From a virus (taxonomy: Duplodnaviria > Heunggongvirae > Uroviricota > Caudoviricetes), in the IMG/VR virus record IMGVR_UViG_2651870364_000001, positions 1 to 64,000 of that record: a DNA stretch of 64,000 nt; one strand, 5' to 3'. The translations under genes were made by a program, and so were the position numbers. Shown in pieces: positions 1-64,000 of this stretch. The notes under the pieces are model-generated. The model saw only the letters and a program-made list of their open reading frames with translations. It made no database searches and was not told where the DNA came from. The stretch's first letter is position 1. Each line of letters opens with the position of its first letter.

Positions 1-17
1 TCGATTAAAAAAAAGTA

Positions 18-176
18 ACCAGAGATATCCGGTTTAAATGTAATATCTGATATTTTTGGATTATAATACTATGAGAACAACCAAAAATATCGGGTGTTAA
101 GCATAAAATAGTGCAAAAAATTATAAAAATAAACCAAAAATATCCGGTTTCCAATTGCATATCTGATATTTTTGGT
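18..176. repeat. Iteron array / candidate theta-replication origin. Three direct copies of AACCA(A/G)A(A/G)ATATC(C/G)GGT sit at ~18-36, 80-99 and 132-150. Two inverted partial copies (ATATCTGATATTTTTGG) sit at ~41-57 and 160-176.
   Basis: Direct and inverted repeats are visible in the AT-rich DNA immediately upstream of the rep ORF. Confidence 0.6.
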
Positions 177-247
177 TTACCATGGTAGAAAAAGGTAAAA
201 CAAATGATCGCAGATAATCCTGTAATATCAGATAATGGGAGATTGAA

Positions 248-1630
248 ATGGATAATTTAATGTTAAACCAAAAATCATATGGAAAATCCAACCTTATGAT
301 TTCTGCAAAGTTTAAGTCTTCCCTGCTTGAAAATAAGTTAATGGCGATTGCATTAACTAGAATCGAAACTGAATATAAGGATGGAGAGACAGTCTTAAAA
401 GCTAGATTATATCCTGGTGAGCTGAAAGAGCTAATTAGTGATCCGAATCATATTTATCGTGATTTAGCAGCAGTGTCGAAGTCTATAATTGGACATACTA
501 TGTTTCTGGAAGATGGCAATGGTAACTTCCAGGCATTTGCGGTCGTACCAAATGCAAAATATGAAGATGGTGTGTTTGAGATAGAGTTTAATCGTAAGAT
601 TAAAGAGCATATTTTAGGGCTGGATAAAAACTATACGCTCCTTAAATTATCTATTATGACGGGCTTTAGTAGTAATGCTACTTTTCGTATATATGAATTA
701 CTGAAAAAGGATTTATACCGTTGTGATCCGAAAGTTAATGGTGGGAGATTTAATGTTGAATATAATCTCTGCGAATTCCGGTTCTTAATCGGAATTGCTA
801 ATTCGGATAATCCTTTTGTAAAAAAAGCAGTTGACTCGATGAAAGAAATCGATTGGGATGAACTGTATACTATTTTGATTAAAAAGGGTAGTAAGTACGA
901 TGCAAAGTATAAAGAGCCATCCAAGTTAAAAAAGGATATACTTGATGTAGCCCAAAAAGAAATAGGAGAAAAGAGCGATCTTAGATTTGATTATGAATTA
1001 ATCAAAATAGGTAGGGCATATAAAAAAATCCTATTTAGTATTTATCCAAATAGAGTAAAAGAAGCAACACAGATAGAAAAGAATAAAGAGTTTATAGAAC
1101 GTCTCCAGGAGCCAAGGCAAATGGAGATACCAATGGACAGTACTGTAGAGAACCAGCATTTATACGAGAAATATGTTGGGCATGCAGGATTGGCAAAAGA
1201 AGATATAGATCTGTTATTAAAGAAAGCAGATTGGGATGCGTCAGTTGTGGAGTCTGCAATTAAATATGCTGATAAACAGGACGTAATAGAAAACTATGTT
1301 GGATATCTAGTTAGAGCCGTTGAACAAAAGTGGTACGATACAGAGCCAATAGTAGTCGTTAATGGATCAAAAGAGAAAGGGGATAGAATTAAGGAAGCTC
1401 AAGAGATTATTAAAAACAGAACGGATGAAGAAGAGAAAATTCGATTAGCAGACATTTGGAAAAAGAACTTCATGAGACAGCCAAAGATTTATCAGAATTT
1501 TATGGATTATCTCGATAAAGAAAAAGGCTTACCGGCAAAAGTCGTAGAAATGACTTATGTCGATTATGAGCTTGGAGCGATGCTGATTGAGTTTATAAGA
1601 GAGGGAAAGTGTGAATTACCTATTGGGTAA
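248..1630 (+). CDS. Plasmid-type replication initiator protein (Rep_3/RepB-like)
   Basis: A 460-aa ORF follows the iterons. The N-terminal region resembles Rep_3 initiators of Firmicutes theta plasmids, and the C-terminus is acidic. No search was done. Confidence 0.55.
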   Translation: MDNLMLNQKSYGKSNLMISAKFKSSLLENKLMAIALTRIETEYKDGETVLKARLYPGELKELISDPNHIYRDLAAVSKSIIGHTMFLEDGNGNFQAFAVVPNAKYEDGVFEIEFNRKIKEHILGLDKNYTLLKLSIMTGFSSNATFRIYELLKKDLYRCDPKVNGGRFNVEYNLCEFRFLIGIANSDNPFVKKAVDSMKEIDWDELYTILIKKGSKYDAKYKEPSKLKKDILDVAQKEIGEKSDLRFDYELIKIGRAYKKILFSIYPNRVKEATQIEKNKEFIERLQEPRQMEIPMDSTVENQHLYEKYVGHAGLAKEDIDLLLKKADWDASVVESAIKYADKQDVIENYVGYLVRAVEQKWYDTEPIVVVNGSKEKGDRIKEAQEIIKNRTDEEEKIRLADIWKKNFMRQPKIYQNFMDYLDKEKGLPAKVVEMTYVDYELGAMLIEFIREGKCELPIG

Positions 1631-1881
1631 TTAAATCTAAGCAATATTGTTGTAAGGGGGACAAGAATATGACAGTAAACGAACAAAGAAAAACAACAAG
1701 GGTATTTGTGAATAAACGGATATGATGAGGAAAAGAAGACGAGGACGGAAGATAATTCTGTCTTGGTCTTCTTTCTAATATTTAGAAGGAACATTCACTA
1801 GATATTTCTAATACTGTCCGATTTATAGGACACAATGTTTGATATCCTTAATTTGAAAAAGTACATAGAAAGAGTAAGAAA

Positions 1882-3477
1882 ATGGCAGAGAGTAAAGATT
1901 TATTACAGGTGTTGTGGAGCGGAGCAGATGAACTTCGTGGAAAAATGGATGCAAATGAGTATAAGACATATTTGTTAGGTCTTGTATTTTACAAATATTT
2001 ATCTGATTCATATTTGGCAAAAGTATATGATCTATTAAATGATGCGACACCAGACAGTCTTGATGAAGCACAAGAGCAGTATGAGGAAGTTATGAAGACC
2101 GATGACGCAGAAGACTTGCTGGCTGAATTAAGACACTCAATGCATTACACACTTGATCCTGATATGACATATGTAAGTATGTTAAATGATGCAAAGGATA
2201 ATCGTTTTAATCGTGAAAAACTTCAGGCTGCGTTTAATCGAATTCAGGAGTCAGATGAACTCTTTAATGGTTTGTTTGCTGATGTAGATTTATATTCAAA
2301 CAGACTTGGAACCGGAGATCAGAAGCAGAGTGCAACAATTGCAAATGTAATTAAAGTGCTTGACGGTGCAGATTTAATTCATGCTGAAGGGGATGTACTT
2401 GGAAACGCATATGAGTATTTGATTGGACAGTTTGCTTCTGAGACAGGAAAGAAAGCAGGAGAGTTCTATACTCCTCATGGTCCTGCACAGATTCTTTGTC
2501 GGATTGCAATGACAGGTCAGGAAGAAAAGAAAGGTTTACAGGTCTACGATCCGTGCATGGGTTCTGGATCTCTTATGCTCAGTTGTAGAAACTATTCTAA
2601 AGAGCCAGACTATATCAAATACTATGGTCAGGAATTAATGCCATCTACGTATAACCTTGCACGTATGAATATGTTCCTTCACGGAGTACTCCCAGAAAAT
2701 CAGCACTTACGTAATGGTGATACATTGGATGCTGACTGGCCTACAGATGAAGAAACAGAATTTGACGCAGTAACAATGAATCCACCTTATTCAGCTAAGT
2801 GGTCTGCAGCAGAAGGGTTTAAGCAGGATGAAAGATTTATGGACTATGGTGGTAAGCTTGCCCCTAAATCCAAGGCCGATTATGCGTTCTTACTTCATGG
2901 GTTCTATCATTTGAAGCAGACAGGAACCATGGCTATTGTATTGCCTCATGGAGTTTTATTTAGAGGAGCAGCAGAAGGTGTGATCAGAGAAACGCTTCTT
3001 AAGAATGGCTCTATCTATGCAGTTATAGGTTTACCTTCAAATATGTTCTACAACACATCTATTCCTACATGTATTATTGTGCTGAAAAAGCATAGAGAAG
3101 GAAGAGACGTTCTTTTCATTGATGCATCTAATCTTTATGAGAAAGATAAGAAGCAAAATGTGATGAATGAAGAACATATCGACAAAGTATTAGAGCTTTA
3201 TAACGACAGAAAATCTGTTGATAAGGTATCTTATCTTGCATCATATGAAGATATTGAAGCAAATGATTTTAACTTGAATATTCCTAGATATGTGGATACA
3301 AGTGAAGAAGAGCCAGAAATTGACTTGAAAGAGCTTTCCGGAAATATTCGTGCAACAAATAAAGAAATATCTGAAGGAAAGAATGCGCTTAAGGAAATGC
3401 TTAGCCAGCTCACTTTTAGTAATGATGAGACAAAGGAAGCTGTAGAGGATTTTATGGCAATCTTTGAGGAGGTGTAA
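1882..3477 (+). CDS. hsdM: Type I restriction-modification system, DNA methyltransferase subunit M
   Basis: An N6-adenine methyltransferase NPPY motif (VTMNPPYSAKW) and an AdoMet-binding region (DPCMGSGS) are present. The length is 531 aa, and the gene is followed directly by hsdS and hsdR. Confidence 0.9.
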   Translation: MAESKDLLQVLWSGADELRGKMDANEYKTYLLGLVFYKYLSDSYLAKVYDLLNDATPDSLDEAQEQYEEVMKTDDAEDLLAELRHSMHYTLDPDMTYVSMLNDAKDNRFNREKLQAAFNRIQESDELFNGLFADVDLYSNRLGTGDQKQSATIANVIKVLDGADLIHAEGDVLGNAYEYLIGQFASETGKKAGEFYTPHGPAQILCRIAMTGQEEKKGLQVYDPCMGSGSLMLSCRNYSKEPDYIKYYGQELMPSTYNLARMNMFLHGVLPENQHLRNGDTLDADWPTDEETEFDAVTMNPPYSAKWSAAEGFKQDERFMDYGGKLAPKSKADYAFLLHGFYHLKQTGTMAIVLPHGVLFRGAAEGVIRETLLKNGSIYAVIGLPSNMFYNTSIPTCIIVLKKHREGRDVLFIDASNLYEKDKKQNVMNEEHIDKVLELYNDRKSVDKVSYLASYEDIEANDFNLNIPRYVDTSEEEPEIDLKELSGNIRATNKEISEGKNALKEMLSQLTFSNDETKEAVEDFMAIFEEV

Positions 3478-3479
3478 GA

Positions 3480-4712
3480 ATGGCAAATACACCTAAGATT
3501 AGATTTGAAGGATTTACTGACAATTGGGAACAGCGTAAGGTTGGTGAACTATGCGAAAGAATCACAAGAAAGAATAAAAATGGTGAATCCGATCTGCCTC
3601 TCACGATTGCGTCACAATACGGTCTGATCGATCAGCGAGACTTCTTTAATAAGGTAGTTGCAGCCAAGGATATGTCAAATTATTACCTCCTGAAGAAGGG
3701 AGAATTTGCATACAATAAGAGCTATTCAAATGGTTTTGATTATGGTTCTATAAAACGCCTTAATGCTTATGAACAAGGCTGTTTGTCGACATTGTATATT
3801 TGCTTTGGAATCACATCTGATGATATAGAATCAGATTACCTGGAGTGTTTCTTTGATACACTTAAATGGTACTCAGACATAACAATGATTTGTGCTGAAG
3901 GGGCAAGAAATCATGGACTTTTAAATGTAGATACAAAGGCATTTTTTGATGAAGTAACTATCGAAATGCCTACATCTAAGGACGAACAAAAAAAGATTTC
4001 AGCATATTTGAATAACCTCGATAACCTTATCACCCTTCATCAGCGTAAGTGTGACGAGACAAAAGAATTAAAAAAATATATGCTTCAAAAAATGTTTCCG
4101 AAAAAAGGTGAGAAAGTTCCAGAAATTCGATTTGCTGGATTTACTGACGATTGGGAACAGCGTAAGTTCGGTGAGTTATTAAATGAGACCAGAGAAAAGA
4201 CTACTGTAGAAGATGAGGATACATTACTTTCATGTGCAATAGATGGAATGTTTCTCAACTCTGAGTTATTTAGTCACTTTAGAGGCTCATCCAATATTGG
4301 ATACTTAAAAGTAAAAAAGAACGATTTGATTTTATCAGCACAGAACTTACATTTAGGAAATTGTAATGTCAATTTACGCTTCGAACATGGCATAATATCG
4401 CCTGCTTATAAGGTTTATGAACTGATAAACTGTAATCCATTGTTTATGCAAGCATGGATCAAGCAAGATAAGACAAAAGATTTCTTTTTAAAGGCATCGA
4501 CTGAAGGGGCAAGTGTTTGTAGAAAAAATATAGTTTGGGAAGAATTATATAAGCAGGAGTTGCCTGTTCCGAAAATTGATGAACAGGAAAAAATTGGAAA
4601 GTTCTTTCATGAACTCGATAACCTTATCACCCTTCATCAGCGGAAGTGTGACGAGACAAAAACAGTAAAGAAGTACATGCTACAAAATATGTTTCCAGGA
4701 AAGGACGATTAA
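3480..4712 (+). CDS. hsdS: Type I restriction-modification system, specificity subunit S
   Basis: There are two target-recognition domains. Each is followed by the same conserved repeat (LDNLITLHQRKCDETK, found twice). The start codon overlaps the hsdM stop. Confidence 0.85.
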   Translation: MANTPKIRFEGFTDNWEQRKVGELCERITRKNKNGESDLPLTIASQYGLIDQRDFFNKVVAAKDMSNYYLLKKGEFAYNKSYSNGFDYGSIKRLNAYEQGCLSTLYICFGITSDDIESDYLECFFDTLKWYSDITMICAEGARNHGLLNVDTKAFFDEVTIEMPTSKDEQKKISAYLNNLDNLITLHQRKCDETKELKKYMLQKMFPKKGEKVPEIRFAGFTDDWEQRKFGELLNETREKTTVEDEDTLLSCAIDGMFLNSELFSHFRGSSNIGYLKVKKNDLILSAQNLHLGNCNVNLRFEHGIISPAYKVYELINCNPLFMQAWIKQDKTKDFFLKASTEGASVCRKNIVWEELYKQELPVPKIDEQEKIGKFFHELDNLITLHQRKCDETKTVKKYMLQNMFPGKDD

Positions 4713-4714
4713 CA

Positions 4715-7672
4715 ATGGCTGGACTTGAATCAGAAATAGAAGAGAGACTTATACATCAGCTAAGCAGCAGTGAGTCACAGTGGACATACCGCCCAGATAT
4801 CAGAACGGAAGAACAACTCTGGAATAATTTCAAATATATTCTGGAACAGAATAATAAGGATAAGTTAAATGATACTCCTTTATCTGAATCCGAGTTTGCC
4901 AAAGTAAAAAATGATTTATCACATGCTTCATTTTATGATGCTGGTAAATGGCTTGTTGGAGAAAATGGAAAAGTATATGTTCATGTTCAAAGAGGAAATG
5001 AAACTCTTCATTTAATGGTAATGAATAATGAGCATATTGCTGGTGGCACAAGTACTTATGAGGTGATTAATCAGTATCAGGCATTTGCTGACGAAGAAGA
5101 TGAACAAAGTCGTGATCGACGTTTTGATGTTACGCTGCTTATCAATGGTATTCCATTGATCCATATTGAATTAAAGAATAAAGATCATTCATATATGGAT
5201 GGTTATCGCCAGATTAAGAAGTATATAGCTGAAGGAAAATTTCATGGTATTTTTTCTAACGTCCAGATGTTCGTTGTAAGTAATGCGGTAGATACAAAGT
5301 ATTTCTCAGCGGCAAGAGATACAGAGCTTAATAAGAAGTTTTTGACCGGGTGGATTGACCATGAAAATCTACCAGTATGTGATTATATTGAGTTTGCAAA
5401 GTCAGTTTTAAAGATACCGGAAGCTCATGAAATGGTAACAAAATATACAGTCTTGGATAATGATAAAAAGAAATTGCTTATTTTAAGACCGTATCAGATT
5501 CATGCAATTGAAGCCATGAGGACAGCATCAAAGTCTGGTAAGTCTGGTTTTATTTGGCATACAACCGGTTCAGGTAAGACTATGACTTCGTATAAGGCCA
5601 CAAGAAATTTGTTGATGGATATCCCATCAATAGAGAAAACAGTCTTTCTGATTGATAGAAAAGATTTGGATATGCAGACTAAAGGTGCGTTCCAATCATA
5701 TGCAGATAATGACACCATTGATGTTGATGATACAGAAAACGTCGGCAGTCTAGTTAAACGACTAGCAGATGATAATCGACAAATGATTGTCACTACAAGA
5801 CAGAAGATGCAAGTGATGATTAATCGTCGTTTGCAAAAAGGTACAAGGGAATATGAAAAGATTCGTTCTCTGAAGGTTGCTTTTGTTGTTGATGAATGTC
5901 ACCGGGCTGTGACTCCTCAGACGAAGAGAGAAATAGAGCGATTCTTCAGTAATTCGCTTTGGTTTGGTTTTACAGGAACGCCTATTTTTGAAGAAAATAA
6001 GTATGAACAGAAGGGTGATTTGGCACAGACAACAGAGGAACTATATGGACCGTGTTTGCATAGCTATACCATAAAGGAAGCTATTCATGATGGTGCAGTT
6101 CTAGGATTTAATGTTGAGAATATTGGTCCGAAGGATATAAAGCCGGATGAAGAGGAAGCTTATTATCATAGTGAAAACCATATGAGAAGCGTCCTTAATA
6201 TTATTCTTAATCAATCAACAGTAAAGTTTGGTATACAGAATGGTCGAGGAAAATCGTATGAAGCAATGTTAACAGTTGATTCAATTGCGACAGCGCAGAA
6301 ATATTATGATCTTCTCATAAAGATAAAGAACGATGAGGATGAACTTAAAATAAATGAGGATATAAAACGTGCGCTTCCAGATTTTCCAAAGGTAGCTGTT
6401 ACATTTTCTGTTTCAGAAAATGAGGATTCTTCACAAAAGAATCAAAATGCTATGCGGAACATACTACTTAATTATAACGATACATATGGTACTAACTATC
6501 GATTAGAAGGGTTAGGTGCATATAACAATAATCTAAATGATCGTCTTGCAAGAAAAGAAAAGCGTTATTATGACAGGGATCAGCAAGTGGATTTGGTCAT
6601 TGTAGTAGACCGTTTACTAACAGGATTCGATGCGCCGTGTTTATCTACGTTGTTCATAGATAGACCACCGATGAGTCCGCAGGGATTGATCCAGGCGTTC
6701 TCACGTACAAATAGATTATTTGATACGAAAAAAGAATATGGCCAGATTGTAACGTTCCGTTCACCAAAAGAATATAAGCAGAAGATTAATGATGCTTTGG
6801 TACTGTATTCGAAAGGTGGATTTGGAAAGGCATTAGCAGAAGACTGGGATACAGTACTAGATAACTTTAATGTATCATTAAAGACCATTAAAACGTTTGT
6901 TGCCACACCAGAAGATGCACTAAATCTTTCTAAAAAACAGATGAAAACATTTGTACATTTATTTAGAGATTTGGATCATGACTATGCGCATCTGAAATCG
7001 TTTTCAACTTATACACCGGAAGTAATAGAAAAGTTCGGTTTTGGACAAGATGTTTATGAGGACTATGCAGCGACATATAACAATATTGTTGAAATCTTAA
7101 AGAAGGAAAAACCTGAAAATAAAGGTAATTCTGTTGTAACAGATGATTATGAGTTAGTGGCCTACAACAAGTTTAAGATAGATTTCGAATACATCGTTGA
7201 ATTATTGCAAGGATTTATTGATATCTTGAAGCCTGGAGCAGAAGAGCTTAATAAAGAAAGTTTTGAACATAAGTTATCAGAGCTGCGTGATATTGTTCGT
7301 GAGTATGCAGAAGACAATCCAAGTCTTGGTAATATTCTTACACAAGTGCTGGATGAAATTGAGAACGATAAAAATAAGTACCTGGGACAGGATATTTCTG
7401 TGATAATCAACCAAATGAGATATACAGCTATTGATAAGGAAGTTGAAGAATTTGCAGCTAAGTGGTTCATTGATTTTGAAAATGTTAGATACGAAGCATA
7501 TAATTTCAAGGATGGAGAGCTTGCAAATGAGAATAAGCTAAAAGAGAATGCGGATTATTCAGCATATAAAACTTCAACAGAGAATGCCTTACCAAAGTTT
7601 AAGTTTAATGGTGCGTTGATCCGTGATTTTAAGGAACACTTAATGCCGACCATTGCTCCATTGATGGGTTAA
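4715..7672 (+). CDS. hsdR: Type I restriction enzyme, restriction subunit R (helicase/nuclease)
   Basis: A 985-aa ORF with Walker A (HTTGSGKT) and a DEAH-like motif (VVDECHR). It has typical HsdR architecture and lies immediately downstream of hsdS. Confidence 0.9.
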   Translation: MAGLESEIEERLIHQLSSSESQWTYRPDIRTEEQLWNNFKYILEQNNKDKLNDTPLSESEFAKVKNDLSHASFYDAGKWLVGENGKVYVHVQRGNETLHLMVMNNEHIAGGTSTYEVINQYQAFADEEDEQSRDRRFDVTLLINGIPLIHIELKNKDHSYMDGYRQIKKYIAEGKFHGIFSNVQMFVVSNAVDTKYFSAARDTELNKKFLTGWIDHENLPVCDYIEFAKSVLKIPEAHEMVTKYTVLDNDKKKLLILRPYQIHAIEAMRTASKSGKSGFIWHTTGSGKTMTSYKATRNLLMDIPSIEKTVFLIDRKDLDMQTKGAFQSYADNDTIDVDDTENVGSLVKRLADDNRQMIVTTRQKMQVMINRRLQKGTREYEKIRSLKVAFVVDECHRAVTPQTKREIERFFSNSLWFGFTGTPIFEENKYEQKGDLAQTTEELYGPCLHSYTIKEAIHDGAVLGFNVENIGPKDIKPDEEEAYYHSENHMRSVLNIILNQSTVKFGIQNGRGKSYEAMLTVDSIATAQKYYDLLIKIKNDEDELKINEDIKRALPDFPKVAVTFSVSENEDSSQKNQNAMRNILLNYNDTYGTNYRLEGLGAYNNNLNDRLARKEKRYYDRDQQVDLVIVVDRLLTGFDAPCLSTLFIDRPPMSPQGLIQAFSRTNRLFDTKKEYGQIVTFRSPKEYKQKINDALVLYSKGGFGKALAEDWDTVLDNFNVSLKTIKTFVATPEDALNLSKKQMKTFVHLFRDLDHDYAHLKSFSTYTPEVIEKFGFGQDVYEDYAATYNNIVEILKKEKPENKGNSVVTDDYELVAYNKFKIDFEYIVELLQGFIDILKPGAEELNKESFEHKLSELRDIVREYAEDNPSLGNILTQVLDEIENDKNKYLGQDISVIINQMRYTAIDKEVEEFAAKWFIDFENVRYEAYNFKDGELANENKLKENADYSAYKTSTENALPKFKFNGALIRDFKEHLMPTIAPLMG

Positions 7673-7782
7673 CAATAAATTGCAAAAGATTGCAATTTCA
7701 TCAATTTCAAAGTCCTTTAATAAGGACACCATAAGTGCTAAAGTGAAAATGTAGTGCAGAGTACAACAATAGGGAGGCAAGT

Positions 7783-8415
7783 ATGATACGAAAAATCTTT
7801 GGTTATTTTTGTGCGTTCATGGGAGTTGCAGGTCTATTAACTATAATCACTGGTCAAAGCTCTGATAGTTTAGCTGCGTTGATCGGGATATCGGTTTTCT
7901 TTCTGGCTATAGCGGCACTTTGTTTAGTTCCAAGAAAAGAAAAACCAGGTGAAGTAAGCTGGGTAGAGCAAAAGAAGGCTCAAAGTGAATTAAGAAAAAA
8001 ACAAGTGAGTGGCACTCATATGGCTGGATTAAGCATTGCGGAAGGTATTTCAACTATAATCACATTTGCTGACAATGAGATCACAATGGACGCTAATTCT
8101 ACGCAATTTTCGGTCACTTACGATAAAGTTTCAGATGTTCAGGTAATGACAAACGTAGACATTCAAAAGCAGTATGTTTCATCCATTGGCGGAGCAGTAG
8201 GAGGTGCAGTGCTTTTCGGACCATTAGGAGCAATGGTTGGAGGCAGAGCTAAACAGAAGAAGATCCGAACTATTGAGAATTACTTGGTAATCACATATTG
8301 GAAAGATGATACGCTAGATTACATATCATTCAAATTATTCGAGAGATCTAACGCTGATAGACTCATCGAAAAGAATAAAAGCAAATTCACTGGTGCAAAA
8401 AAGATCGAACTGTAA
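7783..8415 (+). CDS. Hypothetical membrane protein (two N-terminal TM helices, Gly-rich segment)
   Basis: Hydrophobic N-terminus (FCAFMGVAGLLTIITG..., AALIGISVFFLAIAALCLV). No recognisable catalytic motif. Confidence 0.4.
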   Translation: MIRKIFGYFCAFMGVAGLLTIITGQSSDSLAALIGISVFFLAIAALCLVPRKEKPGEVSWVEQKKAQSELRKKQVSGTHMAGLSIAEGISTIITFADNEITMDANSTQFSVTYDKVSDVQVMTNVDIQKQYVSSIGGAVGGAVLFGPLGAMVGGRAKQKKIRTIENYLVITYWKDDTLDYISFKLFERSNADRLIEKNKSKFTGAKKIEL

Positions 8416-8560
8416 TTGGTGGTAGCTATGGAATAATTAGGACAAAAACAACTAGGTGAGCTGAGCAATACGCCAAATATCAAAGGGGAAAGAGGCGAAG
8501 ATGTAAGAATAGTCCTAAATATTCCATGATAACATTACATGCTAAGAAGGGAGAAGAGTT

Positions 8561-9655
8561 ATGAAAAAGTCGCTAAGAAAATTAGCAATCATGACATTGG
8601 CTGTAATTACCGTTGTATCTTTGTTTGGAACTACAGCTCAGGCAAAGAAGAAAAAGAAGACCAAAACGAAAGCAAAAGTAGTGTATCAGAAGCCTTCGAT
8701 TGAGATACCGGATGATCTCTATCTCAAAAAAGGATCACGTATTGATCTGAAAGCAAAAAATTTTACTTGGCTTTCATGTAAAGTGAAAAATATAGATTAC
8801 CAAGATTGTGAAGGATATATTTCCATATCAAAAAAAGGAATTTTGACAGTAAATAAGACTCCAGAAGTGCAACGAAATTTTGATCTGGATATTGAAGGTG
8901 GAAATAAAAAGTATAAACTCAATAACACCTGGATCACGATTCATTTGTATCCTGAAGACTATGTGATTACACATCCATACGGTATTAGCAACGCTGACGG
9001 TGAAGGGCTTGAAAATGAGCCAAAGCTTCCTTATACAGTAAAGCTCAAAGGATATAATGATTTTTATAATGCAGCATATTATAAAATCAAAAACGATAAT
9101 AACTACCCAATATCAGTAGATATAGAATGGCAAATTAAAAATAAAGCAGGAGAATTGATAAAAAAAGGAGAGCAAGGTTATTGTAGTAACGCCACAATAA
9201 TTGGTACATTAGCAGGCAATGAGTTTGATGTATATATCATGCCAGGAGAAACATACACTATACCTATTATTATGGATAAAAAAGAAACAGATTATATGAA
9301 CTGGGATTATTCAATGAGAGTAATCGATTATAAGATTCCCTTTGTTTATTGGAAGCCTAAAACCTTTTCATGTGGTACTGTAACTTCACAAAAATTGAGA
9401 AGGGGGCGTATAGAATTTTTGCTTCCGTTTGAAGTTTCGGAACAAAACCCAAATAGAAATGATTCTATGGCTAGAGTAAGTTTTGTAAAAAATGGAGAAG
9501 AAATTGGTTCTCTTACCACTTACATCAAAGAAAATAGAACGGTATCATTGCGCGATGAATATGGAATAGATAAGCATCTGCGTCCAGACATTGATAATGT
9601 TATTGTTAAACCTACCGTCACAGCAGTAGAAACGTTTCGTAAAGTCAGATATTAA
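8561..9655 (+). CDS. Hypothetical secreted protein
   Basis: A signal peptide (MKKSLRKLAIMTLAVITVVSLFGTTAQA) is followed by a poly-Lys tract. A good RBS (GGGAG) lies upstream. Confidence 0.45.
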   Translation: MKKSLRKLAIMTLAVITVVSLFGTTAQAKKKKKTKTKAKVVYQKPSIEIPDDLYLKKGSRIDLKAKNFTWLSCKVKNIDYQDCEGYISISKKGILTVNKTPEVQRNFDLDIEGGNKKYKLNNTWITIHLYPEDYVITHPYGISNADGEGLENEPKLPYTVKLKGYNDFYNAAYYKIKNDNNYPISVDIEWQIKNKAGELIKKGEQGYCSNATIIGTLAGNEFDVYIMPGETYTIPIIMDKKETDYMNWDYSMRVIDYKIPFVYWKPKTFSCGTVTSQKLRRGRIEFLLPFEVSEQNPNRNDSMARVSFVKNGEEIGSLTTYIKENRTVSLRDEYGIDKHLRPDIDNVIVKPTVTAVETFRKVRY

Positions 9656-9662
9656 ATATGAT

Positions 9663-9706
9663 AAAGGGCTTTGCCTAGATATCGTGTCTAGGTAAGGCCT
9701 TTTATT
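9663..9706 (+). terminator. Rho-independent terminator after the secreted-protein gene
   Basis: The sequence GGGCTTTGCCTAGA...TCTAGGTAAGGCC forms a hairpin that is followed by TTTTATT. Confidence 0.5.
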
Positions 9707-9828
9707 ATATATCAAGCAAAGGGAAAAGTAGAATACATACTTTGTATAACCATGAGCTGTTCGCATAATATTAGTTAAACGAATAAAACATAGATGTAAG
9801 AACGGTTTTTGTATGATACAATAATTAT

Positions 9829-10396
9829 ATGAAGAATTACGCTTGTAAATTAACTAAAAACTACGTGAATAACGTGGCAGCATTCTATGCAGCTGTCCTA
9901 AAGGTTAAAGTACCTTTGATTCGTTTTGAAGAACAGGCTTGTGACAAAGGGATTACCTGTAGGTATTATGTTGAAGTTCGGGAACAAAAAGTTTATCAAG
10001 GGGAACTATACTTCAATCTATCTTTAACACATGATATCAGGCAGTTTTATTTTTTCCTTGGCTCATGAGATGAGACATCATTATCAGGCAATGGCTATTT
10101 CTGATAAGGAAAGACACTTGGAGTTTCCTGAGAAGATTAAGATATGGGAATCTGAGATGCTATCGTATAAAGAGAATAATCAACCTGGATATGATGATCA
10201 AGATATTGAATTAGATGCAAATGCTTTTGGTATACTGATGATGAATCTCTTATTTGATGAAGTAACTCCAGTTAACCCTAAGAAAGTCAATATAGAACTA
10301 TTGGAGAATGCAATTGATAGAATTGCAGATGTGTATGACAATGACTGGTTATTTGATTTAGCAGAGGATTATAATCTTCCAGTATCTTTAGGATAA
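9829..10396 (+). pseudogene. ImmA/IrrE-family Zn-metalloprotease-like gene, split by a +/-1 frameshift in a T-run (two ORFs, 9829-10068 and 10031-10396)
   Basis: HEXXH (SLAHEMRHH) and a downstream E..ANAF motif (DIELDANAFG) are typical of ImmA/IrrE (COG2856) proteases. The two ORFs overlap in different frames at the TTTTATTTTTT tract (10047-10057). Confidence 0.4.
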
Positions 10397-10399
10397 GAA

Positions 10400-10424
10400 A
10401 ACCACCTCGAAAAAGAGGTGGTTA
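10400..10424. terminator. Bidirectional terminator at the point where the + block and the - block converge
   Basis: A perfect 9-bp stem (AACCACCTC gaaaaa GAGGTGGTT) lies between convergent genes. It is flanked by an A-run and a T-run. Confidence 0.55.
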
Positions 10425-10429
10425 TTGCT

Positions 10430-10804
10430 TTAGGCAGAAGTCTTATTACATTCTTCTTTATATTCTTTTGGAATTAGGGAATAAATATCCGGTATTCCTG
10501 CAGTAAACGGGTTGCTCATTGAGACGTCAATGGAACCAAGCTGTTTATCTACAACCTTGAAGGACATAATCTCATGATCTAATCCGGTACCATATACTAT
10601 TGCATCTGATCCGATTTTGATTTGAGTAAAATCCTCGTCGTTGATAATAATCTTATTTTCCGGAGGCTCTTCTTCTACAGTAAATCCCCCGTGAAAATGA
10701 ATCTGGATCCCATTTGACTCAATATTAATCCATAGAGAGAAGGTATCGTCTTCCTCAATGACATTCTGAATGAATTTTGCAACAGTTCCAAAATAATGTG
10801 ACAT
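10430..10804 (-). CDS. Hypothetical protein
   Basis: A 124-aa ORF. It is the first gene of the long minus-strand block. Confidence 0.4.
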   Translation of the reverse strand: MSHYFGTVAKFIQNVIEEDDTFSLWINIESNGIQIHFHGGFTVEEEPPENKIIINDEDFTQIKIGSDAIVYGTGLDHEIMSFKVVDKQLGSIDVSMSNPFTAGIPDIYSLIPKEYKEECNKTSA

Positions 10805-11143
10805 ATCTCTTTCCTCTACTTTCTTTGTATGTCTTCTTTTCAGTTACATTATATATATGGTTTTTCGATTATAAGGACAAAGAAAAAAATTTCTACTTAT
10901 TTTTTCTTATGACCTTATATATATATAATGTGGAAGATGAAGAAAGCAGGATGAACCCAGAGATATTAATTCAAACATCTTTATTATTGGCTTTATCATT
11001 ATACTAGCCCCATCCCCTCGAAGACATTCTAATTCTAGCAAAAAAAAAAAAACAACAACCTTCAGAAAATAAGTTCCAAAAATAGTGATATGATTTTGAA
11101 AAAATGGCATAAAGTCTTGAATTATCAATATTAGCGAGAGATA

Positions 11144-11761
11144 TTAATTAGACATTATATTGTGTTTTGTCCATTGAAAGTACTCGTTATAAGCATCATA
11201 TCTACTCTGGATTGTATCGATATTCTTTTCATTCTTCTTGCACCAATCAACAAAACAGTTCCAGTATTGACAGTTACCGAATTCAGGGCACCCTGCTCTA
11301 TAGATACAGTTAGGAACTAAGACAGCAGCCTCCAGAGGATTAGTCTCAGAGAGTTTAATTTTAAAGTCTTCTGCCAAGCGCCTTGCTTCGCCTGCGGCTT
11401 GCATACAGAGTCTTTTTCTGAAGGCATCAATCAGGTTCTGCATATTAGCATAACCGTCGAATGATACCCTGGCATCTTGAGGAGCCTTATTCCGATCATA
11501 CTTATCTTGACGATCGTTTCTCTGGCTGGAGATAAACTTCTCGAACTTATATCTACTCCATTCAGTAGATACCCAGTATTTAATGTTCTGCCATGACCAA
11601 TCGAATTCAATAAGCCGGATTGGGGAATGCTCTGCAATGAGCATTGCCTTAACGAATTTCTCGGTTGGCTCTTTCTCTGTAAATTTCTTTCCTACTGTTG
11701 TCCGGCAATGATTCTTTACAGCCTTCCAATCATCAATAATACGGTTAAATGTTGTTTTCAT
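11144..11761 (-). CDS. Hypothetical protein (Cys-rich C-terminus)
   Basis: A 205-aa ORF. No confident family assignment. Confidence 0.45.
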   Translation of the reverse strand: MKTTFNRIIDDWKAVKNHCRTTVGKKFTEKEPTEKFVKAMLIAEHSPIRLIEFDWSWQNIKYWVSTEWSRYKFEKFISSQRNDRQDKYDRNKAPQDARVSFDGYANMQNLIDAFRKRLCMQAAGEARRLAEDFKIKLSETNPLEAAVLVPNCIYRAGCPEFGNCQYWNCFVDWCKKNEKNIDTIQSRYDAYNEYFQWTKHNIMSN

Positions 11762-12056
11762 CTTTCCTTCTTTCTAAGACCCGCAGGTCTACTTTATATT
11801 GACCGATGAATCTATCTAAGAATTCCTCAGTTGTGTATTCTTTTTCGTGTCGGCAATTCCCGTCACATCCTCTAGGTAATCCATCGTATATAACTGGAAT
11901 ATGCTTCTGGCAATTGTCACACATGAGACAATTACCCAATTCCGTTTCCTTTAATGTGTTGGCTAACAATAGAATTAACTCCTTGTCATCCATGTCAGTT
12001 TCCAATAAAATTGGACTTTCATTTACTTTTGTGGCAGACATTAGTATTCCTCCCAA
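11745..12056 (-). CDS. Hypothetical Cys-rich (zinc-binding?) protein
   Basis: Contains CxxC...C...C (CLMCDNCQKH...GCDGNCRHE). Overlaps the downstream gene by 17 nt. Confidence 0.4.
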   Translation of the reverse strand: MGGILMSATKVNESPILLETDMDDKELILLLANTLKETELGNCLMCDNCQKHIPVIYDGLPRGCDGNCRHEKEYTTEEFLDRFIGQYKVDLRVLERRKDENNI

Positions 12057-12232
12057 TGAGTATTAAATTCTTGTTTTGAAATCAAAAAAGTGATAGTACC
12101 CTGTCGGCTAAGTCGTATTTCGTTGTCTTTTACCTCAGCTTTCCATCTCTGCTGAGGACTAATCGTGAGAGTACAATCACCAAACTGGTACAAAAGTGAA
12201 GTTATTGATTTAACAATCATCGAAAGCTCCTT

Positions 12233-12520
12233 TCATATTTTATTCTGTTCATTAATTGTTTTATCAATCTTATCTCGCATATTCCCATTTAATTTGTCTA
12301 ATTCATCAATTCTATCCCAAGACTTTTCAAGTTGATGCTTTAGTGTTTCATACCCCGATTGTAATAAATCATATTTCTTTCGCTCTACTACATCTGCGGT
12401 AGGTGTTCCACACACCATTTCTTCAACAATATTATCAATTAAAGTTGCAAGCCTACCATATTCTGCTTTCCTTTTCATTACTACATTGTGAAGGTCTCCT
12501 ACATTTATATATCTACTCAT
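12233..12520 (-). CDS. Hypothetical protein
   Basis: A 95-aa ORF, translationally coupled (4-nt overlap) to the upstream 200-aa ORF. Confidence 0.4.
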   Translation of the reverse strand: MSRYINVGDLHNVVMKRKAEYGRLATLIDNIVEEMVCGTPTADVVERKKYDLLQSGYETLKHQLEKSWDRIDELDKLNGNMRDKIDKTINEQNKI

Positions 12521-13119
12521 TCTTCGCCCTCCATTTCCGCCTTGTATGCTTTTGGTAATGGCATCCAGGCATCTACATCTACGATTTCATGGTTCTCAAA
12601 ACTGTAATAATCTTCGTCAAAAATATCCTCTGACACATATCCGTTGGAACTTACAAGCACCTCTTGTCCGTTCTCCGGCATTTCGCTTTCAATCATAAAG
12701 CAAAGTTCTTCGCCATTTTGTGTAAAATAGCTGTCCTTTTCATCCTGAGTCGCCTCTCTGTAAACTATCGGGATCCATCTCTGTGTAGGTGTCACAGGTG
12801 GCAACCCTGCTACTTTTGATTTGATGCCGGTAAAGGCTATTCTCGTATCTGCGTTATCACTTTTTGTGTCAGATAACCACTTGTCCTCGAACCTCACAAT
12901 ATCAAGTACTGCCTGTCTACTCACACAATCTTCACACGGCTCTTCTCCAATAAGAACATTAATATTAGCAAGTATCTGTAATAAATTCCAAGGCTCACCA
13001 TTATACTCTTTATCCATCTCACAGAATCTTTCAAGCAAGGCTCTTTTAGTTACTAGAGTGTCGCCCTCTTTGAGAATCTGCTCCTTTAGCTCGTTAAGGT
13101 CTTTTTCATATTCTGTCAT
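12517..13119 (-). CDS. Hypothetical protein
   Basis: A 200-aa ORF with an acidic C-terminus. Confidence 0.45.
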   Translation of the reverse strand: MTEYEKDLNELKEQILKEGDTLVTKRALLERFCEMDKEYNGEPWNLLQILANINVLIGEEPCEDCVSRQAVLDIVRFEDKWLSDTKSDNADTRIAFTGIKSKVAGLPPVTPTQRWIPIVYREATQDEKDSYFTQNGEELCFMIESEMPENGQEVLVSSNGYVSEDIFDEDYYSFENHEIVDVDAWMPLPKAYKAEMEGEE

Positions 13120-13578
13120 CTTTTTTTACCTCTTTTATCCATTTAAGAGTTCCAACAGCAAACCCTATAAGAAATCCACATATCGGTATAATCAATCCTG
13201 CAACTATTATCATTCCCTATCCTCGCTTTCCTCTCTTATAATACATGCAATTTCAAAACCTGATACGATACCAACAAATAAAATAAAAATTTCTTTAAGT
13301 ACAAGTACCATTAGTTTACCTCACTTTCTGAAATACCTACAAAACCATCCATGCAACCATGGTATATTGAACCTCTTAATTTTTCCAAACATCTTGCATT
13401 TCCAAGATTTCTTTCCCGTCAAACTCACGCACCTGAATCTACAAGTATTACACGTCTTCACTCTTTTGACCTCTTTTCTTCTCTGCATTTATTATAATAT
13501 GAGCAATATCTAAATCTAATAATAAATCTAATAAGAAATTACAAAGTACAATAAATAAATCTTTAATCGCAGATACCA

Positions 13579-13854
13579 TCATTCCACCTCGCTTCTCGCC
13601 TTGTACTTGTCGATAACTTCAAGACAATAATTAATACCGTCAAGGAATTCTGTTTTACCATGAATTTCTTGTTCATATGCTCTTGTGTCAATTATCTCGG
13701 CTCTTATCTTGTTCAAAATAGAATCCTGCATCCTTTTCTTAATCTCTACAATAATGTCATCACGATAGTCCCTATAATATGAGGTATATCCGCAATAACT
13801 TAACGCATATATAAGTGCGTCATTTGTTGCGGTTTTAAGTTCTTCTCTTGTCAT
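13579..13854 (-). CDS. Hypothetical protein (C-terminus ...EVIDKYKARSEVE)
   Basis: A 91-aa ORF. A 26-nt segment at its 3' end is repeated at 52654-52679 (see findings). Confidence 0.4.
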   Translation of the reverse strand: MTREELKTATNDALIYALSYCGYTSYYRDYRDDIIVEIKKRMQDSILNKIRAEIIDTRAYEQEIHGKTEFLDGINYCLEVIDKYKARSEVE

Positions 13855-13969
13855 TTTTCATTCTCCATTTTCTTGTACTTGTCTCATCTCTTTCATTTGC
13901 CTATAATAAACCCAATGGCAAAACCTATAAGGAATGCACATGCCGGCATAATCATTACTGCAATTGTAA

Positions 13970-14215
13970 TCATTCTTCTACCTCTTCAATCAGCTTATCT
14001 AAGACAGATAATACATCCGCCCTGTCAATGTATATTCCATCGTAAGTAGACCAGTTTTCAATTTCCTCTCTAGCCTGCTCTACCTTCTCCAATGGAATAG
14101 CCTTTACTTCTTCGGCTTCATTGATCTGGCTCTGTGAAAACGACACAAATCCATCATAGTAGTCGCTCCACTCAGTGTCCGGCTCTAACTCGTCCGCATT
14201 GATTAACTTACTCAT
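13970..14215 (-). CDS. Hypothetical acidic protein
   Basis: An 81-aa ORF with a 4-nt overlap with the next gene. Confidence 0.35.
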   Translation of the reverse strand: MSKLINADELEPDTEWSDYYDGFVSFSQSQINEAEEVKAIPLEKVEQAREEIENWSTYDGIYIDRADVLSVLDKLIEEVEE

Positions 14216-14481
14216 GCTTCCTCGCTTTCCTCTATTCTTTTCTTTGCTTCTTCATATGTTGCATAGCATTTATTTGCATAATGAACATACATATCAACAC
14301 CTTCATCTTCCAATGTTTCCTCGCACATTGTGTGAAGTTGGTCTACGATTCCATGGCAGTGACGGTATTCTGATGTGCCGATAATAAATTGTCCTTGTCG
14401 TGCTATAAAAATATATCTAGTGGCTTCACCATAATCATCTTCTGTATAATACACATCACCCAGTTGTAAATTACTTACCAT
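14212..14481 (-). CDS. Hypothetical protein
   Basis: An 89-aa ORF. Confidence 0.35.
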   Translation of the reverse strand: MVSNLQLGDVYYTEDDYGEATRYIFIARQGQFIIGTSEYRHCHGIVDQLHTMCEETLEDEGVDMYVHYANKCYATYEEAKKRIEESEEA

Positions 14482-14710
14482 TTACTTTTCCCTCGCTTTC
14501 CTTGTATGGTTGGCAGAAATGTCTATCAAACCAATTAACGTATGGATGACAACCACAAGTTACACACTTTTTCGATTGGCACACATTGTTCTCTGGGCAA
14601 TAGTAACCACAATCTTTACAAGCATTTTTCTTAAACCACTGAATTAACTTGCTCATTCTTCCCCCACTCCCGCTTTCTACCAACATACTCCTATATACCA
14701 TTTGCCCCAT
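14471..14710 (-). CDS. Hypothetical Cys-rich zinc-ribbon protein
   Basis: Contains CKDCGYYCPENNVCQSKKCVTCGC. Confidence 0.35.
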   Translation of the reverse strand: MGQMVYRSMLVESGSGGRMSKLIQWFKKNACKDCGYYCPENNVCQSKKCVTCGCHPYVNWFDRHFCQPYKESEGKVNGK

Positions 14711-14798
14711 GCTAACTCTAATGTTCGATACAAGCCATCACCGTTGTGGATCAAGATTGTCGGGAAAATGTAAAAGTCTCTTATGTATGTTCCTCTTA

Positions 14799-15257
14799 TC
14801 ATTGTTCCTCCCCGATCCTTTTTAACTGCTCTTTAATTTTTGCATCTTTCCATTTGTCAATAAATCGTTGACATTCTAACAAGTGTTTTACTTCATCAAT
14901 GCAGATTTCCACGTCCGCAATTTCTTCATAAAGCTTATCTGCCAATACCTTATTTGTAGGGTAACCATAACCACCAGCGACTCTGTATAACATACTGATG
15001 GCCTGTGTTAACTCTGCCATTTTTCCAATGAGTATATGTGTCTGGGAATCCAAACCATAATGCTCTGCAATCTTTTTAATATTTTCAGAAAAGGCATTAT
15101 CTTGATTGTGCTGCCTGTTACTAAAAAGACGAACTTCATCTTTGTTGCACCATTTGATCCAGGCACCGCAATCCAGACAATATAATCCAATCTGAGTTCC
15201 TTTTGTTTCGATTCCTACGTTTTTTGAACCACATTTATTGCAAGTGTAATGCTTCAT
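14799..15257 (-). CDS. MazG-like nucleotide pyrophosphohydrolase with an N-terminal zinc ribbon
   Basis: Has an N-terminal C..C...C..C motif. The helical core carries a MazG-like EExxE/D pattern (LIGKMAELTQAI...LYEEIADVEICIDEV). Confidence 0.45.
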   Translation of the reverse strand: MKHYTCNKCGSKNVGIETKGTQIGLYCLDCGAWIKWCNKDEVRLFSNRQHNQDNAFSENIKKIAEHYGLDSQTHILIGKMAELTQAISMLYRVAGGYGYPTNKVLADKLYEEIADVEICIDEVKHLLECQRFIDKWKDAKIKEQLKRIGEEQ

Positions 15258-15322
15258 ATTTTCTCCTTTTTAAAAAAGGGGTTCCGAAGAACCCCTATAT
15301 TAAGCTGCATGTGTGTATATAT

Positions 15323-16210
15323 TTATTTTCGAAGATCAACAATAGATTGGCCGCCACTGACAGTAGGCATCTTGCCATCCCATTTATTAATCTTGTTCTG
15401 CTCGATGAGCTTATCGGTCAAACTATTCGAAATCGTCTTATTTGCCTTTGCTTCTGCTTCGGCCTCAACCTTCTTCTTCTTTGCATTGATCTCCGCAACC
15501 TGAAGATCCTTGTCTGCATTAACTTTTGCAGTCTTAGCCTTTACCTGAGCAGTTTCAAGTTCCTGCTGAGCGGTAACCTTTTTCTGAATTGCTTTCATTG
15601 TCTGCTTATCCGCAGAAATACGAGTAAAGTTAACAGTATCGATCACGATACCATACTTAGCAAACTTGTCTGTAAGATAAGTGTCAAGCTCACTGTTAAT
15701 CTCGTCTCTCTTATCTCCAAGGATCTGTGTTACGGGATACTTAGCAGTTACTTCCTGAGACCAAGCAATCATCTTTGGCTTAATGAAGGTGTCAAGGATA
15801 TCCTGACCATCTCTTCCCTTAAATTTAACAAATGTATCAGCAATCTGGTTCTCGTCAAATCTATATGAGAACTCTAAATCACAGTTAACTGTCTTACCGT
15901 CCGAAGTAGGAACATTGAAAGAATCATTCTTCTTTGAATCTCCCTTGCTGCTCTTGGTAAGATAGCTCTGCTCTACCCCGATAGAGTATTTAATAACCTT
16001 CTTGCCAGGAGCTACAATATGCCAGCCCTGCCCAAGTGTCTTATCCTGAATACCACCATTCATGCTGTACACCACTCCAACATACCCAGCCGGTACTTTG
16101 GATGTACACGCAGCCAGCATAATCAAACAGACTACAATCAGAAATCCTAACACGATTGCTCCAATAAATCCTGATGTTTTACTCATCGTCTTTTTCTCCT
16201 TTTCTTCCAA
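15323..16210 (-). CDS. SPFH/band-7 (prohibitin/stomatin-like) membrane protein
   Basis: An N-terminal TM helix (IGAIVLGFLIVVCLIMLAA) is followed by an SPFH-like domain and a C-terminal Lys/Ala-rich coiled coil. Confidence 0.55.
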   Translation of the reverse strand: MEEKEKKTMSKTSGFIGAIVLGFLIVVCLIMLAACTSKVPAGYVGVVYSMNGGIQDKTLGQGWHIVAPGKKVIKYSIGVEQSYLTKSSKGDSKKNDSFNVPTSDGKTVNCDLEFSYRFDENQIADTFVKFKGRDGQDILDTFIKPKMIAWSQEVTAKYPVTQILGDKRDEINSELDTYLTDKFAKYGIVIDTVNFTRISADKQTMKAIQKKVTAQQELETAQVKAKTAKVNADKDLQVAEINAKKKKVEAEAEAKANKTISNSLTDKLIEQNKINKWDGKMPTVSGGQSIVDLRK

Positions 16211-16354
16211 AATCTTTATTGATATTAGTTTTTGCGTCCTGAATAATTAACTTAATGAAAAGTCCGATGACCGGAAATGCGAAGGAAAACAAAAACCAAA
16301 TTACAATAGCAAGAACAATAATCAAAAAATAGAATGTAACCATCTTATTACCTT

Positions 16355-16567
16355 TCATTCATCACAGTTTACAGACTGTTCATAAGCAGAATCACGGTTA
16401 TCCAGAGCTATGTCTAACGCACTCTTTATTGTATAGCTCTGCTCAAAGCACTCTTCGCAGAGGAGTTCGCCCTCCTGCTCATATGCATCTTCTGAAAGCT
16501 GTATATTTCTTCCACATATAGAGCAGTGAGGAGTGAACTTATCTAACGGCTCATCATAGATATCCAT
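16355..16567 (-). CDS. Small zinc-ribbon protein
   Basis: Contains HCSICGRN...LLCEEC. Confidence 0.35.
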   Translation of the reverse strand: MDIYDEPLDKFTPHCSICGRNIQLSEDAYEQEGELLCEECFEQSYTIKSALDIALDNRDSAYEQSVNCDE

Positions 16568-17004
16568 TACCGAATACCCGTAGAACCGAAACCGCCACGA
16601 TTCTTACCAAGTAACCGTTCTACCTGAGAGAATAAAAGCTTCGGCTGGTGTTTCTGAATACGGAACTGACATACTCGATCTCCAGCTCTGATAGCCTCAT
16701 CTCTAGTAGCATATACCGGCATCATCCACTGATCATTGTCTCCGCAGTAGGTCTCATCTACTACACCAATACCGTTAGTCTGAATGATTCCCCATTTTTT
16801 AAATGTTGAAGACCTGGGAGCAATAATAGCTTCATAACCCTTTGGTAACTTCATTGCGATACCAAGGGGAATCAATTTAAAATCGCCTTTCTTCAGAATT
16901 ACATCGGTAGCTGCGTGAAGGTCGATCCAGTCACCCTTGGTGATCTTAGCCAGATGAATTGAATCTTCCTTGATGTACTTGATTAAAATCTTCTTTTTGA
17001 ACAT
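16567..17004 (-). CDS. dut: dUTP diphosphatase (dUTPase)
   Basis: Trimeric dUTPase motifs are present (IAPRSS, GVVDETYCGDNDQW, RVCQFRI). Length 145 aa. Confidence 0.75.
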   Translation of the reverse strand: MFKKKILIKYIKEDSIHLAKITKGDWIDLHAATDVILKKGDFKLIPLGIAMKLPKGYEAIIAPRSSTFKKWGIIQTNGIGVVDETYCGDNDQWMMPVYATRDEAIRAGDRVCQFRIQKHQPKLLFSQVERLLGKNRGGFGSTGIR

Positions 17005-18210
17005 TTAATTCTTACCTTTCTTCTTTCTGAGTAAATACTTGTTGCTAACGTTTTTAAAGCTTCGCTTTCCATCAGAGGTTCGATAAACGATACCTTCACG
17101 GATAACATTTTCATTTAACTTGCTCTGTCCGTCCGCTGAAGCTTTAAGATCGTCCATAGAGTCTGGTAAATAGGTTGATCCTAAGAACGGTACTGTGGTT
17201 AAGCCATAACATTCACAGAACATATTCATCTCTGTATTACCTAAACGAATCATCTCACCGTTTATATCAAGATAGAGATTGAAAACAAACAGTTCTCTCT
17301 CTTCTAACTTATAATGATTTCCCTGTATCCCCGGTCCGGCACATTCGCCCTGGAGAATAATACGAGGAATGTCTTTCTTTTTTGCCAGTGCCTCAAGGAT
17401 TTCTTTGATATCATATTTTGCAGCCATTTCCCAGTAAGTATTATCCTTTGAGAGAAGCTTTCTGTTACGGCTACAAACACCAAAGTCATAGGACTTACCA
17501 TTCTTTTCAATATAGAATGTACAGGACGTTCCATCGACTTTTTCAGTCATGTTCCATGGCTGACGATCCTGAAGAATTTCGGGAATATTTTCAGCTCTTG
17601 TCTCATCAGTCTTCTTAATCCAATTTGGAAACGGCTCCCATCCAATAACATCTCTGTGATGCTTTAGATAATAGTTAATGATAAGATTCTTGAGCAAACC
17701 GAACTTCATAAGGAACTTCAGAATATGGTTCTTTGAAGCTTCTTTCTTCAGAACGGCTTTGATAAAATCTTCAGAAGAATAATTCTTCTTTAGAGCTGCA
17801 TCTGTGCTATCTAAATACGTGATGCGAAGCTCCTTTGTTACATCCTGTCCGATTTCTGCGTTCTGAATCTCCGGGAAAAGACTTAATGGAAGAGCTAAAC
17901 CCTGACTGATAATTCCACCTTCAAATTTATTAAGTCTCATAGTCTTGACCTTGAACTTTCTAGATTCAAGGAACCCAAACCTTAAATCGTCACTTGGAAC
18001 AAGACTGTCGATCTCGATATAGACCGCCTTATCTCCGACCTTAAACTCACCTTTTCGAGCGATACACTGCCAGCCTAGTACGGTAATAAGTTCGATGTTA
18101 TCCGCCCCTTCAATAGGTCTAACTGAACGAACCAACTCTACATGAGCCAATGCTCGATCCATTACCGAATCCCCCTTTCCCAATGAATATATCCATCTGC
18201 AACGATCCAA
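17005..18210 (-). CDS. ATP-dependent RNA/DNA ligase family protein (RNA-ligase-like)
   Basis: Has the nucleotidyltransferase motif I KxDG (TEKVDGTSCT) and an N-terminal OB-like region. A separate NAD-dependent ligase is also present. Confidence 0.5.
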   Translation of the reverse strand: MDRCRWIYSLGKGDSVMDRALAHVELVRSVRPIEGADNIELITVLGWQCIARKGEFKVGDKAVYIEIDSLVPSDDLRFGFLESRKFKVKTMRLNKFEGGIISQGLALPLSLFPEIQNAEIGQDVTKELRITYLDSTDAALKKNYSSEDFIKAVLKKEASKNHILKFLMKFGLLKNLIINYYLKHHRDVIGWEPFPNWIKKTDETRAENIPEILQDRQPWNMTEKVDGTSCTFYIEKNGKSYDFGVCSRNRKLLSKDNTYWEMAAKYDIKEILEALAKKKDIPRIILQGECAGPGIQGNHYKLEERELFVFNLYLDINGEMIRLGNTEMNMFCECYGLTTVPFLGSTYLPDSMDDLKASADGQSKLNENVIREGIVYRTSDGKRSFKNVSNKYLLRKKKGKN

Positions 18211-18335
18211 GCTCCCTCAGTTGATAACAGTTGGGAAATTGTAATTACATCCTGAATAGATGGATCTTCGCTGCTGATAACTTCTTTAATTTTACTTCCT
18301 GTCATCATTAACATATGTACTTTTTTCCTCCGTGA

Positions 18336-18746
18336 TTAGTCAGCAGCCTTTAAAGCTGATACTAATTTATTAATTAAATCGTCTGTAGTAACTTTGTTAA
18401 CGTTTCTCCTGAACTTCTTATGTCTTACACAAGGCTTAGAAGGATGATTCTGAATAGACTCTTCTCTTTCCTGAATCTTACTGCGTACTGCCTCATCCTT
18501 TGCTGCCACAAGATCATCAGAATAGTCGAAAACAAATACACATTTCGCTGGGTTATAACGGTTCTTCTTTAATGCCTTGATTGCATATCCCTTCTCAAGG
18601 AGAACCTGAGCTAACCACCAGTTCTTGATTACGATTGTGTCAGGTGTTACATTTGTTACTTCTGTGTTAGTTGCTTCGTTTGGCATTTTTAAATTCCTCC
18701 ATTTAATATTAAAGACTGTATGTGCTAATATGAATCGGTCTTGCAC
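18336..18746 (-). CDS. Hypothetical protein
   Basis: A 136-aa ORF. Confidence 0.35.
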   Translation of the reverse strand: MQDRFILAHTVFNIKWRNLKMPNEATNTEVTNVTPDTIVIKNWWLAQVLLEKGYAIKALKKNRYNPAKCVFVFDYSDDLVAAKDEAVRSKIQEREESIQNHPSKPCVRHKKFRRNVNKVTTDDLINKLVSALKAAD

Positions 18747-19038
18747 CGATTTTTTTTAATAGTTGCGCTACTCTTTTATGTAGATAAAAATAAAAAGGAT
18801 CATTTGCATCTCGCCGGTAAAACAGTGGATAAGTAATATCAGATAACGTTTTCACCTCGATCCGGACTTCTTTGGTTTCTGTGTCGACATACATATTACA
18901 GACGACATCTGTACCAATGATAGAAGTTCGTTTTAACCAATCCCCATCACGCGTTACTTTAAAGCCAGCAGCAAATAATGACTGGAACGACTTGTTTGTT
19001 TTCCACTGATAATCCAGCAAGTTTACAAATGATTTCAT
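18709..19038 (-). CDS. Hypothetical protein
   Basis: A 109-aa ORF. Confidence 0.35.
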   Translation of the reverse strand: MKSFVNLLDYQWKTNKSFQSLFAAGFKVTRDGDWLKRTSIIGTDVVCNMYVDTETKEVRIEVKTLSDITYPLFYRRDANDPFYFYLHKRVAQLLKKIGARPIHISTYSL

Positions 19039-19136
19039 GCCTTCTCCTTTTTAATTTTCACCACTCTGTATAAACATTTTCAGCACTCGCCGTGCTATGA
19101 TTACAGTATATTTAATTTTCACGTCCGCGTCAACAC

Positions 19137-19670
19137 TTAATTAATATATTTTATAACTTTTCTTGGTGTGCTCTTCTTAACATCAATAATGCGTTGATTA
19201 GAAGACCCTCGATATTTCAAGTTCATATCCTTTAATTGCTCCATATACTGACCATCTACAAGAATGTCTACATTCTTAATGACAGATCTACGAAGTTTAT
19301 TAATCTCCTTGTCACGGCTGAATAATCTTTTCTTCATGATGTTCTCATAAGTATATCCGGTGTACAACCAAATCTTAATTTCATTACCATAATGTCGTCG
19401 GAAGCACTTTATAATTTCAGCGATCTTTTCAACATTATATTCAGCTAATGGTTCTCCACCAAGAATAGAAAACCTTTTAATACCAGGTTCATCTGCAAAA
19501 AAAAGCAAATCGAGCATATCTCCACTCTTAAACGGCTTACCGCCTTTTGGATCCCAAGTAGAAGAATTAAAACACCCTTTGCAGTGTATAGGGCACCCCT
19601 GGACGAAAAGGGCTATTCCTAAGCCCTCTCCGTTAGAGATGTCCATCTTCCTAATTGAAGCGTAATTCAT
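19137..19670 (-). CDS. nrdG: Anaerobic ribonucleoside-triphosphate reductase activating protein (radical SAM)
   Basis: Has a CxxxCxxC radical-SAM motif (CPIHCKGCFN). It is 177 aa and lies immediately downstream of nrdD with a 4-nt overlap. Confidence 0.8.
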   Translation of the reverse strand: MNYASIRKMDISNGEGLGIALFVQGCPIHCKGCFNSSTWDPKGGKPFKSGDMLDLLFFADEPGIKRFSILGGEPLAEYNVEKIAEIIKCFRRHYGNEIKIWLYTGYTYENIMKKRLFSRDKEINKLRRSVIKNVDILVDGQYMEQLKDMNLKYRGSSNQRIIDVKKSTPRKVIKYIN

Positions 19671-21904
19671 TGACCTACCTCCATGTTATCCAGGTGGTAT
19701 ACTCGATCATGGACATCAGCCATACGTCCCTGGTTAGCACCATTCTTGGCAGTCCCTATATATCCGCAGACTCTAAATGCGATATCCATAGTAGAGCTAT
19801 CATCGTTTCCACATTGAGGACAAATCCATTTAAGAATGCCATTTTTGTCCTCAATAGGGATATCTCCAGAATAACCACACTTCTCGCAGTAACAAGACTT
19901 AGTGTTAATCTCAGCATACATGATGTGGTCATACATGAATGTGATAACCTGAAGTAGAGCATCTACATTGTTACTCATATTTGGTGTTTCAATATAGCTG
20001 ATTGCTCCTCCAGGAGAAAGAGCCTGGAATTTAGACTCGATAGCCAACTTATTAAAGGCATCAATCTTTTCAAATACTGGGATATGGTAACTATTAGTGA
20101 TATAGTTACGATCTGTAATACCCTCAATAACACCAAAACGGGTCTTTAGACACTTAGCAAATTTATAAGTGGTAGACTCAAGCGGTGTGCCATAAAGAGA
20201 ATAATCAATATTCTCCTCTTTCTTCCACTTATTACAAGCATCATTCATGTGCTGCATGATTGCTAAACCGAATCTTTCACCCTTGTCTCCATCACTATGA
20301 CTAGATCCAGTCATATACTTTACAGCCTCGTATAAGCCTGCATATCCAAGGGAAATAGTTGAATAACCACCATATAGCAATGGATCAATTACTGCTCCTT
20401 TTGGCAATCTAGCAAGTCCACCATGCCTCCAAAGAATTGGAGCGACATCAACAGATGTTCCCTTAAGCCGTTCGTGTCGCAAACGTAGAGCCTTATGGCA
20501 AAGCTTTAATCTTTCATCGAAAATATTCCAGAAGGTGTCTATATCTCCACCAGACGACAATGCTACATCAGCAAGATTAATGGTTACAACTCCTTGGTTG
20601 AAACGACCATAATACTTATGCTTGCCGTCATAGTTTTTCGCATTTGCCATATTACCCAATTTATCAGTAAAACGGTCGGGAGTGAGAAATGATCTGCATC
20701 CCATTGCGGGAAAAACATCATTCTTCAACTGTAACATGACTTTTTCGGAAATATAGTCGGGAACCAGCCTCTTCGAAGAGCACTCTGCTGCTAATCTAGT
20801 AAGATACCAATAAGGTGAATCTTCATGAATATTATCTTCCTCCAGGCAATAAATCAGCTTAGGAAAAGCAGGAGCTGTCCAAACACCCTCTTCATTCTTA
20901 ACACCCTTAATCCTCTGGTGAAGCATCTCCTCAATCAGGAGAGATAAATCCTTCTTTTCCTGCTCATTCTTTGCTTCATTCAAATACATAAAGACTGTAA
21001 TGAATGGAGCCTGACCATTGGTAGTCATAAGAGTAACCAGCTGATACTGAATGGTCTGAATGCCTTTTCTAACCTCTTCCATAAGTCTTTTTTCAGTGAT
21101 AGCTTCAACCTTGTGTTTTAGTTTTTTCTTAAACATCGGAAGTTTAAATATGGGGTTAGAGAATAAAACCTCTTCCTTGGTCTGACACTTGATCTTATCT
21201 CGACTCACCTGCACAAAAGGAGCCAAGTGAGCAAGAGAGATACTCTGTCCACCGTACTGCGATGAAGCTACCTGAGCAATGATTTGGGTTGCTACATTAC
21301 AAGCGGTAGAAAAGCTATGAGGCTTTTCTATCATCGTACCACTAATAACCGTACCATTCTGTAGCATATCCTCTAAGTTAATTAGATCGCAATTATGACT
21401 ATGCTGAATAAAATAATCAGCATCGTGAAAATGAATAATTCCTTCATTATGAGCCTGAATAATCTCAGGAGGAAGAGTTCTCTTTACAAAATCTGTTGAT
21501 ACAGCTCCGGCAATATAATCACGTTTAGTTGTATTCAACCCCGGATCCTTATTTGCGTTTTCGTCCTTCCAGTACTCATTTTGATCCTCAATCAAAGTAT
21601 TAATATCAGCATCTGTGCTGTTGTGAGTCTCGCGTTGGAAGGTGTGAATGGCTCGATAAGAATCATAAGCACGAGCGGTCAATTGCTGGTTCTTCTCGTT
21701 TAATTTATTATATACGTCCTCTTCGATATCATAGATAGATATCTCGTCCTGATCTCGGTATTTGGCAGCAATCTCATCTGCAATATCCTCTGCAATATTG
21801 GGACGTACTACACCCGATCCATTTGTCATCGCTTTCATTATTGCGTTAACAATACGTTCTCGATCAAACGGTTGTAGTGTCGCATCTCTTTTTACTACGT
21901 TCAT
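19667..21904 (-). CDS. nrdD: Anaerobic ribonucleoside-triphosphate reductase (class III RNR)
   Basis: 745 aa, with the C-terminal glycyl-radical motif (RVCGYIGT) and a Zn-ribbon (CEKCGY...CPQCG). Confidence 0.9.
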   Translation of the reverse strand: MNVVKRDATLQPFDRERIVNAIMKAMTNGSGVVRPNIAEDIADEIAAKYRDQDEISIYDIEEDVYNKLNEKNQQLTARAYDSYRAIHTFQRETHNSTDADINTLIEDQNEYWKDENANKDPGLNTTKRDYIAGAVSTDFVKRTLPPEIIQAHNEGIIHFHDADYFIQHSHNCDLINLEDMLQNGTVISGTMIEKPHSFSTACNVATQIIAQVASSQYGGQSISLAHLAPFVQVSRDKIKCQTKEEVLFSNPIFKLPMFKKKLKHKVEAITEKRLMEEVRKGIQTIQYQLVTLMTTNGQAPFITVFMYLNEAKNEQEKKDLSLLIEEMLHQRIKGVKNEEGVWTAPAFPKLIYCLEEDNIHEDSPYWYLTRLAAECSSKRLVPDYISEKVMLQLKNDVFPAMGCRSFLTPDRFTDKLGNMANAKNYDGKHKYYGRFNQGVVTINLADVALSSGGDIDTFWNIFDERLKLCHKALRLRHERLKGTSVDVAPILWRHGGLARLPKGAVIDPLLYGGYSTISLGYAGLYEAVKYMTGSSHSDGDKGERFGLAIMQHMNDACNKWKKEENIDYSLYGTPLESTTYKFAKCLKTRFGVIEGITDRNYITNSYHIPVFEKIDAFNKLAIESKFQALSPGGAISYIETPNMSNNVDALLQVITFMYDHIMYAEINTKSCYCEKCGYSGDIPIEDKNGILKWICPQCGNDDSSTMDIAFRVCGYIGTAKNGANQGRMADVHDRVYHLDNMEVGQ

Positions 21905-21917
21905 TTAATATCCTTTC

Positions 21918-22391
21918 CTAATTGTATAGCAGTTCCAAATAATACTCGTTCAAATAAGTGCAAGCTTCTGTAACATCTCTTTTAATCGCAGAACACATAG
22001 TTCTTTGCCATGGATGTAATTTTTCTGGATTATTTGCAATCCCGATGACAGGCAGATTACACTTATATGCAATTGCCAATTCAGCCATGGTTTCTAAGTC
22101 AGAATCATCTAAATTTACAAGCACATGAGTTGATTTGAACAAATAATATAGAACAATGTCCATGGTTTGCTTTTCAGTTATTGGAGCATCGAGTGTATCT
22201 ATAAGGTCAAGCACATTATTCGGATTAAAACACTGAGAACAAGGACATAATTGTCTTAATAAATCTTTTGCTTCAATCTTCCAGTTATTAGATTTATCAA
22301 AATCTTTTTCCCCAAAAGTTGATGTTTTCCCCGATAAATAGATACAAGGATGATCAACCACAATCATATTCTGCCTCCAGATGCAAGACAT
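21918..22391 (-). CDS. Nucleoside 2-deoxyribosyltransferase-like / dNMP N-hydrolase-like protein (tentative)
   Basis: Pattern YLSG...E...D...ELAIAY...PVIGI resembles the Rcl/DNPH1/NDT fold. Weak call. Confidence 0.35.
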   Translation of the reverse strand: MSCIWRQNMIVVDHPCIYLSGKTSTFGEKDFDKSNNWKIEAKDLLRQLCPCSQCFNPNNVLDLIDTLDAPITEKQTMDIVLYYLFKSTHVLVNLDDSDLETMAELAIAYKCNLPVIGIANNPEKLHPWQRTMCSAIKRDVTEACTYLNEYYLELLYN

Positions 22392-22933
22392 TTAATTCTA
22401 ACCGCTGGATAAGCTACAGAACCATTATTGTTAGTGATAGTAACATCAATTAAATCTTCGATATCTTTAAAATCCTTTTCATCGGCAGCAATTCTGCGAC
22501 TCACTTCTTCAGGCTCATCGCCTCTTGAGTGAAGTCTCATCCGTCTTGTTGACTCGCTTGCAGCAATATAAACGGATTTGAACGGAATTTCATTTTCCTC
22601 AAAGTATTTCTTTGCATCATGTAATCCTGCGGGAGTAAGGATAAGAACAATATTCTCTGCTTTTGCTTGTTCAACGCTGATTTTAGGACAGCCGTAATAC
22701 CAAACATCACCATTTGCAACGGTATAACTCTTATATTCAATCAAATTATCATTATCAATCAGATGTTTAAAAGCTTTGTTTGACACAAAGAAATATGGAT
22801 TACCCTGAGATTCATTTACTCTGGGTGGCCTCGTGGTTACAGTGATCCACTGTTTCCATTTATATTCCCTATGTAAAAAATCTGAAATAGAGGTTTTTCC
22901 GCTGGCTGTTTTGCCTAATAATACAATAACCAT
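22364..22933 (-). CDS. Guanylate kinase-like nucleoside monophosphate kinase
   Basis: Has a P-loop (LLGKTASGKTS) and a GMP-binding motif (TTRPPRVNESQGNPYFFVS). Confidence 0.65.
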   Translation of the reverse strand: MVIVLLGKTASGKTSISDFLHREYKWKQWITVTTRPPRVNESQGNPYFFVSNKAFKHLIDNDNLIEYKSYTVANGDVWYYGCPKISVEQAKAENIVLILTPAGLHDAKKYFEENEIPFKSVYIAASESTRRMRLHSRGDEPEEVSRRIAADEKDFKDIEDLIDVTITNNNGSVAYPAVRIKCLASGGRI

Positions 22934-23227
22934 AAGCTTTTAATCCTTTCTACTTTACTGTAATGGACTCCTGATGAAATACAGATTTCATAACCGAATT
23001 TGGGACGTTTTCGATGTATATAAACCTCATATGACTGCCAAAATCGACCTCTATAGCATCTTTAGACGATTGCCTGTATATACGATAATACGATTTTATA
23101 CCGAGCCGCCTACAGGCCTTAGAAATGCCTATATGGACAGCCTTCAAAACCTTGTCCCAAGTGGAAAATTCACCTATTACTTTTCGTTCCAAAGAAGTTT
23201 GGAAGCGACTACCATATGATATGCGCA

Positions 23228-23899
23228 TTACTGTTTACCTAACTTTCTACCGCATCCAAACTTTTCCGGACAATATCCAAGCACTTCACATTTTGGTTGT
23301 GAGAACATATCCATAAGAGTATTCCACTCTGAAGAATAGCATCTTAACTGTTTGTTCAACTCATGCATTATGTCTCGAAATTCCCATAATGCTCTGTTAC
23401 AAAGTCTTGTCTGCTCCATATCAATTAGCTGTCTTAGATTGGTTCGCCACACAATCTTAGTCTTCATTGCAAATGGTAATGGATAAGAAGCGTCTTCCTT
23501 CGGGATGCCTAATTCAGATAATGCTTTAACTCCATTAGCAATATAATCCATGATATCGTCATAGATTTTCAAAGCTTCCTCATTTGCTTTGATAGTTTTA
23601 GGAGTCACAAAAGTGAAATGCTCCTTTTCATAATTGATATATCTTGTAGATGCCTGCAGTCGTGTAGGACTTCCACCGATATGTGTATAAAATTCACGAA
23701 TGACTTTTGCTGAATAATCATCAATTACGGCGTATAACTGAGGAAATTCAAGTGTTCTTCCGTGGTTCGCTTTAAGACATTCAAGACCTCTTTTATAATT
23801 CTTCTCTGGGTCTGATGTATCACTTCCATAACAAATGCCGGCTTCATAACCGATTAAAGTGATTGGGTTTTGGGTCGTCTCATTTTGAATATAAATCAT
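23228..23899 (-). CDS. ThyX-family (flavin-dependent thymidylate synthase-like) protein with a divergent RHR motif
   Basis: Several ThyX signatures are present (HGRTLEF; REFYTHIGGSPTRLQASTRY where ThyX has RHR..S..RY; WRTNLRQL). The RHR motif is replaced by THI. Confidence 0.5.
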   Translation of the reverse strand: MIYIQNETTQNPITLIGYEAGICYGSDTSDPEKNYKRGLECLKANHGRTLEFPQLYAVIDDYSAKVIREFYTHIGGSPTRLQASTRYINYEKEHFTFVTPKTIKANEEALKIYDDIMDYIANGVKALSELGIPKEDASYPLPFAMKTKIVWRTNLRQLIDMEQTRLCNRALWEFRDIMHELNKQLRCYSSEWNTLMDMFSQPKCEVLGYCPEKFGCGRKLGKQ

Positions 23900-23941
23900 T
23901 TAAAACCTTTCTATTAAGCACAATTATCTTGATAAAATACG

Positions 23942-25861
23942 TTACTTTCCATCCTTCATTGCGATATATACCTCCTCATTGATGATTGGAACACCTAATG
24001 CTTTAGCTTTTATATTTTTACTGGATGAACTGTGAACATCGTTGTTGATTAGATAATCTACATGGCTAGTCACTCCACTTGCAACAGTACCACCATGAGC
24101 AGTGATATCATCAACTAAGGATGAACGATTAGCAAAATGGGCAAGCTTACCGGTAATGACAAAGGTCTTGTGAGCAATCGGACTTGTTGTCGGCGCTACA
24201 ATTAATGGCTTTACAAACTGAAGCTCATCGGCAATATCGAAGAGTTGAGTCACATTTTTCTCAAACCATTTGCTATATGATTCAGCACTTTTATTCTTCA
24301 GAACTTTTTTACTCATTGTAAGAGTCTGTTCTTTAAACTTTCGGATATCGTATCCGTAAAAATCAGCCAATGCTTTTGAAGCTTTTGAACCAATCAAAGG
24401 AATGTTTAATCCACAGATGAACTTATCTAAGGTGATCTTACGGCTCTCTTCAATTGCAGCTAATAGATTATTTACAGACGAAGTACCGAATCCTTGTTCA
24501 TTACACCATTCAGTCTTATGCTCTTGTAAATGGTAAAGATCTTTAATGCTTTTGACCCAACCCTTACTAGTTAGGAAATTAATTGTAGCCTCGCTCATTC
24601 CTACAATATTGGCGCATTTTTTACTACACCAATGAGCAATCCAACTTACAATCTTTCCAGGGCATGAATCATTTGGACAGAACAAGGTGCCGTTTCGATT
24701 AATTAACACATGTCCACATCTCGGGCATAATTCAGGACACGTATAAGAGTCGCTCTCATCGATACTACTCTCTAATGCAGGAATAATCATATTTGCCTTA
24801 TACACACGAACTCGATCACCAATACCTAACTTCTTTTCTTTGATGAAGTTGGCATTATGAAGAGTAATCTTCGTCACAATTGAGCCATCAATCTTAACAG
24901 GATCAATAATTCCAACCGGATTAACTGAACCGGATTTCGTTGTATCCCATTCAATGTCTCTTAATATTGTTTCGTATAATTCATCTTCCCATTTCAAAGC
25001 CTTACGGCATCTTTCATGATGTTCAGTAGCCCCTAATGAAACTGAAAGACTGGTAGAATCTAACTCAAAAATAATGCCATCCAACGGATAATCAGAAGTC
25101 TTTGGATTAATTGTATCCATAACCTCTTCATCAGAGGGATTTAGTCCAGTATGTGGAACAATCGTAAAACCAAGTCCACGGCAAACTTCCAGTTTTGATA
25201 GTTTGCTATCGCTTCCTCCGTCTGCAATGACTTCGAAAAGAACAAAATCAAGCTCCCTGTTCTTTATATACTTATCAGTTAAGGCTCTAATTGTTGCTGC
25301 AGCCAATCCTCTTGGATGTGAAAAATGTTCAGATTCTGTCTGAATAATCCGGTTAAACTCAGACCAGCGAACAACGCATTCTCCTCGTAATTCTAAAGGG
25401 GATGTTACATTAATATGCATTGGAAGATTTTTAATGTAATGACATGCTGCAGTAACATCTTCCCCTTCTTCTCCAGAACCTCTGGTCAATCCTTGAACAA
25501 AATCCCCATGTTCATCGTACTTTACAACTAAAGTTAATCCATCCAGTTTTGCTGAAGCATAAAAATCCTTGCCTGCAACAAAAGTACGAATATCATCCAT
25601 GGACTTTGTTTTGGCCGCTGATAGCATTGGCTTCGAATGTTTTACCTTTTTAAGCCCTGATAATAGAAAACCCTGAACTTTTCTTGTAGGAGAAGTTGGG
25701 TCCCAATAACCAGTTTTCTTCTCTAAGGCAACAGCTTCATCAAATAATTTGTCATACTCATAATCGGTTATGATTGGATTATCATTCTGATAATAAGAAT
25801 ATGAAGCCTTTTTTAGAGTATCAACTAATGATTGATATCTATTAATATCTGTTTCACTCAT
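23942..25861 (-). CDS. ligA: NAD-dependent DNA ligase
   Basis: Has the adenylation motif KLDG (ASAKLDGLT), a Zn finger (CPELCPRCGH...CPNDSC), HhH, and a C-terminal BRCT-like region. Length 639 aa. Confidence 0.85.
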   Translation of the reverse strand: MSETDINRYQSLVDTLKKASYSYYQNDNPIITDYEYDKLFDEAVALEKKTGYWDPTSPTRKVQGFLLSGLKKVKHSKPMLSAAKTKSMDDIRTFVAGKDFYASAKLDGLTLVVKYDEHGDFVQGLTRGSGEEGEDVTAACHYIKNLPMHINVTSPLELRGECVVRWSEFNRIIQTESEHFSHPRGLAAATIRALTDKYIKNRELDFVLFEVIADGGSDSKLSKLEVCRGLGFTIVPHTGLNPSDEEVMDTINPKTSDYPLDGIIFELDSTSLSVSLGATEHHERCRKALKWEDELYETILRDIEWDTTKSGSVNPVGIIDPVKIDGSIVTKITLHNANFIKEKKLGIGDRVRVYKANMIIPALESSIDESDSYTCPELCPRCGHVLINRNGTLFCPNDSCPGKIVSWIAHWCSKKCANIVGMSEATINFLTSKGWVKSIKDLYHLQEHKTEWCNEQGFGTSSVNNLLAAIEESRKITLDKFICGLNIPLIGSKASKALADFYGYDIRKFKEQTLTMSKKVLKNKSAESYSKWFEKNVTQLFDIADELQFVKPLIVAPTTSPIAHKTFVITGKLAHFANRSSLVDDITAHGGTVASGVTSHVDYLINNDVHSSSSKNIKAKALGVPIINEEVYIAMKDGK

Positions 25862-25876
25862 ACATCATCCTTTCCG

Positions 25877-26125
25877 TTATCTAAACCATTTAGTTAATGG
25901 TTCGATATCATTCTCATTGATTGTGTTTGCTATCAGCTTTGCACCGGTTGTTAAATCTAAGGCAAGTACGCCTAAGATGCTCTTGCCACTGCACATATAT
26001 CCACCCTTTTGGATATCAATATCGCAGTCACATTTGTTCGCTGCCTGGACAAATTCAACCATGTCCGAAGTGCTTACGCACTTAATCTGTCTTGTCATAA
26101 TTCTCCTTCCTACCAAGCTGTACAT
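25877..26125 (-). CDS. HPr-family phosphocarrier-like protein lacking the catalytic His (Crh-like)
   Basis: KSILGVLALDLTTGAKLIANTINENDIEPL aligns with HPr KSIMGVMSLGIAKGAEITISASGADE. The His15 site (GIHARPA) is replaced by STSDMVEF, while the Ser46-like residue (SGKS) is retained. Confidence 0.5.
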   Translation of the reverse strand: MYSLVGRRIMTRQIKCVSTSDMVEFVQAANKCDCDIDIQKGGYMCSGKSILGVLALDLTTGAKLIANTINENDIEPLTKWFR

Positions 26126-26877
26126 ACGTCTAATTGCATGTTATTAGAATAGATAAATGTTCCAGTGTCTACTACGACTCCCATTCCTAACGAGGTTGGT
26201 ACATGACTACCTCTAGGATGTATTGATAAATCTGCAGCACACATAACATAATCTCCTAACATCTTCACTCCATCATCTCGGATCCAGTACCGATCATTAT
26301 TACCCATACGTCTCATAATATTAATTACTCCTGACATATCAAGATTATAATAACTTTCTTTGCCGCTTGGACCAGTCACAACTCCGTTGCGTCGGTTCAA
26401 GACTTCACCGTTCCAAGAGTATTTTGGAGTTTTATCGATTTTCTTTTTCTTTTTCCCAATGTACTTTTTTTTCATGTAACCATGATGGTTATTTGTGCTT
26501 ATCTCCACCCATTCCGTGTCGGAATCAATGTATTTAACACGAGTATTAACATTAACCGTTATTATCTTTTCTGAACTAATCGAAGGCTTTTTTCGTAGAT
26601 TTACCCTTGTCTGAGTATACCCTTTTGAATATGATACTATATGTTTAGAAGAGGATACCGGCTCCGAAATGTTGGCGCTAATATTTAATTTCGACATCTT
26701 ATCAGACTCGATAAGAGCGTCCCCTACTATACTATTTAGTTCTTTAACAGCCCCTGCGTAAACGGTCGTTTCAACTTCTTCCGGATTATTTAATGATGTT
26801 GCCCCGCAAAAGGGGGCGACACCAACCGCTGTAGTAGCGGCAACCGTAAGAAGAATTTTTGCTGCTCGTTTCTGCAT
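26110..26877 (-). CDS. Secreted cell-wall-binding/hydrolase-like protein (SH3b-like plus 3D domain)
   Basis: Has a signal peptide. The C-terminal 3D-domain pattern shows conserved Asp residues (CAADLSIHPRGSH...VVVDTGTF...QLDVCTAW). The middle region is SH3b-like. Confidence 0.45.
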   Translation of the reverse strand: MQKRAAKILLTVAATTAVGVAPFCGATSLNNPEEVETTVYAGAVKELNSIVGDALIESDKMSKLNISANISEPVSSSKHIVSYSKGYTQTRVNLRKKPSISSEKIITVNVNTRVKYIDSDTEWVEISTNNHHGYMKKKYIGKKKKKIDKTPKYSWNGEVLNRRNGVVTGPSGKESYYNLDMSGVINIMRRMGNNDRYWIRDDGVKMLGDYVMCAADLSIHPRGSHVPTSLGMGVVVDTGTFIYSNNMQLDVCTAW

Positions 26878-26980
26878 AAATTCTCCTTCCCTTATAGGTG
26901 TGGAATATCAGATTTCACAAGTGAAACAGGTATTTCTGTTAACAATAATGATTATACCATTTAATTTTCACTTGTCAACA

Positions 26981-29215
26981 TTAAAAAACTAATGCAGGAT
27001 GACAAATATCGTGAATACAGGTTTGCAAGTGCGTCTGTTTCTTTGATACGTTTTCTCTGCTGATTGCATATCTAAGTGCCCCTGTTTGAGCAACTACGTC
27101 ACATTTCTTCTTAGCTCGTGAAATGGCGGTATATACCAGCTCTCTTGATAATAAAGAATAAGCCGAAAAATCGCAAGCGAATATCACATGATCATACTGA
27201 GAACCCTGCGACTTATGTACTGTAATTGCATAGCCTAAGTTAATTCCAGCCCAGTTAGCCCGGGGAATTTCCACCTCTCCTATTCCAACAAAGTCTACAA
27301 CCATTAAATCAGAGTCGATATAGGGGATAATGCCAATATTACCATTAAATATAGGTGTCTTTAAAGAATAACAATTCGCTGTATTAATAATCTTATCGCC
27401 TTCGCGCAAGATAAAATCTGTACCATTACTGTGATTAACAAATTCCTTCTTCTTTTCTGAGCTTGGGTTGTATAATTCCTGGATAGCATTATTAAGTAAA
27501 TTACAAGATGCCCCACCTCTCGATTTGATTGGGGAGATGACCTGTGTCTCAAGAATATTTATATTCTTATCCTGTAATGCTGTGCTCACAAGCTGCATAA
27601 CTGAATAATAAGTATTGCTCGCATCAGAAAATCCATGAATAACTAGATCCTGAAGCTCGCCTCTTACTTCTTCTCCTGCCCAATCTTTGGGGACTAACTG
27701 TTCACCATGCCTTACCTTGATACTCTCTGTAATAATACCTGACTTAGCAGCCTGACGATGGATTTCAGTTAATTCAACAACTGGGATCTCACCACAATGG
27801 ATTAAATCCCAAGCAATATTACCACATCCGATTGACTCTAACTGCCCGGTGTCACCTAATAAGATGACTTTTGAACCAGAAGGAATAGCCTGAAATAGAG
27901 ACCGGAACAAGAATGCATCCGGCATAGAAATCTCATCAACAATATAAATGTCATAGGGTAATTGATTCTCTTTATTGTATTCAAAACCCTCGTTATTAAA
28001 TCCAAGTAAACGATGAATTGTGGAACCTTCTTCTCCAGTAATTTCACTCATCCTCGCTGCAGCTCTACCAGATAATGCGGTTTGGATATAGGAATAATGC
28101 TTGCAATGTTCTAATAACGCTCTAACAAGGGTTGATTTACCGGTACCAGCAAGACCATGAATAATTGTTATATTGTTCTGCATTGCGGTATAAATACCAT
28201 CTCTCTGTGCTTTCGAATACTTCCATCCCTGAAGTCCTTCGAGACGGGTTAATGTATCCTCTAGACCATCTAAAGAGAAGTCACTCTTAGCATCTCTTAA
28301 TCGGATAACTTCTTCGGCAATAGACTGTTCTACATTCCGGTACTTTTTTAATCCGACTTCAGTCTCCTCATCATTAACCCAGAGCCTGTCCTTAATAGAT
28401 CTAAGCCCCATGGTAATAGCCTCGTCCGATAAATCTTCTCCCAGATTCTCTAGGATCCCACCTAATAATTCATCCGTTGTAATCCACGAACAGCCATTCT
28501 TACCAGCATCATCAAGATATTGTAGGATGTAAGCACCAATTCGTTTAGGATCATCCCTTTGAATACCGCCAGCTAAGGCAATTGCATCAGCTCTTGCCCA
28601 TCCGATTCCCTCAACATCACGGCATAATACATAAGGGTTATTCGTTACCATCTCAATGACTAACTCAGGGGAATTATTGTAGGCTTTCATTAGCCGTCTA
28701 ACCATCTTATTGGTCAAATTATAATCAGCAAGTTCAGTAAAAATCTTAGCCATACCGATATTATCTCTGAATTTAGCGACCATTTCAGCAGCCTTATAAG
28801 CTCCGATTCCTTTGACCTTACATAAATTGTCAACAGCATTAACTTCAAGAGTGGCATATGGATCCGGTAATACTTCATACATATGCTCGACCTGAAGAGG
28901 TGTAAATAACGTCTCCAAGAACTTCCTTTTTGATGCCTCATCAGAGGCACCAATAGGAATGGCAGCATACATTGATATGATTTTATACTGAGGCCCAAAT
29001 TTTGGATGCTCTGTATAATCCGCTTTAATTTTAACAATTTGTCCTACTTCAGGTGTAGCCATATTCCCTGTAAAGACAACATTGCGATTGGTTCCAATTG
29101 TTTGTAAATCGCCAGATTCAATATTATCAATAGAGCATTCGATAATTCCAAAATTATCTTTAAAAAATCGTACTCGCTCTATAGAAGCCATAACCTGGAT
29201 TCTTCCTTTTTCCAT
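26981..29215 (-). CDS. RecD2-like ATP-dependent DNA helicase
   Basis: Has Walker A (HGLAGTGKST), SGRAAARM, a Walker B-like motif (YIVDEISM) and LLGDTGQLESIG. Length 744 aa. Confidence 0.8.
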   Translation of the reverse strand: MEKGRIQVMASIERVRFFKDNFGIIECSIDNIESGDLQTIGTNRNVVFTGNMATPEVGQIVKIKADYTEHPKFGPQYKIISMYAAIPIGASDEASKRKFLETLFTPLQVEHMYEVLPDPYATLEVNAVDNLCKVKGIGAYKAAEMVAKFRDNIGMAKIFTELADYNLTNKMVRRLMKAYNNSPELVIEMVTNNPYVLCRDVEGIGWARADAIALAGGIQRDDPKRIGAYILQYLDDAGKNGCSWITTDELLGGILENLGEDLSDEAITMGLRSIKDRLWVNDEETEVGLKKYRNVEQSIAEEVIRLRDAKSDFSLDGLEDTLTRLEGLQGWKYSKAQRDGIYTAMQNNITIIHGLAGTGKSTLVRALLEHCKHYSYIQTALSGRAAARMSEITGEEGSTIHRLLGFNNEGFEYNKENQLPYDIYIVDEISMPDAFLFRSLFQAIPSGSKVILLGDTGQLESIGCGNIAWDLIHCGEIPVVELTEIHRQAAKSGIITESIKVRHGEQLVPKDWAGEEVRGELQDLVIHGFSDASNTYYSVMQLVSTALQDKNINILETQVISPIKSRGGASCNLLNNAIQELYNPSSEKKKEFVNHSNGTDFILREGDKIINTANCYSLKTPIFNGNIGIIPYIDSDLMVVDFVGIGEVEIPRANWAGINLGYAITVHKSQGSQYDHVIFACDFSAYSLLSRELVYTAISRAKKKCDVVAQTGALRYAISRENVSKKQTHLQTCIHDICHPALVF

Positions 29216-29217
29216 TT

Positions 29218-30393
29218 TTAAACCTTTATCCTTTCACTCTGTGTAACCAATTCTCCGTCTGGTTTAATCTTCGTTATCAATGATAATGTGTGCTTGTATA
29301 TCGTATCCTTATAAATTAATGGCTGGAAGATGTCTCCTCTTCTTATACCTGCAACTAATAACAGATTTCCCCTTGTAAGCCAACTGTTCTCAAGTATCTC
29401 TGACTTACCGGTCTCAGGATTATAAGCAGAAATACGTTTACTGTAAAAGGCATAGTGTCCTTTATTCAGCTTAACATTAACTAGTCCTGTAGGTGTAAGT
29501 AAAGACACAATTCTGTGGTTCTTATCTGTCGCTATAATCGTACCGAAGATACGGCTAATTTTAAACTTAGGCATCTTCTTTGCTTCGCCGTCAATATATC
29601 GGGTGTAGAATTCATAAGGTTCCGGCTCCTCCGGTAAGGAATTAAAATCTACTACTCCATAATCTTTAGGATTACTATGTGCAAGTTCATGTTCACCATC
29701 ATAGAAGTTAATAGTCTCTACGCTCCAGTGATTTTTAGGCATCTTTACCTTTTCAATATACAATTTAGTGAAGATCTTATCGTTATATAACTTTAAGGTT
29801 GCGTCTGAAGCGAACCAATCTTTTAATGGCTGAATCAACTTATCCGTTTCCTTGATAAAGAGCTTCTCAGAGATTGTATAGTACTCACCTTTAACCCCTG
29901 TTACACAACTATCATCAAAGTGTTTCTTAAAAAAGCGCTGAGAGTTCTGATCAAGAACAAATATACGGTCGTGATAACCCTTTTTGGGAATTCTCCTTCC
30001 CTTATTGATTACCTTTTCAACACAGTTAGAATCCTTTAAGACATATTTCTTAAAGAAAACAGTTTGTTGTGCCAGAATTAACTCTTCAGGGATAATTCTA
30101 AAATCAATGCAGTTGTTGAACTGTGATAAGGTTAGACTGGATATCGGAGAGAAAATATATTCTCTGATAAATCGTTTCATGATGTCTTCCTTATTGCCAA
30201 AACAATTGAAACATCCACTTTTAATTAACTTAATCATCTGCGAAGTTTTAATGATTTTACTTTCATAGAGCTTCAGGATTACATCTTTGAATGAGCTGTA
30301 TGGTCGATTTTCAATTATTGCATTTGCAATATCAGTATTAACTCCATTGATTCCCTTTAATCCAAAACGAATGCTTGAATTTTCTACATCCAC
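29218..30393 (-). CDS. dnaE: DNA polymerase III alpha subunit, C-terminal segment (HhH, OB-fold, tau/beta-binding region)
   Basis: RFGLKGINGVNTDIANAIIENRPYSSFKDV...LIKSGCFNCFG matches the DnaE helix-hairpin-helix region. It lies downstream of the HEG and the N-terminal DnaE ORF. Confidence 0.6.
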   Translation of the reverse strand: MDVENSSIRFGLKGINGVNTDIANAIIENRPYSSFKDVILKLYESKIIKTSQMIKLIKSGCFNCFGNKEDIMKRFIREYIFSPISSLTLSQFNNCIDFRIIPEELILAQQTVFFKKYVLKDSNCVEKVINKGRRIPKKGYHDRIFVLDQNSQRFFKKHFDDSCVTGVKGEYYTISEKLFIKETDKLIQPLKDWFASDATLKLYNDKIFTKLYIEKVKMPKNHWSVETINFYDGEHELAHSNPKDYGVVDFNSLPEEPEPYEFYTRYIDGEAKKMPKFKISRIFGTIIATDKNHRIVSLLTPTGLVNVKLNKGHYAFYSKRISAYNPETGKSEILENSWLTRGNLLLVAGIRRGDIFQPLIYKDTIYKHTLSLITKIKPDGELVTQSERIKV

Positions 30394-31735
30394 ATCAAAG
30401 CCGAAGTCTGATTTATTTATATCTGGTAGTTCGATATTAACGTTCTGATTGATGATATTTGCAATAGCTACAGCGGTTTTATCGTAATTTGTACTATCAT
30501 TTTCTTCTTCGTTGTACGAACCTGAGTCTACGATAAGATTTGCTGCCTGCCAATAGATTGGTGGGAATTTATAAGATAGATTCAGCTCCTGAAGGAGAAC
30601 AATTGAATAACTAAGTGTGTGTGCCTTATTACCTACCGCACTAGGTTTCCCTAGCCTTTTCAGTTGCGGTCTGGACTATACCATCAGCCAACATTCCATA
30701 TAAATTCTTGTTGGTTGGACTTATTATAGTCTCTGAACATCTCTCTCAATAAAATATACTTTCGACGCATACCATATGGACGGTCATAAACTAAAGCCAT
30801 TAACTTAAAAATATTAGTTTGCAACGAACTTTCTACTAACCATATTTTTGTTGAAGGATTTTGTATCACATGTAAATCTTCCATAAAAAATTTCTCTTCA
30901 AGAATTTCTTTTATCCAATTAACAAAGTCAAAAGACATTGAACAAATATTAAAAGATACAGTTTTTTGAGATGTATAATGAATACATCCATCGCCATCTA
31001 TTATTCCTCGTAGCAAATACGGAAGAAACTTTTGCTCTTTACATGTTAATGTTCTTAATCCATGAAGAGAATGACTTTTTCTTTCTGTTATGCCGTATCT
31101 GGATAATTGTTTAACTTGTTTTTCTCCTGAAAAAACAATACGATACATTGGTTGATAGATATAATTATCTACAGTTCGAGACGGTATAGTTGTATAAAAA
31201 CCGCCAGAACATTCTGCAATAAATTGAATACAATCTTCATCGGTTAATTGAATACCATAACGATTCTTAACAACATATCCATCTGTTAGCATTAATCCAA
31301 TGAAATATGCCTTAAATGGTGTATCTATTTCAGAAAAATCTAAATGATATTGTTTTCGATTATCTCTTGCACTTTTAATAATATCTTTATATTCATTTGG
31401 ATAATACTTTTTTACTTTATCAATAACTGATTTCTTTGATCTAAAGCCGTATTGCCTTAATAATTTTGTCACAGGGACGCCATTGCGATACTGCTCTACT
31501 AGACGTAATTCTTCGGCATTGCTTAAACGCTTTATACCCATTTATTTCCTCCTTTCCTTTATTCTATTGAGAGATTTTGCTGCGTTTGATGACCCAATCC
31601 TCAAACTTTTTACCATCTCAAAGGCTGTTACTCCTTGCCCTTGTCTGTATCACTACGACAAGTTGGTATTTAAGGCTCTTAGGGACTCCCCGCAATTTAA
31701 AGTCTTCTTTTCAAAAATGTCACCATTTTCAGGGT
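30394..31735 (-). mobile_element. Putative group I intron (or intervening mobile insertion) carrying a LAGLIDADG homing endonuclease and splitting dnaE
   Basis: About 1.34 kb separates the two dnaE ORFs. It holds a free-standing HEG flanked by ~190 and ~290 nt of noncoding, hairpin-rich sequence. Confidence 0.4.
30684..31541 (-). CDS. LAGLIDADG-family homing endonuclease
   Basis: Two LAGLIDADG-type motifs are present (YFIGLMLTDGYV and LLRGIIDGDGCI). Length 285 aa. Confidence 0.7.
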   Translation of the reverse strand: MGIKRLSNAEELRLVEQYRNGVPVTKLLRQYGFRSKKSVIDKVKKYYPNEYKDIIKSARDNRKQYHLDFSEIDTPFKAYFIGLMLTDGYVVKNRYGIQLTDEDCIQFIAECSGGFYTTIPSRTVDNYIYQPMYRIVFSGEKQVKQLSRYGITERKSHSLHGLRTLTCKEQKFLPYLLRGIIDGDGCIHYTSQKTVSFNICSMSFDFVNWIKEILEEKFFMEDLHVIQNPSTKIWLVESSLQTNIFKLMALVYDRPYGMRRKYILLREMFRDYNKSNQQEFIWNVG

Positions 31736-34267
31736 CTAATTTGTCTTGTTAAGTTGGTGAAACCCATAGCCACGCTGTGTCATTATCAGCGTATTCCACA
31801 CATAGTTAGTCAAGTTCGTTGACAAATTCTTCTTTTTTGCATTCTCAAAGAACTCATTTTGTAGAACCAAGAACTGCTCAGGATTCTTTTTTGCTACACT
31901 TTTTCTTAATTTATCTGCCCATGCTAAGCTAAATCCACCGATCTTTGGATGCATCGTCAGTAGGAATAAGAATTCCTGTGCCTCACAGATACCGCAAGAT
32001 ACACCAAGGATTTCTTTCAGAATGTCTTGTTCTTCTAAAGTCAATCCTGCTTCATCCATTTCTCGGTACCATGCTTTGATATCATCGTGGAACCTCGCGT
32101 ACTTCTGCAGAGGTGGTTCCGCTCCTTTTTCCTGTGCCATTAATCGGATTACTGAGTTAATGGTCGCTAAGTCATCAACTGAATGAGGTTTGATTAAAGC
32201 AAGAGCTGCTTTACCAGATTCTTTTTCCATCTGGAATGCACTTATAACTTTATGGTTCCAAAGTAATGACCACATATTATCATCTTCACGAATGCAGTTA
32301 TATACTCCGATGTACTTTTCATACGTTGCCTTGAGAGATCCTTGCCACTTAATAACTCCATACTTCAACAAAAGATTTAAACAAGCATGAATCTTATCCA
32401 GTGCATCAATGCAAAGTAGATCAATCTTAATCAAAGACATATCTTCAAGCTTATGTAAGTCGAACTGAGTGATTACATCGCCTGATTTTGTACGCATTAA
32501 TGCTGCAGAGTTCGTGATTGGTTCATCAACAATAACTACTCCACCGGCATGTTGCCCTACTCCACAAACCAGTCCTTCGATTTTTTGAGCTGTTTTCCAT
32601 AATTCAGGATACTTATCCATCTCCGACTTAAACTCTGCGTTTGGTTTCATATCATTTTCAGGATCACCATAATACATTTGATGGAGGTTTCGTGTAATAC
32701 CTCTATCAGCAACAATTAAAGATGCAATGTAAGATGCAACATCGTTTGATATATCAAGACCCCGTGCAGCGGTTAGAATGGCTTTTCTTGCAGCTTCAGT
32801 GGAGAGTGTCATTACTTTAACGGCTCTTTCACTGCCATACACTTCCTTGAAGTGATTTATTACTGTGTCTCTAGCGTTTGACTCAATGTCTGTATCAATA
32901 TCCAGGACACTCGCTCTTTCGGGGTTCAAAAAACGCCATGGATATGTTTTTGTTGTTTCTCGGAATGGATCCACTTGAATGATGTCTAATAAATATAAGA
33001 TACAAAAACCGGCTCCAGATCCTCTTGCTGGTCCGACTAAAGTACCGGATTCCCAGGCTAATCTTACATAATCTCGTACTTGCATTAAATAAGCCGACCA
33101 TCGAACATTCATTTTTTCAGATGATGTCTTAAGATACATAAGGCACTCATCTACAGCAGCATAGCCATCTGGTGTTTGATAATGAGGATTTCGTTCAATG
33201 CCATTCAGGACTTCACGAATCATATGTCGGTCACTGTCATACTCACTTTCGAAAAAGTAAGACAAAAGTTTTAGCTTTGTTTTATATTTGTCAAACAAAA
33301 CCTCGCTAGGTTCGGTTAAATCTTGTGGAATATACGGCATTTTCAATGGCTTGTCTAAGCTATAATCTTCAAGCTTGTCATAAATCATCTGGGTATTGTT
33401 AATTGCAGTATTAACTACTTCTGCCCCCAACGATTCATCCATGAAAGAATGAAGCTCCTGCTCGGACATTACATAAGTTGTAGCATAAAAATCGCCCACT
33501 TCACGTTCATGATCGTCTGTTTCTGCTTTCAAAAAGGCTTCATGAATTGGCCTGTCTTCGGCGGTCAGATAATGAGCATCGGTTGTAACGATATATGGAA
33601 TATCAAGTTCTTCCGAAATCCGAGTAATCGTCTGATTCACAATCGTCTGTTCTTCAGTAGTTCCCGGTTGCATTTCAAGGAAGAAATATCCGTGACCAAA
33701 TAATTCATCCATGTATTGGCACCATCCAATTACCGCATCCCATAAATCATCAATTGGATTAGCATGATACTGAAGAATCCAGTATGCTAAATTTCCTCCC
33801 AAACAGGCCGAACTACCAATCAGATGACCTTTATATTCTTTTAACAATTCTTCTAATTCATCATAGTAAGTGGGAACACGATAATGATAATAAACAAAGG
33901 CATTATGACACCATGAGTGCGTACTTAATTCTCTTATCGCTTGATGCCCTATAGCATCTAAAGCAAGCAGAATAAAGTGACTGAACCGGCTTTCACTGGT
34001 CACGTCCTCTTCATTTACGTCACGGGTACAAAGATAGATTTCGTTGCCTAGACCAAGTTTAAAATTCTCCCAACCAGGCTCTTTCGCCATCTTGTGGAAG
34101 TATTGTAAGGCGACCTGATGTGCAGTTACAGATTCATGATCTGTAATACAAATACCGCTATGTCCAATATCATGAGCATAGCGGATTAAATCTACCACCT
34201 TATTGGTCGAGTCGCGAAACCTAAGATTGGATCCCATATCAGTATGATTGTGAATTCCAATATACAT
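31736..34267 (-). CDS. dnaE: DNA polymerase III alpha subunit, N-terminal segment (PHP domain plus polymerase core)
   Basis: Has an N-terminal PHP motif (GIHNHTDMGS...ICITDHESV) and the Pol III alpha palm/fingers. The 843-aa ORF ends just before the HhH region. Confidence 0.8.
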   Translation of the reverse strand: MYIGIHNHTDMGSNLRFRDSTNKVVDLIRYAHDIGHSGICITDHESVTAHQVALQYFHKMAKEPGWENFKLGLGNEIYLCTRDVNEEDVTSESRFSHFILLALDAIGHQAIRELSTHSWCHNAFVYYHYRVPTYYDELEELLKEYKGHLIGSSACLGGNLAYWILQYHANPIDDLWDAVIGWCQYMDELFGHGYFFLEMQPGTTEEQTIVNQTITRISEELDIPYIVTTDAHYLTAEDRPIHEAFLKAETDDHEREVGDFYATTYVMSEQELHSFMDESLGAEVVNTAINNTQMIYDKLEDYSLDKPLKMPYIPQDLTEPSEVLFDKYKTKLKLLSYFFESEYDSDRHMIREVLNGIERNPHYQTPDGYAAVDECLMYLKTSSEKMNVRWSAYLMQVRDYVRLAWESGTLVGPARGSGAGFCILYLLDIIQVDPFRETTKTYPWRFLNPERASVLDIDTDIESNARDTVINHFKEVYGSERAVKVMTLSTEAARKAILTAARGLDISNDVASYIASLIVADRGITRNLHQMYYGDPENDMKPNAEFKSEMDKYPELWKTAQKIEGLVCGVGQHAGGVVIVDEPITNSAALMRTKSGDVITQFDLHKLEDMSLIKIDLLCIDALDKIHACLNLLLKYGVIKWQGSLKATYEKYIGVYNCIREDDNMWSLLWNHKVISAFQMEKESGKAALALIKPHSVDDLATINSVIRLMAQEKGAEPPLQKYARFHDDIKAWYREMDEAGLTLEEQDILKEILGVSCGICEAQEFLFLLTMHPKIGGFSLAWADKLRKSVAKKNPEQFLVLQNEFFENAKKKNLSTNLTNYVWNTLIMTQRGYGFHQLNKTN

Positions 34268-34286
34268 ATCGGTCGCTCCTCTCTTA

Positions 34287-35306
34287 TTAAAACACTAATT
34301 TTCTCTTCGTTCCAACATTTAATTTTGTAGGCTGTTCAAAAGAAAATAAATCATCCCACGGCTTAGCTTTATCAAATGTCTTATTCTCTGGAGTCCAGAG
34401 ACTATGATACTCGCATAAATTCTTAAACTCATGCGCATCATGATTAGTTTTGCAGTATGCACACCAATGACATAATGGAGTAGGATTAGGTTTATAGACG
34501 CTCGTCTTCTTCAATTCATCGATACTGTCGAAGATTTTATCTAACTTCTTATCTAATCGTTTCTCCCAGCCTTTAGTTAACGCATTCTGCTGATCATCAA
34601 TCAGAATAAAACGATATAAACTCTCGACCGGCAGCTGTCCTGTCTCAGAATAAATTGCTAAAGCGTAAATTCCGAACTGTAATGAGGTTGGAAGCTCACT
34701 TTTGGCAAAAATCTTTTTCGAGGTTTTATAGTCAATTGTCCGAAACTCTTCTCCCTGTAGGGTTTTACGCACATCGACTCTGTCGATAAATCCTGATAAA
34801 ATCGCTCTTTCATTCCAGACAAACCCAAATGGATGTTCGCACCATTTTGGTTTCCATTCGGTGTTCATCATCTCACTCTCAAGAACCTTCTGGAAGATGT
34901 TCATCTTCTCAGGATAACTCATTCCGGAAGCGTTATCAGGTTTATTCCATTCCATGAAATATTTCTTTGCCAATGCAGGTACTCCGAGCAAATGTTCGGT
35001 TGTTTTCGTATCATCAGGCTCTGGATTAGCTCCATTATCTATTATAGACTTTAATTTTGACTTGTCAACCTCTTCGCAATTAATAATCATATTTCCTTTA
35101 TCTTCAAGAACCTTATGACAAAGACTACCAAGTTCTAAAGCTAAAGTGGTATCTGAAGTATAATGACCATCTATATACTTTAGTTTATATTGCATTGGGC
35201 AATGAAGAAAAGTACTTAATCTACTATAAGAGAACTTCTCAAAGTTCTTATAGTCTTCTTCTGTGGCTAGACGAACCTTGTTCTTAAAGATATCAATGGT
35301 ACTCAT
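34287..35306 (-). CDS. PD-(D/E)xK nuclease, Cas4/RecB-like exonuclease with a C-terminal Cys cluster
   Basis: Has the N-terminal SYSRLSTFLHCPMQYKL signature and four C-terminal Cys (CHWCAYCK...NLC) typical of Cas4-like Fe-S nucleases. Confidence 0.55.
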   Translation of the reverse strand: MSTIDIFKNKVRLATEEDYKNFEKFSYSRLSTFLHCPMQYKLKYIDGHYTSDTTLALELGSLCHKVLEDKGNMIINCEEVDKSKLKSIIDNGANPEPDDTKTTEHLLGVPALAKKYFMEWNKPDNASGMSYPEKMNIFQKVLESEMMNTEWKPKWCEHPFGFVWNERAILSGFIDRVDVRKTLQGEEFRTIDYKTSKKIFAKSELPTSLQFGIYALAIYSETGQLPVESLYRFILIDDQQNALTKGWEKRLDKKLDKIFDSIDELKKTSVYKPNPTPLCHWCAYCKTNHDAHEFKNLCEYHSLWTPENKTFDKAKPWDDLFSFEQPTKLNVGTKRKLVF

Positions 35307-35307
35307 A

Positions 35308-35772
35308 TTACTTTTTCACCGCTTCCCTATATGCCTCTACACTTTCTCTTAATAGATCAGCGTTCTTCTTTGCTGCAACAGTCTTTCTTACATCCTCTAA
35401 AAGCTGTTTGATATTGCATCTTACTCCTGGGATCAAAGATAAATTATCGTCATTGAGATCAAAAGATCTTGGGTGACCATCCAGTCCCATTCCATAAACA
35501 ATGCCCTTCTTTACATCAGTTACAATGATTGACTCTACTGGTCTATCGTTCCGCTTATATTCACATATAGCTCCAACCTCGACCATCGTGTAAAGATTCA
35601 GTCTCCGCTTAATATCATCAGCAGAATACTTCTCATATACATCTCCAACGGTGTTCTGACCGAAAATCTCCTTTAATACAGAAGAAGGAAGATATAGCAT
35701 TCGGCTATCAACATCGAATGTTTTTCTCTCATCTTCTTCCTTCATTTTAAACATTTGATCAAATGAAAACAT
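35308..35772 (-). CDS. Hypothetical protein
   Basis: A 154-aa ORF. Confidence 0.4.
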   Translation of the reverse strand: MFSFDQMFKMKEEDERKTFDVDSRMLYLPSSVLKEIFGQNTVGDVYEKYSADDIKRRLNLYTMVEVGAICEYKRNDRPVESIIVTDVKKGIVYGMGLDGHPRSFDLNDDNLSLIPGVRCNIKQLLEDVRKTVAAKKNADLLRESVEAYREAVKK

Positions 35773-35786
35773 TTCCTTAATCCTTT

Positions 35787-36956
35787 CTACTGTTCGTCCT
35801 CTAAGACTTCTTGAACTTCCTTCATCGTAATCTGAATTTTGTTATCAAGAAGTCTTAGTAAAACATCTTTACCTTTATCTGTTGGTGAACCTTTGTAAGG
35901 CAACAAATCTTCTTTATCCAATAACAAGCAAACCTTAACGTATGGAACTAATGGAGCAACAGTCCTTACTAACTTGTTATAGTAAATGGTTGCATCATAG
36001 CTTTCGCTGTCCTCATATTCTTTATCGAATCCAACGATTACTTCAGATACCTTTAAGTCCTGAATAATAATTCTAACCTGCTCCGGTGTAATATTCGAAC
36101 CACATACAGCACAAACAAAACTATCTTCACCGAAGTAAGTATAAGCTTGCATGCAGCTCTTTTCGCCTTCAACCAGCATTATCTTCTTACATCTCATGAC
36201 CTTATCCTTAACAACATTTAAGCCGTAAAGATTGTTACCTAAATGATGCGCAAGAAACTCTCCATTAACCTGGAGCGGTACATATTTACCGATCCTTTCG
36301 ATATCATCCTCATCAATATATCTTCCACGGATTCCGATCAACCGGTTATCCATATCTCTATGAGGAATCGTTATCTGATTAGTAAGTCCGTAATATCCGA
36401 TCTCGAATCTTCCAAGTGCTTCAAGTGAGATATTATCATTCAACCATAACTCATGCGGAGCGTAATAGAATATCTCAAGGATATGCTCATTTAACTCCTT
36501 AAAAGGAGTAACTTCATTTCCTTTTGAAGTCACAGCTTTAATTCGATTAATCCAAGAAAAATCATTAATTTTCTTTGTCTGGGTCTTTAGCGAATCACCT
36601 TTTAAGATGGATAACTTTCCCGTGAAAGACCCGATCCAATATAAAGCCTTATACCATGTAAGAGTTTTGCCTTGCATTCGGTTAGCTCTCATGACCAACT
36701 CAATGATGTTAAAACTATCATCACACCCTGAGTAGCAATGGAATACTCTACCATTATGTCTACCTTGAGGTTCATGATAATAATACAATTTATAACTATT
36801 ACTTGGATCTGGCTGATTGTGACAGATAGTTTGGAATATCAAATTCCCTTTACTATCATGCCTTGGTTCACCAGAACCAAGATAAGTGACAATGCGAATG
36901 ATATCATCCTTTGTGAGACTGTTTAAGATCTCGTCTTTGTTTAGATACATAGACAC
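35787..36956 (-). CDS. DNA primase (CHC2 zinc finger plus Toprim)
   Basis: Has a zf-CHC2-like segment (CHNQPDPS...HCYSGCDDSFN) and a Toprim segment (LVEGEKS...VGFDKE). Confidence 0.65.
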   Translation of the reverse strand: MSMYLNKDEILNSLTKDDIIRIVTYLGSGEPRHDSKGNLIFQTICHNQPDPSNSYKLYYYHEPQGRHNGRVFHCYSGCDDSFNIIELVMRANRMQGKTLTWYKALYWIGSFTGKLSILKGDSLKTQTKKINDFSWINRIKAVTSKGNEVTPFKELNEHILEIFYYAPHELWLNDNISLEALGRFEIGYYGLTNQITIPHRDMDNRLIGIRGRYIDEDDIERIGKYVPLQVNGEFLAHHLGNNLYGLNVVKDKVMRCKKIMLVEGEKSCMQAYTYFGEDSFVCAVCGSNITPEQVRIIIQDLKVSEVIVGFDKEYEDSESYDATIYYNKLVRTVAPLVPYVKVCLLLDKEDLLPYKGSPTDKGKDVLLRLLDNKIQITMKEVQEVLEDEQ

Positions 36957-36959
36957 CTC

Positions 36960-38651
36960 TTAGAACATCAATTTACCGTTTTTATTTACGACCGAACTTG
37001 TCTTCTGTGGCTCTGGATCGACTTCCTTTACCGCTTCAGACTCTTCTACAGTAGGTTCTTCATTGATAATTTCGTCTTCCTTGAAATCGTCATCGGTCAT
37101 ATAATGGCTTTGAGTCTCTACAACCACATCCGCATTTTCGATTTTAGTAATATCTACATCAATTAAAGTAAAGTCAAAGTCTGTTACAAACAACGGCTCT
37201 TCGGTCATTGTACCTAAATCATAGTATGACCAAATAATAATGTTTGATAACTGACCGCCACGAACTTTATAGCACCAGGACGCAAAATTCGGCATTTTAA
37301 TACCAACCTTTGCACTCTTGCGAATGACTGGCTCCAGCCGTTTCAACTCTGCCTTTGTCGGCTTCATCTGGATGATACCAACATCTAACTTGTTTGCTAA
37401 CGACTTAGCTCCTGCAAGTAAGTTCTGGTTCTTATAGTGTGCATCAATCGCTTCTGGCTTCAACTGGGAAGCGCTGAAAATAAAGATATCCAGCTTTTGT
37501 GCTAAAGCTTTCAGCTCTGTGGCAAAATCCAGTAAGATCTGATGCTCACCTAGCCTCATTCCCGAATTTCGATTGGCTTCTCCCATTGCTTTAACACTCA
37601 TCCAGATATAATCAAAGAACACATATCTTACACCATATTGACGATGATATCTTTTAATGATATTGATAATATCTGAAATGCCGAACTCGTATATCTGTTC
37701 GATAAATATCGGAGATTGCTTAATATACTCAGCTGCCTGAAGCACTCTTTCATATTCTCCCGGTTCATAAGTCCTACGAAGAATATGATCTTCGTTAACC
37801 TTTGCAACAGATGCAAGTAAAGGTGTCTGAATCTCACGAATCGCCATCTCTGTTGTAAGGAATAGAGTTGGCTCACTCCATCCAGTGTGGATAAAATCGC
37901 CCTTCTTTACATCATAAACGTAAGGGATTGCGATATTCCGTGCATCACCGATAGCTAATCGTGTTTTACCTTGACCTTGTAATAAAGAACGTAAATATAA
38001 ACATCCAGTACGTGCTCCCCTTGTAACACTTCCAATTCCGTCATCAGCTAATGGAACACCGATAGCTGGAGCTTCATGGAGTTCTTCAATCAGATCCAAT
38101 AATCCCTCACCAGCCTGACATCCTTCACTTAATTCAGACTGACAAAAACTTGATTGTGGTTGCAAAACAAAAGTAGATTCAACGGTCTCTACAATATCCT
38201 GTTCTGTATAATTCTCGAACTTCTCTTCTTCTTTATTCAGCTGGTCACTAGGAGCTGAAGGATTATAGATGAATCGGGTATCCAACCCCTTCTTCTCATA
38301 ATATCTAAGCAACGAGAATTTTCTCATTCGATGATAGAAATAATCGAAGTTCTCAAGGCTTGCCATCCCTTTGGCACTCGATAAATACTCTAAACCATTA
38401 TTCCCCTGAAATATCTTATACTGCTCATCGTATGAACTTAAATAAGAATCTATAGCAAATTCATCTATCTTAGTCATACCTTGCATTTCAAGGTTATAAA
38501 TTGCGACATAAAGAATTTTGTAGAAATCTTCCACCTCGAAATCTTCTACCGACAGTGGATGATCTACATCTTCCACCAGACCAGGCTCCTGCATGAAGCA
38601 ACCTAATGTGTTGAGGATAGCCCTAGTATCCGCTAAACCACTATAACTCAT
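36960..38651 (-). CDS. DnaB-family replicative DNA helicase
   Basis: Has a RecA-like core with a Walker A-like motif (GQGKTRLAIGDARNIA) and the typical N-terminal DnaB domain. Length 563 aa. Confidence 0.65.
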   Translation of the reverse strand: MSYSGLADTRAILNTLGCFMQEPGLVEDVDHPLSVEDFEVEDFYKILYVAIYNLEMQGMTKIDEFAIDSYLSSYDEQYKIFQGNNGLEYLSSAKGMASLENFDYFYHRMRKFSLLRYYEKKGLDTRFIYNPSAPSDQLNKEEEKFENYTEQDIVETVESTFVLQPQSSFCQSELSEGCQAGEGLLDLIEELHEAPAIGVPLADDGIGSVTRGARTGCLYLRSLLQGQGKTRLAIGDARNIAIPYVYDVKKGDFIHTGWSEPTLFLTTEMAIREIQTPLLASVAKVNEDHILRRTYEPGEYERVLQAAEYIKQSPIFIEQIYEFGISDIINIIKRYHRQYGVRYVFFDYIWMSVKAMGEANRNSGMRLGEHQILLDFATELKALAQKLDIFIFSASQLKPEAIDAHYKNQNLLAGAKSLANKLDVGIIQMKPTKAELKRLEPVIRKSAKVGIKMPNFASWCYKVRGGQLSNIIIWSYYDLGTMTEEPLFVTDFDFTLIDVDITKIENADVVVETQSHYMTDDDFKEDEIINEEPTVEESEAVKEVDPEPQKTSSVVNKNGKLMF

Positions 38652-39268
38652 ACGCCACTCTTTCCAATTTGTGTGATATCAAGTTGCTTTATTTTTCTAG
38701 TACGATGAGGATCTATCACAACGGTTCTCCGTTTATACATTCCTTTAAGATCTATGTCAGCATTATTCTTCTCCACATCATGAATGGATTTAAAGTATTT
38801 CTCAGCATCTCTGTAATAATACGGGATCCGTTCAATTCCAGATTCATCTGGTAAAAGAATATTAGTCTGGATCTCGTGCAGATACTGTAATGTATCGTAC
38901 ATTCCGTCCCAAGTTAAACCGTATCGATTAACATATTTGTCAATTAAAGAATAATGTTTGGCTTCAATCTTTTCATCCCCTAGACACTTATGAACATAAT
39001 CATAAAACCTTCGCTTATGTTTATATTCCTCTTCGCTCATCGGACCTTTTGCTTCGGCTTGAGAAACGGTAGTTTTTTTCTTTACTCCGGTCGATACTAC
39101 TTTTCTTTTGCCTGCGGCTTTTCTCTTAAGCTCTTTTTCCTTTTCGGAGAGAAGGACAGAACTATAAGTGTTAAAGCATTTTGTATGAGCGTATCCATTT
39201 TTATAGGGCACAGACTGAGAATTATCCTCAATCCATGCCCCACAAATCTTACATTTACGTCTTCCCAT
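38648..39268 (-). CDS. Hypothetical protein with an N-terminal zinc finger
   Basis: Contains CKICGAW...HTKCF and a basic middle region. Confidence 0.4.
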   Translation of the reverse strand: MGRRKCKICGAWIEDNSQSVPYKNGYAHTKCFNTYSSVLLSEKEKELKRKAAGKRKVVSTGVKKKTTVSQAEAKGPMSEEEYKHKRRFYDYVHKCLGDEKIEAKHYSLIDKYVNRYGLTWDGMYDTLQYLHEIQTNILLPDESGIERIPYYYRDAEKYFKSIHDVEKNNADIDLKGMYKRRTVVIDPHRTRKIKQLDITQIGKSGV

Positions 39269-39273
39269 TTACC

Positions 39274-40350
39274 TTAGAGAAGTGCTCTTAACTTACTAAG
39301 AATTACTTCTACAGCCTGTTGCTGCTTCGGAGTGCAGTCAGCAACCATCTTACCAGCACCAAGGACGCTTTCAACGACTTCCTGAAGCTCATTAGTTCCA
39401 CCGAACTTATCAACGACCTTCTGGGCAACTTCCTGAATCTCATCCATAACCTCATCAAACGAGCGAGTCTCAGTTTCAAACTGCTTATCTCTTTCTGCTC
39501 TGCTTACCGGAGCAACACCCTCTACCTTCTCCTGACGGTCAAGAGCATCATAATAAGCCTTGATCAGGCTCTCAGCTGTATAATCCTCGATCTTAACGTC
39601 AAAATAATCATTACGTGTTCTTGCAAAGCAATGTCCCGGAGAACCAGCAAGAATCATTGAAGAATGAATTCTCTTTCCTGTAGCTTCATCTACTCCATTG
39701 CCCTCAACATAACCGATAATCTCTGAGTGATTAAGAATAATTGGAAGCATACGCTTCTTATCACCAACCGGAATAGCTGTTCCATCCTCGCCGATCGTAG
39801 CATGAAGAATGAAATGAACACAGAATCCTGAACCAATAATCTTCAGCATCTCGGATTCCCATTCATTCTGCAGCTCCTGCCATAAACCATAACCAGAGTT
39901 ACCTTCCTTGATCTTTGTTACCCCATTGGTCTGGCAAAGGAACTCTTCACAATACTTCCATGCGATTTCCATTTCATCGAGAATGATTGTCTGGAAGTGC
40001 TGATGCAGCTGCTCAAAGTTACGAGGATCAGTAAGGGTTGCGAAGAATCTCTTCAGATCTGCCCAGTTCTTAATCGGCTGGAACGGAATGTTATTAATTC
40101 CTGAAAGACCACTCTTACCAAAAGCAATGTAATAAGGCTTCTCCATCTTTACCGCAACCGGCGTTTTACCTACACCACCAAGTCCGTAAGATGTGATCAC
40201 AAGTCCATCGGTGGATTTTGCCACATGAGACACTTCGGGATTCAGAATAGCCTGGAGAGAGAATGGAAGAACCGGAGCTACTGTAGCTTCAGTATTTTCA
40301 ACGGCTTCCGTTGTCTCAATGTTTTCCGTATTAGTTTCTGTTGTTGCCAT
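39274..40350 (-). CDS. RecA-fold ATPase (AAA_24/Sak4-like recombination protein)
   Basis: Has a P-loop (SYGLGGVGKT). The size and the neighbouring helicase/primase are consistent with Sak4-like proteins. Confidence 0.45.
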   Translation of the reverse strand: MATTETNTENIETTEAVENTEATVAPVLPFSLQAILNPEVSHVAKSTDGLVITSYGLGGVGKTPVAVKMEKPYYIAFGKSGLSGINNIPFQPIKNWADLKRFFATLTDPRNFEQLHQHFQTIILDEMEIAWKYCEEFLCQTNGVTKIKEGNSGYGLWQELQNEWESEMLKIIGSGFCVHFILHATIGEDGTAIPVGDKKRMLPIILNHSEIIGYVEGNGVDEATGKRIHSSMILAGSPGHCFARTRNDYFDVKIEDYTAESLIKAYYDALDRQEKVEGVAPVSRAERDKQFETETRSFDEVMDEIQEVAQKVVDKFGGTNELQEVVESVLGAGKMVADCTPKQQQAVEVILSKLRALL

Positions 40351-40426
40351 ATTAATAATTCAACCTTTCTTTTTTAATAGTGTCACGAAAACTAATCAAT
40401 TTCCGTGACACTTACTACAGTTACGA

Positions 40427-41314
40427 TTAGAAGCCTAATGTACGACCCATCTTAGCTCCTGAAGGCTTAGACTGACTAGCTGGAGTAAAATTATTTCCAT
40501 TATGCTCTTCTTCAAGCCTTCTCTTACGCTCAGCAATAGCAGCATTAATTGTCTCAGAATTATATGGAGCAACAGGAGTGATGCCTTCCTCATAAGGCGC
40601 AACAGCGTTCTCAATAATCAGCTCTGTCTTATTGATAGTCTCAACCTTTTCCTTTGGCTTACCGATAACTACTGGAATCTGTGTAACCTTTGTCACACGG
40701 TTATTGCTGATCTTACCGAAGAACTTGGTCGTCTGTCCTGCAGCGAAGATCGACTGAATATCATTTGCAATATCTTCTGGGGCAATCAAAGTAAGAGGCT
40801 CAATTCCGTTATATGTAGGCATCCAACCAGTTACAACGGCACGACCGGTTACCATTCCCTTGGTATCTACTTCAGGAGCCACAGACTTAATAAACATCTC
40901 AACTTCGAACTCAGCCTTTGGCTCGAAATCTTCTGTCACACGATTAAAGAAATTAGACTTAAAACCAACTCTTGTTGTCATACTTCTTGCATCAGTGTAG
41001 AGGTTAATGTTGCCCTTTGTAATCCGAACTCGATCAGCATTTTCTTCGCCGACATCAGCGATACTCTTATAAGTGTCACGGATTGTTTCAAATCCCTTGT
41101 AAAGAGAATTCGGACTGCCATCCTTCTTTAAACGGTTGCAGTTCAGAGAGAACTTAATAAAACTAGTGTCTCCAGTCTTAACAGTGATATGACCTTTAAG
41201 ACCGATTACTTCCTGGGTCTTCGCATCCTTCTTATCCTGGAAATCCATCTCGGATACAAGCCCCTCGACGTTAACCTGATTCTCAGCCTCTCTTAAATTT
41301 GTCTCGTTACTCAT
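40427..41314 (-). CDS. Hypothetical protein, possibly ssDNA-binding
   Basis: A 295-aa ORF with a C-terminal acidic/Gly tail. Placement after the Sak4-like gene suggests SSB, but no motif supports this. Confidence 0.3.
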   Translation of the reverse strand: MSNETNLREAENQVNVEGLVSEMDFQDKKDAKTQEVIGLKGHITVKTGDTSFIKFSLNCNRLKKDGSPNSLYKGFETIRDTYKSIADVGEENADRVRITKGNINLYTDARSMTTRVGFKSNFFNRVTEDFEPKAEFEVEMFIKSVAPEVDTKGMVTGRAVVTGWMPTYNGIEPLTLIAPEDIANDIQSIFAAGQTTKFFGKISNNRVTKVTQIPVVIGKPKEKVETINKTELIIENAVAPYEEGITPVAPYNSETINAAIAERKRRLEEEHNGNNFTPASQSKPSGAKMGRTLGF

Positions 41315-41343
41315 AGTTAATAATTCCTTTCAATTAATTTTGA

Positions 41344-41553
41344 CTACTTATGGTATTTATAGAATCTGGAATCGTTATTAACGTCCAGAGATTCATCTTC
41401 CACTACTTTTATAACCATATAACTACCGCAATTGGGGCATTTGGCTAATTTAGTTGAATAACCCAAACCTTTATCATCCCATTTAATGGTAGCTTTATGC
41501 AGATCAAAAACGGTATTGCATTTTTGACAAAATTTTTGTTTGTTTACATTCAA
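41344..41553 (-). CDS. Small zinc-ribbon protein
   Basis: Contains CQKCNTVF...CPNCGS. Confidence 0.4.
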   Translation of the reverse strand: MNVNKQKFCQKCNTVFDLHKATIKWDDKGLGYSTKLAKCPNCGSYMVIKVVEDESLDVNNDSRFYKYHK

Positions 41554-41610
41554 AGATCTTTCCTCTCATTTCTATCCTCCAACTAGAATTACTACTAAAC
41601 CATGGTTACA

Positions 41611-41683
41611 TGTGCCTAATGGGATTCGAACCCACGACACCTCGATTAAAAGTCGAGTGCTCTGCCAACTGAGCTACAGGCAC
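41611..41683 (-). tRNA. tRNA-Lys (anticodon TTT)
   Basis: Folded manually. Acceptor stem GTGCCTG/TAGGCAC, D-arm GCTCAGTTGGCAGAGC, anticodon loop CTTTTAA, T-loop TTCGAAT. Length 73 nt. Confidence 0.8.
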
Positions 41684-41838
41684 TTAGAAATATTACCTTT
41701 CTCACTCTCTCCTAAAAGAGCGAGCTTTCACGACTATTCCACATTACATAGCCAATCTTAATGGACTCGTCCATCAGTGTTATATCAGTCCGAAAACTAT
41801 AGTGGGCAATAATAATTTAATATTAATTTTGTTTAAAA

Positions 41839-41914
41839 TAGACCTTCTGGGACTCGAACCCAGGACAGACACGGCTTATAAGGCCGCCGCTCTAACCAAC
41901 TGAGCTAAAGGTCC
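41839..41914 (-). tRNA. tRNA-Ile (anticodon TAT, reads AUA) - isotype tentative
   Basis: Cloverleaf has acceptor GGACCTT/AAGGTCT, D-arm GCTCAGTTGGTTAGAGC, anticodon stem GCGGC/GCCGT with loop CTTATAA, and T-arm CTGGG TTCGAGT CCCAG. Confidence 0.65.
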
Positions 41915-42213
41915 AAAAGTGGAATCCCAAACAATCTCACAGATTCCTGCTACGAGTTACCGTGCATCAGCCAAGCATCGGATTATCGTAGGTTTTTCGG
42001 TATTTTTTCATCACTAAGGCTTTTAGTGTTTTCCTCATGTTTCACGTTAGATTTTCGTACTAACAAGCTACAACTGTCGACTTAGTAGCAACGTTCAGTC
42101 CTAAATACTTAGGTTAGATTCCTCTGAATGCTATCTAACCTAATTTTAATCAGTTAATCTAATCAGTTAGTTAATGTAATCACTTAGTTAATCATTTGGT
42201 TTGCAAACCTGAG

Positions 42214-42285
42214 TAGCTCGAAGGAGAATCGAACCCCTGTCTCCACCGTGAAAGGGTGGCATCTTAACCACTTGACTATCGAGCC
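42214..42285 (-). tRNA. tRNA-Glu (anticodon TTC)
   Basis: Has acceptor GGCTCGA/TCGAGCT, anticodon stem CCACC/GGTGG with loop CTTTCAC, and T-loop TTCGATT. Confidence 0.75.
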
Positions 42286-42413
42286 ATGCTATTTGAACTA
42301 AGCTTTGGGATCCTATTCGAAATCAGATCCTTTGCTACGCGCGATTTTTTCGTTCTTCTTACAGCCAGGGGACGATGTCCCCTAACCGCAAAGGCTAATA
42401 GTTTAGCCCTAGA

Positions 42414-42485
42414 CTGGGGTACTCGGATTTGAACCGAGGAATTAGGGAGTCAAAGTCCCCTGCCTTACCGCTTGGCGATACCCCA
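42414..42485 (-). tRNA. tRNA-Gln (anticodon TTG)
   Basis: Has acceptor TGGGGTA/TACCCCA, anticodon loop CTTTGAC, and T-arm CTCGG TTCAAAT CCGAG. Confidence 0.75.
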
Positions 42486-42660
42486 TTACCCGGCTTTTCA
42501 GCCGGATAGAAAAATGTAGGAGGTATAATATCTACAGATTTAATTCTGTAGACTGCTGACAAAAGGATTTGCACCTTTACGAGATTGTACTTCTCTCCAG
42601 AGTTTCTCACTCCTGTGTCTACTTCCACCATGTCAGCAAATCAGATTCTTGAATCTGAGA

Positions 42661-42732
42661 TAACTCCAACGGGGATCGAACCCGTGTTACCGCCGTGAAA
42701 GGGCGATGTCTTAACCGCTTGACCATGGAGCC
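42661..42732 (-). tRNA. tRNA-Glu (anticodon TTC), second copy with G-U pairs at the acceptor end
   Basis: GGCTCCATGGTCAAGCGGTTAAGACATCGCCCTTTCACGGCGGTAACACGGGTTCGATCCCCGTTGGAGTTA. The loop is CTTTCAC and the T-arm is canonical. Confidence 0.7.
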
Positions 42733-42911
42733 TTGCGAAGAACTTAAGTCCTTCGACTTTTTAATAGTAACACCTTTTCCCTTGTTTGTCAACATATAAT
42801 TTTGACAGGTGTTTGTTAAATAGAAAACTGTCCGGAAGTCTTCTATTTCTTTTTCCTTACATTAACTATACTACACCACTTTGCATGATAAGTCAACTGT
42901 AATTTTGACTT

Positions 42912-43274
42912 CTATTTTAAAATGGTGAATTCTTGAGACCATTTTTTATCTTTACTTGTTAATCTATATACTATATCTGTTCCAATGTCTTGCAACTTCC
43001 GGATCTCCCAATATTCTTTATCAATTTGTAAATCCCTATCCATATCACCCATTATTTCGAGTTTTTCATCATCGTCATCCAGATCAGTTAATAAAAAAGT
43101 ACTCTGTAACCCTCCAATCATTTCATCATCTTCGTTTTTAAAGATAATGTTTAGATAGACTTCTGATTGTTTATTTATGATATTCCCTAAGTCTACTACG
43201 AAATCTGCCCATACCTTCACACTACAGTCGTTCATTACTTCTCTCCCTTTCATTTTATTATTTAGCATTAACAA
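42912..43274 (-). CDS. Hypothetical acidic protein
   Basis: A 120-aa ORF. Confidence 0.4.
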   Translation of the reverse strand: MLMLNNKMKGREVMNDCSVKVWADFVVDLGNIINKQSEVYLNIIFKNEDDEMIGGLQSTFLLTDLDDDDEKLEIMGDMDRDLQIDKEYWEIRKLQDIGTDIVYRLTSKDKKWSQEFTILK

Positions 43275-43812
43275 GGTTGATATGATGATTTTTTATTTCT
43301 TCATCCGTAAAATTCATCAATATTTTTTGCAAAGCTGCTTTGTCATAAGAAGTCGCAAAAATCTTCTCTGAATAGAAACCGTGACACTCACCGTCCTTAT
43401 CAAACTCGATTTCTCTGCCAACAATATAGTACTTCTCTTTCTGTTTTGAGTGTTTTAATGTATCTTTTAACTGCTTTTCTTTAAAGTCTTTCTTTTTCTG
43501 CTTCGGTTTTGAGCTGCTGATCTTAGAAAGTGATTCAAGATAATTATGGTCAAAAGAACTCAGAGAATGCCACGCTATTACGTTTATTCGCTCCATGCTT
43601 TTTTGACCATCAGCAGTATTTTTTCGACGGTACCAACACTTATGCTGATAATCATACACCGCTATCCCAGGGAATGGATCCCCCTGGATAGCACACGCAA
43701 AACAGTTCCATCCATTTTCATGAACATCTTCAGCGGATGGGAGCCTATCATAAATCCATTTGTTAATATCCATCACTGTCCCCGCATCAAACAACTGTTC
43801 TAGTACATTCAC
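43258..43812 (-). CDS. Hypothetical protein
   Basis: A 184-aa ORF with a Lys-rich linker. Confidence 0.4.
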   Translation of the reverse strand: MNVLEQLFDAGTVMDINKWIYDRLPSAEDVHENGWNCFACAIQGDPFPGIAVYDYQHKCWYRRKNTADGQKSMERINVIAWHSLSSFDHNYLESLSKISSSKPKQKKKDFKEKQLKDTLKHSKQKEKYYIVGREIEFDKDGECHGFYSEKIFATSYDKAALQKILMNFTDEEIKNHHINLVNAK

Positions 43813-43859
43813 ATTATAGCACCTTTTTATTTTTTGACAAGTGCAAAAACAGTTGTTTT

Positions 43860-44864
43860 TTATTTTCTTAAAGCAAATCCATATTTAGAAATAAATGTAC
43901 TCTTAACAATGTTCCTTCCAAACTGCTTTTTGATATATGCGATTCTTGTTCCATCATCAGTTGTAAGGAACTCTTCCCCACTAATTCCAAGCTTTTCACT
44001 TTCTGTGTTGATATAATGAATAATACCGCTATTAATCAAACTCATCTTATTGATTCCCACCGTGCCCAGCCACTTAAGGATCCGTACTAATCTGGTATAA
44101 ATTCTTCTACCCTTATTCAATAAATCCTTATCCGGGTCAGTCCCCCATACCCCAGGAAAATCGTTGATGATATACTGAGTTGGAACCAAGTTGATACTTT
44201 CAATAGTTTCACCAGTTAAAGGACTGTATACATAGGTTGTATCAGCTTCTAAAGCAAAATGATACAGTTCTTTACTAATCATTACGTCACGCTCTTTCTT
44301 GCTATCAGTAACATGTATTGTAATATTCTCTAGATCGTTGCAAGTGATATTTTTGGCTTCGGCAAGCGCAATCTCAAGATATTCTTTACCACAGATGCCT
44401 TCAAACAAGCAAAGAAGAATAAATGCATCACTTGGATTCTCTAATTGTTTAGCTAGATCCAGTACTTGCTCTCTTGTGATTACTGATTTCTCAACAATGA
44501 TCTGGAAAATACACTGTTGCAACTGCTGCCTATCGATGACTCTGAAATAATTGATGTTCGTTTTTACCATCATCTTACTTAAAGCCCAGTCTCCATATAA
44601 CGCTAAACGACTGTTTAAATTATACAGAGAATCAATTGAGGTCCAAACGTAATTTTTGTACATTTCAATGATTTCGAACTGGTTAAAGTCATAGACATCT
44701 TTACCGAATTTCTCTTCAAAGGGTTTACAAATATCAAATGCCCTTCCTAAACTTCCTTCCGGTGTTGTCGTGTTTGATTTCTTCCAACTAATGTAACGAT
44801 GTTTAATCTCGTTATTGTAATATTCTTTCTCTTCTTCAGTTTTATACTCTTCATTCATTGGCAT
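43860..44864 (-). CDS. Hypothetical protein
   Basis: A 334-aa ORF with no recognisable catalytic motif. Confidence 0.4.
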   Translation of the reverse strand: MPMNEEYKTEEEKEYYNNEIKHRYISWKKSNTTTPEGSLGRAFDICKPFEEKFGKDVYDFNQFEIIEMYKNYVWTSIDSLYNLNSRLALYGDWALSKMMVKTNINYFRVIDRQQLQQCIFQIIVEKSVITREQVLDLAKQLENPSDAFILLCLFEGICGKEYLEIALAEAKNITCNDLENITIHVTDSKKERDVMISKELYHFALEADTTYVYSPLTGETIESINLVPTQYIINDFPGVWGTDPDKDLLNKGRRIYTRLVRILKWLGTVGINKMSLINSGIIHYINTESEKLGISGEEFLTTDDGTRIAYIKKQFGRNIVKSTFISKYGFALRK

Positions 44865-44903
44865 AGGCTTTCGACCTCCCCTTTGAAAGTCTTATTTTAT
44901 TGT

Positions 44904-46217
44904 TCATTTTTCTTGCTGCTCCAGATTGTCTAAGATGTTTTCGAGTGCTCTTCGAGGAGCTTTTATTCTGAAGGCTTTATCATACTTTGGATCATTTTTA
45001 ATTAATTTAAGATATCGTTGGTACTTTTCTATCACTGTTTTTCTCTTAAGAGATGTATCATCTAATTTTTTCTTAACCAAATACATTAAAACAAACAACT
45101 CATAGAATAGTAATGTTCTATCAAGAGAAATGATTCCCTCGTCAAAGAGGTTCTCCAGTTCTTCAGCTATATCATTTTTGATTTTAACAAGTTCTGGTAT
45201 CTTATATTTTTTCTTGGAATTTATCCAGAGATACCCAATAATCGCTGAGAATTCAGCATAATCAATAACGCCATCATGCCGCTTAATTAACTGCCTATAG
45301 TTAAATTCCTTATCAGTAATCATTTTTTCAACGATTACATTTGCATTTGATCCAGTATCCATAGAAGCTTGATCAACCTTAGTCATATGAGTCTTCTTGT
45401 CTTCTTGGAAGATAAAGCTTCGAACCTCTTTATCCTGAAAATACAGGATCCTTAACTCGATGGGATAGTTAAAAGACGCATCTCTACCACGCATTTTTGC
45501 CATTGCCTGGTATCTATGATATCCATCAGAAATATCGAAGTGATCAAGGTCATTAATTATAAGTTCGTTCTTCTCAGAATCATATACAACAGATGCATTT
45601 TCGTCTTCATCCATTGGAATGTTCAAGGTAATTGTATTCGGGATAAAGGTTCCTCCAGCATATTCCTCCATAATGGAATCAACTGCAGTTTTATTTAAAC
45701 TAATCTCATAATATTCTTCTGTCCCTCGAATAACTCGCTTCATAACTCGCTGAGCATCGAAATTATAATTCAGCATACCATGCTTCTGCAGATTAATTAA
45801 AAACTCTACATCTGACACGCCAATCCACTGGGTTGCAGCGTTTGGATCTCCTTGAGTAACCGGGAAACACTTGATCCGTATAGGTCCTTTTATCTTCTCT
45901 ACATGATATTTTTCAGTAGAGTAATCTTTAATTTCTTTTTCTGTGAAAAACTCATTAACAATTGAACTCTGATTAAAATGGTCAATCGCATAAGCTGTAG
46001 CAAAAAGAAAAAAATTAGAAACAGAATCTAATCCTACTCCGCGAAAAAGATAATCAGCTATCTGGTCTCTCGGAATTTCAAACTGTCTTTGGACATAATC
46101 ACAAAGATCAATATTAAGATTTCCAGTGGATATACCACCATTTTTTGAAGCTATTGAATCAGCTGTTTCTTTTATTTTTTTATATAATTCTTCTCTTGTT
46201 TTAATCATAGCTGCCAC
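44904..46217 (-). CDS. DGQHR/DndB-like (ParB/Srx-fold) domain protein (tentative)
   Basis: Has an FDISDGYHRYQAM motif resembling the DGQHR motif of DndB-like proteins. Length 437 aa. Confidence 0.35.
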   Translation of the reverse strand: MAAMIKTREELYKKIKETADSIASKNGGISTGNLNIDLCDYVQRQFEIPRDQIADYLFRGVGLDSVSNFFLFATAYAIDHFNQSSIVNEFFTEKEIKDYSTEKYHVEKIKGPIRIKCFPVTQGDPNAATQWIGVSDVEFLINLQKHGMLNYNFDAQRVMKRVIRGTEEYYEISLNKTAVDSIMEEYAGGTFIPNTITLNIPMDEDENASVVYDSEKNELIINDLDHFDISDGYHRYQAMAKMRGRDASFNYPIELRILYFQDKEVRSFIFQEDKKTHMTKVDQASMDTGSNANVIVEKMITDKEFNYRQLIKRHDGVIDYAEFSAIIGYLWINSKKKYKIPELVKIKNDIAEELENLFDEGIISLDRTLLFYELFVLMYLVKKKLDDTSLKRKTVIEKYQRYLKLIKNDPKYDKAFRIKAPRRALENILDNLEQQEK

Positions 46218-46317
46218 TTCCCCTATTAATAAATAATTCTCACACCTATAATGTACAACAGAAAATATAATTTTGTCAATTAAAAAACCTAAAAACTGCC
46301 GGTTAGCATTTATTATG

Positions 46318-46860
46318 CTAGATCGTCCATGGTATAGACCGCACTAAATCACTAAGTTCATCAATTTCAGAATAATCTATAATGTCTGGATTCATAATTA
46401 GGATAGAATCACAATCCCAACCGTATAAATCGAAATATAAATCACGGTCTTCAGCTATTCCACGTACCTCGATAGCATCAATACCATCTGCTAACATTTT
46501 TTCGAAGTCAAGGCAAGTCCACTCCAATCGTACGTCTCCTGGTAATTTTTCCTTTGGAATTTTTGGTAAGGAATTTAAGTCTTCTGAACAATGGATTTCA
46601 ACAACATTCGCTCCCTTTTTAAGTGGAAAACTAATGTGCTTTTCATAACCTATCCATTTATCAAGCACTTTATGGTTATAATCTATCCAGTTAAATCCAT
46701 CCTTACAGTTTCGACTTGCCCAGAATCCTCCAGAAGGTTTTGTCATAGCAAATCTGTTTTTGATTGGTTCGATTTTCTTTCGATCAAAAAGATCCCCAAA
46801 ATGAATATAACGACCATCCCATTCTTTTGGAGGATCATAATAATTGTAATTAAGATTCAT
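46318..46860 (-). CDS. Hypothetical protein
   Basis: A 180-aa ORF. Confidence 0.4.
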   Translation of the reverse strand: MNLNYNYYDPPKEWDGRYIHFGDLFDRKKIEPIKNRFAMTKPSGGFWASRNCKDGFNWIDYNHKVLDKWIGYEKHISFPLKKGANVVEIHCSEDLNSLPKIPKEKLPGDVRLEWTCLDFEKMLADGIDAIEVRGIAEDRDLYFDLYGWDCDSILIMNPDIIDYSEIDELSDLVRSIPWTI

Positions 46861-46873
46861 AAAGTCACCTATT

Positions 46874-47872
46874 CTATTCTTCTATATTGCTAATAATTTT
46901 GCCCATAATATCTGCCGCTTTTCGCTTCTTCTCATCTCCACCTCTAATATACATCTTGGTAATTGTGGGACTGGAATGAGACATCATTTCCTGGACAAGT
47001 ACTATGTCCTTCGTTTGATTATACAACTGAGTCGCAAAAGTGGCTCTCAACTTATGGGGCGAAATCTTCTTACCAATGATCCGCTGTGAGAATCTCTCTA
47101 CTATCTCGCAGATACTCTGCTCTGATAGTCTATTTCCCTTTCTTGAAATAAACAAGGCATTTTTATCAGTTACTTCTATTTCATGAAGTTTTATCTTTCT
47201 ATCTTCTATCCACTCTTTTAATGCATCTAAAGTGTTTTGAGGAATCGGGTGATCAACAACTAAATGTCCCTTATCTGTAGCAGTAATCACAGCTTTCTCA
47301 AAGTTAACACTATTTACATCTAACTTATACACAGCTCCTTTACGGATTCCAGTAGTTAACATCACAAGAATTAAAGCTCTATCTCTTTTTTTCCATTTAG
47401 CTTGGACACTAACTGCGTGGTGAGTTCCAATTCCCGTATCGATTGTTTGAAGCAGTTTTTTAATTTCTGCTTTTGTTAAGTAATTCTTTTTTCTTTTCTC
47501 GATTGTTTCTTCTGTCTCAAACGGCTTTGGACGTTTAATTCTCTCCATTGCATAATCTTCATTTAGCCCACTTGCTTGAAGATAATAAGAAAACTTTTTT
47601 AATCCGGAATAAACAGCAATTCTATATGATGAAGTCTTAGTTCTTAGTGAAGCTAAATAATTAATATAATCATCGTATTTAATTTCTTTAACTGGCTTAC
47701 CACAATAATCAACAAAGACTACAACATAGCGCAAATACGCAAGAGCTGTAGTAATTGAACCATCCATCATTGAGTTAAAGAACCCTTCCAAGTACGGTTT
47801 GTCAGGGTTCTTCTCAAATATCTTATGCGCAGCTGACACTCGATTTTCTTCAAAAACTCGGTTTCCGTCCAT
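46874..47872 (-). CDS. int: Tyrosine recombinase / phage integrase
   Basis: Has C-terminal catalytic-region motifs (HKLRATFATQL...MSHSSPTITKMYIRG; R...HxxR...Y). Length 332 aa. Confidence 0.8.
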   Translation of the reverse strand: MDGNRVFEENRVSAAHKIFEKNPDKPYLEGFFNSMMDGSITTALAYLRYVVVFVDYCGKPVKEIKYDDYINYLASLRTKTSSYRIAVYSGLKKFSYYLQASGLNEDYAMERIKRPKPFETEETIEKRKKNYLTKAEIKKLLQTIDTGIGTHHAVSVQAKWKKRDRALILVMLTTGIRKGAVYKLDVNSVNFEKAVITATDKGHLVVDHPIPQNTLDALKEWIEDRKIKLHEIEVTDKNALFISRKGNRLSEQSICEIVERFSQRIIGKKISPHKLRATFATQLYNQTKDIVLVQEMMSHSSPTITKMYIRGGDEKKRKAADIMGKIISNIEE

Positions 47873-47888
47873 ATTCGCGACACCTCCT

Positions 47889-48695
47889 TTAGGCTTTGTC
47901 TTTTTGTATAGGTTTTCTTATCCAACTTATTGCTAACTGAGACGGCATAAAACCACTTTCATGCCCTGCAATAACATATTTATTCCAGAACTCTTTATCT
48001 CGCAATTCTTCTGGAGTATCAGCCAGCATCTGTTGATGTAATTTTATTATTTCCTTTTTCTTTTCCTCTAGTGCATGTTTACTTCGATCTGGATTAAAGT
48101 CAGAATCATCTCCCGGATAAGTGAGTCCCAATCTCTGTCCATCACAAAGTCGAACGGGGTCACCTGTTATTAAATCCATAAAGTAAAATGCAGTATCATA
48201 TTGACATATGCACATATATCTCCCAGTTTCTTTGTCTTTATATATGCCATCTTTAATCGGAACTGCTGTCATACGAGGATCATCATATATATATCCTTCT
48301 CGTTCAAGTCGTTCTGCTCTTTTAGTGCAATCCTCAAGAATTTTATGACTTTTTACATCTAAAACATAGCAATGCCCCCGATTGTCACGGTGACAAATGA
48401 CATAACTATGGAGACGAACACTATAGTCTCCGAATTTTGTAGGGACCGTTCCCCAAAAATCATCATAACGAGGGTTTTTATAGTAATCCTCGTCTGTTGT
48501 ATTAAAAAAAACAGAACATATCCAAATAAGTATCATTAACACTATAAAAGCTGGCACACAGTCTTTTATTAAACAACGTATCAAATAAATCAACGGACTG
48601 TCCCAGAATATCCATAACAATAAACCAATCAGTACAATAAATTCTGTCACCTCTAGGATAAATAGTTTTTCTTTTGATTTTTGACTTATTTTCAT
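47889..48695 (-). CDS. Hypothetical membrane protein (two N-terminal TM helices)
   Basis: Hydrophobic N-terminus (FIVLIGLLLWIFW...FIVLMILIWICSVFF). Confidence 0.45.
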   Translation of the reverse strand: MKISQKSKEKLFILEVTEFIVLIGLLLWIFWDSPLIYLIRCLIKDCVPAFIVLMILIWICSVFFNTTDEDYYKNPRYDDFWGTVPTKFGDYSVRLHSYVICHRDNRGHCYVLDVKSHKILEDCTKRAERLEREGYIYDDPRMTAVPIKDGIYKDKETGRYMCICQYDTAFYFMDLITGDPVRLCDGQRLGLTYPGDDSDFNPDRSKHALEEKKKEIIKLHQQMLADTPEELRDKEFWNKYVIAGHESGFMPSQLAISWIRKPIQKDKA

Positions 48696-48708
48696 ATCCC
48701 CCGCCTCG

Positions 48709-48960
48709 TTAATAAATGCTTTCTAATCCCTCTATAGCCTCCTCTATACTATTAACCACTTCGTCTAAAGTGTCAATAGCTTCTTCTGACTCTTCGCCTC
48801 GTGTACTTCCTTGAAGATTCTCTGGCATTGAATCATACGCATCTTGCTCTTCGTACATTACGTTCTGCACTTCACTTTTTATTCCATCAAGTTTCGTTGA
48901 AATTGTTGATATAATTTTTCTCCTTGCGTTATTCATTAAAAAAATTCCTTTCTTAAACAA
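48709..48960 (-). CDS. Hypothetical small acidic protein
   Basis: An 83-aa ORF. Confidence 0.35.
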   Translation of the reverse strand: MFKKGIFLMNNARRKIISTISTKLDGIKSEVQNVMYEEQDAYDSMPENLQGSTRGEESEEAIDTLDEVVNSIEEAIEGLESIY

Positions 48961-49154
48961 AAATCTCCATTTCTGATTTCCAACATTTTTTCTATTTTCT
49001 TACAGAAAGGGCACCAAATATCTTTGATGTGTCCTTTCTTTCGATTCTTGCATTTGCCTCTGGGAATAGGAAAAGATTTTCCACACTTAGGGCAAACACA
49101 ATAGCTAATCGTGAAGTTGCGTCTTCTTAGAGTTCGTGAAATGTACCTCACCAC
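48936..49154 (-). CDS. Small zinc-ribbon protein
   Basis: Contains CPKCGKSF...CPFCKK. Confidence 0.35.
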   Translation of the reverse strand: MVRYISRTLRRRNFTISYCVCPKCGKSFPIPRGKCKNRKKGHIKDIWCPFCKKIEKMLEIRNGDFCLRKEFF

Positions 49155-49213
49155 TTTCTATCTATTTAACTGTACCATTTATTGCAAATGATATCAACAT
49201 TTAATTCTGACTT

Positions 49214-49972
49214 CTAATGTGCAGAAAAAATAACATGCTCCCCTCTCTTTAATGCCCAGCATCCAGCTTCTTCAGTTCTATCTGACTTTCGATTGAAATA
49301 GCATTCAGAACAATTCCCTGTACAATATTTCGCACCAAATTTGGGAGCTGTTGTGCTTCCGTCCTGCCAAAGAACATGACTTTCAGGCAAATTATAAGGG
49401 TTATCTATCTCAACGCCTTTCCACCTAGAGAAGATTACATGCATGTTTTCTGGAATTTCATTTCCTTCATCCAGCCAACGATTGAAATCTGCATAGTTCT
49501 TGGTGAAAAAAAGAACGTGTGTGATTGGATTTTCCAAACAAATCGTCTGGATATACCCGAAATCTTCGTAGATAAGATCGCCACCAACATTAATTCTCAA
49601 TTCTTCAACATACTGTGCCTTAATCTGGTTGCTGATCTCTCGCCAGTATCTTATAGTATCTAATTCATGAATTGCTGAATTTTTCGCTCGATCGTTTATT
49701 ACTGAAGGCATTAACAAATCATTACGTATATCATAACAATCGTTGCAGCACCCTGAACAATTAGGACAATCTATTATTGGAGCAAGTGAGACGGTATAGC
49801 AGTTATTCCCCGTCTTTCTATTTCCTGGCTGAATCTTTACATGAGCGTTGGTAATGTTTCTTTTCCAAAACTCTTTTCGTTTGAGTAACTTTTGGATTCT
49901 CGTATTTATCGCTTCGTCAGAAAAGGTACCAACTTTCTTTGGAGCGATTGTTATCGTTTTTGCTGATCCCAT
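49214..49972 (-). CDS. Hypothetical Cys-rich protein
   Basis: A 252-aa ORF containing CPNCSGCCNDCYD and CTGNCSECY motifs. Confidence 0.45.
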   Translation of the reverse strand: MGSAKTITIAPKKVGTFSDEAINTRIQKLLKRKEFWKRNITNAHVKIQPGNRKTGNNCYTVSLAPIIDCPNCSGCCNDCYDIRNDLLMPSVINDRAKNSAIHELDTIRYWREISNQIKAQYVEELRINVGGDLIYEDFGYIQTICLENPITHVLFFTKNYADFNRWLDEGNEIPENMHVIFSRWKGVEIDNPYNLPESHVLWQDGSTTAPKFGAKYCTGNCSECYFNRKSDRTEEAGCWALKRGEHVIFSAH

Positions 49973-49982
49973 AATCTTTTCT

Positions 49983-50022
49983 TCTTTCTTTAATTAAAAA
50001 AGAGATGCAGTGATTGCATCTC
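49983..50022 (-). terminator. Rho-independent terminator (read on the - strand)
   Basis: A perfect 9-bp stem (AGAGATGCA gtgat TGCATCTCT) is followed by TTTTTT on the - strand. Confidence 0.5.
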
Positions 50023-50266
50023 TTGTATTCTTGGTATATTCTGTTTTACTCTTTAGTTGCCATCGCATTTTTTGGATTGCAGCTACTGAACGATGGATCT
50101 TTTTCGCTAATTCGGTATCCGAGATTTCATGTTTTTGAACCATTCTCATCTCAGCTAATGTCCATCGATGCAACCTATTTCGCCCAGTTGAAGTTCGAGC
50201 GTAGTACTTTTTGTTGTATTCGGCTCTAGCTATTTTTAACTTAGGATTATTTGTGTACCTTGACAT
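49994..50266 (-). CDS. Small HTH / sigma-region-4-like DNA-binding protein (tentative)
   Basis: A 90-aa basic ORF with a helix-turn-helix-like segment (ELAKKIHRSVAAIQKMRWQLK). Confidence 0.35.
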   Translation of the reverse strand: MSRYTNNPKLKIARAEYNKKYYARTSTGRNRLHRWTLAEMRMVQKHEISDTELAKKIHRSVAAIQKMRWQLKSKTEYTKNTRDAITASLF

Positions 50267-50445
50267 TAATTTTCCTTTCTTCGGATAGGTTCTTTCCCTT
50301 CAGCTTCAGCTCGAAGGATCTTGAAAGGGTCCTTACCAGCTTCTTTTGCGGCATAAGCTTCTCGATTTTTCATTTTAAAAATCTCAAACCCGTCTATCTC
50401 ACCAATTTTACAATATTTAGATAAATCTATCATAAGACCTTCTTT

Positions 50446-51252
50446 CTATCGGTTCCGAACCGAAAAATCTGGATCAAGCAAGATCCCGGACAGATAGCAC
50501 GGTTCCCCGTCTGTCTCAATTGCATAACTTCTGTTATTAACATGCAAATAATATTCACAACTACCATAATCAATTCCGTAGTCTTCCATAGCTTTGTGGA
50601 AAGATTCTTCGACTTTTTCTGTTGCTCGTGCGAGTCCTAGTCTTGAAACAGATTCAACGTTTAATCCCGAATGATGGGTGAATTCCACGAAAGTCCACAA
50701 AGATTTAGAAATAGCAAGTATTACTACCCAATAATATAATCCATCCTTTTGATAACAAAACCATCTTGCGTTTTCTTCAGAAGTCTCAATCTTTCCGCCT
50801 GGAGTTTTAAAAAACAATTCCTTTGAATACTCTTTATACATATCAATAACTTCCTTACGAGCTTCAGGCAAACTGGACCGGATTGTAAATTGACTACTCT
50901 TACAACCTTCTCTAGCTTCGATAATAAGATAAGACTTGTCCAAAGACCAGTCCGGTAAAAGTTTCTCGAAGCCTGCTGTGTTAACGTAGTATAACCCGTA
51001 TCCCTCTAACTCTATGACATCACTAATAGACAGTGAACGCCCATAATAATCTCCGGGCAAGTTAATGTTAAATCTCTCGAACAATCTTTCTAGTAGTTCG
51101 TTTAGATTATTTAATGTCTTTGTTTCCCCTTCGTAGACTACTTTATAATCTCTTGGAGAGATCTTGATATTATGTTCCTCTAAGAAATCTACTGACATAT
51201 AGCTATACCGCACTTCATGCGGATCTACAATCTGATAAATTTTGTATTTCAT
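50446..51252 (-). CDS. Hypothetical protein
   Basis: A 268-aa ORF. Confidence 0.4.
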   Translation of the reverse strand: MKYKIYQIVDPHEVRYSYMSVDFLEEHNIKISPRDYKVVYEGETKTLNNLNELLERLFERFNINLPGDYYGRSLSISDVIELEGYGLYYVNTAGFEKLLPDWSLDKSYLIIEAREGCKSSQFTIRSSLPEARKEVIDMYKEYSKELFFKTPGGKIETSEENARWFCYQKDGLYYWVVILAISKSLWTFVEFTHHSGLNVESVSRLGLARATEKVEESFHKAMEDYGIDYGSCEYYLHVNNRSYAIETDGEPCYLSGILLDPDFSVRNR

Positions 51253-51261
51253 TTAATCGCC

Positions 51262-51495
51262 TCACTTTCCTATACTAGAGTGTTCTTTAATCACTCTTAT
51301 ACCATCAGGTGTTCCACGTAAATATAACGTCACTAATTTGTTATCATAGAAACATTTTGGGCATAAACATCCATGGTATTTCATAGGGTTATTATCAACA
51401 CTATACATTCTATTTCCGCAACAATCTGTGATGAAGAACATTCCATTTCCATGTAATTCTTCACAATACTGATAAGTTGCTTCTGATTTTTCCAT
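51262..51495 (-). CDS. Small Cys-rich protein
   Basis: A 77-aa ORF with several Cys. Confidence 0.35.
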   Translation of the reverse strand: MEKSEATYQYCEELHGNGMFFITDCCGNRMYSVDNNPMKYHGCLCPKCFYDNKLVTLYLRGTPDGIRVIKEHSSIGK

Positions 51496-51498
51496 TAC

Positions 51499-51687
51499 TC
51501 ATTCCTCTTCTACGTCCTTGAAAAACTTAACCGCTCTTCCGCACTTAATACATCTCGGCTTACCCTCTTTTTTACTAACAAATTTGATATCGCGAACCAT
51601 TCCGCTTTCGCTATATATAACTTCTCTTGTAACAATTTGTCTTATCTTGTAAACCTTTATTTTCCCACAGTTTCGGCATATAATCAT
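51499..51687 (-). CDS. Small zinc-ribbon protein
   Basis: Contains CRNCGK...CIKCGR. Confidence 0.35.
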   Translation of the reverse strand: MIICRNCGKIKVYKIRQIVTREVIYSESGMVRDIKFVSKKEGKPRCIKCGRAVKFFKDVEEE

Positions 51688-51869
51688 GCTTTGTCCTCAT
51701 TCTCCATAATCAGCTTAACCAGCTTTCTTCTGCAATTGTCGCACAATACAACGGACGTTCCATTGCTACCATCTTGTGAAAACTTAATCCTTTTCGTTTC
51801 TGTCCTCTTTAAGCAACTACAACACCACTCTCTACCGCTTTTTGTACATGCTTCGACTATTTCAATCAT
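51684..51869 (-). CDS. Small zinc-ribbon protein
   Basis: Contains CSCLKR...CDNCRR. Confidence 0.3.
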   Translation of the reverse strand: MIEIVEACTKSGREWCCSCLKRTETKRIKFSQDGSNGTSVVLCDNCRRKLVKLIMENEDKA

Positions 51870-52044
51870 ACGTCCTCACTTTCTTCAAGAGCCGGCTCTT
51901 CATTATCGGCATATATCCGCTCACGAATGGATGTAATAGCCACCGACAAAGCTCGATAATACGGTTCTTCTTTTTCATCAAAACAGCTATATTTGGCTCT
52001 TAATTCACTTAGCAATTTGATACTTTTCCATCTTTTATCTCTCA

Positions 52045-52230
52045 TTACCCTACCTCTTCAATCGGCTTATCTTTCATCTTCACCTTCTGACGCATGGACT
52101 TCTTGAAACCTCTTAACATTCTCTTTTTAATAGCAGACCGACACTTGACTTTTGTTACCCTGCCACAGTCTTTTATGTCATCAAATTGACCATTGGCTAT
52201 CTTATCAGCCCTATTTTTGTATGCTCTCAT
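52045..52230 (-). CDS. Small basic protein
   Basis: A 61-aa, Lys/Arg-rich ORF. Confidence 0.3.
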   Translation of the reverse strand: MRAYKNRADKIANGQFDDIKDCGRVTKVKCRSAIKKRMLRGFKKSMRQKVKMKDKPIEEVG

Positions 52231-52610
52231 TTACTTATCTTCACTTTCTTTATCCAACCATCCGGAACTTTATATATTCCGTCCCAATAATCATCAACTG
52301 CCTCTTCAAAATCAATATGTTTAAGATGACAACTAACTCTTGATGGTTGGTCTGTAAATATACGAGTTTTAAGATTAAAGAACAAATCATATGCTTCACT
52401 ACGAGTTAAACGTGCATCATTTATCAGTATAAGAGCATCATCTATTTTATTATTTTGATTATCATCAATCATATCCCCATTAGGCATCCTCTCTGTAATG
52501 GGAATTGCACTTACCAATGGTTGTCTATCAAGCACTTCTAGCTCCATTGAACAATCGTCATAAGTTGATAATAAGTCTTCTCTGTATTTATCTGCGTCAA
52601 TCAGCCTCAT
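52227..52610 (-). CDS. Hypothetical protein
   Basis: A 127-aa ORF. Confidence 0.4.
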   Translation of the reverse strand: MRLIDADKYREDLLSTYDDCSMELEVLDRQPLVSAIPITERMPNGDMIDDNQNNKIDDALILINDARLTRSEAYDLFFNLKTRIFTDQPSRVSCHLKHIDFEEAVDDYWDGIYKVPDGWIKKVKISK

Positions 52611-52699
52611 TATTCACTCTCTCCTTCTGCCATGCTCCCGACATTCATGCCGGTACCACCTGCCTTGTACTTGTCGATAACCCTCTCAATATCTCTTAA

Positions 52700-54250
52700 T
52701 CGTTACTTAATTCACAAAATTCAAGAAACCTTTTTGTTAGCACGACATCTCATGGCTATGTCACCCTATCTTGTTGATTTTGTGACTTTATAGATAGCTC
52801 TATCTACTGGTATTAGCCTAATACCTCTACCCAATACAACTCAGGCTACTTTTAGTTTAGTTACCTTTTCTCGATGTTTTATTGGTACTGTATTCTGATA
52901 CTTCTTGATAATCTGATAAGCACCATTCACATCTGCGTTAATAATTTCTCCTGTGTTACTTACAAAACAACCTCTCGTCTTTCTACGCTTTTTGTTGTAA
53001 TAATTCTCCGTAGGTAGCTCTCCGTCCAAATAACTCGTACCACTTGTATACGCCTCATTCACAACTTTGACTGTGATACCTACAAGGTTAGCTTTATACT
53101 CTATCATCTGTATAAGCATCAAATACGGAATACCGACAAATACCTGGTTTGTTTTCTTACCCATCTTGACTTGTTGTTTCCAACCTTGATTATTACCTAT
53201 GACTATTATGCCTATATTATTACTAACCGCTATATCCACTACCATTCTACTTACCTTATGTAGATAGTCCTTGACTTTGTTGTTTCGTCTATCGGTCAAT
53301 CTACACATTCGCTTGGTAGCATAACGATTATTCAGTGTCTTTGCCAACTCTTGTAGTCTTGCTGTTTCTTTGTTATACCACTGATTGTTTGCTTTCAATG
53401 GTTTTCCGTCTATAATAACTGGGTTATGCGTGTTACTAAACACGGCAACCACCAAATTGTCTATATTCAGGTCTATACCCATTATCTCGTTACTATCAAC
53501 TGACTGTGCATCCGCTACCTTATACAGTATCTGTATCTTTATCCTACTGCCCGTAGTGATTATCCGTACTTGTGTGATATTATCGTGTCTTGCTCTGATA
53601 CGGATACCCTCAAATGCCTTTGGCAACTCGACATTTCTGTTACTGTCAACCTTGATATTCTGATATGTCAGCACAAGCCAATTTCTGCCCGTTTCTTTAT
53701 CATAATACCTCGGTGGTCTCGGTCTGCCCAACATCGAAGCTGGGTTTTTCTTCCACTGTTTCATACCTTGATAAAAGGCTTTCCAATCTCTACATATCAT
53801 TTGAATACATACTTGAGCCGATGTTGCACTCGGCATCTCTTTATATACATCAAGCCGTTTCAAATACCAACAGAGAAAATAAGCATCTGCTACAAAACCG
53901 TTAGTATTATCTATATACTTAGTGTGTTTTTCTTTACCTGTATGATTATACTCATAAATCGCACAGTTAATACGATATATAAAACCTTTCTCCCAACTGT
54001 CTAATATCTCGCCGTCTTTTAGTTTGTAACTAATCCGCGAACACTGTTTGATTATATAATTCGTATAATTCCGCAGGTTTTTAGACGCAAAACAATACCT
54101 ATCTACTTTCTCGTATAGGTCTTTATTCTTCCGTTTAATACTGTGAGTTTCTGTTAATATCATAATAAAACCTCGCTAAACCAACAACTCTGGAGGACAG
54201 AGCCTTTTTTGTTATATCTAGCGCGACATCTCTTTCGAGAAGGACATTTA
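52700..54250 (-). mobile_element. IS200/IS605-family insertion element, TnpB-only (IS1341-like); boundaries approximate
   Basis: A single tnpB ORF is flanked by ~140 nt (RE side) and ~90 nt (LE side) of noncoding sequence. A hairpin CTCTGGAGGACAGAG sits at ~54193-54207. No tnpA is present. Confidence 0.6.
52841..54163 (-). CDS. tnpB: TnpB (OrfB) RNA-guided nuclease family protein, RuvC-like, with a degenerate zinc finger
   Basis: RuvC-I (MGIDLNIDN), RuvC-II (VVNEAYTS) and RuvC-III (NADVNGAYQI) are present. The usual CxxC...CxxC zinc finger is replaced by TSGTSYLDG...RGCFVSNTG. Confidence 0.75.
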   Translation of the reverse strand: MILTETHSIKRKNKDLYEKVDRYCFASKNLRNYTNYIIKQCSRISYKLKDGEILDSWEKGFIYRINCAIYEYNHTGKEKHTKYIDNTNGFVADAYFLCWYLKRLDVYKEMPSATSAQVCIQMICRDWKAFYQGMKQWKKNPASMLGRPRPPRYYDKETGRNWLVLTYQNIKVDSNRNVELPKAFEGIRIRARHDNITQVRIITTGSRIKIQILYKVADAQSVDSNEIMGIDLNIDNLVVAVFSNTHNPVIIDGKPLKANNQWYNKETARLQELAKTLNNRYATKRMCRLTDRRNNKVKDYLHKVSRMVVDIAVSNNIGIIVIGNNQGWKQQVKMGKKTNQVFVGIPYLMLIQMIEYKANLVGITVKVVNEAYTSGTSYLDGELPTENYYNKKRRKTRGCFVSNTGEIINADVNGAYQIIKKYQNTVPIKHREKVTKLKVA

Positions 54251-55102
54251 TCGTAATTCGACATTTACTAAATCTCCTTTCAATTTATCTAGGATCATCT
54301 GTGCCGTTTTCTGGATGGTTGCCATTGAATCTTGAAGTTCTTTGACTTCTCTTCCAGTTGTCCAGGATCCAATATATTCAAACGAATAGTCCGATGTATC
54401 CAACCCCAAGCAATTCGCAACTACATAGCTAACAGACTCGGCTTCAACTTCCTTCGTCTGACGATCTTTCTTTTTTCCTTCTTCACTACTGTGCAGCAAG
54501 GAATGCGCCAATTCATGAAATACGGTTTTTATCGTCTGCAAATCAGACATGCCTTCTTTAATGGCAATCTTCTGTTTACTGAAAGAATAATACCCATTTG
54601 ATCCATTTGTGATCGTCTCAAATACAATCGGTACGGGAGCAATCTCTTTTACCTTTTCCAAGATCTTAGGAAGAAAATCTACCTGCCCGGTTAGCTCATT
54701 ACAAATTTTCGGTAGTGGCTCACCTTCCGTATCCGACACGTCAAATACATTCACTGCACGATACTTTATAATTTTCACTTCTTCGTAATCATTCTCTGAA
54801 TCATCAACTTTTTTATGTATGGTTATAGGACACGGAGCTATAATACTAATAGCATGTGCACCGTGCTTTACATGACGATTGAACTTACTTTGCCAAGTTT
54901 TGTATCCAGCTACCAACTGAGCTTCGGGTTTTTGCATAGCAATAAGCAAGCTGTTTGAAAACGAATATGTATGAAAAGCGCTCATGACCCGTAAGTATGA
55001 AGCATATTTTTCTGATGTAAGAAATTCTTTTACACCTTCTTCTAACTGTTTTGTTAGTGCTTCTATCTTCTTTGACACAAAATCACCTCCACTTGTTACC
55101 AT
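54248..55102 (-). CDS. ArdC-like antirestriction protein (N-terminal ssDNA-binding domain plus C-terminal HExxH metallopeptidase)
   Basis: Has an ArdC_N/DUF1738-like segment (YLRVMSAFHTYSFSNSLLIAMQKP...GYKTWQ) and a C-terminal FHELAHSLLH zincin motif. Confidence 0.55.
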   Translation of the reverse strand: MVTSGGDFVSKKIEALTKQLEEGVKEFLTSEKYASYLRVMSAFHTYSFSNSLLIAMQKPEAQLVAGYKTWQSKFNRHVKHGAHAISIIAPCPITIHKKVDDSENDYEEVKIIKYRAVNVFDVSDTEGEPLPKICNELTGQVDFLPKILEKVKEIAPVPIVFETITNGSNGYYSFSKQKIAIKEGMSDLQTIKTVFHELAHSLLHSSEEGKKKDRQTKEVEAESVSYVVANCLGLDTSDYSFEYIGSWTTGREVKELQDSMATIQKTAQMILDKLKGDLVNVELR

Positions 55103-55362
55103 TACTTTTTGATAATCTGAACACCATACGAAAAGAATTTTTCTTCCAGTTGCAATTCCAATTCTTCTAAATTAACTTCACTCAAATTGTATTGAGCGGA
55201 CACATCTTCCAAATACGAGCTTGCCTGAATCATTTTCACATCGTCCACATGACCATTGGCCTCATTAATTATGACAAATAGATCAACGCCATCTTTCCCG
55301 TACAAATTAATGTATTGCCCGGTTGCTATCGTTGACGCTCGTCTTTTTTCTATTTGAATCAC
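55102..55362 (-). CDS. Hypothetical small protein
   Basis: An 86-aa ORF, start/stop-coupled to the upstream gene. Confidence 0.3.
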   Translation of the reverse strand: MIQIEKRRASTIATGQYINLYGKDGVDLFVIINEANGHVDDVKMIQASSYLEDVSAQYNLSEVNLEELELQLEEKFFSYGVQIIKK

Positions 55363-55368
55363 TCCTTA

Positions 55369-55566
55369 CTATTCACTAATTTCTTTACCTTGAACAATAT
55401 CACTGATCAGATGCATACTCTTTTTCATCAGTTCCTGATGTTCTGACATATTTCTCGTAAGAAACCCGGTCTTGATTTTTCGCATGATTTCCATTGCATT
55501 ATTCAAAATCTCTTTTTCCTCTTCCTCCAAGTCAAACTGGACGGTTACCCAAGATTGCATCTGCAT
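55369..55566 (-). CDS. Hypothetical small protein
   Basis: A 65-aa ORF. Confidence 0.3.
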   Translation of the reverse strand: MQMQSWVTVQFDLEEEEKEILNNAMEIMRKIKTGFLTRNMSEHQELMKKSMHLISDIVQGKEISE

Positions 55567-55588
55567 AATATATTCCTCCCTTCACGAC

Positions 55589-55771
55589 TCAAACATACAG
55601 CATTAACACATCTTCACAGCGAACCATCCTCTCAATTTCCAGGTGGTTGAACTCGACTGGTATAGAATTTCTACCATCGTACTCCGCGACTTTCTTTCGT
55701 CCTTTGATTATTTTCACTGCAAGCGAATCACTTACAGTTGCTAATATATGATCAATTGTCAAACTCATCAC
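55589..55771 (-). CDS. Hypothetical small protein
   Basis: A 60-aa ORF. Confidence 0.25.
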   Translation of the reverse strand: MMSLTIDHILATVSDSLAVKIIKGRKKVAEYDGRNSIPVEFNHLEIERMVRCEDVLMLYV

Positions 55772-55777
55772 CTCCAG

Positions 55778-56008
55778 TTAATTCTGACTACTTGTTCGGA
55801 ATTCTGTAATCACTTCCCTATCCGGAAGCTTGCGACCAACAGTTATCATATCCTCTGCATACGACACACTAATTCTTTCCTTTGGATTAGCCTGGAGCCT
55901 ATCTATCTGGATTATTAGACTACAAAATTTTTCTAACGTAATTTCCCTTTCTTTAGTTTTAACAAAGAACTCTCCGTTCTTCTGTGTCATTGTCTTCTGT
56001 TTGATCAT
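55778..56008 (-). CDS. Hypothetical small protein
   Basis: A 76-aa ORF. Confidence 0.3.
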   Translation of the reverse strand: MIKQKTMTQKNGEFFVKTKEREITLEKFCSLIIQIDRLQANPKERISVSYAEDMITVGRKLPDREVITEFRTSSQN

Positions 56009-56020
56009 TTAACCACCATC

Positions 56021-56293
56021 CTATTCTTCAATAATTGTAGTTGACACAACTCTTCGGATCCTATAGTTGCCAAAAGCGTCATGATATTTTTTGATACCTT
56101 CTAACAATTTCTCCACACGTTCTTGGCTACATACAGCGTGGAAAGGATGGTATTTTTTAGACCACTTCACTTTTCCGACTCTGAGAATACCATCTTGATC
56201 AACCCCATATCTCGAACAGCCGTCAAAAAACATTTCACCATCTGTAATAATGTATTTCTCTTCTTTGTATAGTAATCGATTTGACTCACTCAT
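56021..56293 (-). CDS. Hypothetical small protein
   Basis: A 90-aa ORF. Confidence 0.3.
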   Translation of the reverse strand: MSESNRLLYKEEKYIITDGEMFFDGCSRYGVDQDGILRVGKVKWSKKYHPFHAVCSQERVEKLLEGIKKYHDAFGNYRIRRVVSTTIIEE

Positions 56294-56488
56294 CTACTTT
56301 ATCCTCTTTCTATGTCGACTATCGTGACTTTTTGCTTCTTGAGCCAAAAATTCACAGAACTTCTTATCGCTTTTACAGTTCTCATATACATCAAATAGAG
56401 AGATTTTACCTTCTCTAAACTGCTTTACAATTTCCTTATTCGTGAACTACCTCTGGCTGAAAACCCCTGGCTTTAGCATAGCTGAGCG

Positions 56489-56878
56489 TCATAATTTTTC
56501 ACCTGTCTTCCAATCGTATCCTCTCTTTGCTAAGATGCGTCTTGCTGCATGGGTAGCTTTTAGATCTTCGTGCCCTCTGGCTGTAATCAGAGCTTTTTCA
56601 ATAGATGATAACGGTCTAATTTTCCCCTGTTCAATTAAGAAGTTGTACTCATCAATTACGTGTTGTCTTTTGGTTTGATACTCAGTTTCAGCTTGCCTTG
56701 CCTCAGTTTCAAATCTTTTTCTTCCCCGAATTGTCCGTAACTGACGGTTTTCACGGAGTTTATCGATACACCATCCGCTCGATGGATCTTTGACACCATA
56801 CTTAGCAAGATAGCCATCCAAATCAATTGCATTCTCAGCAACCAATTTAGAAATAGGAACTACATCATTTTCTACCAT
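56489..56878 (-). CDS. Hypothetical basic protein
   Basis: A 129-aa ORF. Confidence 0.4.
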   Translation of the reverse strand: MVENDVVPISKLVAENAIDLDGYLAKYGVKDPSSGWCIDKLRENRQLRTIRGRKRFETEARQAETEYQTKRQHVIDEYNFLIEQGKIRPLSSIEKALITARGHEDLKATHAARRILAKRGYDWKTGEKL

Positions 56879-57156
56879 TTAGATCACCTTCTCCTAGATG
56901 TGTTTTTTTTGTTAATGAAACTAGATCTTATCTGCTTTCTGTGTTAATGAAATATTGGTTTTACTTTACAGACGAATCAGATTTCGCCAAAGGGCAATAC
57001 TTAGGAAAGTCTTCGTCACACATACTAGTGTGACTTTTTCTACAATAATGCGGAACTTTACCGCCATCATTTTTATCTCTATAGGGGCAATCCCAACAGT
57101 TATTGACTACTATTGTAAAACTCATTAAATCCTGTCCTCCTTATGAAAATTTAGTC

Positions 57157-57708
57157 TTATTTGCCCTTATTAAGAGCTTGTTCCATGATTTCCTTAATTA
57201 AGTCATCAGCTTCGTGACGTGTTTTAGACCAAAGTATCATTCTCTCGTTTATATCATAATGTTCTGTATATTTTGGAGAATAACTCGCTATTCCTATGTG
57301 ATAATGTACGTCAAAAATATTCACACACATATCACATAAAGTATTTAATGCACTATCCCAATCCAGATATTCTTCTGTAAAATTCTTTGTTTCTTCCTTT
57401 TCCCATTTCTGAGGTTCAGTTGTAAAATCGAATTTGCACAAATGTTTAAGATACTTATAATCTTGAGGGATAACGTTTTGAAAATAATTCATTTGAGTTA
57501 TTTCATCTTTAGCATACTGAGCTTTAATCATTTTTAATACCAGTTCAGTATCCTTCCAATCAAGATTAAAACGATTTGTATGAATTTCCATATTTTCCTT
57601 TCCCAATGAAAACACTATTTTATCGTGAGACATTTCTGCACCAATCTGATGTTCACCAGATTTCTCCGGGTACCTCACGGTAATAACCGTAATGGTACCC
57701 GGATACAT
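57157..57708 (-). CDS. Hypothetical protein
   Basis: A 183-aa ORF. Confidence 0.4.
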   Translation of the reverse strand: MYPGTITVITVRYPEKSGEHQIGAEMSHDKIVFSLGKENMEIHTNRFNLDWKDTELVLKMIKAQYAKDEITQMNYFQNVIPQDYKYLKHLCKFDFTTEPQKWEKEETKNFTEEYLDWDSALNTLCDMCVNIFDVHYHIGIASYSPKYTEHYDINERMILWSKTRHEADDLIKEIMEQALNKGK

Positions 57709-57804
57709 CTGGTTAGCTAAATATTGATAACCTCGTGTTTTCTGTCTGTCTCAACCTTATATACACTCAGTCTTTAATGCATGTAACTGTATCCAGTTGA
57801 TATT

Positions 57805-57862
57805 AACCAGTACCGGATCGCTGCATGAACAATAGGGAAGTTGCAGCGATCCGGTACTGGTT
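57805..57862. repeat. Perfect 21-bp GC-rich inverted repeat with a 16-nt spacer
   Basis: AACCAGTACCGGATCGCTGCA (tgaacaatagggaagt) TGCAGCGATCCGGTACTGGTT is seen directly. It is GC-rich within AT-rich DNA. Confidence 0.7.
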
Positions 57863-57970
57863 GAATTGAAAATCAGAACATTGTGTATATTGCTTCATGC
57901 TAAGCCATTACTTTGTGCTTAAACCTTCTTGCGTATTACTCTAGCTAACTGATATTATAAGCTCAGTGCC

Positions 57971-58005
57971 GAAAACGGGCTTGATCAATAGATAAGCCCG
58001 TTTTC
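57971..58005. terminator. Bidirectional Rho-independent terminator
   Basis: A 12-bp stem (GAAAACGGGCTT gatcaatagat AAGCCCGTTTTC) is flanked by an A-run and a T-run. Confidence 0.6.
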
Positions 58006-58106
58006 ATAATGAGCTTACTCATTAAATTGAAGATTATCACACAATACCTCTACGCTAAGTTCTTTGCTCAAGCTAAACTGTACATTGCTTTACTTTCTTG
58101 ATATTC

Positions 58107-58163
58107 GAAGGCAGTGCAGCGAACGCAGTCGTTGATCACGAAGGCGTTGGCTGTACTGCCTTC
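58107..58163. ncRNA. GC-rich stem-loop element (candidate structured RNA)
   Basis: GAAGGCAGT...ACTGCCTTC is a 9-bp stem enclosing ~39 nt of GC-rich sequence, in a region with no coding potential. Confidence 0.3.
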
Positions 58164-58250
58164 AGGATTGAAGACATAGCCATTACAAAGTATCCTGTAC
58201 TAGATTGTGACTGCACTGTGTTTGAACGAGATATTACGATAGTGAGCTGA

Positions 58251-58342
58251 TATATAACAGGTTGAAGCTGTCCAGCAGCCGGTGCTGAGTCAAATCTCTG
58301 ACTCAGCGACCGGAAGCTGGACACGCATCCATCTGTTATATT
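58251..58342. ncRNA. Nested long hairpin (candidate structured RNA or DNA cruciform)
   Basis: The outer stem is TATATAACAG/CTGTTATAT, the middle stem GCTGTCCAGC/GCTGGACA, and the inner stem CCGGTGCTGAGTCA/TGACTCAGCGACCGG. The 62-aa ORF at 58136-58324 is probably spurious. Confidence 0.35.
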
Positions 58343-58396
58343 AAATCATCAAACCTCATGCAGTCTTCTCTATCTCAAGAATTTAATTATGTATAC

Positions 58397-59290
58397 TTAT
58401 GCACCGAAGTGGAAGTTATTATCTGCAATAACCTTCTTAAGCATTGCAAGATAACGCCATCCTTCACCTGTATAAATATCCAACTTCGAATCTACGAATG
58501 CCATACCATCATCACCGTATAACTTATTCCCGTTATCATCGATGATGAATACATCATGAAACAAAATCATGTTCTGCAATGTATAGTAAGCACCAGATCC
58601 CTTGAAGGCAGCGACCCAATCGGAACACTTACTTGTCTTCCGAATCAGTTTAACATGAGGCTGATGATTGAAGTTATATACCAGGTTATGCAGCTCTCTG
58701 TATGAGTTGCATACTGTAACCCTTCGAAGCATGTTCTTAATCGGATTAAGCACTCGAGTCTTGACTTTATTAGATGGAACTCGACCAATACCGGAAACCC
58801 AAATATGATTACCACCCCTTGCCTTCAATTGAGCACATAAACTTGAAGTCTTATCCAGATAATCAGAAAACAAACTGAATACAACACCTTTTGTAAAGAA
58901 CGTTTGTCTTGCTCTAAAGCTTTCCGGATCTCTTGCTTCCATGTGCTTTAACACATTCAACTCATCCTCAAGCATACTGAACTGGTACATGTAACTGTAG
59001 TTCTTCTTCAGGTACTTGGAATAATCTCCACTGTTCAACATCTTAAACATCTGAGCCATCACCCAACGACGGTGAAGCTTGTTATTCTTGATATATCCGC
59101 TCTCAGCCACATCGCTAACATCTACACTGTCTCCTGTTGCAGCATTGACAACCGGATCGTTTAGATTATTGAAGTCAATAGTAATACTAGATCCTGCGTT
59201 CATTCCATTCGGAAGGTCGATTACGAATCGACTTGTATCAATTCCTGCTGCGTTTAATGCTTCTGCTCTGTTTATTCTGTTTGTTGCCAT
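58397..59290 (-). CDS. Hypothetical protein (297 aa) downstream of the RT operon
   Basis: An ORF with a reasonable RBS and no recognisable motif. Confidence 0.45.
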   Translation of the reverse strand: MATNRINRAEALNAAGIDTSRFVIDLPNGMNAGSSITIDFNNLNDPVVNAATGDSVDVSDVAESGYIKNNKLHRRWVMAQMFKMLNSGDYSKYLKKNYSYMYQFSMLEDELNVLKHMEARDPESFRARQTFFTKGVVFSLFSDYLDKTSSLCAQLKARGGNHIWVSGIGRVPSNKVKTRVLNPIKNMLRRVTVCNSYRELHNLVYNFNHQPHVKLIRKTSKCSDWVAAFKGSGAYYTLQNMILFHDVFIIDDNGNKLYGDDGMAFVDSKLDIYTGEGWRYLAMLKKVIADNNFHFGA

Positions 59291-59300
59291 AATTCTCTCC

Positions 59301-59801
59301 TTACTCGAACCAATCTTTTAACACAATTAATTCTGGATACTCCTGACTTTGCCAGAAGAACGAACCCCATTCAGGATTCCATTTTAATGTACCATTAAGT
59401 TTTGCACATAAAAACCAGACCTCCAATCTAGCCTTCGCTAATGATCTATCCTCTGCTAACATGAGCTTTTCATCGGGAATATCATCCATGCTTAATGCTT
59501 TGAAGTATCCCTTTCTTTTTCGCTCTTCTCTTGCAGATGGAAGTGAATATTTATACAGCGCAAATAATTTCTGCAACTCATCCAATGGATTATCGCAAGG
59601 TGTACTTAAGTCATATTCACTCTCTCCTTCCTTTATGATCTTTTTATCCCCCACACGAACTGTATTAGTTTTGAAATCAACGAAACATCTTTTCCCTTGC
59701 TGCACATTCCTTTGAACGTATTCTAATATATTCATTTTCTTTTTCCTTTTCTGTAGTACCTGGTGGATATTGCGTAGCGCTCTATTGCCTTGATGTATCA
59801 T
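59301..59801 (-). CDS. Hypothetical protein; the true start is probably the internal Met at ~59735 (about 144 aa)
   Basis: The first ATG abuts a large hairpin with no Shine-Dalgarno sequence. The second Met (MNILEY...) is preceded by AAAGGAAAAAG. Confidence 0.4.
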   Translation of the reverse strand: MIHQGNRALRNIHQVLQKRKKKMNILEYVQRNVQQGKRCFVDFKTNTVRVGDKKIIKEGESEYDLSTPCDNPLDELQKLFALYKYSLPSAREERKRKGYFKALSMDDIPDEKLMLAEDRSLAKARLEVWFLCAKLNGTLKWNPEWGSFFWQSQEYPELIVLKDWFE

Positions 59802-59880
59802 TCAGGACCCGAAATCCAAGACTGATCGGATGGAGGCTGATCTGCCTCACTGACTGATCAGTCTTGTCTCGGGTCCTGAA
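59801..59880 (-). ncRNA. Y-shaped structured element immediately downstream of the RT gene
   Basis: TTCAGGACCCGAAATCCAAGACTGATC...GATCAGTCTTGTCTCGGGTCCTGAA forms a 12-bp plus 10-bp interrupted stem around an inner GAGGC/GCCTC stem-loop. It lies in a ~195-nt noncoding gap. Confidence 0.4.
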
Positions 59881-59931
59881 TAGTACTGAATGAATCCGCA
59901 TAGTATCTACTGTTTACGCAAACATCATGAA

Positions 59932-61215
59932 TCACATGCTACGAACTATTGTGTCATAGGCATCACGACTGGTTCTTAACACATTCTGCATACACTTAAT
60001 CGTATAGTAACCATCTAGATTACCGATGATACTTCGATTAGTGGTCACATTTCTCCCCGTTCCTCTGCTGACTACCCCGAAGTCTCTACAGTCTTCATAA
60101 CCGATACCTCCAATCTTTCTTCTTTTCTGATCTCTTCCGCATGCTCTAATTGCATCCATAACAAATTTATCAAGCTCCAAAATATCATGATCGCAATTCA
60201 TTATCGGCAACACACTTGTTGCCCAAGAGAATCGACCATCTCCCCGATACATGTAATCATTAACTGCATTCAAGGCTTTCTGGACTGAAGTATGTTTTCT
60301 CTTGATAGTCCGACTCTCTATCTCTTTCTTAAAAGTCTTCAATCGTCCTTTACTCAAACTGATCATATCCCCTTTAATCGAGAACCCTAAGAACTTGAAC
60401 CAATGATTAGAATCAAGGTACTGCACTTTCTTAGGATTAAGTGTAAGACCCTTATCAGCAAGCAAAGCTGTCATAGCATCCATTGCAATATCATAATATT
60501 CTCCTACGTATAGACAATCATCAGAATATCTTACGTAGTACCCCGGTAGGTCAGACATAACATCATCTAGTTCGTATAAAACAGCATCAGCAAGAAACGC
60601 AGCTACAGCACATCCCTGCATTAAACTCATGTATTTCTTCTGTAAATGACCATCTACATCAAAGCAAAGATCCTGATGATAATATTCTCTGACAACATCT
60701 AAGATTACTGACTTTCCAACTCTTTGCTCGATCTTGTCAAATGTTGCGTCAATAAATTCAATTGGAACAGAATCAAAATACTTGCTTAAGTCAGACTTCC
60801 AGCCAATCGTTTTACCATGAGCTTCCCCTACAATATGAGCTACATCTTTTACAACTTGCCCACATCCGATTCCCTTTTGATAAGATTTGCACCGTTCATG
60901 AACCATATCAGAACAAAGCTCAAATAGCAGATTGCTTACAATTGATAAAAACAACCTATCTAATGACTCATTGATATATACTGTCCTAAATTCACCTGGC
61001 TTATCCTTCGGAATAAGTTGAGCATGTGGAGGAGCAATGGCATAATCTCCAGTTGCTACTCTTGCATAAAACGTAGCTCTTACCTTTGGGTCTGTTAACT
61101 GTAAGAGCAATGCTCGGTCGATGTCTTTATCGACACCAACCTGCAAAGCTTTCTCCCACGTTTCTTTCTTAAAACACAATTCCAACAAGCAATCCATATA
61201 ATTTTCACTCCTCAT
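59932..61215 (-). CDS. Reverse transcriptase (group-II-intron-like/RT0-7 plus thumb, no endonuclease domain; family unassigned)
   Basis: Has motif 1 (LIPKDKPGEFRTVYI), motif 2 (SDLSKYFDSV), motif 4 (MQGCAVAAFLADAVLYELD), the YxDD catalytic motif (YVRYSDDCLYV) and a motif 7-like segment (FKFLGFSI). Length 427 aa. Confidence 0.85.
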   Translation of the reverse strand: MRSENYMDCLLELCFKKETWEKALQVGVDKDIDRALLLQLTDPKVRATFYARVATGDYAIAPPHAQLIPKDKPGEFRTVYINESLDRLFLSIVSNLLFELCSDMVHERCKSYQKGIGCGQVVKDVAHIVGEAHGKTIGWKSDLSKYFDSVPIEFIDATFDKIEQRVGKSVILDVVREYYHQDLCFDVDGHLQKKYMSLMQGCAVAAFLADAVLYELDDVMSDLPGYYVRYSDDCLYVGEYYDIAMDAMTALLADKGLTLNPKKVQYLDSNHWFKFLGFSIKGDMISLSKGRLKTFKKEIESRTIKRKHTSVQKALNAVNDYMYRGDGRFSWATSVLPIMNCDHDILELDKFVMDAIRACGRDQKRRKIGGIGYEDCRDFGVVSRGTGRNVTTNRSIIGNLDGYYTIKCMQNVLRTSRDAYDTIVRSM

Positions 61216-62083
61216 TATATACTGAAACCGTTTTTGTGTTCATGTCATAAATATAAGGAACATCACTTAACTGTTCAGCTGGTACAACATCGCTATTATT
61301 AACCATTTTAATCATAGTTGCTAATTGCTTTGCTGAACCCATCTCCTTATCCGGAGATAAGACGATAATCTCATGAATTGAACTTGGTATAATTAACAAC
61401 TTAACATTTCCAATCCTATGGCAGATCTCATCCAGAACTTTTGGACTTGCAAGCATTCCAGCGCCATGTGTATTTCTCTTGTTTGATATTGCAAGCATTG
61501 TAGGACCAGCTGTTATTCCTAATAAATCCTTTCTAATGTCCATAACACTAATATCATTTAAAGAGTTTTCCTGTCCCTGTTTTAAGAGATCATCTACTGT
61601 CTTACCCCACATCTGTAAGTGCTGCTGGGTTACAACGAAAGAAGCAACTTTATCTCCTTCGTTTGAGACCATAACTCTAAAGTAAATAGCGAGATTTGCC
61701 AGCGGAACAAATGGGACACTTTCCTTAAAATCTGATGAAGTATTTTTACTTGCAGCACAAAGCGTGATCCTTGGTGCTACAACATTCCAGTGAGTTAACT
61801 GCTTCAAAATTTCGTCATCAACAGGAGGTTCTGTTGATAATGCTGCCACAGCTTTTGCTATACGTTCAATAAAGGCATCACGCGCATCTGAAACAGTATA
61901 TAATCCCTGACGATATTTTTCATAAATATCATCAACATAAACTGTCGGAGCTACCATTGAACCGTTCTGCCTTACGGTAACCCCTAATTTTTTCCCGGTT
62001 TCTTTTATGACTTCGTGAGTAGAAATCTCTAAATTTTCTGGTACATTGATTGATTTGATTAAGGATTCAATAAATGTTTTCAT
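61205..62083 (-). CDS. Hypothetical protein (292 aa) translationally coupled to the RT
   Basis: The 3' end overlaps the RT start by 11 nt. No recognisable motif. Confidence 0.45.
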   Translation of the reverse strand: MKTFIESLIKSINVPENLEISTHEVIKETGKKLGVTVRQNGSMVAPTVYVDDIYEKYRQGLYTVSDARDAFIERIAKAVAALSTEPPVDDEILKQLTHWNVVAPRITLCAASKNTSSDFKESVPFVPLANLAIYFRVMVSNEGDKVASFVVTQQHLQMWGKTVDDLLKQGQENSLNDISVMDIRKDLLGITAGPTMLAISNKRNTHGAGMLASPKVLDEICHRIGNVKLLIIPSSIHEIIVLSPDKEMGSAKQLATMIKMVNNSDVVPAEQLSDVPYIYDMNTKTVSVYNEE

Positions 62084-62135
62084 GTTTTTTCTTGTCCTTT
62101 CTTTATGCCTGACCTTCCGGTCGGATTATTGTTTT

Positions 62136-63347
62136 CTAAACTAATTCGAATAATGCAGTTTCAACCATATCCCAGCTGACTTCTGGGAAACGTATCATAA
62201 ATTTTCCAATAACAGACAACTTGCTTTCAGCTCTTAATGTTACTTCGTGATAGTATCCATTCTTATCACAGAAACCGAAGATACCTTCAACTTCAGTCTG
62301 TTCAAGATCTGACTTCAAAGCCATGTCTGAAATAGTAGCTGCGCAAGGTTCTTCTCCTTGTTTGTCGATATAACCATCGTAATCGTAATCATCATCCCAA
62401 GCATATCCGTATCCGTAGAGATAGCCGTTTTTTGTATATCCACCATATCTGTAAGTGTTTTCAATGTACTCGAACTGTTTTACGTCTTCTTCTGCAGATT
62501 TCTGAACCAGCTCTTTAACGACCTCAGCAGTATGCATCATTTCTTCATAAACAATTTCTTCATCGAAATGATGCTCATGATAATAACCGGAACTCAAATT
62601 AACGGAGCTGACTCCTGAAGCCTCAGAAAGATAACAGATATCAGAGCAAGATCCATACGCTTCCTTATATCCGGTTACTTCTTCAACGAAGGAGTGAAAA
62701 TCTTCATTTATATCTTCGTAAAAGACGCAATCACTGTTTCCACGTCTGTCTATCTCTACAATGAACTTCATCGAAGTCATTGCATCAGCCCATTTGCATT
62801 TACAAAACTTATTGGCTCCCACACATCCAATCTCTTCATCTTCGCAAAAGAGGATACTTGGACGCATCTCTGTATTTTTAACGATTTCAAGAATTGCCCA
62901 AATACCACAGCGATCATCACCACCAATTCCCTGAGGAGAAGCCAAAACATGTTTTCCATTTTCTTCTCTCTCGTAAAAATCTTTAATGACTTCTTTATGA
63001 ACCGTGTCCATATGAGCAACTAACATCACCGGATACTTTTCATCTCCCTGAATATAAAGATATCCATCACCATCATGAATATCTTTAGCTGGATAGTATC
63101 TTCGCATCTTGACTTTAAGCCACTTTTTAATCTGAGGCTGAGTCTTTTTTAGAAGCTTTACAAACTGCGGGAACGAAGTTTTATTTTTCGCTCCCTTAAA
63201 TTCATAATCTGGGTTACTATAGCCGGCTCGAACTCTGGTGGAAGTCTTATTAATGTAGTTACCAAATGAACTGTAATTATACAAAGAGCCGCCTGCATTC
63301 TTATTCCAAATATTACTTACTGTAGGTGTTGAAAAGTCTTTGCTCAT
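62136..63347 (-). CDS. M28/M20-family dinuclear zinc peptidase-like protein
   Basis: Metal-ligand pattern H (LVAHMDTVH), D (GIGGDDRCGIW), EE (CEDEEIGCVGA) and a later H (YYHEHH). Length 403 aa. Confidence 0.45.
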   Translation of the reverse strand: MSKDFSTPTVSNIWNKNAGGSLYNYSSFGNYINKTSTRVRAGYSNPDYEFKGAKNKTSFPQFVKLLKKTQPQIKKWLKVKMRRYYPAKDIHDGDGYLYIQGDEKYPVMLVAHMDTVHKEVIKDFYEREENGKHVLASPQGIGGDDRCGIWAILEIVKNTEMRPSILFCEDEEIGCVGANKFCKCKWADAMTSMKFIVEIDRRGNSDCVFYEDINEDFHSFVEEVTGYKEAYGSCSDICYLSEASGVSSVNLSSGYYHEHHFDEEIVYEEMMHTAEVVKELVQKSAEEDVKQFEYIENTYRYGGYTKNGYLYGYGYAWDDDYDYDGYIDKQGEEPCAATISDMALKSDLEQTEVEGIFGFCDKNGYYHEVTLRAESKLSVIGKFMIRFPEVSWDMVETALFELV

Positions 63348-63385
63348 TTAATTTTCCCTTCTAGTGCGTAAAACAAATAATTGTT

Positions 63386-63976
63386 TTACGCAACTTCTGC
63401 CTTTATCCATATGCCATTTTCCTGAAGAATGTATCCTTCATTTTCTGCATCTTCTTCATTGCAAAACAATGTACCATCTGACATAGTAATTACTTGATTA
63501 TCTTTAACCCAAACATCAGAGTAGTCAACATAAACATAATTGTCTAAAATCGCATTTTCCTCTGAAGAATACTTAGCGCCATCTTCTGTCTCAATCTCAG
63601 GATCACCGTAATACCATTCACCGTCCCAATTATCTCGATAACAGTATTCTTCTGTGTGCCATCTTCCGTCATTCACGCATGCATAAACTCCAGAACGTTC
63701 TGCGCAATCTTCGTCACAATAATATCGGTCATTATCTTCACAATGGATATAACAATCATCTTCTGCAATACCACCACCACAATGACTACAATATGCAATA
63801 TAATGTTTTCGACATTTTGGGCATTCAATGCCATTTGAATCATCGTGATATTCGCCGCAAGAGATACAGATTGGTGCGTGACCTACCGTAATTTTCTCGA
63901 AGTTTTTCTTGGCTTCTGGCTGTCCCAGATAACTTACATTACAATCGTCATAATTGAAGTAATCTGGGTAGTTCAT
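63386..63976 (-). CDS. Hypothetical Cys-rich protein, first gene of the RT operon
   Basis: Has multiple CxxC pairs (CISCGEY...CPKCRKHYIAYCSHCGG...CYIHCEDN). Length 196 aa. Confidence 0.4.
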   Translation of the reverse strand: MNYPDYFNYDDCNVSYLGQPEAKKNFEKITVGHAPICISCGEYHDDSNGIECPKCRKHYIAYCSHCGGGIAEDDCYIHCEDNDRYYCDEDCAERSGVYACVNDGRWHTEEYCYRDNWDGEWYYGDPEIETEDGAKYSSEENAILDNYVYVDYSDVWVKDNQVITMSDGTLFCNEEDAENEGYILQENGIWIKAEVA

Positions 63977-64000
63977 TGCACCTGTACCGTGTACAATTGC

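Follow-up and report, generated by a model that had tools for sequence, protein, structure and literature searches.

Results

The locus encodes a UG27 reverse transcriptase

The window, by which we mean the whole 64,000-nucleotide stretch of viral DNA that was analysed, encodes a DNA polymerase, a DnaB-like helicase, a ligase and NrdD together with six tRNAs, and these replication genes and tRNAs agree with the initial annotation of a phage element. Its closest contig (L001) is 118 kb long. The minus-strand open reading frames of the locus were recovered at the coordinates first given for them.

The reverse transcriptase (RT) gene lies on the minus strand at 59932–61197 and encodes a class 2 UG/Abi protein of 421 amino acids from its likely start; the longest open reading frame extends to 61215 (427 amino acids). 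The ATG at 61197 (Met7) is the likely start, since AGGAG is found 10 nt upstream, homologues have 420–421 amino acids and residue 7 is the first to be matched by the UG27 profile. The 11-nt overlap described earlier between the RT and the preceding 292-amino-acid frame exists for the longest reading frame and disappears when translation begins at 61197, because the upstream gene ends 7 nt before this position. The RT has its core motifs intact and lacks an endonuclease domain, as was first noted, with RVT_1 the only domain recognised by Pfam. In a comparison of 25 homologues the catalytic YSDD, KFLGF and QGCxVA residues showed no variation. There are 4,231 RT homologues at E ≤ 1e-20; the close relatives (L001, L085 and L170) are 90–96% identical, L001 being the 96% case, and the other family members examined are only 52–61% identical to the window RT.

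A profile search against curated RT families gave a clear assignment. The RT matches the PADLOC profile RT_UG27 with an E-value of 2.6e-200 (663.8 bits), residues 7–427 aligning with profile positions 2–420 of 420, whereas the next profiles are UG26 (126.5 bits), UG17 (82 bits) and Drt9 (71 bits). Membership of UG17, UG28 or UG2 is not indicated, their E-values being 8.3e-24, 2.5e-20 (Drt9) and 2.1e-9 (Drt2), respectively. Immediately 3′ of the RT are the genes for two UG27-associated proteins, both on the minus strand: cluster 346 (RTas346, hereafter c346; 59301–59735, 144 amino acids, profile E-value 2.7e-51) and cluster 337 (RTas337, c337; 58397–59290, 297 amino acids, E-value 9.2e-93). The RTas346 profile covers residues 23–166 of the reading frame downstream of the RT, which supports Met23 as the start of c346.

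UG27 was described by Mestre et al. 2022 (Nucleic Acids Res 50:6084; PMC9226505) as an RT with clusters 346 and 337 and a putative noncoding RNA (ncRNA) containing long stem-loops; it was catalogued in 1,447 dereplicated gut-phage genomes and is not enriched in defence islands. The window locus also has the structured noncoding region with long stem-loops, here as five modules, that membership of UG27 requires. The locus is a copy of this already described system. On the refuting condition set for it, the proposal that this is an undescribed RT-based system does not stand, because the placement of the RT within a known family is clear and the standard parts of that family accompany it.

The order RT, c346, c337 is shared by about 200 loci drawn from IMG/VR, genomes and metagenomes. 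UG27 relatives come from IMG/VR contigs and from Alistipes, Bacteroides and Ruminococcus prophages, and one cultured phage, Bacteroides phage BS-TP1, carries the full UG27 set. A single-protein scan of IMG/VR and a megablast search of the locus against phage records each returned no match. No functional clue was obtained for c346 or c337, which are UG27-specific proteins of unknown fold.

Upstream genes are not family-wide partners

The initial annotation had grouped the RT with three upstream genes, encoding a Cys-rich protein, an M28-like peptidase and the 292-amino-acid protein, as a new four-gene operon in which all three would be functional partners of the RT. The 292-amino-acid protein (61205–62083, minus strand) is a DUF5688 protein (Pfam PF18941, E-value 3e-48), a domain for which no publications were found in the literature searched. 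The genes do share a strand and tight spacing, the ribosome-binding site of the RT sits within the DUF5688 gene, and the DUF5688 gene of L085 still adjoins the RT although its product is only 50% identical to that of the window. The same adjacency is seen in L001 and L170. In L002–L004, DUF5688 is instead 3–4 kb from the RT, it was undetected in 80 IMG/VR loci and in Bacteroidota prophage loci (more than 100 other UG27 loci altogether), and some phage records lacking a UG27 RT contain it. The close spacing of DUF5688 and the RT is confined to this sub-lineage, where the two genes adjoin, and DUF5688 is not a family-wide component.

The peptidase and the Cys-rich reading frame accompany a UG27 RT only in the 96%-identical L001; the single exception is a Rikenellaceae prophage (L111), where a 30%-identical peptidase is encoded about 900 nt upstream of the RT. 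Moreover, the supposed 196-amino-acid Cys-rich protein corresponds to the terminal part of a larger gene that the window truncates: its frame is still open at position 64000 and its L001 counterpart is the C-terminus of a 766-amino-acid protein. The four-gene arrangement is not conserved and, for the peptidase and the Cys-rich frame, is already largely refuted; we regard it as very improbable as a description of the functional unit. The conserved partners of the RT are the two downstream genes, c346 and c337.

Five copies of one noncoding module

Noncoding DNA occupies two intervals of the locus, and their sizes are those first reported: a 196-nt gap following the RT (59736–59931, given the c346 start at Met23) and a 688-nt stretch beyond c337 (57709–58396). 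The two intervals have long inverted repeats, including a perfect 21-bp repeat; the description of the 688-nt stretch as GC-rich is marginal (0.40 against 0.37 for the whole window). Both fold more stably than shuffled sequence (z = −6.5 and z = −11.8, respectively). They contain five copies of a single module of 125–158 nt, one between the RT and c346 and four after c337. Each module, when folded alone, forms a closing stem around a long hairpin. The layout is that of a closed domain: a closing stem whose sequence differs from module to module, a 5′ junction that is short and rich in U (UUCAAU or UUUAAU), a long hairpin (20–40 bp) with a different sequence in each copy, and a conserved 3′ junction consisting of AAUAUCA, approximately 8 nt and then AAAGUAAUG.

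The module in the RT/c346 gap (nc1; 59753–59910, minus strand, hairpin 59796–59886) has the 5′ junction AUUCAUUCAGUA and the 3′ junction UACAUCAAGG..UAGAG..UACGCAA. Folded alone it is a closed domain of −64.9 kcal/mol, and what had been described as a Y-shaped hairpin is one long interrupted hairpin within a closing stem. Alignment of nc1 with its counterparts in L170 and L085 reveals that the flanks are kept and the hairpin is replaced, with five pairs of the closing stem changed on both sides in a compensatory manner.

The four modules beyond c337 are also on the minus strand. Module A (58209–58365, hairpin 58252–58341) is closed by GACUGCA/UGCAGUC and is supported by the fold of the 688-nt gap, its inverted repeats and the closed domain formed on folding alone. 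Module B (58060–58192, hairpin 58106–58164) has the closing stem CUUUG/CAAAG and junctions UUCAAUCC and AAUAUCAAGAAAGUAAAGCAAUG; module C (57931–58055, hairpin 57958–58018) has GCGUA/UACGC and junctions UUCAAUUUAAU and AAUAUCAG..UAGAGUAAUACGC. In module D (57759–57890) the hairpin (57805–57862) is a perfect 21-bp stem from a 21-nt inverted repeat that is 100% complementary, the closing stem is AUAUACAC/GUGUAUAU with AAUG and UGAG beside it, and the junctions are UUUUCAAUUCA and AAUAUCAACUGGAUACAGUUACAUG. The layout of module D is near-identical to that of the first module of L085. A search of IMG/VR with a 19-nt arm of the module D hairpin, made as a test for acquired sequence, found no exact match.

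A window-independent profile of the 3′ junction, built from L170, L085 and L080 only, has its top three window matches exactly 3′ of hairpins B, C and D. The best match in the whole 64-kb window is at module B (58110–58058, minus strand, E-value 4.4e-4), the second at module C (57961–57913, minus strand, E-value 8.7e-4) and the third at module D (57809–57769, E-value 0.15). On inspection of sequences from relatives, the conserved 3′ junction (AUAUGAAAC...) was judged not to be coding, because it is the first and second positions that differ and the third that are kept.

The hairpin of module C is terminator-like but has no T tail, and a terminator scan called none at this module. Promoter and terminator scans of the region were uninformative.

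Modules track UG27 genes across relatives

Every UG27 lineage examined has the tandem module layout, and the intergenic gap that is occupied differs between lineages. There are four copies in L083, five in L003, about ten in L002 and five in L170. With a cross-lineage profile, 345 of 351 matches over 84 loci fall in UG27 intergenic gaps on the gene strand. In a further 166 loci (1.34 Mb) all module matches (314/314) are on the gene strand, and all those that could be placed (185/185) occupy the RT/c346 gap or directly follow c337. The closing stems are specific to their modules: over 281 modules cognate 5′ and 3′ flanks pair at −22.3 kcal/mol and non-cognate flanks at −14.0, and a set of 24 modules taken from divergent loci gave −14.7 and −10.8 (p = 3.7e-5). 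The modular repeat is exclusively associated with UG27 genes and lies on their strand. The original view that the structured noncoding elements belong with the RT holds. A 3′-junction profile of the distant lineages L002, L003 and L083 gave no significant match to the window modules; homology of the modules across the family thus rests on short motifs, the layout they share and the nearer relatives.

Across L085, L170 and the window, the RT stays at approximately 91% identity while c346 and c337 fall to 60–67% and the array is replaced. These comparisons show the array diversifying together with c346 and c337 beneath a conserved RT.

Folding energies do not identify the folded strand, as the signals are conflicting or weak. 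Single-nucleotide (1×1) mismatches in the long hairpins number 42 for G/U and 49 for A/C, whole arrays fold slightly better as the antisense strand, and closing stems weakly favour the sense strand, an effect that is not significant in the divergent set. Short tandem duplications are not enriched in either 25-nt flank of the long hairpins. By eye, some 5′ junctions could be read as 1.5–3 copies of a pentamer (UUCAAUUCAA, CAAUUCAAUUCAAUU), as a telomerase- or DRT10-like template would be; this candidate was dropped because tandem self-matches over 150 distinct flanks (2.67) are no commoner than in shuffled sequence (2.81).

Discussion

The locus is not a new kind of system; it is a compact, divergent example of UG27. 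It resembles the published family (Mestre et al. 2022, PMC9226505) in its RT, clusters 346 and 337, its noncoding region with long stem-loops and its setting, which is a phage genome of gut type and not a defence island. It differs in that the published search for the ncRNA looked at the RT/cluster 346 gap, whereas here one module is found there and four after 337, and in the DUF5688 gene that abuts the RT in the sub-lineage of the window. The literature searched reports no function for UG27; a preprint of September 2026 (10.64898/2026.09.22.753630) appears to cover UG27 ncRNA arrays.

We propose, with a probability of roughly 70%, that this is a phage-borne UG27 system comprising an active RT, c346, c337 and five modules, which by analogy would carry out ncRNA-guided cDNA synthesis. 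The modules would be transcribed together with the operon, and each would bind the RT and position a template for cDNA synthesis, as in DRT2, DRT9 and DRT10. The products of c346 and c337 may then handle or respond to the RT product. Such a system would be expected to serve the phage in conflicts with other phages or the host, and not in mobility. The mechanism is argued by analogy since, judged by profile score, UG17 (DRT10) and DRT9 come nearest among the characterised RT families.

DRT10 is the closest experimentally characterised family by this measure, and is likewise a class 2 UG RT. DRT10 makes protein-primed tandem repeats that are templated just 3′ of a stable stem-loop; dependence of the RT on an ncRNA with a stable stem-loop immediately 5′ of a single-stranded segment is the feature that the window modules may share. 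The differences are considerable. The window RT is outside UG17, its locus has no SLATT effector, and the hairpin flanks have no tandem-duplication signal. DRT10 is a host defence with one copy of its ncRNA upstream of the RT, whereas the window locus is phage-borne and has a downstream multi-copy array. DRT9 (UG28), which produces poly-dA, and DRT2 (UG2), which produces rolling-circle cDNA, belong to class 2 of the UG RTs as well; both require a structured ncRNA beside the RT and synthesise repetitive cDNA, a precedent that may extend to UG27. Both are single-gene systems with one upstream ncRNA and without counterparts of c346 and c337, and their profile scores are far lower. The position of the UG27 array downstream of its RT, where the ncRNAs of DRT2, DRT9 and DRT10 are upstream of theirs, counts against the analogy.

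A different template has to be considered. In a retron-like variant, the long variable hairpin itself would be copied, like an msd, and the closing stem would play the part of the a1/a2 repeats, so that the array would give rise to a set of different single-stranded DNA hairpins, for example decoys for host nucleases, or sensors. Retrons do have a closing stem that brackets a long hairpin beside the RT gene, with accessory proteins encoded alongside, and in the window the hairpin differs in each copy while its flanks are conserved. The hairpins are near-perfect with no bias of G/U over A/C mismatches, as expected if the stem forms in both RNA and cDNA, but neutral decay of inverted repeats would equally give no bias. 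Characterised class 2 UG RTs copy short loop templates, not long hairpins. A classical retron was rejected, as no retron RT profile does better than 5.4e-6 (UG27 reaches 2.6e-200), the RT is outside the retron clade and is directly preceded by a coding gene, and the five tandem copies, where retrons have one msr-msd, resemble it in topology only. A search of the window with Rfam detected only tRNAs at the gathering threshold, with chance microRNA hits at E ≤ 1 and no retron RNA. We consider the variant unlikely, though not negligible.

Two further readings were considered. The modules could act as DNA, for example as a replication origin, as sites of packaging or recombination, or as signals in the form of cruciforms or single-strand hairpins, and would then be neighbours of the RT genes instead of RNA partners. 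Structure equally good on either strand, the replication module of a large phage in which they lie, and the repeated units and inverted repeats typical of origins would all fit. The modules nevertheless accompany the three UG27 genes across unrelated phage backbones and Bacteroidota and Firmicutes prophages alike, shift among three possible gaps without ever leaving the locus, have junction motifs in gene orientation throughout the surveys described above, and diverge jointly with the accessory genes when the RT is conserved, which makes a DNA-level role improbable. A diversity-generating retroelement with one of the noncoding stretches as template repeat has next to nothing in its favour beyond a phage RT adjoining noncoding DNA. 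When both stretches were compared with the 64-kb window by blastn (word size 7), only their own inverted repeats were found, with no second copy and none carrying A-to-N differences, and hence no template/variable pair in the window; neighbouring proteins gave no match to an Avd-type accessory, and the RT scores as UG27. Within the 64-kb window such an element can practically be dismissed. A group II intron was rejected too: Rfam finds no intron RNA domains and Pfam no maturase domain. Pfam, RT-profile, Rfam and blastn results accordingly agree with the initial annotation that the locus fits none of these three classes.

Returning to ncRNA-guided cDNA synthesis by a UG27 system, a more elaborate and rather doubtful extension is that the five modules, of which relatives have up to about ten, form a multi-template array, each loading an RT and giving its own DNA product, which the phage would turn on rival phages or the immunity of its host. 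The array would then make up, with c346 and c337, a fast-evolving specificity cassette swapped beneath a conserved RT, with DUF5688 possibly a lineage-specific fourth component translationally coupled to the RT.

UG27 is one of few RT families carried mainly by phages and not by their hosts. Comparison of the window with its relatives shows that the noncoding partner of this family consists of discrete modules of defined layout arranged in tandem, and that the array can occupy any gap of the UG27 locus. The module layout, the placement of the array and its co-divergence with the accessory genes define targets for mutation and what cDNA sequencing should seek, and the experiment is feasible because one carrier, Bacteroides phage BS-TP1, is in culture.

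Results

The locus is a UG27 reverse transcriptase (RT) system, comprising the RT and both UG27-associated protein clusters. Against PADLOC profiles the RT matches UG27 over its full length (E 2.6e-200, 664 bits), followed by UG26 (127 bits), UG17 (82 bits) and Drt9 (71 bits); profiles for retron RTs and CRISPR-associated RTs fall many orders of magnitude under the UG27 score. The initial annotation, which proposed an undescribed four-gene operon, located the minus-strand ORFs correctly and noted two further genes after the RT. These are present and prove to encode the UG27-associated clusters 346 (RTas346, E 2.7e-51) and 337 (RTas337, E 9.2e-93), hereafter c346 and c337. Their predicted structures are confident, and a search for fold relatives of either returned none.

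The RT motifs are as expected, with YSDD, KFLGF and QGCxVA unchanged in all 25 aligned homologues, and Pfam identifies RVT_1 alone. Y403, S415 and Y420 near the C-terminus are conserved as well and are candidate sites for protein priming. Homologues number 4,231 at E<=1e-20; identity to the family members examined is 52-61%, three close relatives excepted. Translation from ATG 61197 is favoured by an AGGAG 10 nt upstream, by a product of 421 aa, the length of the homologues, and by the profile match, which begins there. The reported 11-nt overlap with the upstream 292-aa neighbour (DUF5688) holds for the longest ORF only, since with the ATG 61197 start DUF5688 stops 7 nt before the RT. The RTas346 profile covers exactly residues 23-166 of its ORF, which supports a start at Met23 for the gene after the RT.

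The order RT, c346, c337 is constant in about 200-250 loci, and the complete set also occurs in one cultured phage, Bacteroides phage BS-TP1 (PQ571274.1, 79351-83904; host Bacteroides salyersiae BG8). The BS-TP1 RT is gp79, which its record labels 'tail protein'; 1,349 nt without annotation separate it from the RTas346 homologue gp80, and an additional 133-aa gene, gp81, lies between RTas346 and RTas337. UG27 loci occur at two places on the complete chromosome of Alistipes sp. i18-0019-D1 (NZ_AP031424.1), each presumably in a prophage of its own.

The four-gene operon is not a conserved unit, because the genes upstream rarely accompany the RT across loci. The peptidase and Cys-rich ORF lie near the RT only in L001, the closest relative (96% identical); in one other locus, L111, a single 30%-identical peptidase is found near the RT. 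DUF5688 adjoins the RT in L001 and in the relatives L085 and L170, lies 3-4 kb away in L002-L004, was not detected in the remaining UG27 loci searched and is also encoded by phages whose records lack a UG27 RT. The L170 copy is very similar to that of the window, the L085 copy only 50% identical. DUF5688 could conceivably be linked to the RT in the sub-lineage of the window. The supposed 196-aa Cys-rich protein is not a whole gene, as its frame (63386-64000) is open to the window edge; the corresponding sequence in L001 forms the C-terminal part of a 766-aa protein, for which Pfam and PADLOC searches gave no match.

The setting of the window fits that of the published gut-phage UG27 system. 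It encodes a DNA polymerase, a DnaB-like helicase, an NAD-dependent ligase, an exonuclease V/Dda-like helicase, NrdD and six tRNAs, and the closest contig is 118 kb. The NrdD-type anaerobic ribonucleotide reductase (19667-21904) fits a strictly anaerobic (gut) host. The tRNAs form a minus-strand cluster (41611-42732), and no Rfam family other than tRNAs was found. An IS605-family TnpB/OrfB (52841-54163) adjoins an ArdC-N/M78-like gene (54248-55102), in the same order as in L001.

Both structured noncoding stretches of the initial annotation are real. The first, 59736-59931, counts as noncoding provided that Met23 is the start of the following gene, and the second spans 688 nt (57709-58396); they fold much better than shuffled sequence, with z = -6.5 and z = -11.8, respectively, and both contain long inverted repeats, including one perfect 21-mer. 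The second is hardly GC-rich (0.40 versus 0.37 for the whole window), and folding resolves the "Y-shaped" element as a single long interrupted hairpin within a closing stem.

When the corresponding gaps were folded in relatives, a recurring unit emerged, the module, which runs from a closing stem through a short U-rich junction (UUCAAU or UUUAAU) and a long hairpin to a conserved 3' junction. The sequence of the long hairpin is unlike in every copy. In most lineages the 3' junction is AUAUGAAAC followed, after a spacer of 6-9 nt, by A(C/A)AGAAAUG; its form in the window, L170, L085 and L080 is AAUAUCA, with AAAGUAAUG about 8 nt further on. Tandem copies number four in L083, five in L003, about 10 in L002 and five in L170. 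The window has five, all on the minus strand and each a closed domain when folded alone: nc1 (59910-59753), A (58365-58209), B (58192-58060), C (58055-57931) and D (57890-57759). When nc1 is aligned with L170 and L085 the flanks are kept, the hairpin is replaced and five closing-stem pairs are altered on both sides. No template/variable repeat pair was found within the 64-kb window.

A 3'-junction profile built from L170, L085 and L080 only was searched against both strands of the whole 64-kb window, and its three best matches fall exactly 3' of hairpins B (E 4.4e-4), C (8.7e-4) and D (0.15). With a cross-lineage profile, 345 of 351 matches in 84 loci were on the gene strand and within intergenic gaps of UG27 loci. 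In a further 166 loci (1.34 Mb) all 314 matches were on the gene strand, and every placeable one (185/185) lay either in the gap that separates the RT from c346 or directly behind c337. Closing stems are module-specific: a 5' flank pairs with its cognate 3' flank at -22.3 kcal/mol and with non-cognate ones at -14.0 (281 modules), the energies for 24 modules from divergent loci being -14.7 and -10.8 (p = 3.7e-5). Because a profile from L002, L003 and L083 only did not detect the window modules significantly, the case for family-wide homology is drawn from the nearer relatives and from what the modules share in layout and short motifs.

The position of the array within the UG27 locus is not fixed. 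It lies between the RT and c346 in 80 IMG/VR loci and most Bacteroidota prophages (gap 430-2,000 nt), and after c337 in L002-L004, L170 and the window. In L120-L169 the gap between c346 and c337 is also large (300-1,760 nt); placeable motif matches there are upstream of c346. Immediately upstream of the 183-aa gene that follows the window array, 50 nt (57709-57758, GGUUGAGACAGACAGAAAACACGAGGUUAUCA...) are conserved with the L170 contig end, so this gene may carry a conserved leader and is possibly tied to the UG27 system as well.

The RTs of L085 and L170 are about 91% identical to that of the window, but c346 (64-67%) and c337 (60-61%) are far less so and the arrays differ; accessory genes and array therefore diverge, or are exchanged, as one under a conserved RT. 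The locus is thus mosaic, which suggests recombination at the RT borders or far stronger constraint on the RT. Within the L170 array are two pure A runs of 18 and 31 nt (L170:3733-3750 and L170:3898-3928), both directly following a conserved AAAGU(A/U)AUG junction; the corresponding region of the window has no homopolymer of at least 10 nt. The runs could stem from faulty assembly or represent a genuine homopolymer template, comparable to the poly-U template of DRT9.

Discussion

The UG27 family has been in the literature since 2022, together with its three genes and a structured ncRNA associated with them. The system was defined as an RT with clusters 346 and 337, neither with a recognisable domain, and a putative intergenic ncRNA of three long stem-loops; it was detected in 1,447 predicted gut-phage genomes after dereplication, is not enriched in defence islands and was suggested to act in addiction or anti-defence (Mestre et al. 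2022, PMC9226505). Term counts for a preprint of 24 September 2026 (10.64898/2026.09.22.753630) are 74 for UG27, 24 for cDNA and 10 for "ncRNA array", and the tandem-array layout has probably been reported there already. Particular to the window locus are its divergent RT lineage, a split array with most copies after c337, and the RT-adjacent DUF5688.

Two observations speak against a purely DNA-level element that happens to neighbour UG27 genes: the junction motifs keep one orientation with respect to those genes, and they are confined to UG27 loci. Tandem duplications beside the hairpins were sought and gave no signal, hairpin mismatches lack strand asymmetry (G/U 42 versus A/C 49), and strand tests by folding energy gave contradictory or weak signals. 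As a retron-like alternative to the reading proposed below, the long hairpin itself may be copied.

The closest characterised enzymes are the class 2 UG RTs DRT2, DRT9 and DRT10, each of which produces repetitive cDNA from an adjacent structured ncRNA: rolling-circle concatemers in DRT2, poly-dA in DRT9 and protein-primed tandem repeats in DRT10, where the template loop lies just 3' of a stable stem-loop. By analogy with these systems, we propose that each module is a putative RT-binding ncRNA unit, in which the long hairpin would set the position of the conserved 3' junction.

What the first reader, a model, noticed from the sequence alone, without database searches (positions are those of the whole stretch)
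57709..58396. About 690 bp of GC-rich noncoding sequence packed with long inverted repeats
This intergenic region is unusually large for this genome and its GC content stands out from the AT-rich surroundings. It contains a perfect 21-bp inverted repeat (57805-57862) and a textbook bidirectional terminator (57971-58005). A 9-bp-stem element sits at 58107-58163, and a nested hairpin of about 90 nt spans 58251-58342. Long-range complementarity also exists between CAGTGCAG (58113-58120) and CTGCACTG (58211-58218). The only ORF here (58136-58324) lies in the GC-rich structure and looks spurious. The region could be one or more structured ncRNAs linked to the neighbouring RT. It could equally be a protein-binding cruciform such as a partition site, an origin or a recombination site, or the remnant of a foreign insertion.
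Basis: seen in the sequence. Interest (0 to 1): 0.65.

Follow-up and report, generated by a model that had tools for sequence, protein, structure and literature searches.

The report
Hairpin RNA array of phage reverse transcriptase
The hairpin-packed gap is a tandem array of about 150-base structured RNA modules that belongs to a phage reverse-transcriptase system (UG27) already reported in gut phages, so the finding is real and biologically interesting but not new.

Summary
The inverted repeats are real: the region folds far better than shuffled sequence (z about -17). The "GC-rich" claim is weak (0.40 against a window mean of 0.37).

The region is not a loose set of hairpins. It holds five tandem units on the minus strand with a period of 149-152 nt. 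Each unit has a closing stem, a long unit-specific hairpin and a conserved 19-nt box (ATCARNNNNNTANAGNWAY). A sixth unit lies between the RT gene and the next gene.

The array sits directly downstream of a three-gene operon: a UG27-class reverse transcriptase (PADLOC E 3e-200) and its two accessory genes (RTas346, RTas337).

The same box, always on the RT-sense strand and confined to the non-coding gap of the operon, recurs in more than 85 other UG27 loci. It appears 2-10 times per locus at spacings of about 150-180 nt. Covariation and sense-strand G-U pairs support the hairpins and closing stems as RNA.

Mestre et al. 2022 reported a putative UG27 ncRNA. A 2026 preprint that I could not read apparently describes "ncRNA arrays".

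The most likely function is RT-bound template or scaffold modules that yield hairpin cDNAs. That step is inferred, not shown.

Verdict: a new member of a known kind, with a split 1+5 layout.

The parts
59932..61215 (-). UG27-class reverse transcriptase (427 aa, catalytic RYSDD motif conserved)
   Evidence: PADLOC RT_UG27 E 2.6e-200, full length. Pfam RVT_1 E 2e-17. 4231 homologues at E<=1e-20. Y230-S231-D232-D233 are invariant in alignment A1.
59753..59910 (-). Array unit 0, in the RT-as346 gap (the position that holds the whole array in the 78 IMG/VR loci examined). Closing stem about 59910-59902 / 59759-59753; hairpin 59880-59799 (32 predicted pairs); box A 59794-59776 (ATCAAGGCAATAGAGCGCT, 2 mismatches).
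   Evidence: Sequence and fold, z -5.2. Pattern hit. Weak hit of the independent model R1, E 5.3.
59301..59735 (-). Accessory gene RTas346 (cluster 346). The true start is ATG 59735 (144 aa), not the 166-aa ORF start.
   Evidence: PADLOC RTas346 E 2.7e-51. Homologues P0241-P0243 start at this Met. L001 gene call is 144 aa.
58397..59290 (-). Accessory gene RTas337 (cluster 337), 297 aa, all-alpha, no known fold relatives
58209..58365 (-). Array unit 1. Closing stem 58365-58349 / 58225-58209; nested hairpin 58342-58251; box A 58251-58233 (ATCAGCTCACTATCGTAAT, 1 mismatch).
   Evidence: (I5, I9, I10, I20).
58080..58172 (-). Array unit 2. 5' box TTCAAT 58171-58166; hairpin 58163-58107; box A 58102-58084 (ATCAAGAAAGTAAAGCAAT, exact). 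Closing stem not clearly defined.
   Evidence: (I1). Best hit in the whole window of the independent box-A model R1: 58079-58105, E 0.0017.
57917..58073 (-). Array unit 3. Closing stem about 58073-58066 / 57924-57917; hairpin 58005-57971 (the 'terminator-like' 12-bp stem, extended 58024-57958); box A 57953-57935 (ATCAGTTAGCTAGAGTAAT, exact).
   Evidence: (I13). R1 hit 57928-57958, E 0.09.
57745..57877 (-). Array unit 4. Closing stem about 57877-57864 / 57758-57745; hairpin 57862-57805 (perfect 21-bp stem); box A 57801-57783 (ATCAACTGGATACAGTTAC, exact).
   Evidence: (I2). R1 hit 57781-57805, E 0.05.
57608..57742 (-). Array unit 5. Closing stem 57742-57735 / 57615-57608; hairpin 57713-57655; box A 57650-57632 (ATCAGATTGGTGCAGAAAT, 1 mismatch). 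It overlaps the first 39 codons of the ORF as listed.
   Evidence: (I3). R1 hit 57626-57653, E 0.93.
57157..57591 (-). Downstream gene of unknown function. Not part of the system. The probable true start is ATG 57591 (preceded by GGAAAGGAAAA) rather than 57708.
   Evidence: Sequence. Unit 5 occupies 57608-57742. The block identical to L001 ends at about 57636, after which the gene diverges. No family hit.

Best explanation
The region is the non-coding RNA array of a phage-encoded UG27 reverse-transcriptase system.

Shown:
- Six tandem modules lie on the RT-sense (minus) strand. One sits between the RT and RTas346, and five follow RTas337.
- The five downstream units have a period of about 150 nt.
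- Each module has a closing stem (P1), a short 5' box (UUCAAU-like), a long hairpin (P2) with a unit-specific sequence, and a conserved, mostly unpaired 19-nt box A (AUCAR-N5-UANAG-NWAY) in the junction between P2 and P1. The closing stem is not clearly defined for unit 2.
- The same module architecture and box occur in the non-coding gaps of UG27 operons in many other phages. There, hairpins and closing stems show compensatory changes and sense-strand G-U pairs.

Inferred:
- The array is co-transcribed with the operon.
- Box A and P1 are the handle by which the RT (possibly with RTas346/RTas337) recognises each module.
- The variable hairpins are the cargo, most likely copied into hairpin cDNAs in a retron-like way, or else held as scaffolds.
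- The benefit to the phage is unknown. Counter-defence or control of the infection cycle are the obvious candidates.
For: Gene context:
- RT_UG27 E 2.6e-200, RTas346 2.7e-51 and RTas337 9.2e-93 lie directly upstream on the same strand.

Periodic motif in the window:
- The motif has 3 exact and 2 one-mismatch matches at 58251, 58102, 57953, 57801 and 57650, all on the minus strand, spaced 149/149/152/151 nt.
- Only 2 other matches with one mismatch or fewer occur in the 64 kb, both strands counted.

Independent test:
- A sequence model built only from other loci places 4 of its 6 best window hits on these boxes. The top hit has E 0.0017.

Family-wide:
- The exact motif is present in 81 of 87 loci. 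It is always on the RT-sense strand and, in the IMG/VR loci, always inside the RT-RTas346 gap, 1-5 exact copies each.
- Spacings peak at 150-190 nt, with multiples where a unit is missed.
- Relatives closer to the window carry the large gap after RTas337, or split arrays: L082, L083, L084 and L087; L088, L090, L091 and L092.

RNA structure:
- z is about -17.
- In orthologous units, 11 and 4 pairs show double compensatory changes. The closing stem covaries (CG 20 / UA 9 / UG 6). There are many sense-strand G-U intermediates against few A-C cells.
- The window units fold into the same P1-P2 layout with box A mostly unpaired.

Literature:
- Mestre et al. 2022 (PMC9226505) report a putative conserved ncRNA with three long stem-loops next to UG27 RTs in gut phages.
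- A 2026 preprint mentions UG27 74 times, 'ncRNA array' 10, hairpin 33, cDNA 24 and 'cDNA synthesis' 3 times.

Other:
- The RT keeps its catalytic YSDD motif.
- Hairpins are almost purely Watson-Crick (G-U 6-7%) and fold equally well as the complement, as expected if the copy must also fold.
Against: - No expression or cDNA data exist for this window. Transcription, processing and reverse transcription are all inferred.
- The only close relative of the window's own array (L001) is 100% identical across it, so the window's hairpins cannot be tested for covariation directly.
- L089 shows 3 substitutions in one arm of unit 1, but the contig ends before the partner arm.
- The window hairpins have no sequence similarity to units of other arrays.
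- Box A of units 0, 1 and 5 is weak in the independent model.
- The closing stem of unit 2 is not clearly defined.
- Five of the six units are not in the position where Mestre et al. described the ncRNA.
- The contents of the 2026 preprint are known only from word counts.
- Hairpins of the wider set fold slightly better on the antisense strand, so strand assignment of the variable hairpins rests on the motif and the basal stems.
Confidence: 0.75

Rival explanations
1. The units are RT-associated RNAs but are not templates. They act as scaffolds or regulators that bind the RT or the accessory proteins (as stem-loop scaffolds do in some defence RT systems), or as stand-alone small RNAs or decoys, and no hairpin cDNA is made.
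For: Architecture and linkage are the same as for the best explanation. Nothing in the sequence identifies a priming site or a template boundary. RTas337 and RTas346 have no recognisable catalytic fold.
Against: The RT keeps its catalytic YSDD motif. The hairpins are almost purely Watson-Crick and fold as well in the complement. The unread preprint uses 'cDNA' 24 times and 'cDNA synthesis' 3 times alongside UG27.
Confidence: 0.15
2. A DNA-level element: iterons (box A) and cruciform-forming inverted repeats that serve as a replication origin, partition site or recombination site of the phage.
For: Repeated 19-nt boxes occur at regular spacing and the inverted repeats are near-perfect. The hairpins fold equally on both strands.
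Against: In every locus the boxes are on the RT-sense strand only, and they travel with the RT operon across unrelated phage backbones. Basal and closing stems keep pairing through sense-strand G-U pairs, which would be A-C mismatches in the other strand of a cruciform. Hairpin tips are replaced wholesale while pairing is kept. There is no GC-skew inflection or AT-rich unwinding element here.
Confidence: 0.05
3. Ordinary intergenic signals: transcription terminators of the RT operon plus a structured leader or attenuator of the downstream gene.
For: The hairpin at 57971-58005 resembles a terminator stem (GAAAACGGGCUU...AAGCCCGUUUUC). The region lies between two convergently organised transcription blocks of same-strand genes.
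Against: The terminator scan finds none here. Six hairpins at a fixed 150-nt period, each followed by a family-wide conserved box, are not explained by termination. One unit lies inside the operon, between the RT and RTas346.
Confidence: 0.03
4. A remnant of a mobile element or foreign insertion (MITE, IS end, retron, DGR template or CRISPR-like array).
For: A TnpB/IS605 OrfB gene lies about 4 kb away. The region contains inverted repeats.
Against: No copies of the hairpins occur elsewhere in the window or loci. There is no TR/VR repeat and no Rfam family hit. The RT is not of the retron or DGR class. There are no cas genes. The block is conserved in position relative to the RT operon.
Confidence: 0.02

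Closest known systems
UG27 RT-associated putative ncRNA of human-gut phages (Mestre et al. 2022, NAR, PMC9226505)
   Same: Same RT class and the same two accessory gene clusters (346, 337). Phage-encoded. A large non-coding stretch with long conserved stem-loops adjacent to the operon, not enriched in defence islands.
   Different: That paper describes one ncRNA with three long stem-loops in the RT-accessory-gene intergenic region. Here there are six modules, five of them downstream of RTas337. The tandem-module structure (P1, P2, box A, about 150-nt period) was worked out here.
'ncRNA arrays' of UG27 in the 2026 bioRxiv preprint 'Coevolutionary mining of prokaryotic non-coding elements with a genome language model' (10.64898/2026.09.22.753630)
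   Same: Judged from word counts only (UG27 74, 'ncRNA array' 10, hairpin 33, cDNA 24): apparently the same array-of-hairpins concept linked to cDNA synthesis.
   Different: The text could not be opened. I cannot say whether split or downstream arrays, the box A motif or a function are described there.
Retron msr-msd non-coding RNA
   Same: A closing stem formed by flanking inverted repeats (a1/a2-like P1). A conserved RT-recognition part plus a long variable hairpin that, in retrons, is copied into hairpin DNA. Encoded next to its RT.
   Different: The RT is not a retron RT (retron profiles E about 1e-6 to 1e-9 against 3e-200 for UG27). The conserved single-stranded box lies 3' rather than 5' of the hairpin. 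There are multiple tandem modules instead of one. No branching-G context was identified. It is phage-encoded, without a toxin effector.
ncRNAs of defence RTs DRT2 (UG2), DRT3 (UG3+UG8) and DRT9 (UG28)
   Same: UG/Abi RTs that depend on an adjacent structured ncRNA used as template and/or scaffold. Per Mestre et al., UG2 and UG27 are Class 2 and UG3+UG8 is Class 1. The DRT9 RT profile is a distant hit of this RT (E 2.5e-20).
   Different: Those systems have a single ncRNA per system, either upstream of the RT (DRT2, DRT9) or at the 3' end (DRT3). They are host-encoded defence systems. No Rfam or sequence similarity was found.
CRISPR arrays (architectural analogy only)
   Same: A short conserved element alternates with unit-specific sequence. 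Whole-unit gain and loss occurs between related genomes while the order of shared units is kept.
   Different: The period is about 150 nt. The variable parts are self-complementary hairpins. The conserved element is a degenerate 19-mer. There are no cas genes and no spacer-like matches.

Membership tests
UG27 RT system non-coding RNA (array) | Encoded next to a UG27-class RT together with cluster 346 and cluster 337 genes | tested here: met
   PADLOC RT_UG27 2.6e-200, RTas346 2.7e-51 and RTas337 9.2e-93, contiguous on the minus strand.
UG27 RT system non-coding RNA (array) | Located in the intergenic region between the RT and the first accessory gene (as described by Mestre et al. 2022) | tested here: inconclusive
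   Only unit 0 (59753-59910) lies there. Units 1-5 lie after RTas337. The same split or downstream layout occurs in relatives L083, L084, L087, L090, L091 and L092.
UG27 RT system non-coding RNA (array) | Long stem-loops with conserved secondary structure | tested here: met
   z is about -17. There are six long hairpins. Covariation is seen in orthologous units of other arrays. It is not testable on the window's own hairpins, because L001 is identical.
UG27 RT system non-coding RNA (array) | Shared strand-specific box A motif at about 150-180-nt spacing (a feature derived here) | tested here: met
   Independent model R1, built without window sequences, places 4 of its top 6 hits on the boxes.
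UG27 RT system non-coding RNA (array) | Transcribed, and bound or copied by the RT | not testable with these tools
   No expression or cDNA data are available.
Retron (msr-msd + retron RT) | RT of the retron clade | tested here: not met
   Best retron profiles: E 5.4e-6 (PADLOC) and 3.7e-9 at 36 bits against a cut-off of 235 (NCBIfam). RT_UG27 scores 664 bits.
Retron (msr-msd + retron RT) | A single ncRNA with a1/a2 repeats, msr stem-loops 5' of the msd hairpin and a priming G | tested here: not met
   There are six tandem modules. The conserved box is 3' of the hairpin. No Rfam hit was found. A priming G could not be assessed.
Diversity-generating retroelement | Template repeat and variable repeat pair (about 100-150 nt, adenine-specific differences) | tested here: not met
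   No such direct repeat occurs anywhere in the window.
Group II intron | Intron RNA domains and a maturase-type RT above the family cut-off | tested here: not met
   TIGR04416 scores 92 bits against a cut-off of 300. There is no group II intron Rfam hit in the window.
Intrinsic (bidirectional) terminator | A GC-rich stem with a short loop followed by a U tract | tested here: inconclusive
   57971-58005 has a 12-bp stem, but the loop is 11 nt and there are only four U's, inside the stem. The scan does not call it. It occupies the hairpin slot of unit 3.
CRISPR array | Near-identical 24-48-nt repeats separated by 25-70-nt spacers, usually with cas genes | tested here: not met
   The only repeats are a degenerate 19-mer at 150-nt spacing. 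No cas genes occur among the neighbours.

The most novel reading that the evidence does not exclude
The array is a phage-carried library of exchangeable hairpin cassettes. Each module is loaded on the UG27 RT through the conserved box A/P1 handle and copied into a distinct hairpin single-stranded DNA. Whole-unit gain and loss, together with wholesale replacement of hairpin tips between closely related phages, would then reflect an arms race in which the hairpin DNAs or RNAs act as decoys or inhibitors of host defences, or as specificity determinants. The split and relocatable layout would mean that modules function autonomously wherever they are transcribed.
Probability: 0.2. Interest if true: 0.8.

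Novelty: new member of a known kind. Interest (0 to 1): 0.45.

Why it matters
UG27 is the one large UG/Abi reverse-transcriptase group that is carried mainly by phages rather than by their hosts. Mestre et al. found 1447 dereplicated gut-phage genomes with it. Its function is unknown.

Seeing the associated non-coding DNA as a modular array gives concrete handles for experiments:
- a conserved handle plus a variable hairpin;
- units that are gained, lost and re-tipped between related phages;
- arrays that can be split around the accessory genes.

It also affects annotation. The hairpins are not terminators. The 62-aa ORF across them is probably spurious. The downstream gene probably starts 117 nt later than the listed ORF.

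A cultured phage with the same system (Bacteroides phage BS-TP1) makes the question experimentally accessible.

Tried and rejected
- Rfam at permissive and gathering thresholds gave only chance miRNA-like hits and tRNAs.
- Megablast of the region against GenBank phages found no match.
- A search for DGR template/variable repeats found none.
- blastn of the region against the gaps of other UG27 loci showed no similarity beyond 18-22-mers.
- nhmmer iteration on the short motif lost sensitivity and was abandoned in favour of an IUPAC pattern and a sequence-only covariance model.
- The first motif variant (ATGAAAC...), taken from loci L082-L087, is not enriched in the window. The window uses the ATCA[AG] variant that the IMG/VR loci examined also use.
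- Comparison with L001 was uninformative, because the array is 100% identical.
- L089 ends inside unit 1.
- A viral-contig scan with the single RT sequence found nothing. The alignment-based scan worked.
- Sequence search of PDB found no UG27 structure and nothing for the accessory proteins.
- Hairpin arms were searched against the window and all loci for guide-like matches; only chance 9-12-mers turned up.
- The 2026 preprint could not be opened under three identifiers.

Full report
OBSERVATION. The stretch 57709-58396 lies between two minus-strand ORFs, 57157-57708 and 58397-59290.
- a perfect 21-bp pair at 57805-57825/57842-57862;
- a 12-bp perfect pair at 57971-57982/57994-58005;
- a 26-nt pair, 85% complementary, at 58107-58132/58138-58163;
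- a nested hairpin at 58252-58341.

The region is far more structured than chance. Its free energy is -291.5 kcal/mol on the minus strand and -283.1 on the plus strand, against about -185 for shuffles, giving z of about -17.

Two details do not hold up. First, GC is 0.401 against 0.372 +/- 0.025 for the window, and 11% of equal-sized windows are at least as high. Second, the 'textbook terminator' is not called by the terminator scan: its loop is 11 nt and it has no U tract outside the stem.

GENE CONTEXT. The three genes directly upstream on the minus strand are a UG27-class reverse transcriptase (59932-61215; PADLOC RT_UG27 E 2.6e-200), RTas346 (E 2.7e-51) and RTas337 (58397-59290; E 9.2e-93). 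Pfam sees only RVT_1 in the RT. The RT is not of the retron, DGR or group II intron class, and no DGR repeat pair exists in the window. The catalytic YSDD motif is invariant among homologues.

Mestre et al. 2022 (PMC9226505) defined exactly this three-gene system. They found it in 1447 dereplicated, mostly human-gut phage genomes and found no defence-island enrichment. They predicted a conserved ncRNA with 'three long stem-loops' in the intergenic region next to the RT, and noted that it needs experimental validation.

THE REGION IS A TANDEM ARRAY. On the minus strand every hairpin is followed within a few bases by the same 19-nt box, ATCARNNNNNTANAGNWAY.
- In the whole 64-kb window, both strands, this pattern has three exact matches (58102, 57953, 57801) and two one-mismatch matches (58251, 57650). 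All are on the minus strand, spaced 149, 149, 152 and 151 nt.
- Only two other sites in the window match with one mismatch or fewer.
- Because the pattern was partly derived from the window, I built a sequence-only model from 24 boxes of other loci and scanned the window with filters off. Its best hit (E 0.0017), second, fourth and sixth hits are these boxes.

The fifth hairpin (57713-57655) and its box overlap the first 39 codons of the downstream ORF as listed. The closing stem of that unit reaches 57608, and a Shine-Dalgarno-like GGAAAGGAAAA precedes ATG 57591. The gene therefore probably starts there.

A sixth unit lies in the 196-nt gap between the RT stop and the true RTas346 start (ATG 59735). 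It has a hairpin of 32 predicted pairs at 59880-59799 and a two-mismatch box at 59794-59776, with z of -5.2.

COMPARATIVE EVIDENCE. The RT has 4231 homologues at E<=1e-20.
- In 78 IMG/VR loci (RT about 57% identical) the layout is RT, then a 1.2-1.9-kb gap without consistent ORFs, then RTas346 and RTas337.
- Exact matches to the box occur in 81 of 87 loci fetched. They are always on the RT-sense strand and, in the IMG/VR loci, always inside that gap, 1-5 per locus.
- With up to two mismatches allowed there are mostly 6-9 boxes per gap. Spacings peak at 150-190 nt, with multiples where a box is missed.
- Loci whose RT is slightly closer to the window (about 60%) place the large gap after RTas337, as the window does, or split it. 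L082 has 1593 nt with at least 9 boxes. L083 has 2+2 units either side of the accessory genes. L084 and L087 follow the same pattern. These loci use a box variant, TATATGAAAC-N3-TAcAGAAATG.
- Further relatives confirm split arrays: L088 has 2 units before RTas346; L090 has 2 before and 5 after; L091 has 5 after; L092 has 2+1.
- A cultured phage, Bacteroides phage BS-TP1 (PQ571274.1), carries the system. Its RT is annotated as 'tail protein', and a 1.35-kb unannotated gap holds about eight units with an ATCGA box variant.

The window's own hairpins are unique in sequence. The only close relative, L001, is 100% identical across the array, so they cannot be tested for covariation directly.

UNIT ARCHITECTURE. 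Alignments of orthologous units from the IMG/VR arrays show three features.
- There is a long hairpin whose base is conserved. Its apical part is replaced wholesale between related phages while pairing is kept. Eleven pairs in this unit alignment carry double compensatory changes.
- A closing stem has its 5' strand upstream of a UUUAY/UUCAAU box and its 3' strand about 10 nt after box A (the YTGAGY 'box B'). It shows covariation, for example CG 20 / UA 9 / UG 6.
- Box A lies in the junction between the two helices.

Pairs that vary on one side mostly pass through G-U on the sense strand, with few A-C cells. This argues for an RNA of the RT-sense strand rather than a DNA cruciform.

The window units fold the same way, with box A mostly unpaired. 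The closing stem of unit 2 is not clearly defined.

Clustering units by sequence shows that related phages share an ordered core of units and differ by gain or loss of whole units in the middle of the array.

The variable hairpins are almost purely Watson-Crick (G-U 6-7%). They fold as well, or slightly better, as the complementary strand.

MECHANISM.
Shown: a strand-specific modular array that is physically and evolutionarily linked to the UG27 operon, with RNA-level structural conservation.

Inferred:
- It is co-transcribed with the operon. No promoter or terminator was called between RTas337 and the array.
- The RT, perhaps with the accessory proteins, recognises box A and the closing stem.
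- The variable hairpins serve as template, giving hairpin cDNAs in a retron-like way, or as scaffold.

The template idea rests on three points: the intact catalytic motif, the Watson-Crick-only hairpins, and word counts in a 2026 preprint that I could not open. That preprint has UG27 74 times, hairpin 33, array 27, 'ncRNA array' 10, cDNA 24, 'cDNA synthesis' 3 and ssDNA 5 times.

The hairpins match nothing else in the window or in the fetched loci.

COMPARISON AND NOVELTY. This is a member of the UG27 ncRNA family described in 2022 and, apparently, of the 'ncRNA arrays' of the 2026 preprint. It is not in Rfam 15.

It works most like a multiplied retron msr-msd (closing stem, conserved handle, variable hairpin), but it fails the retron membership tests. 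It resembles a CRISPR array only in the alternation of conserved and variable parts and in unit turnover.

What is particular here is the 1+5 split layout with most units after RTas337, which recurs in this branch of the family.

I rate it a new member of a known kind. Its existence, however, is already in the literature.

Noticed in passing
window 57592-57708: The first 39 codons of the 183-aa ORF (57157-57708) are occupied by array unit 5 (hairpin, box A and closing stem). ATG 57591, preceded by GGAAAGGAAAA, is the likelier start.
   Followed up: partly
window 57636-59290 vs L001 9906-11560: The window and its closest relative L001 are essentially identical from RTas337 through the end of the array (one substitution in about 1.65 kb). 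Just past the last box A the downstream gene diverges (90% protein identity). The RT (96% protein identity) is also less conserved than this block. This may mark a recombination boundary at the array end.
   Followed up: partly
window 61205-63347: A DUF5688 gene (overlapping the RT start by 11 nt) and an M28-like peptidase gene lie directly upstream of the RT on the same strand. The same arrangement is seen in L001. DUF5688 genes also occur a few kb upstream of the RT in L082 and L084, so there may be an extended association with UG27 systems.
   Followed up: no
window 52841-54163: A TnpB (IS605 OrfB / Cas12f-like TNB) gene lies on the minus strand about 3.5 kb downstream of the array. No search was made for its omega RNA or IS ends. 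L084 has Y1 transposase and TnpB-like genes near its array as well.
   Followed up: no
window 54248-55102: An ArdC-N plus M78/IrrE-type metallopeptidase fusion (an anti-restriction-like protein).
   Followed up: no
window 41611-42732: A cluster of five tRNA genes on the minus strand (Lys, Ile-tat, Glu, Gln, Glu). Rfam adds a sixth, weak tRNA-like hit at 42554-42637 (33.7 bits) that ARAGORN did not call.
   Followed up: no
window 3498-4696: Internal direct repeats (119 nt at 80% identity and 55 nt at 85%, about 600 nt apart). They look like the duplicated halves of one gene. Not examined.
   Followed up: no
L093 (PQ571274.1 79351-81962): In the cultured Bacteroides phage BS-TP1 the UG27 RT is annotated as 'tail protein'. 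The following 1.35 kb, which holds about eight hairpin units with an ATCGA box variant, is unannotated.
   Followed up: partly
L002-L081, RT-RTas346 gaps: Related phages share an ordered core of array units and differ by presence or absence of whole units in the middle of the array. Within one orthologous unit, the apical half of the hairpin is replaced by unrelated but still self-complementary sequence.
   Followed up: partly
window 58136-58324 (minus strand): The 62-aa GTG-start ORF runs through the hairpins of units 1 and 2. It is most likely spurious, but it could not be tested by conservation because the only relative is identical.
   Followed up: no
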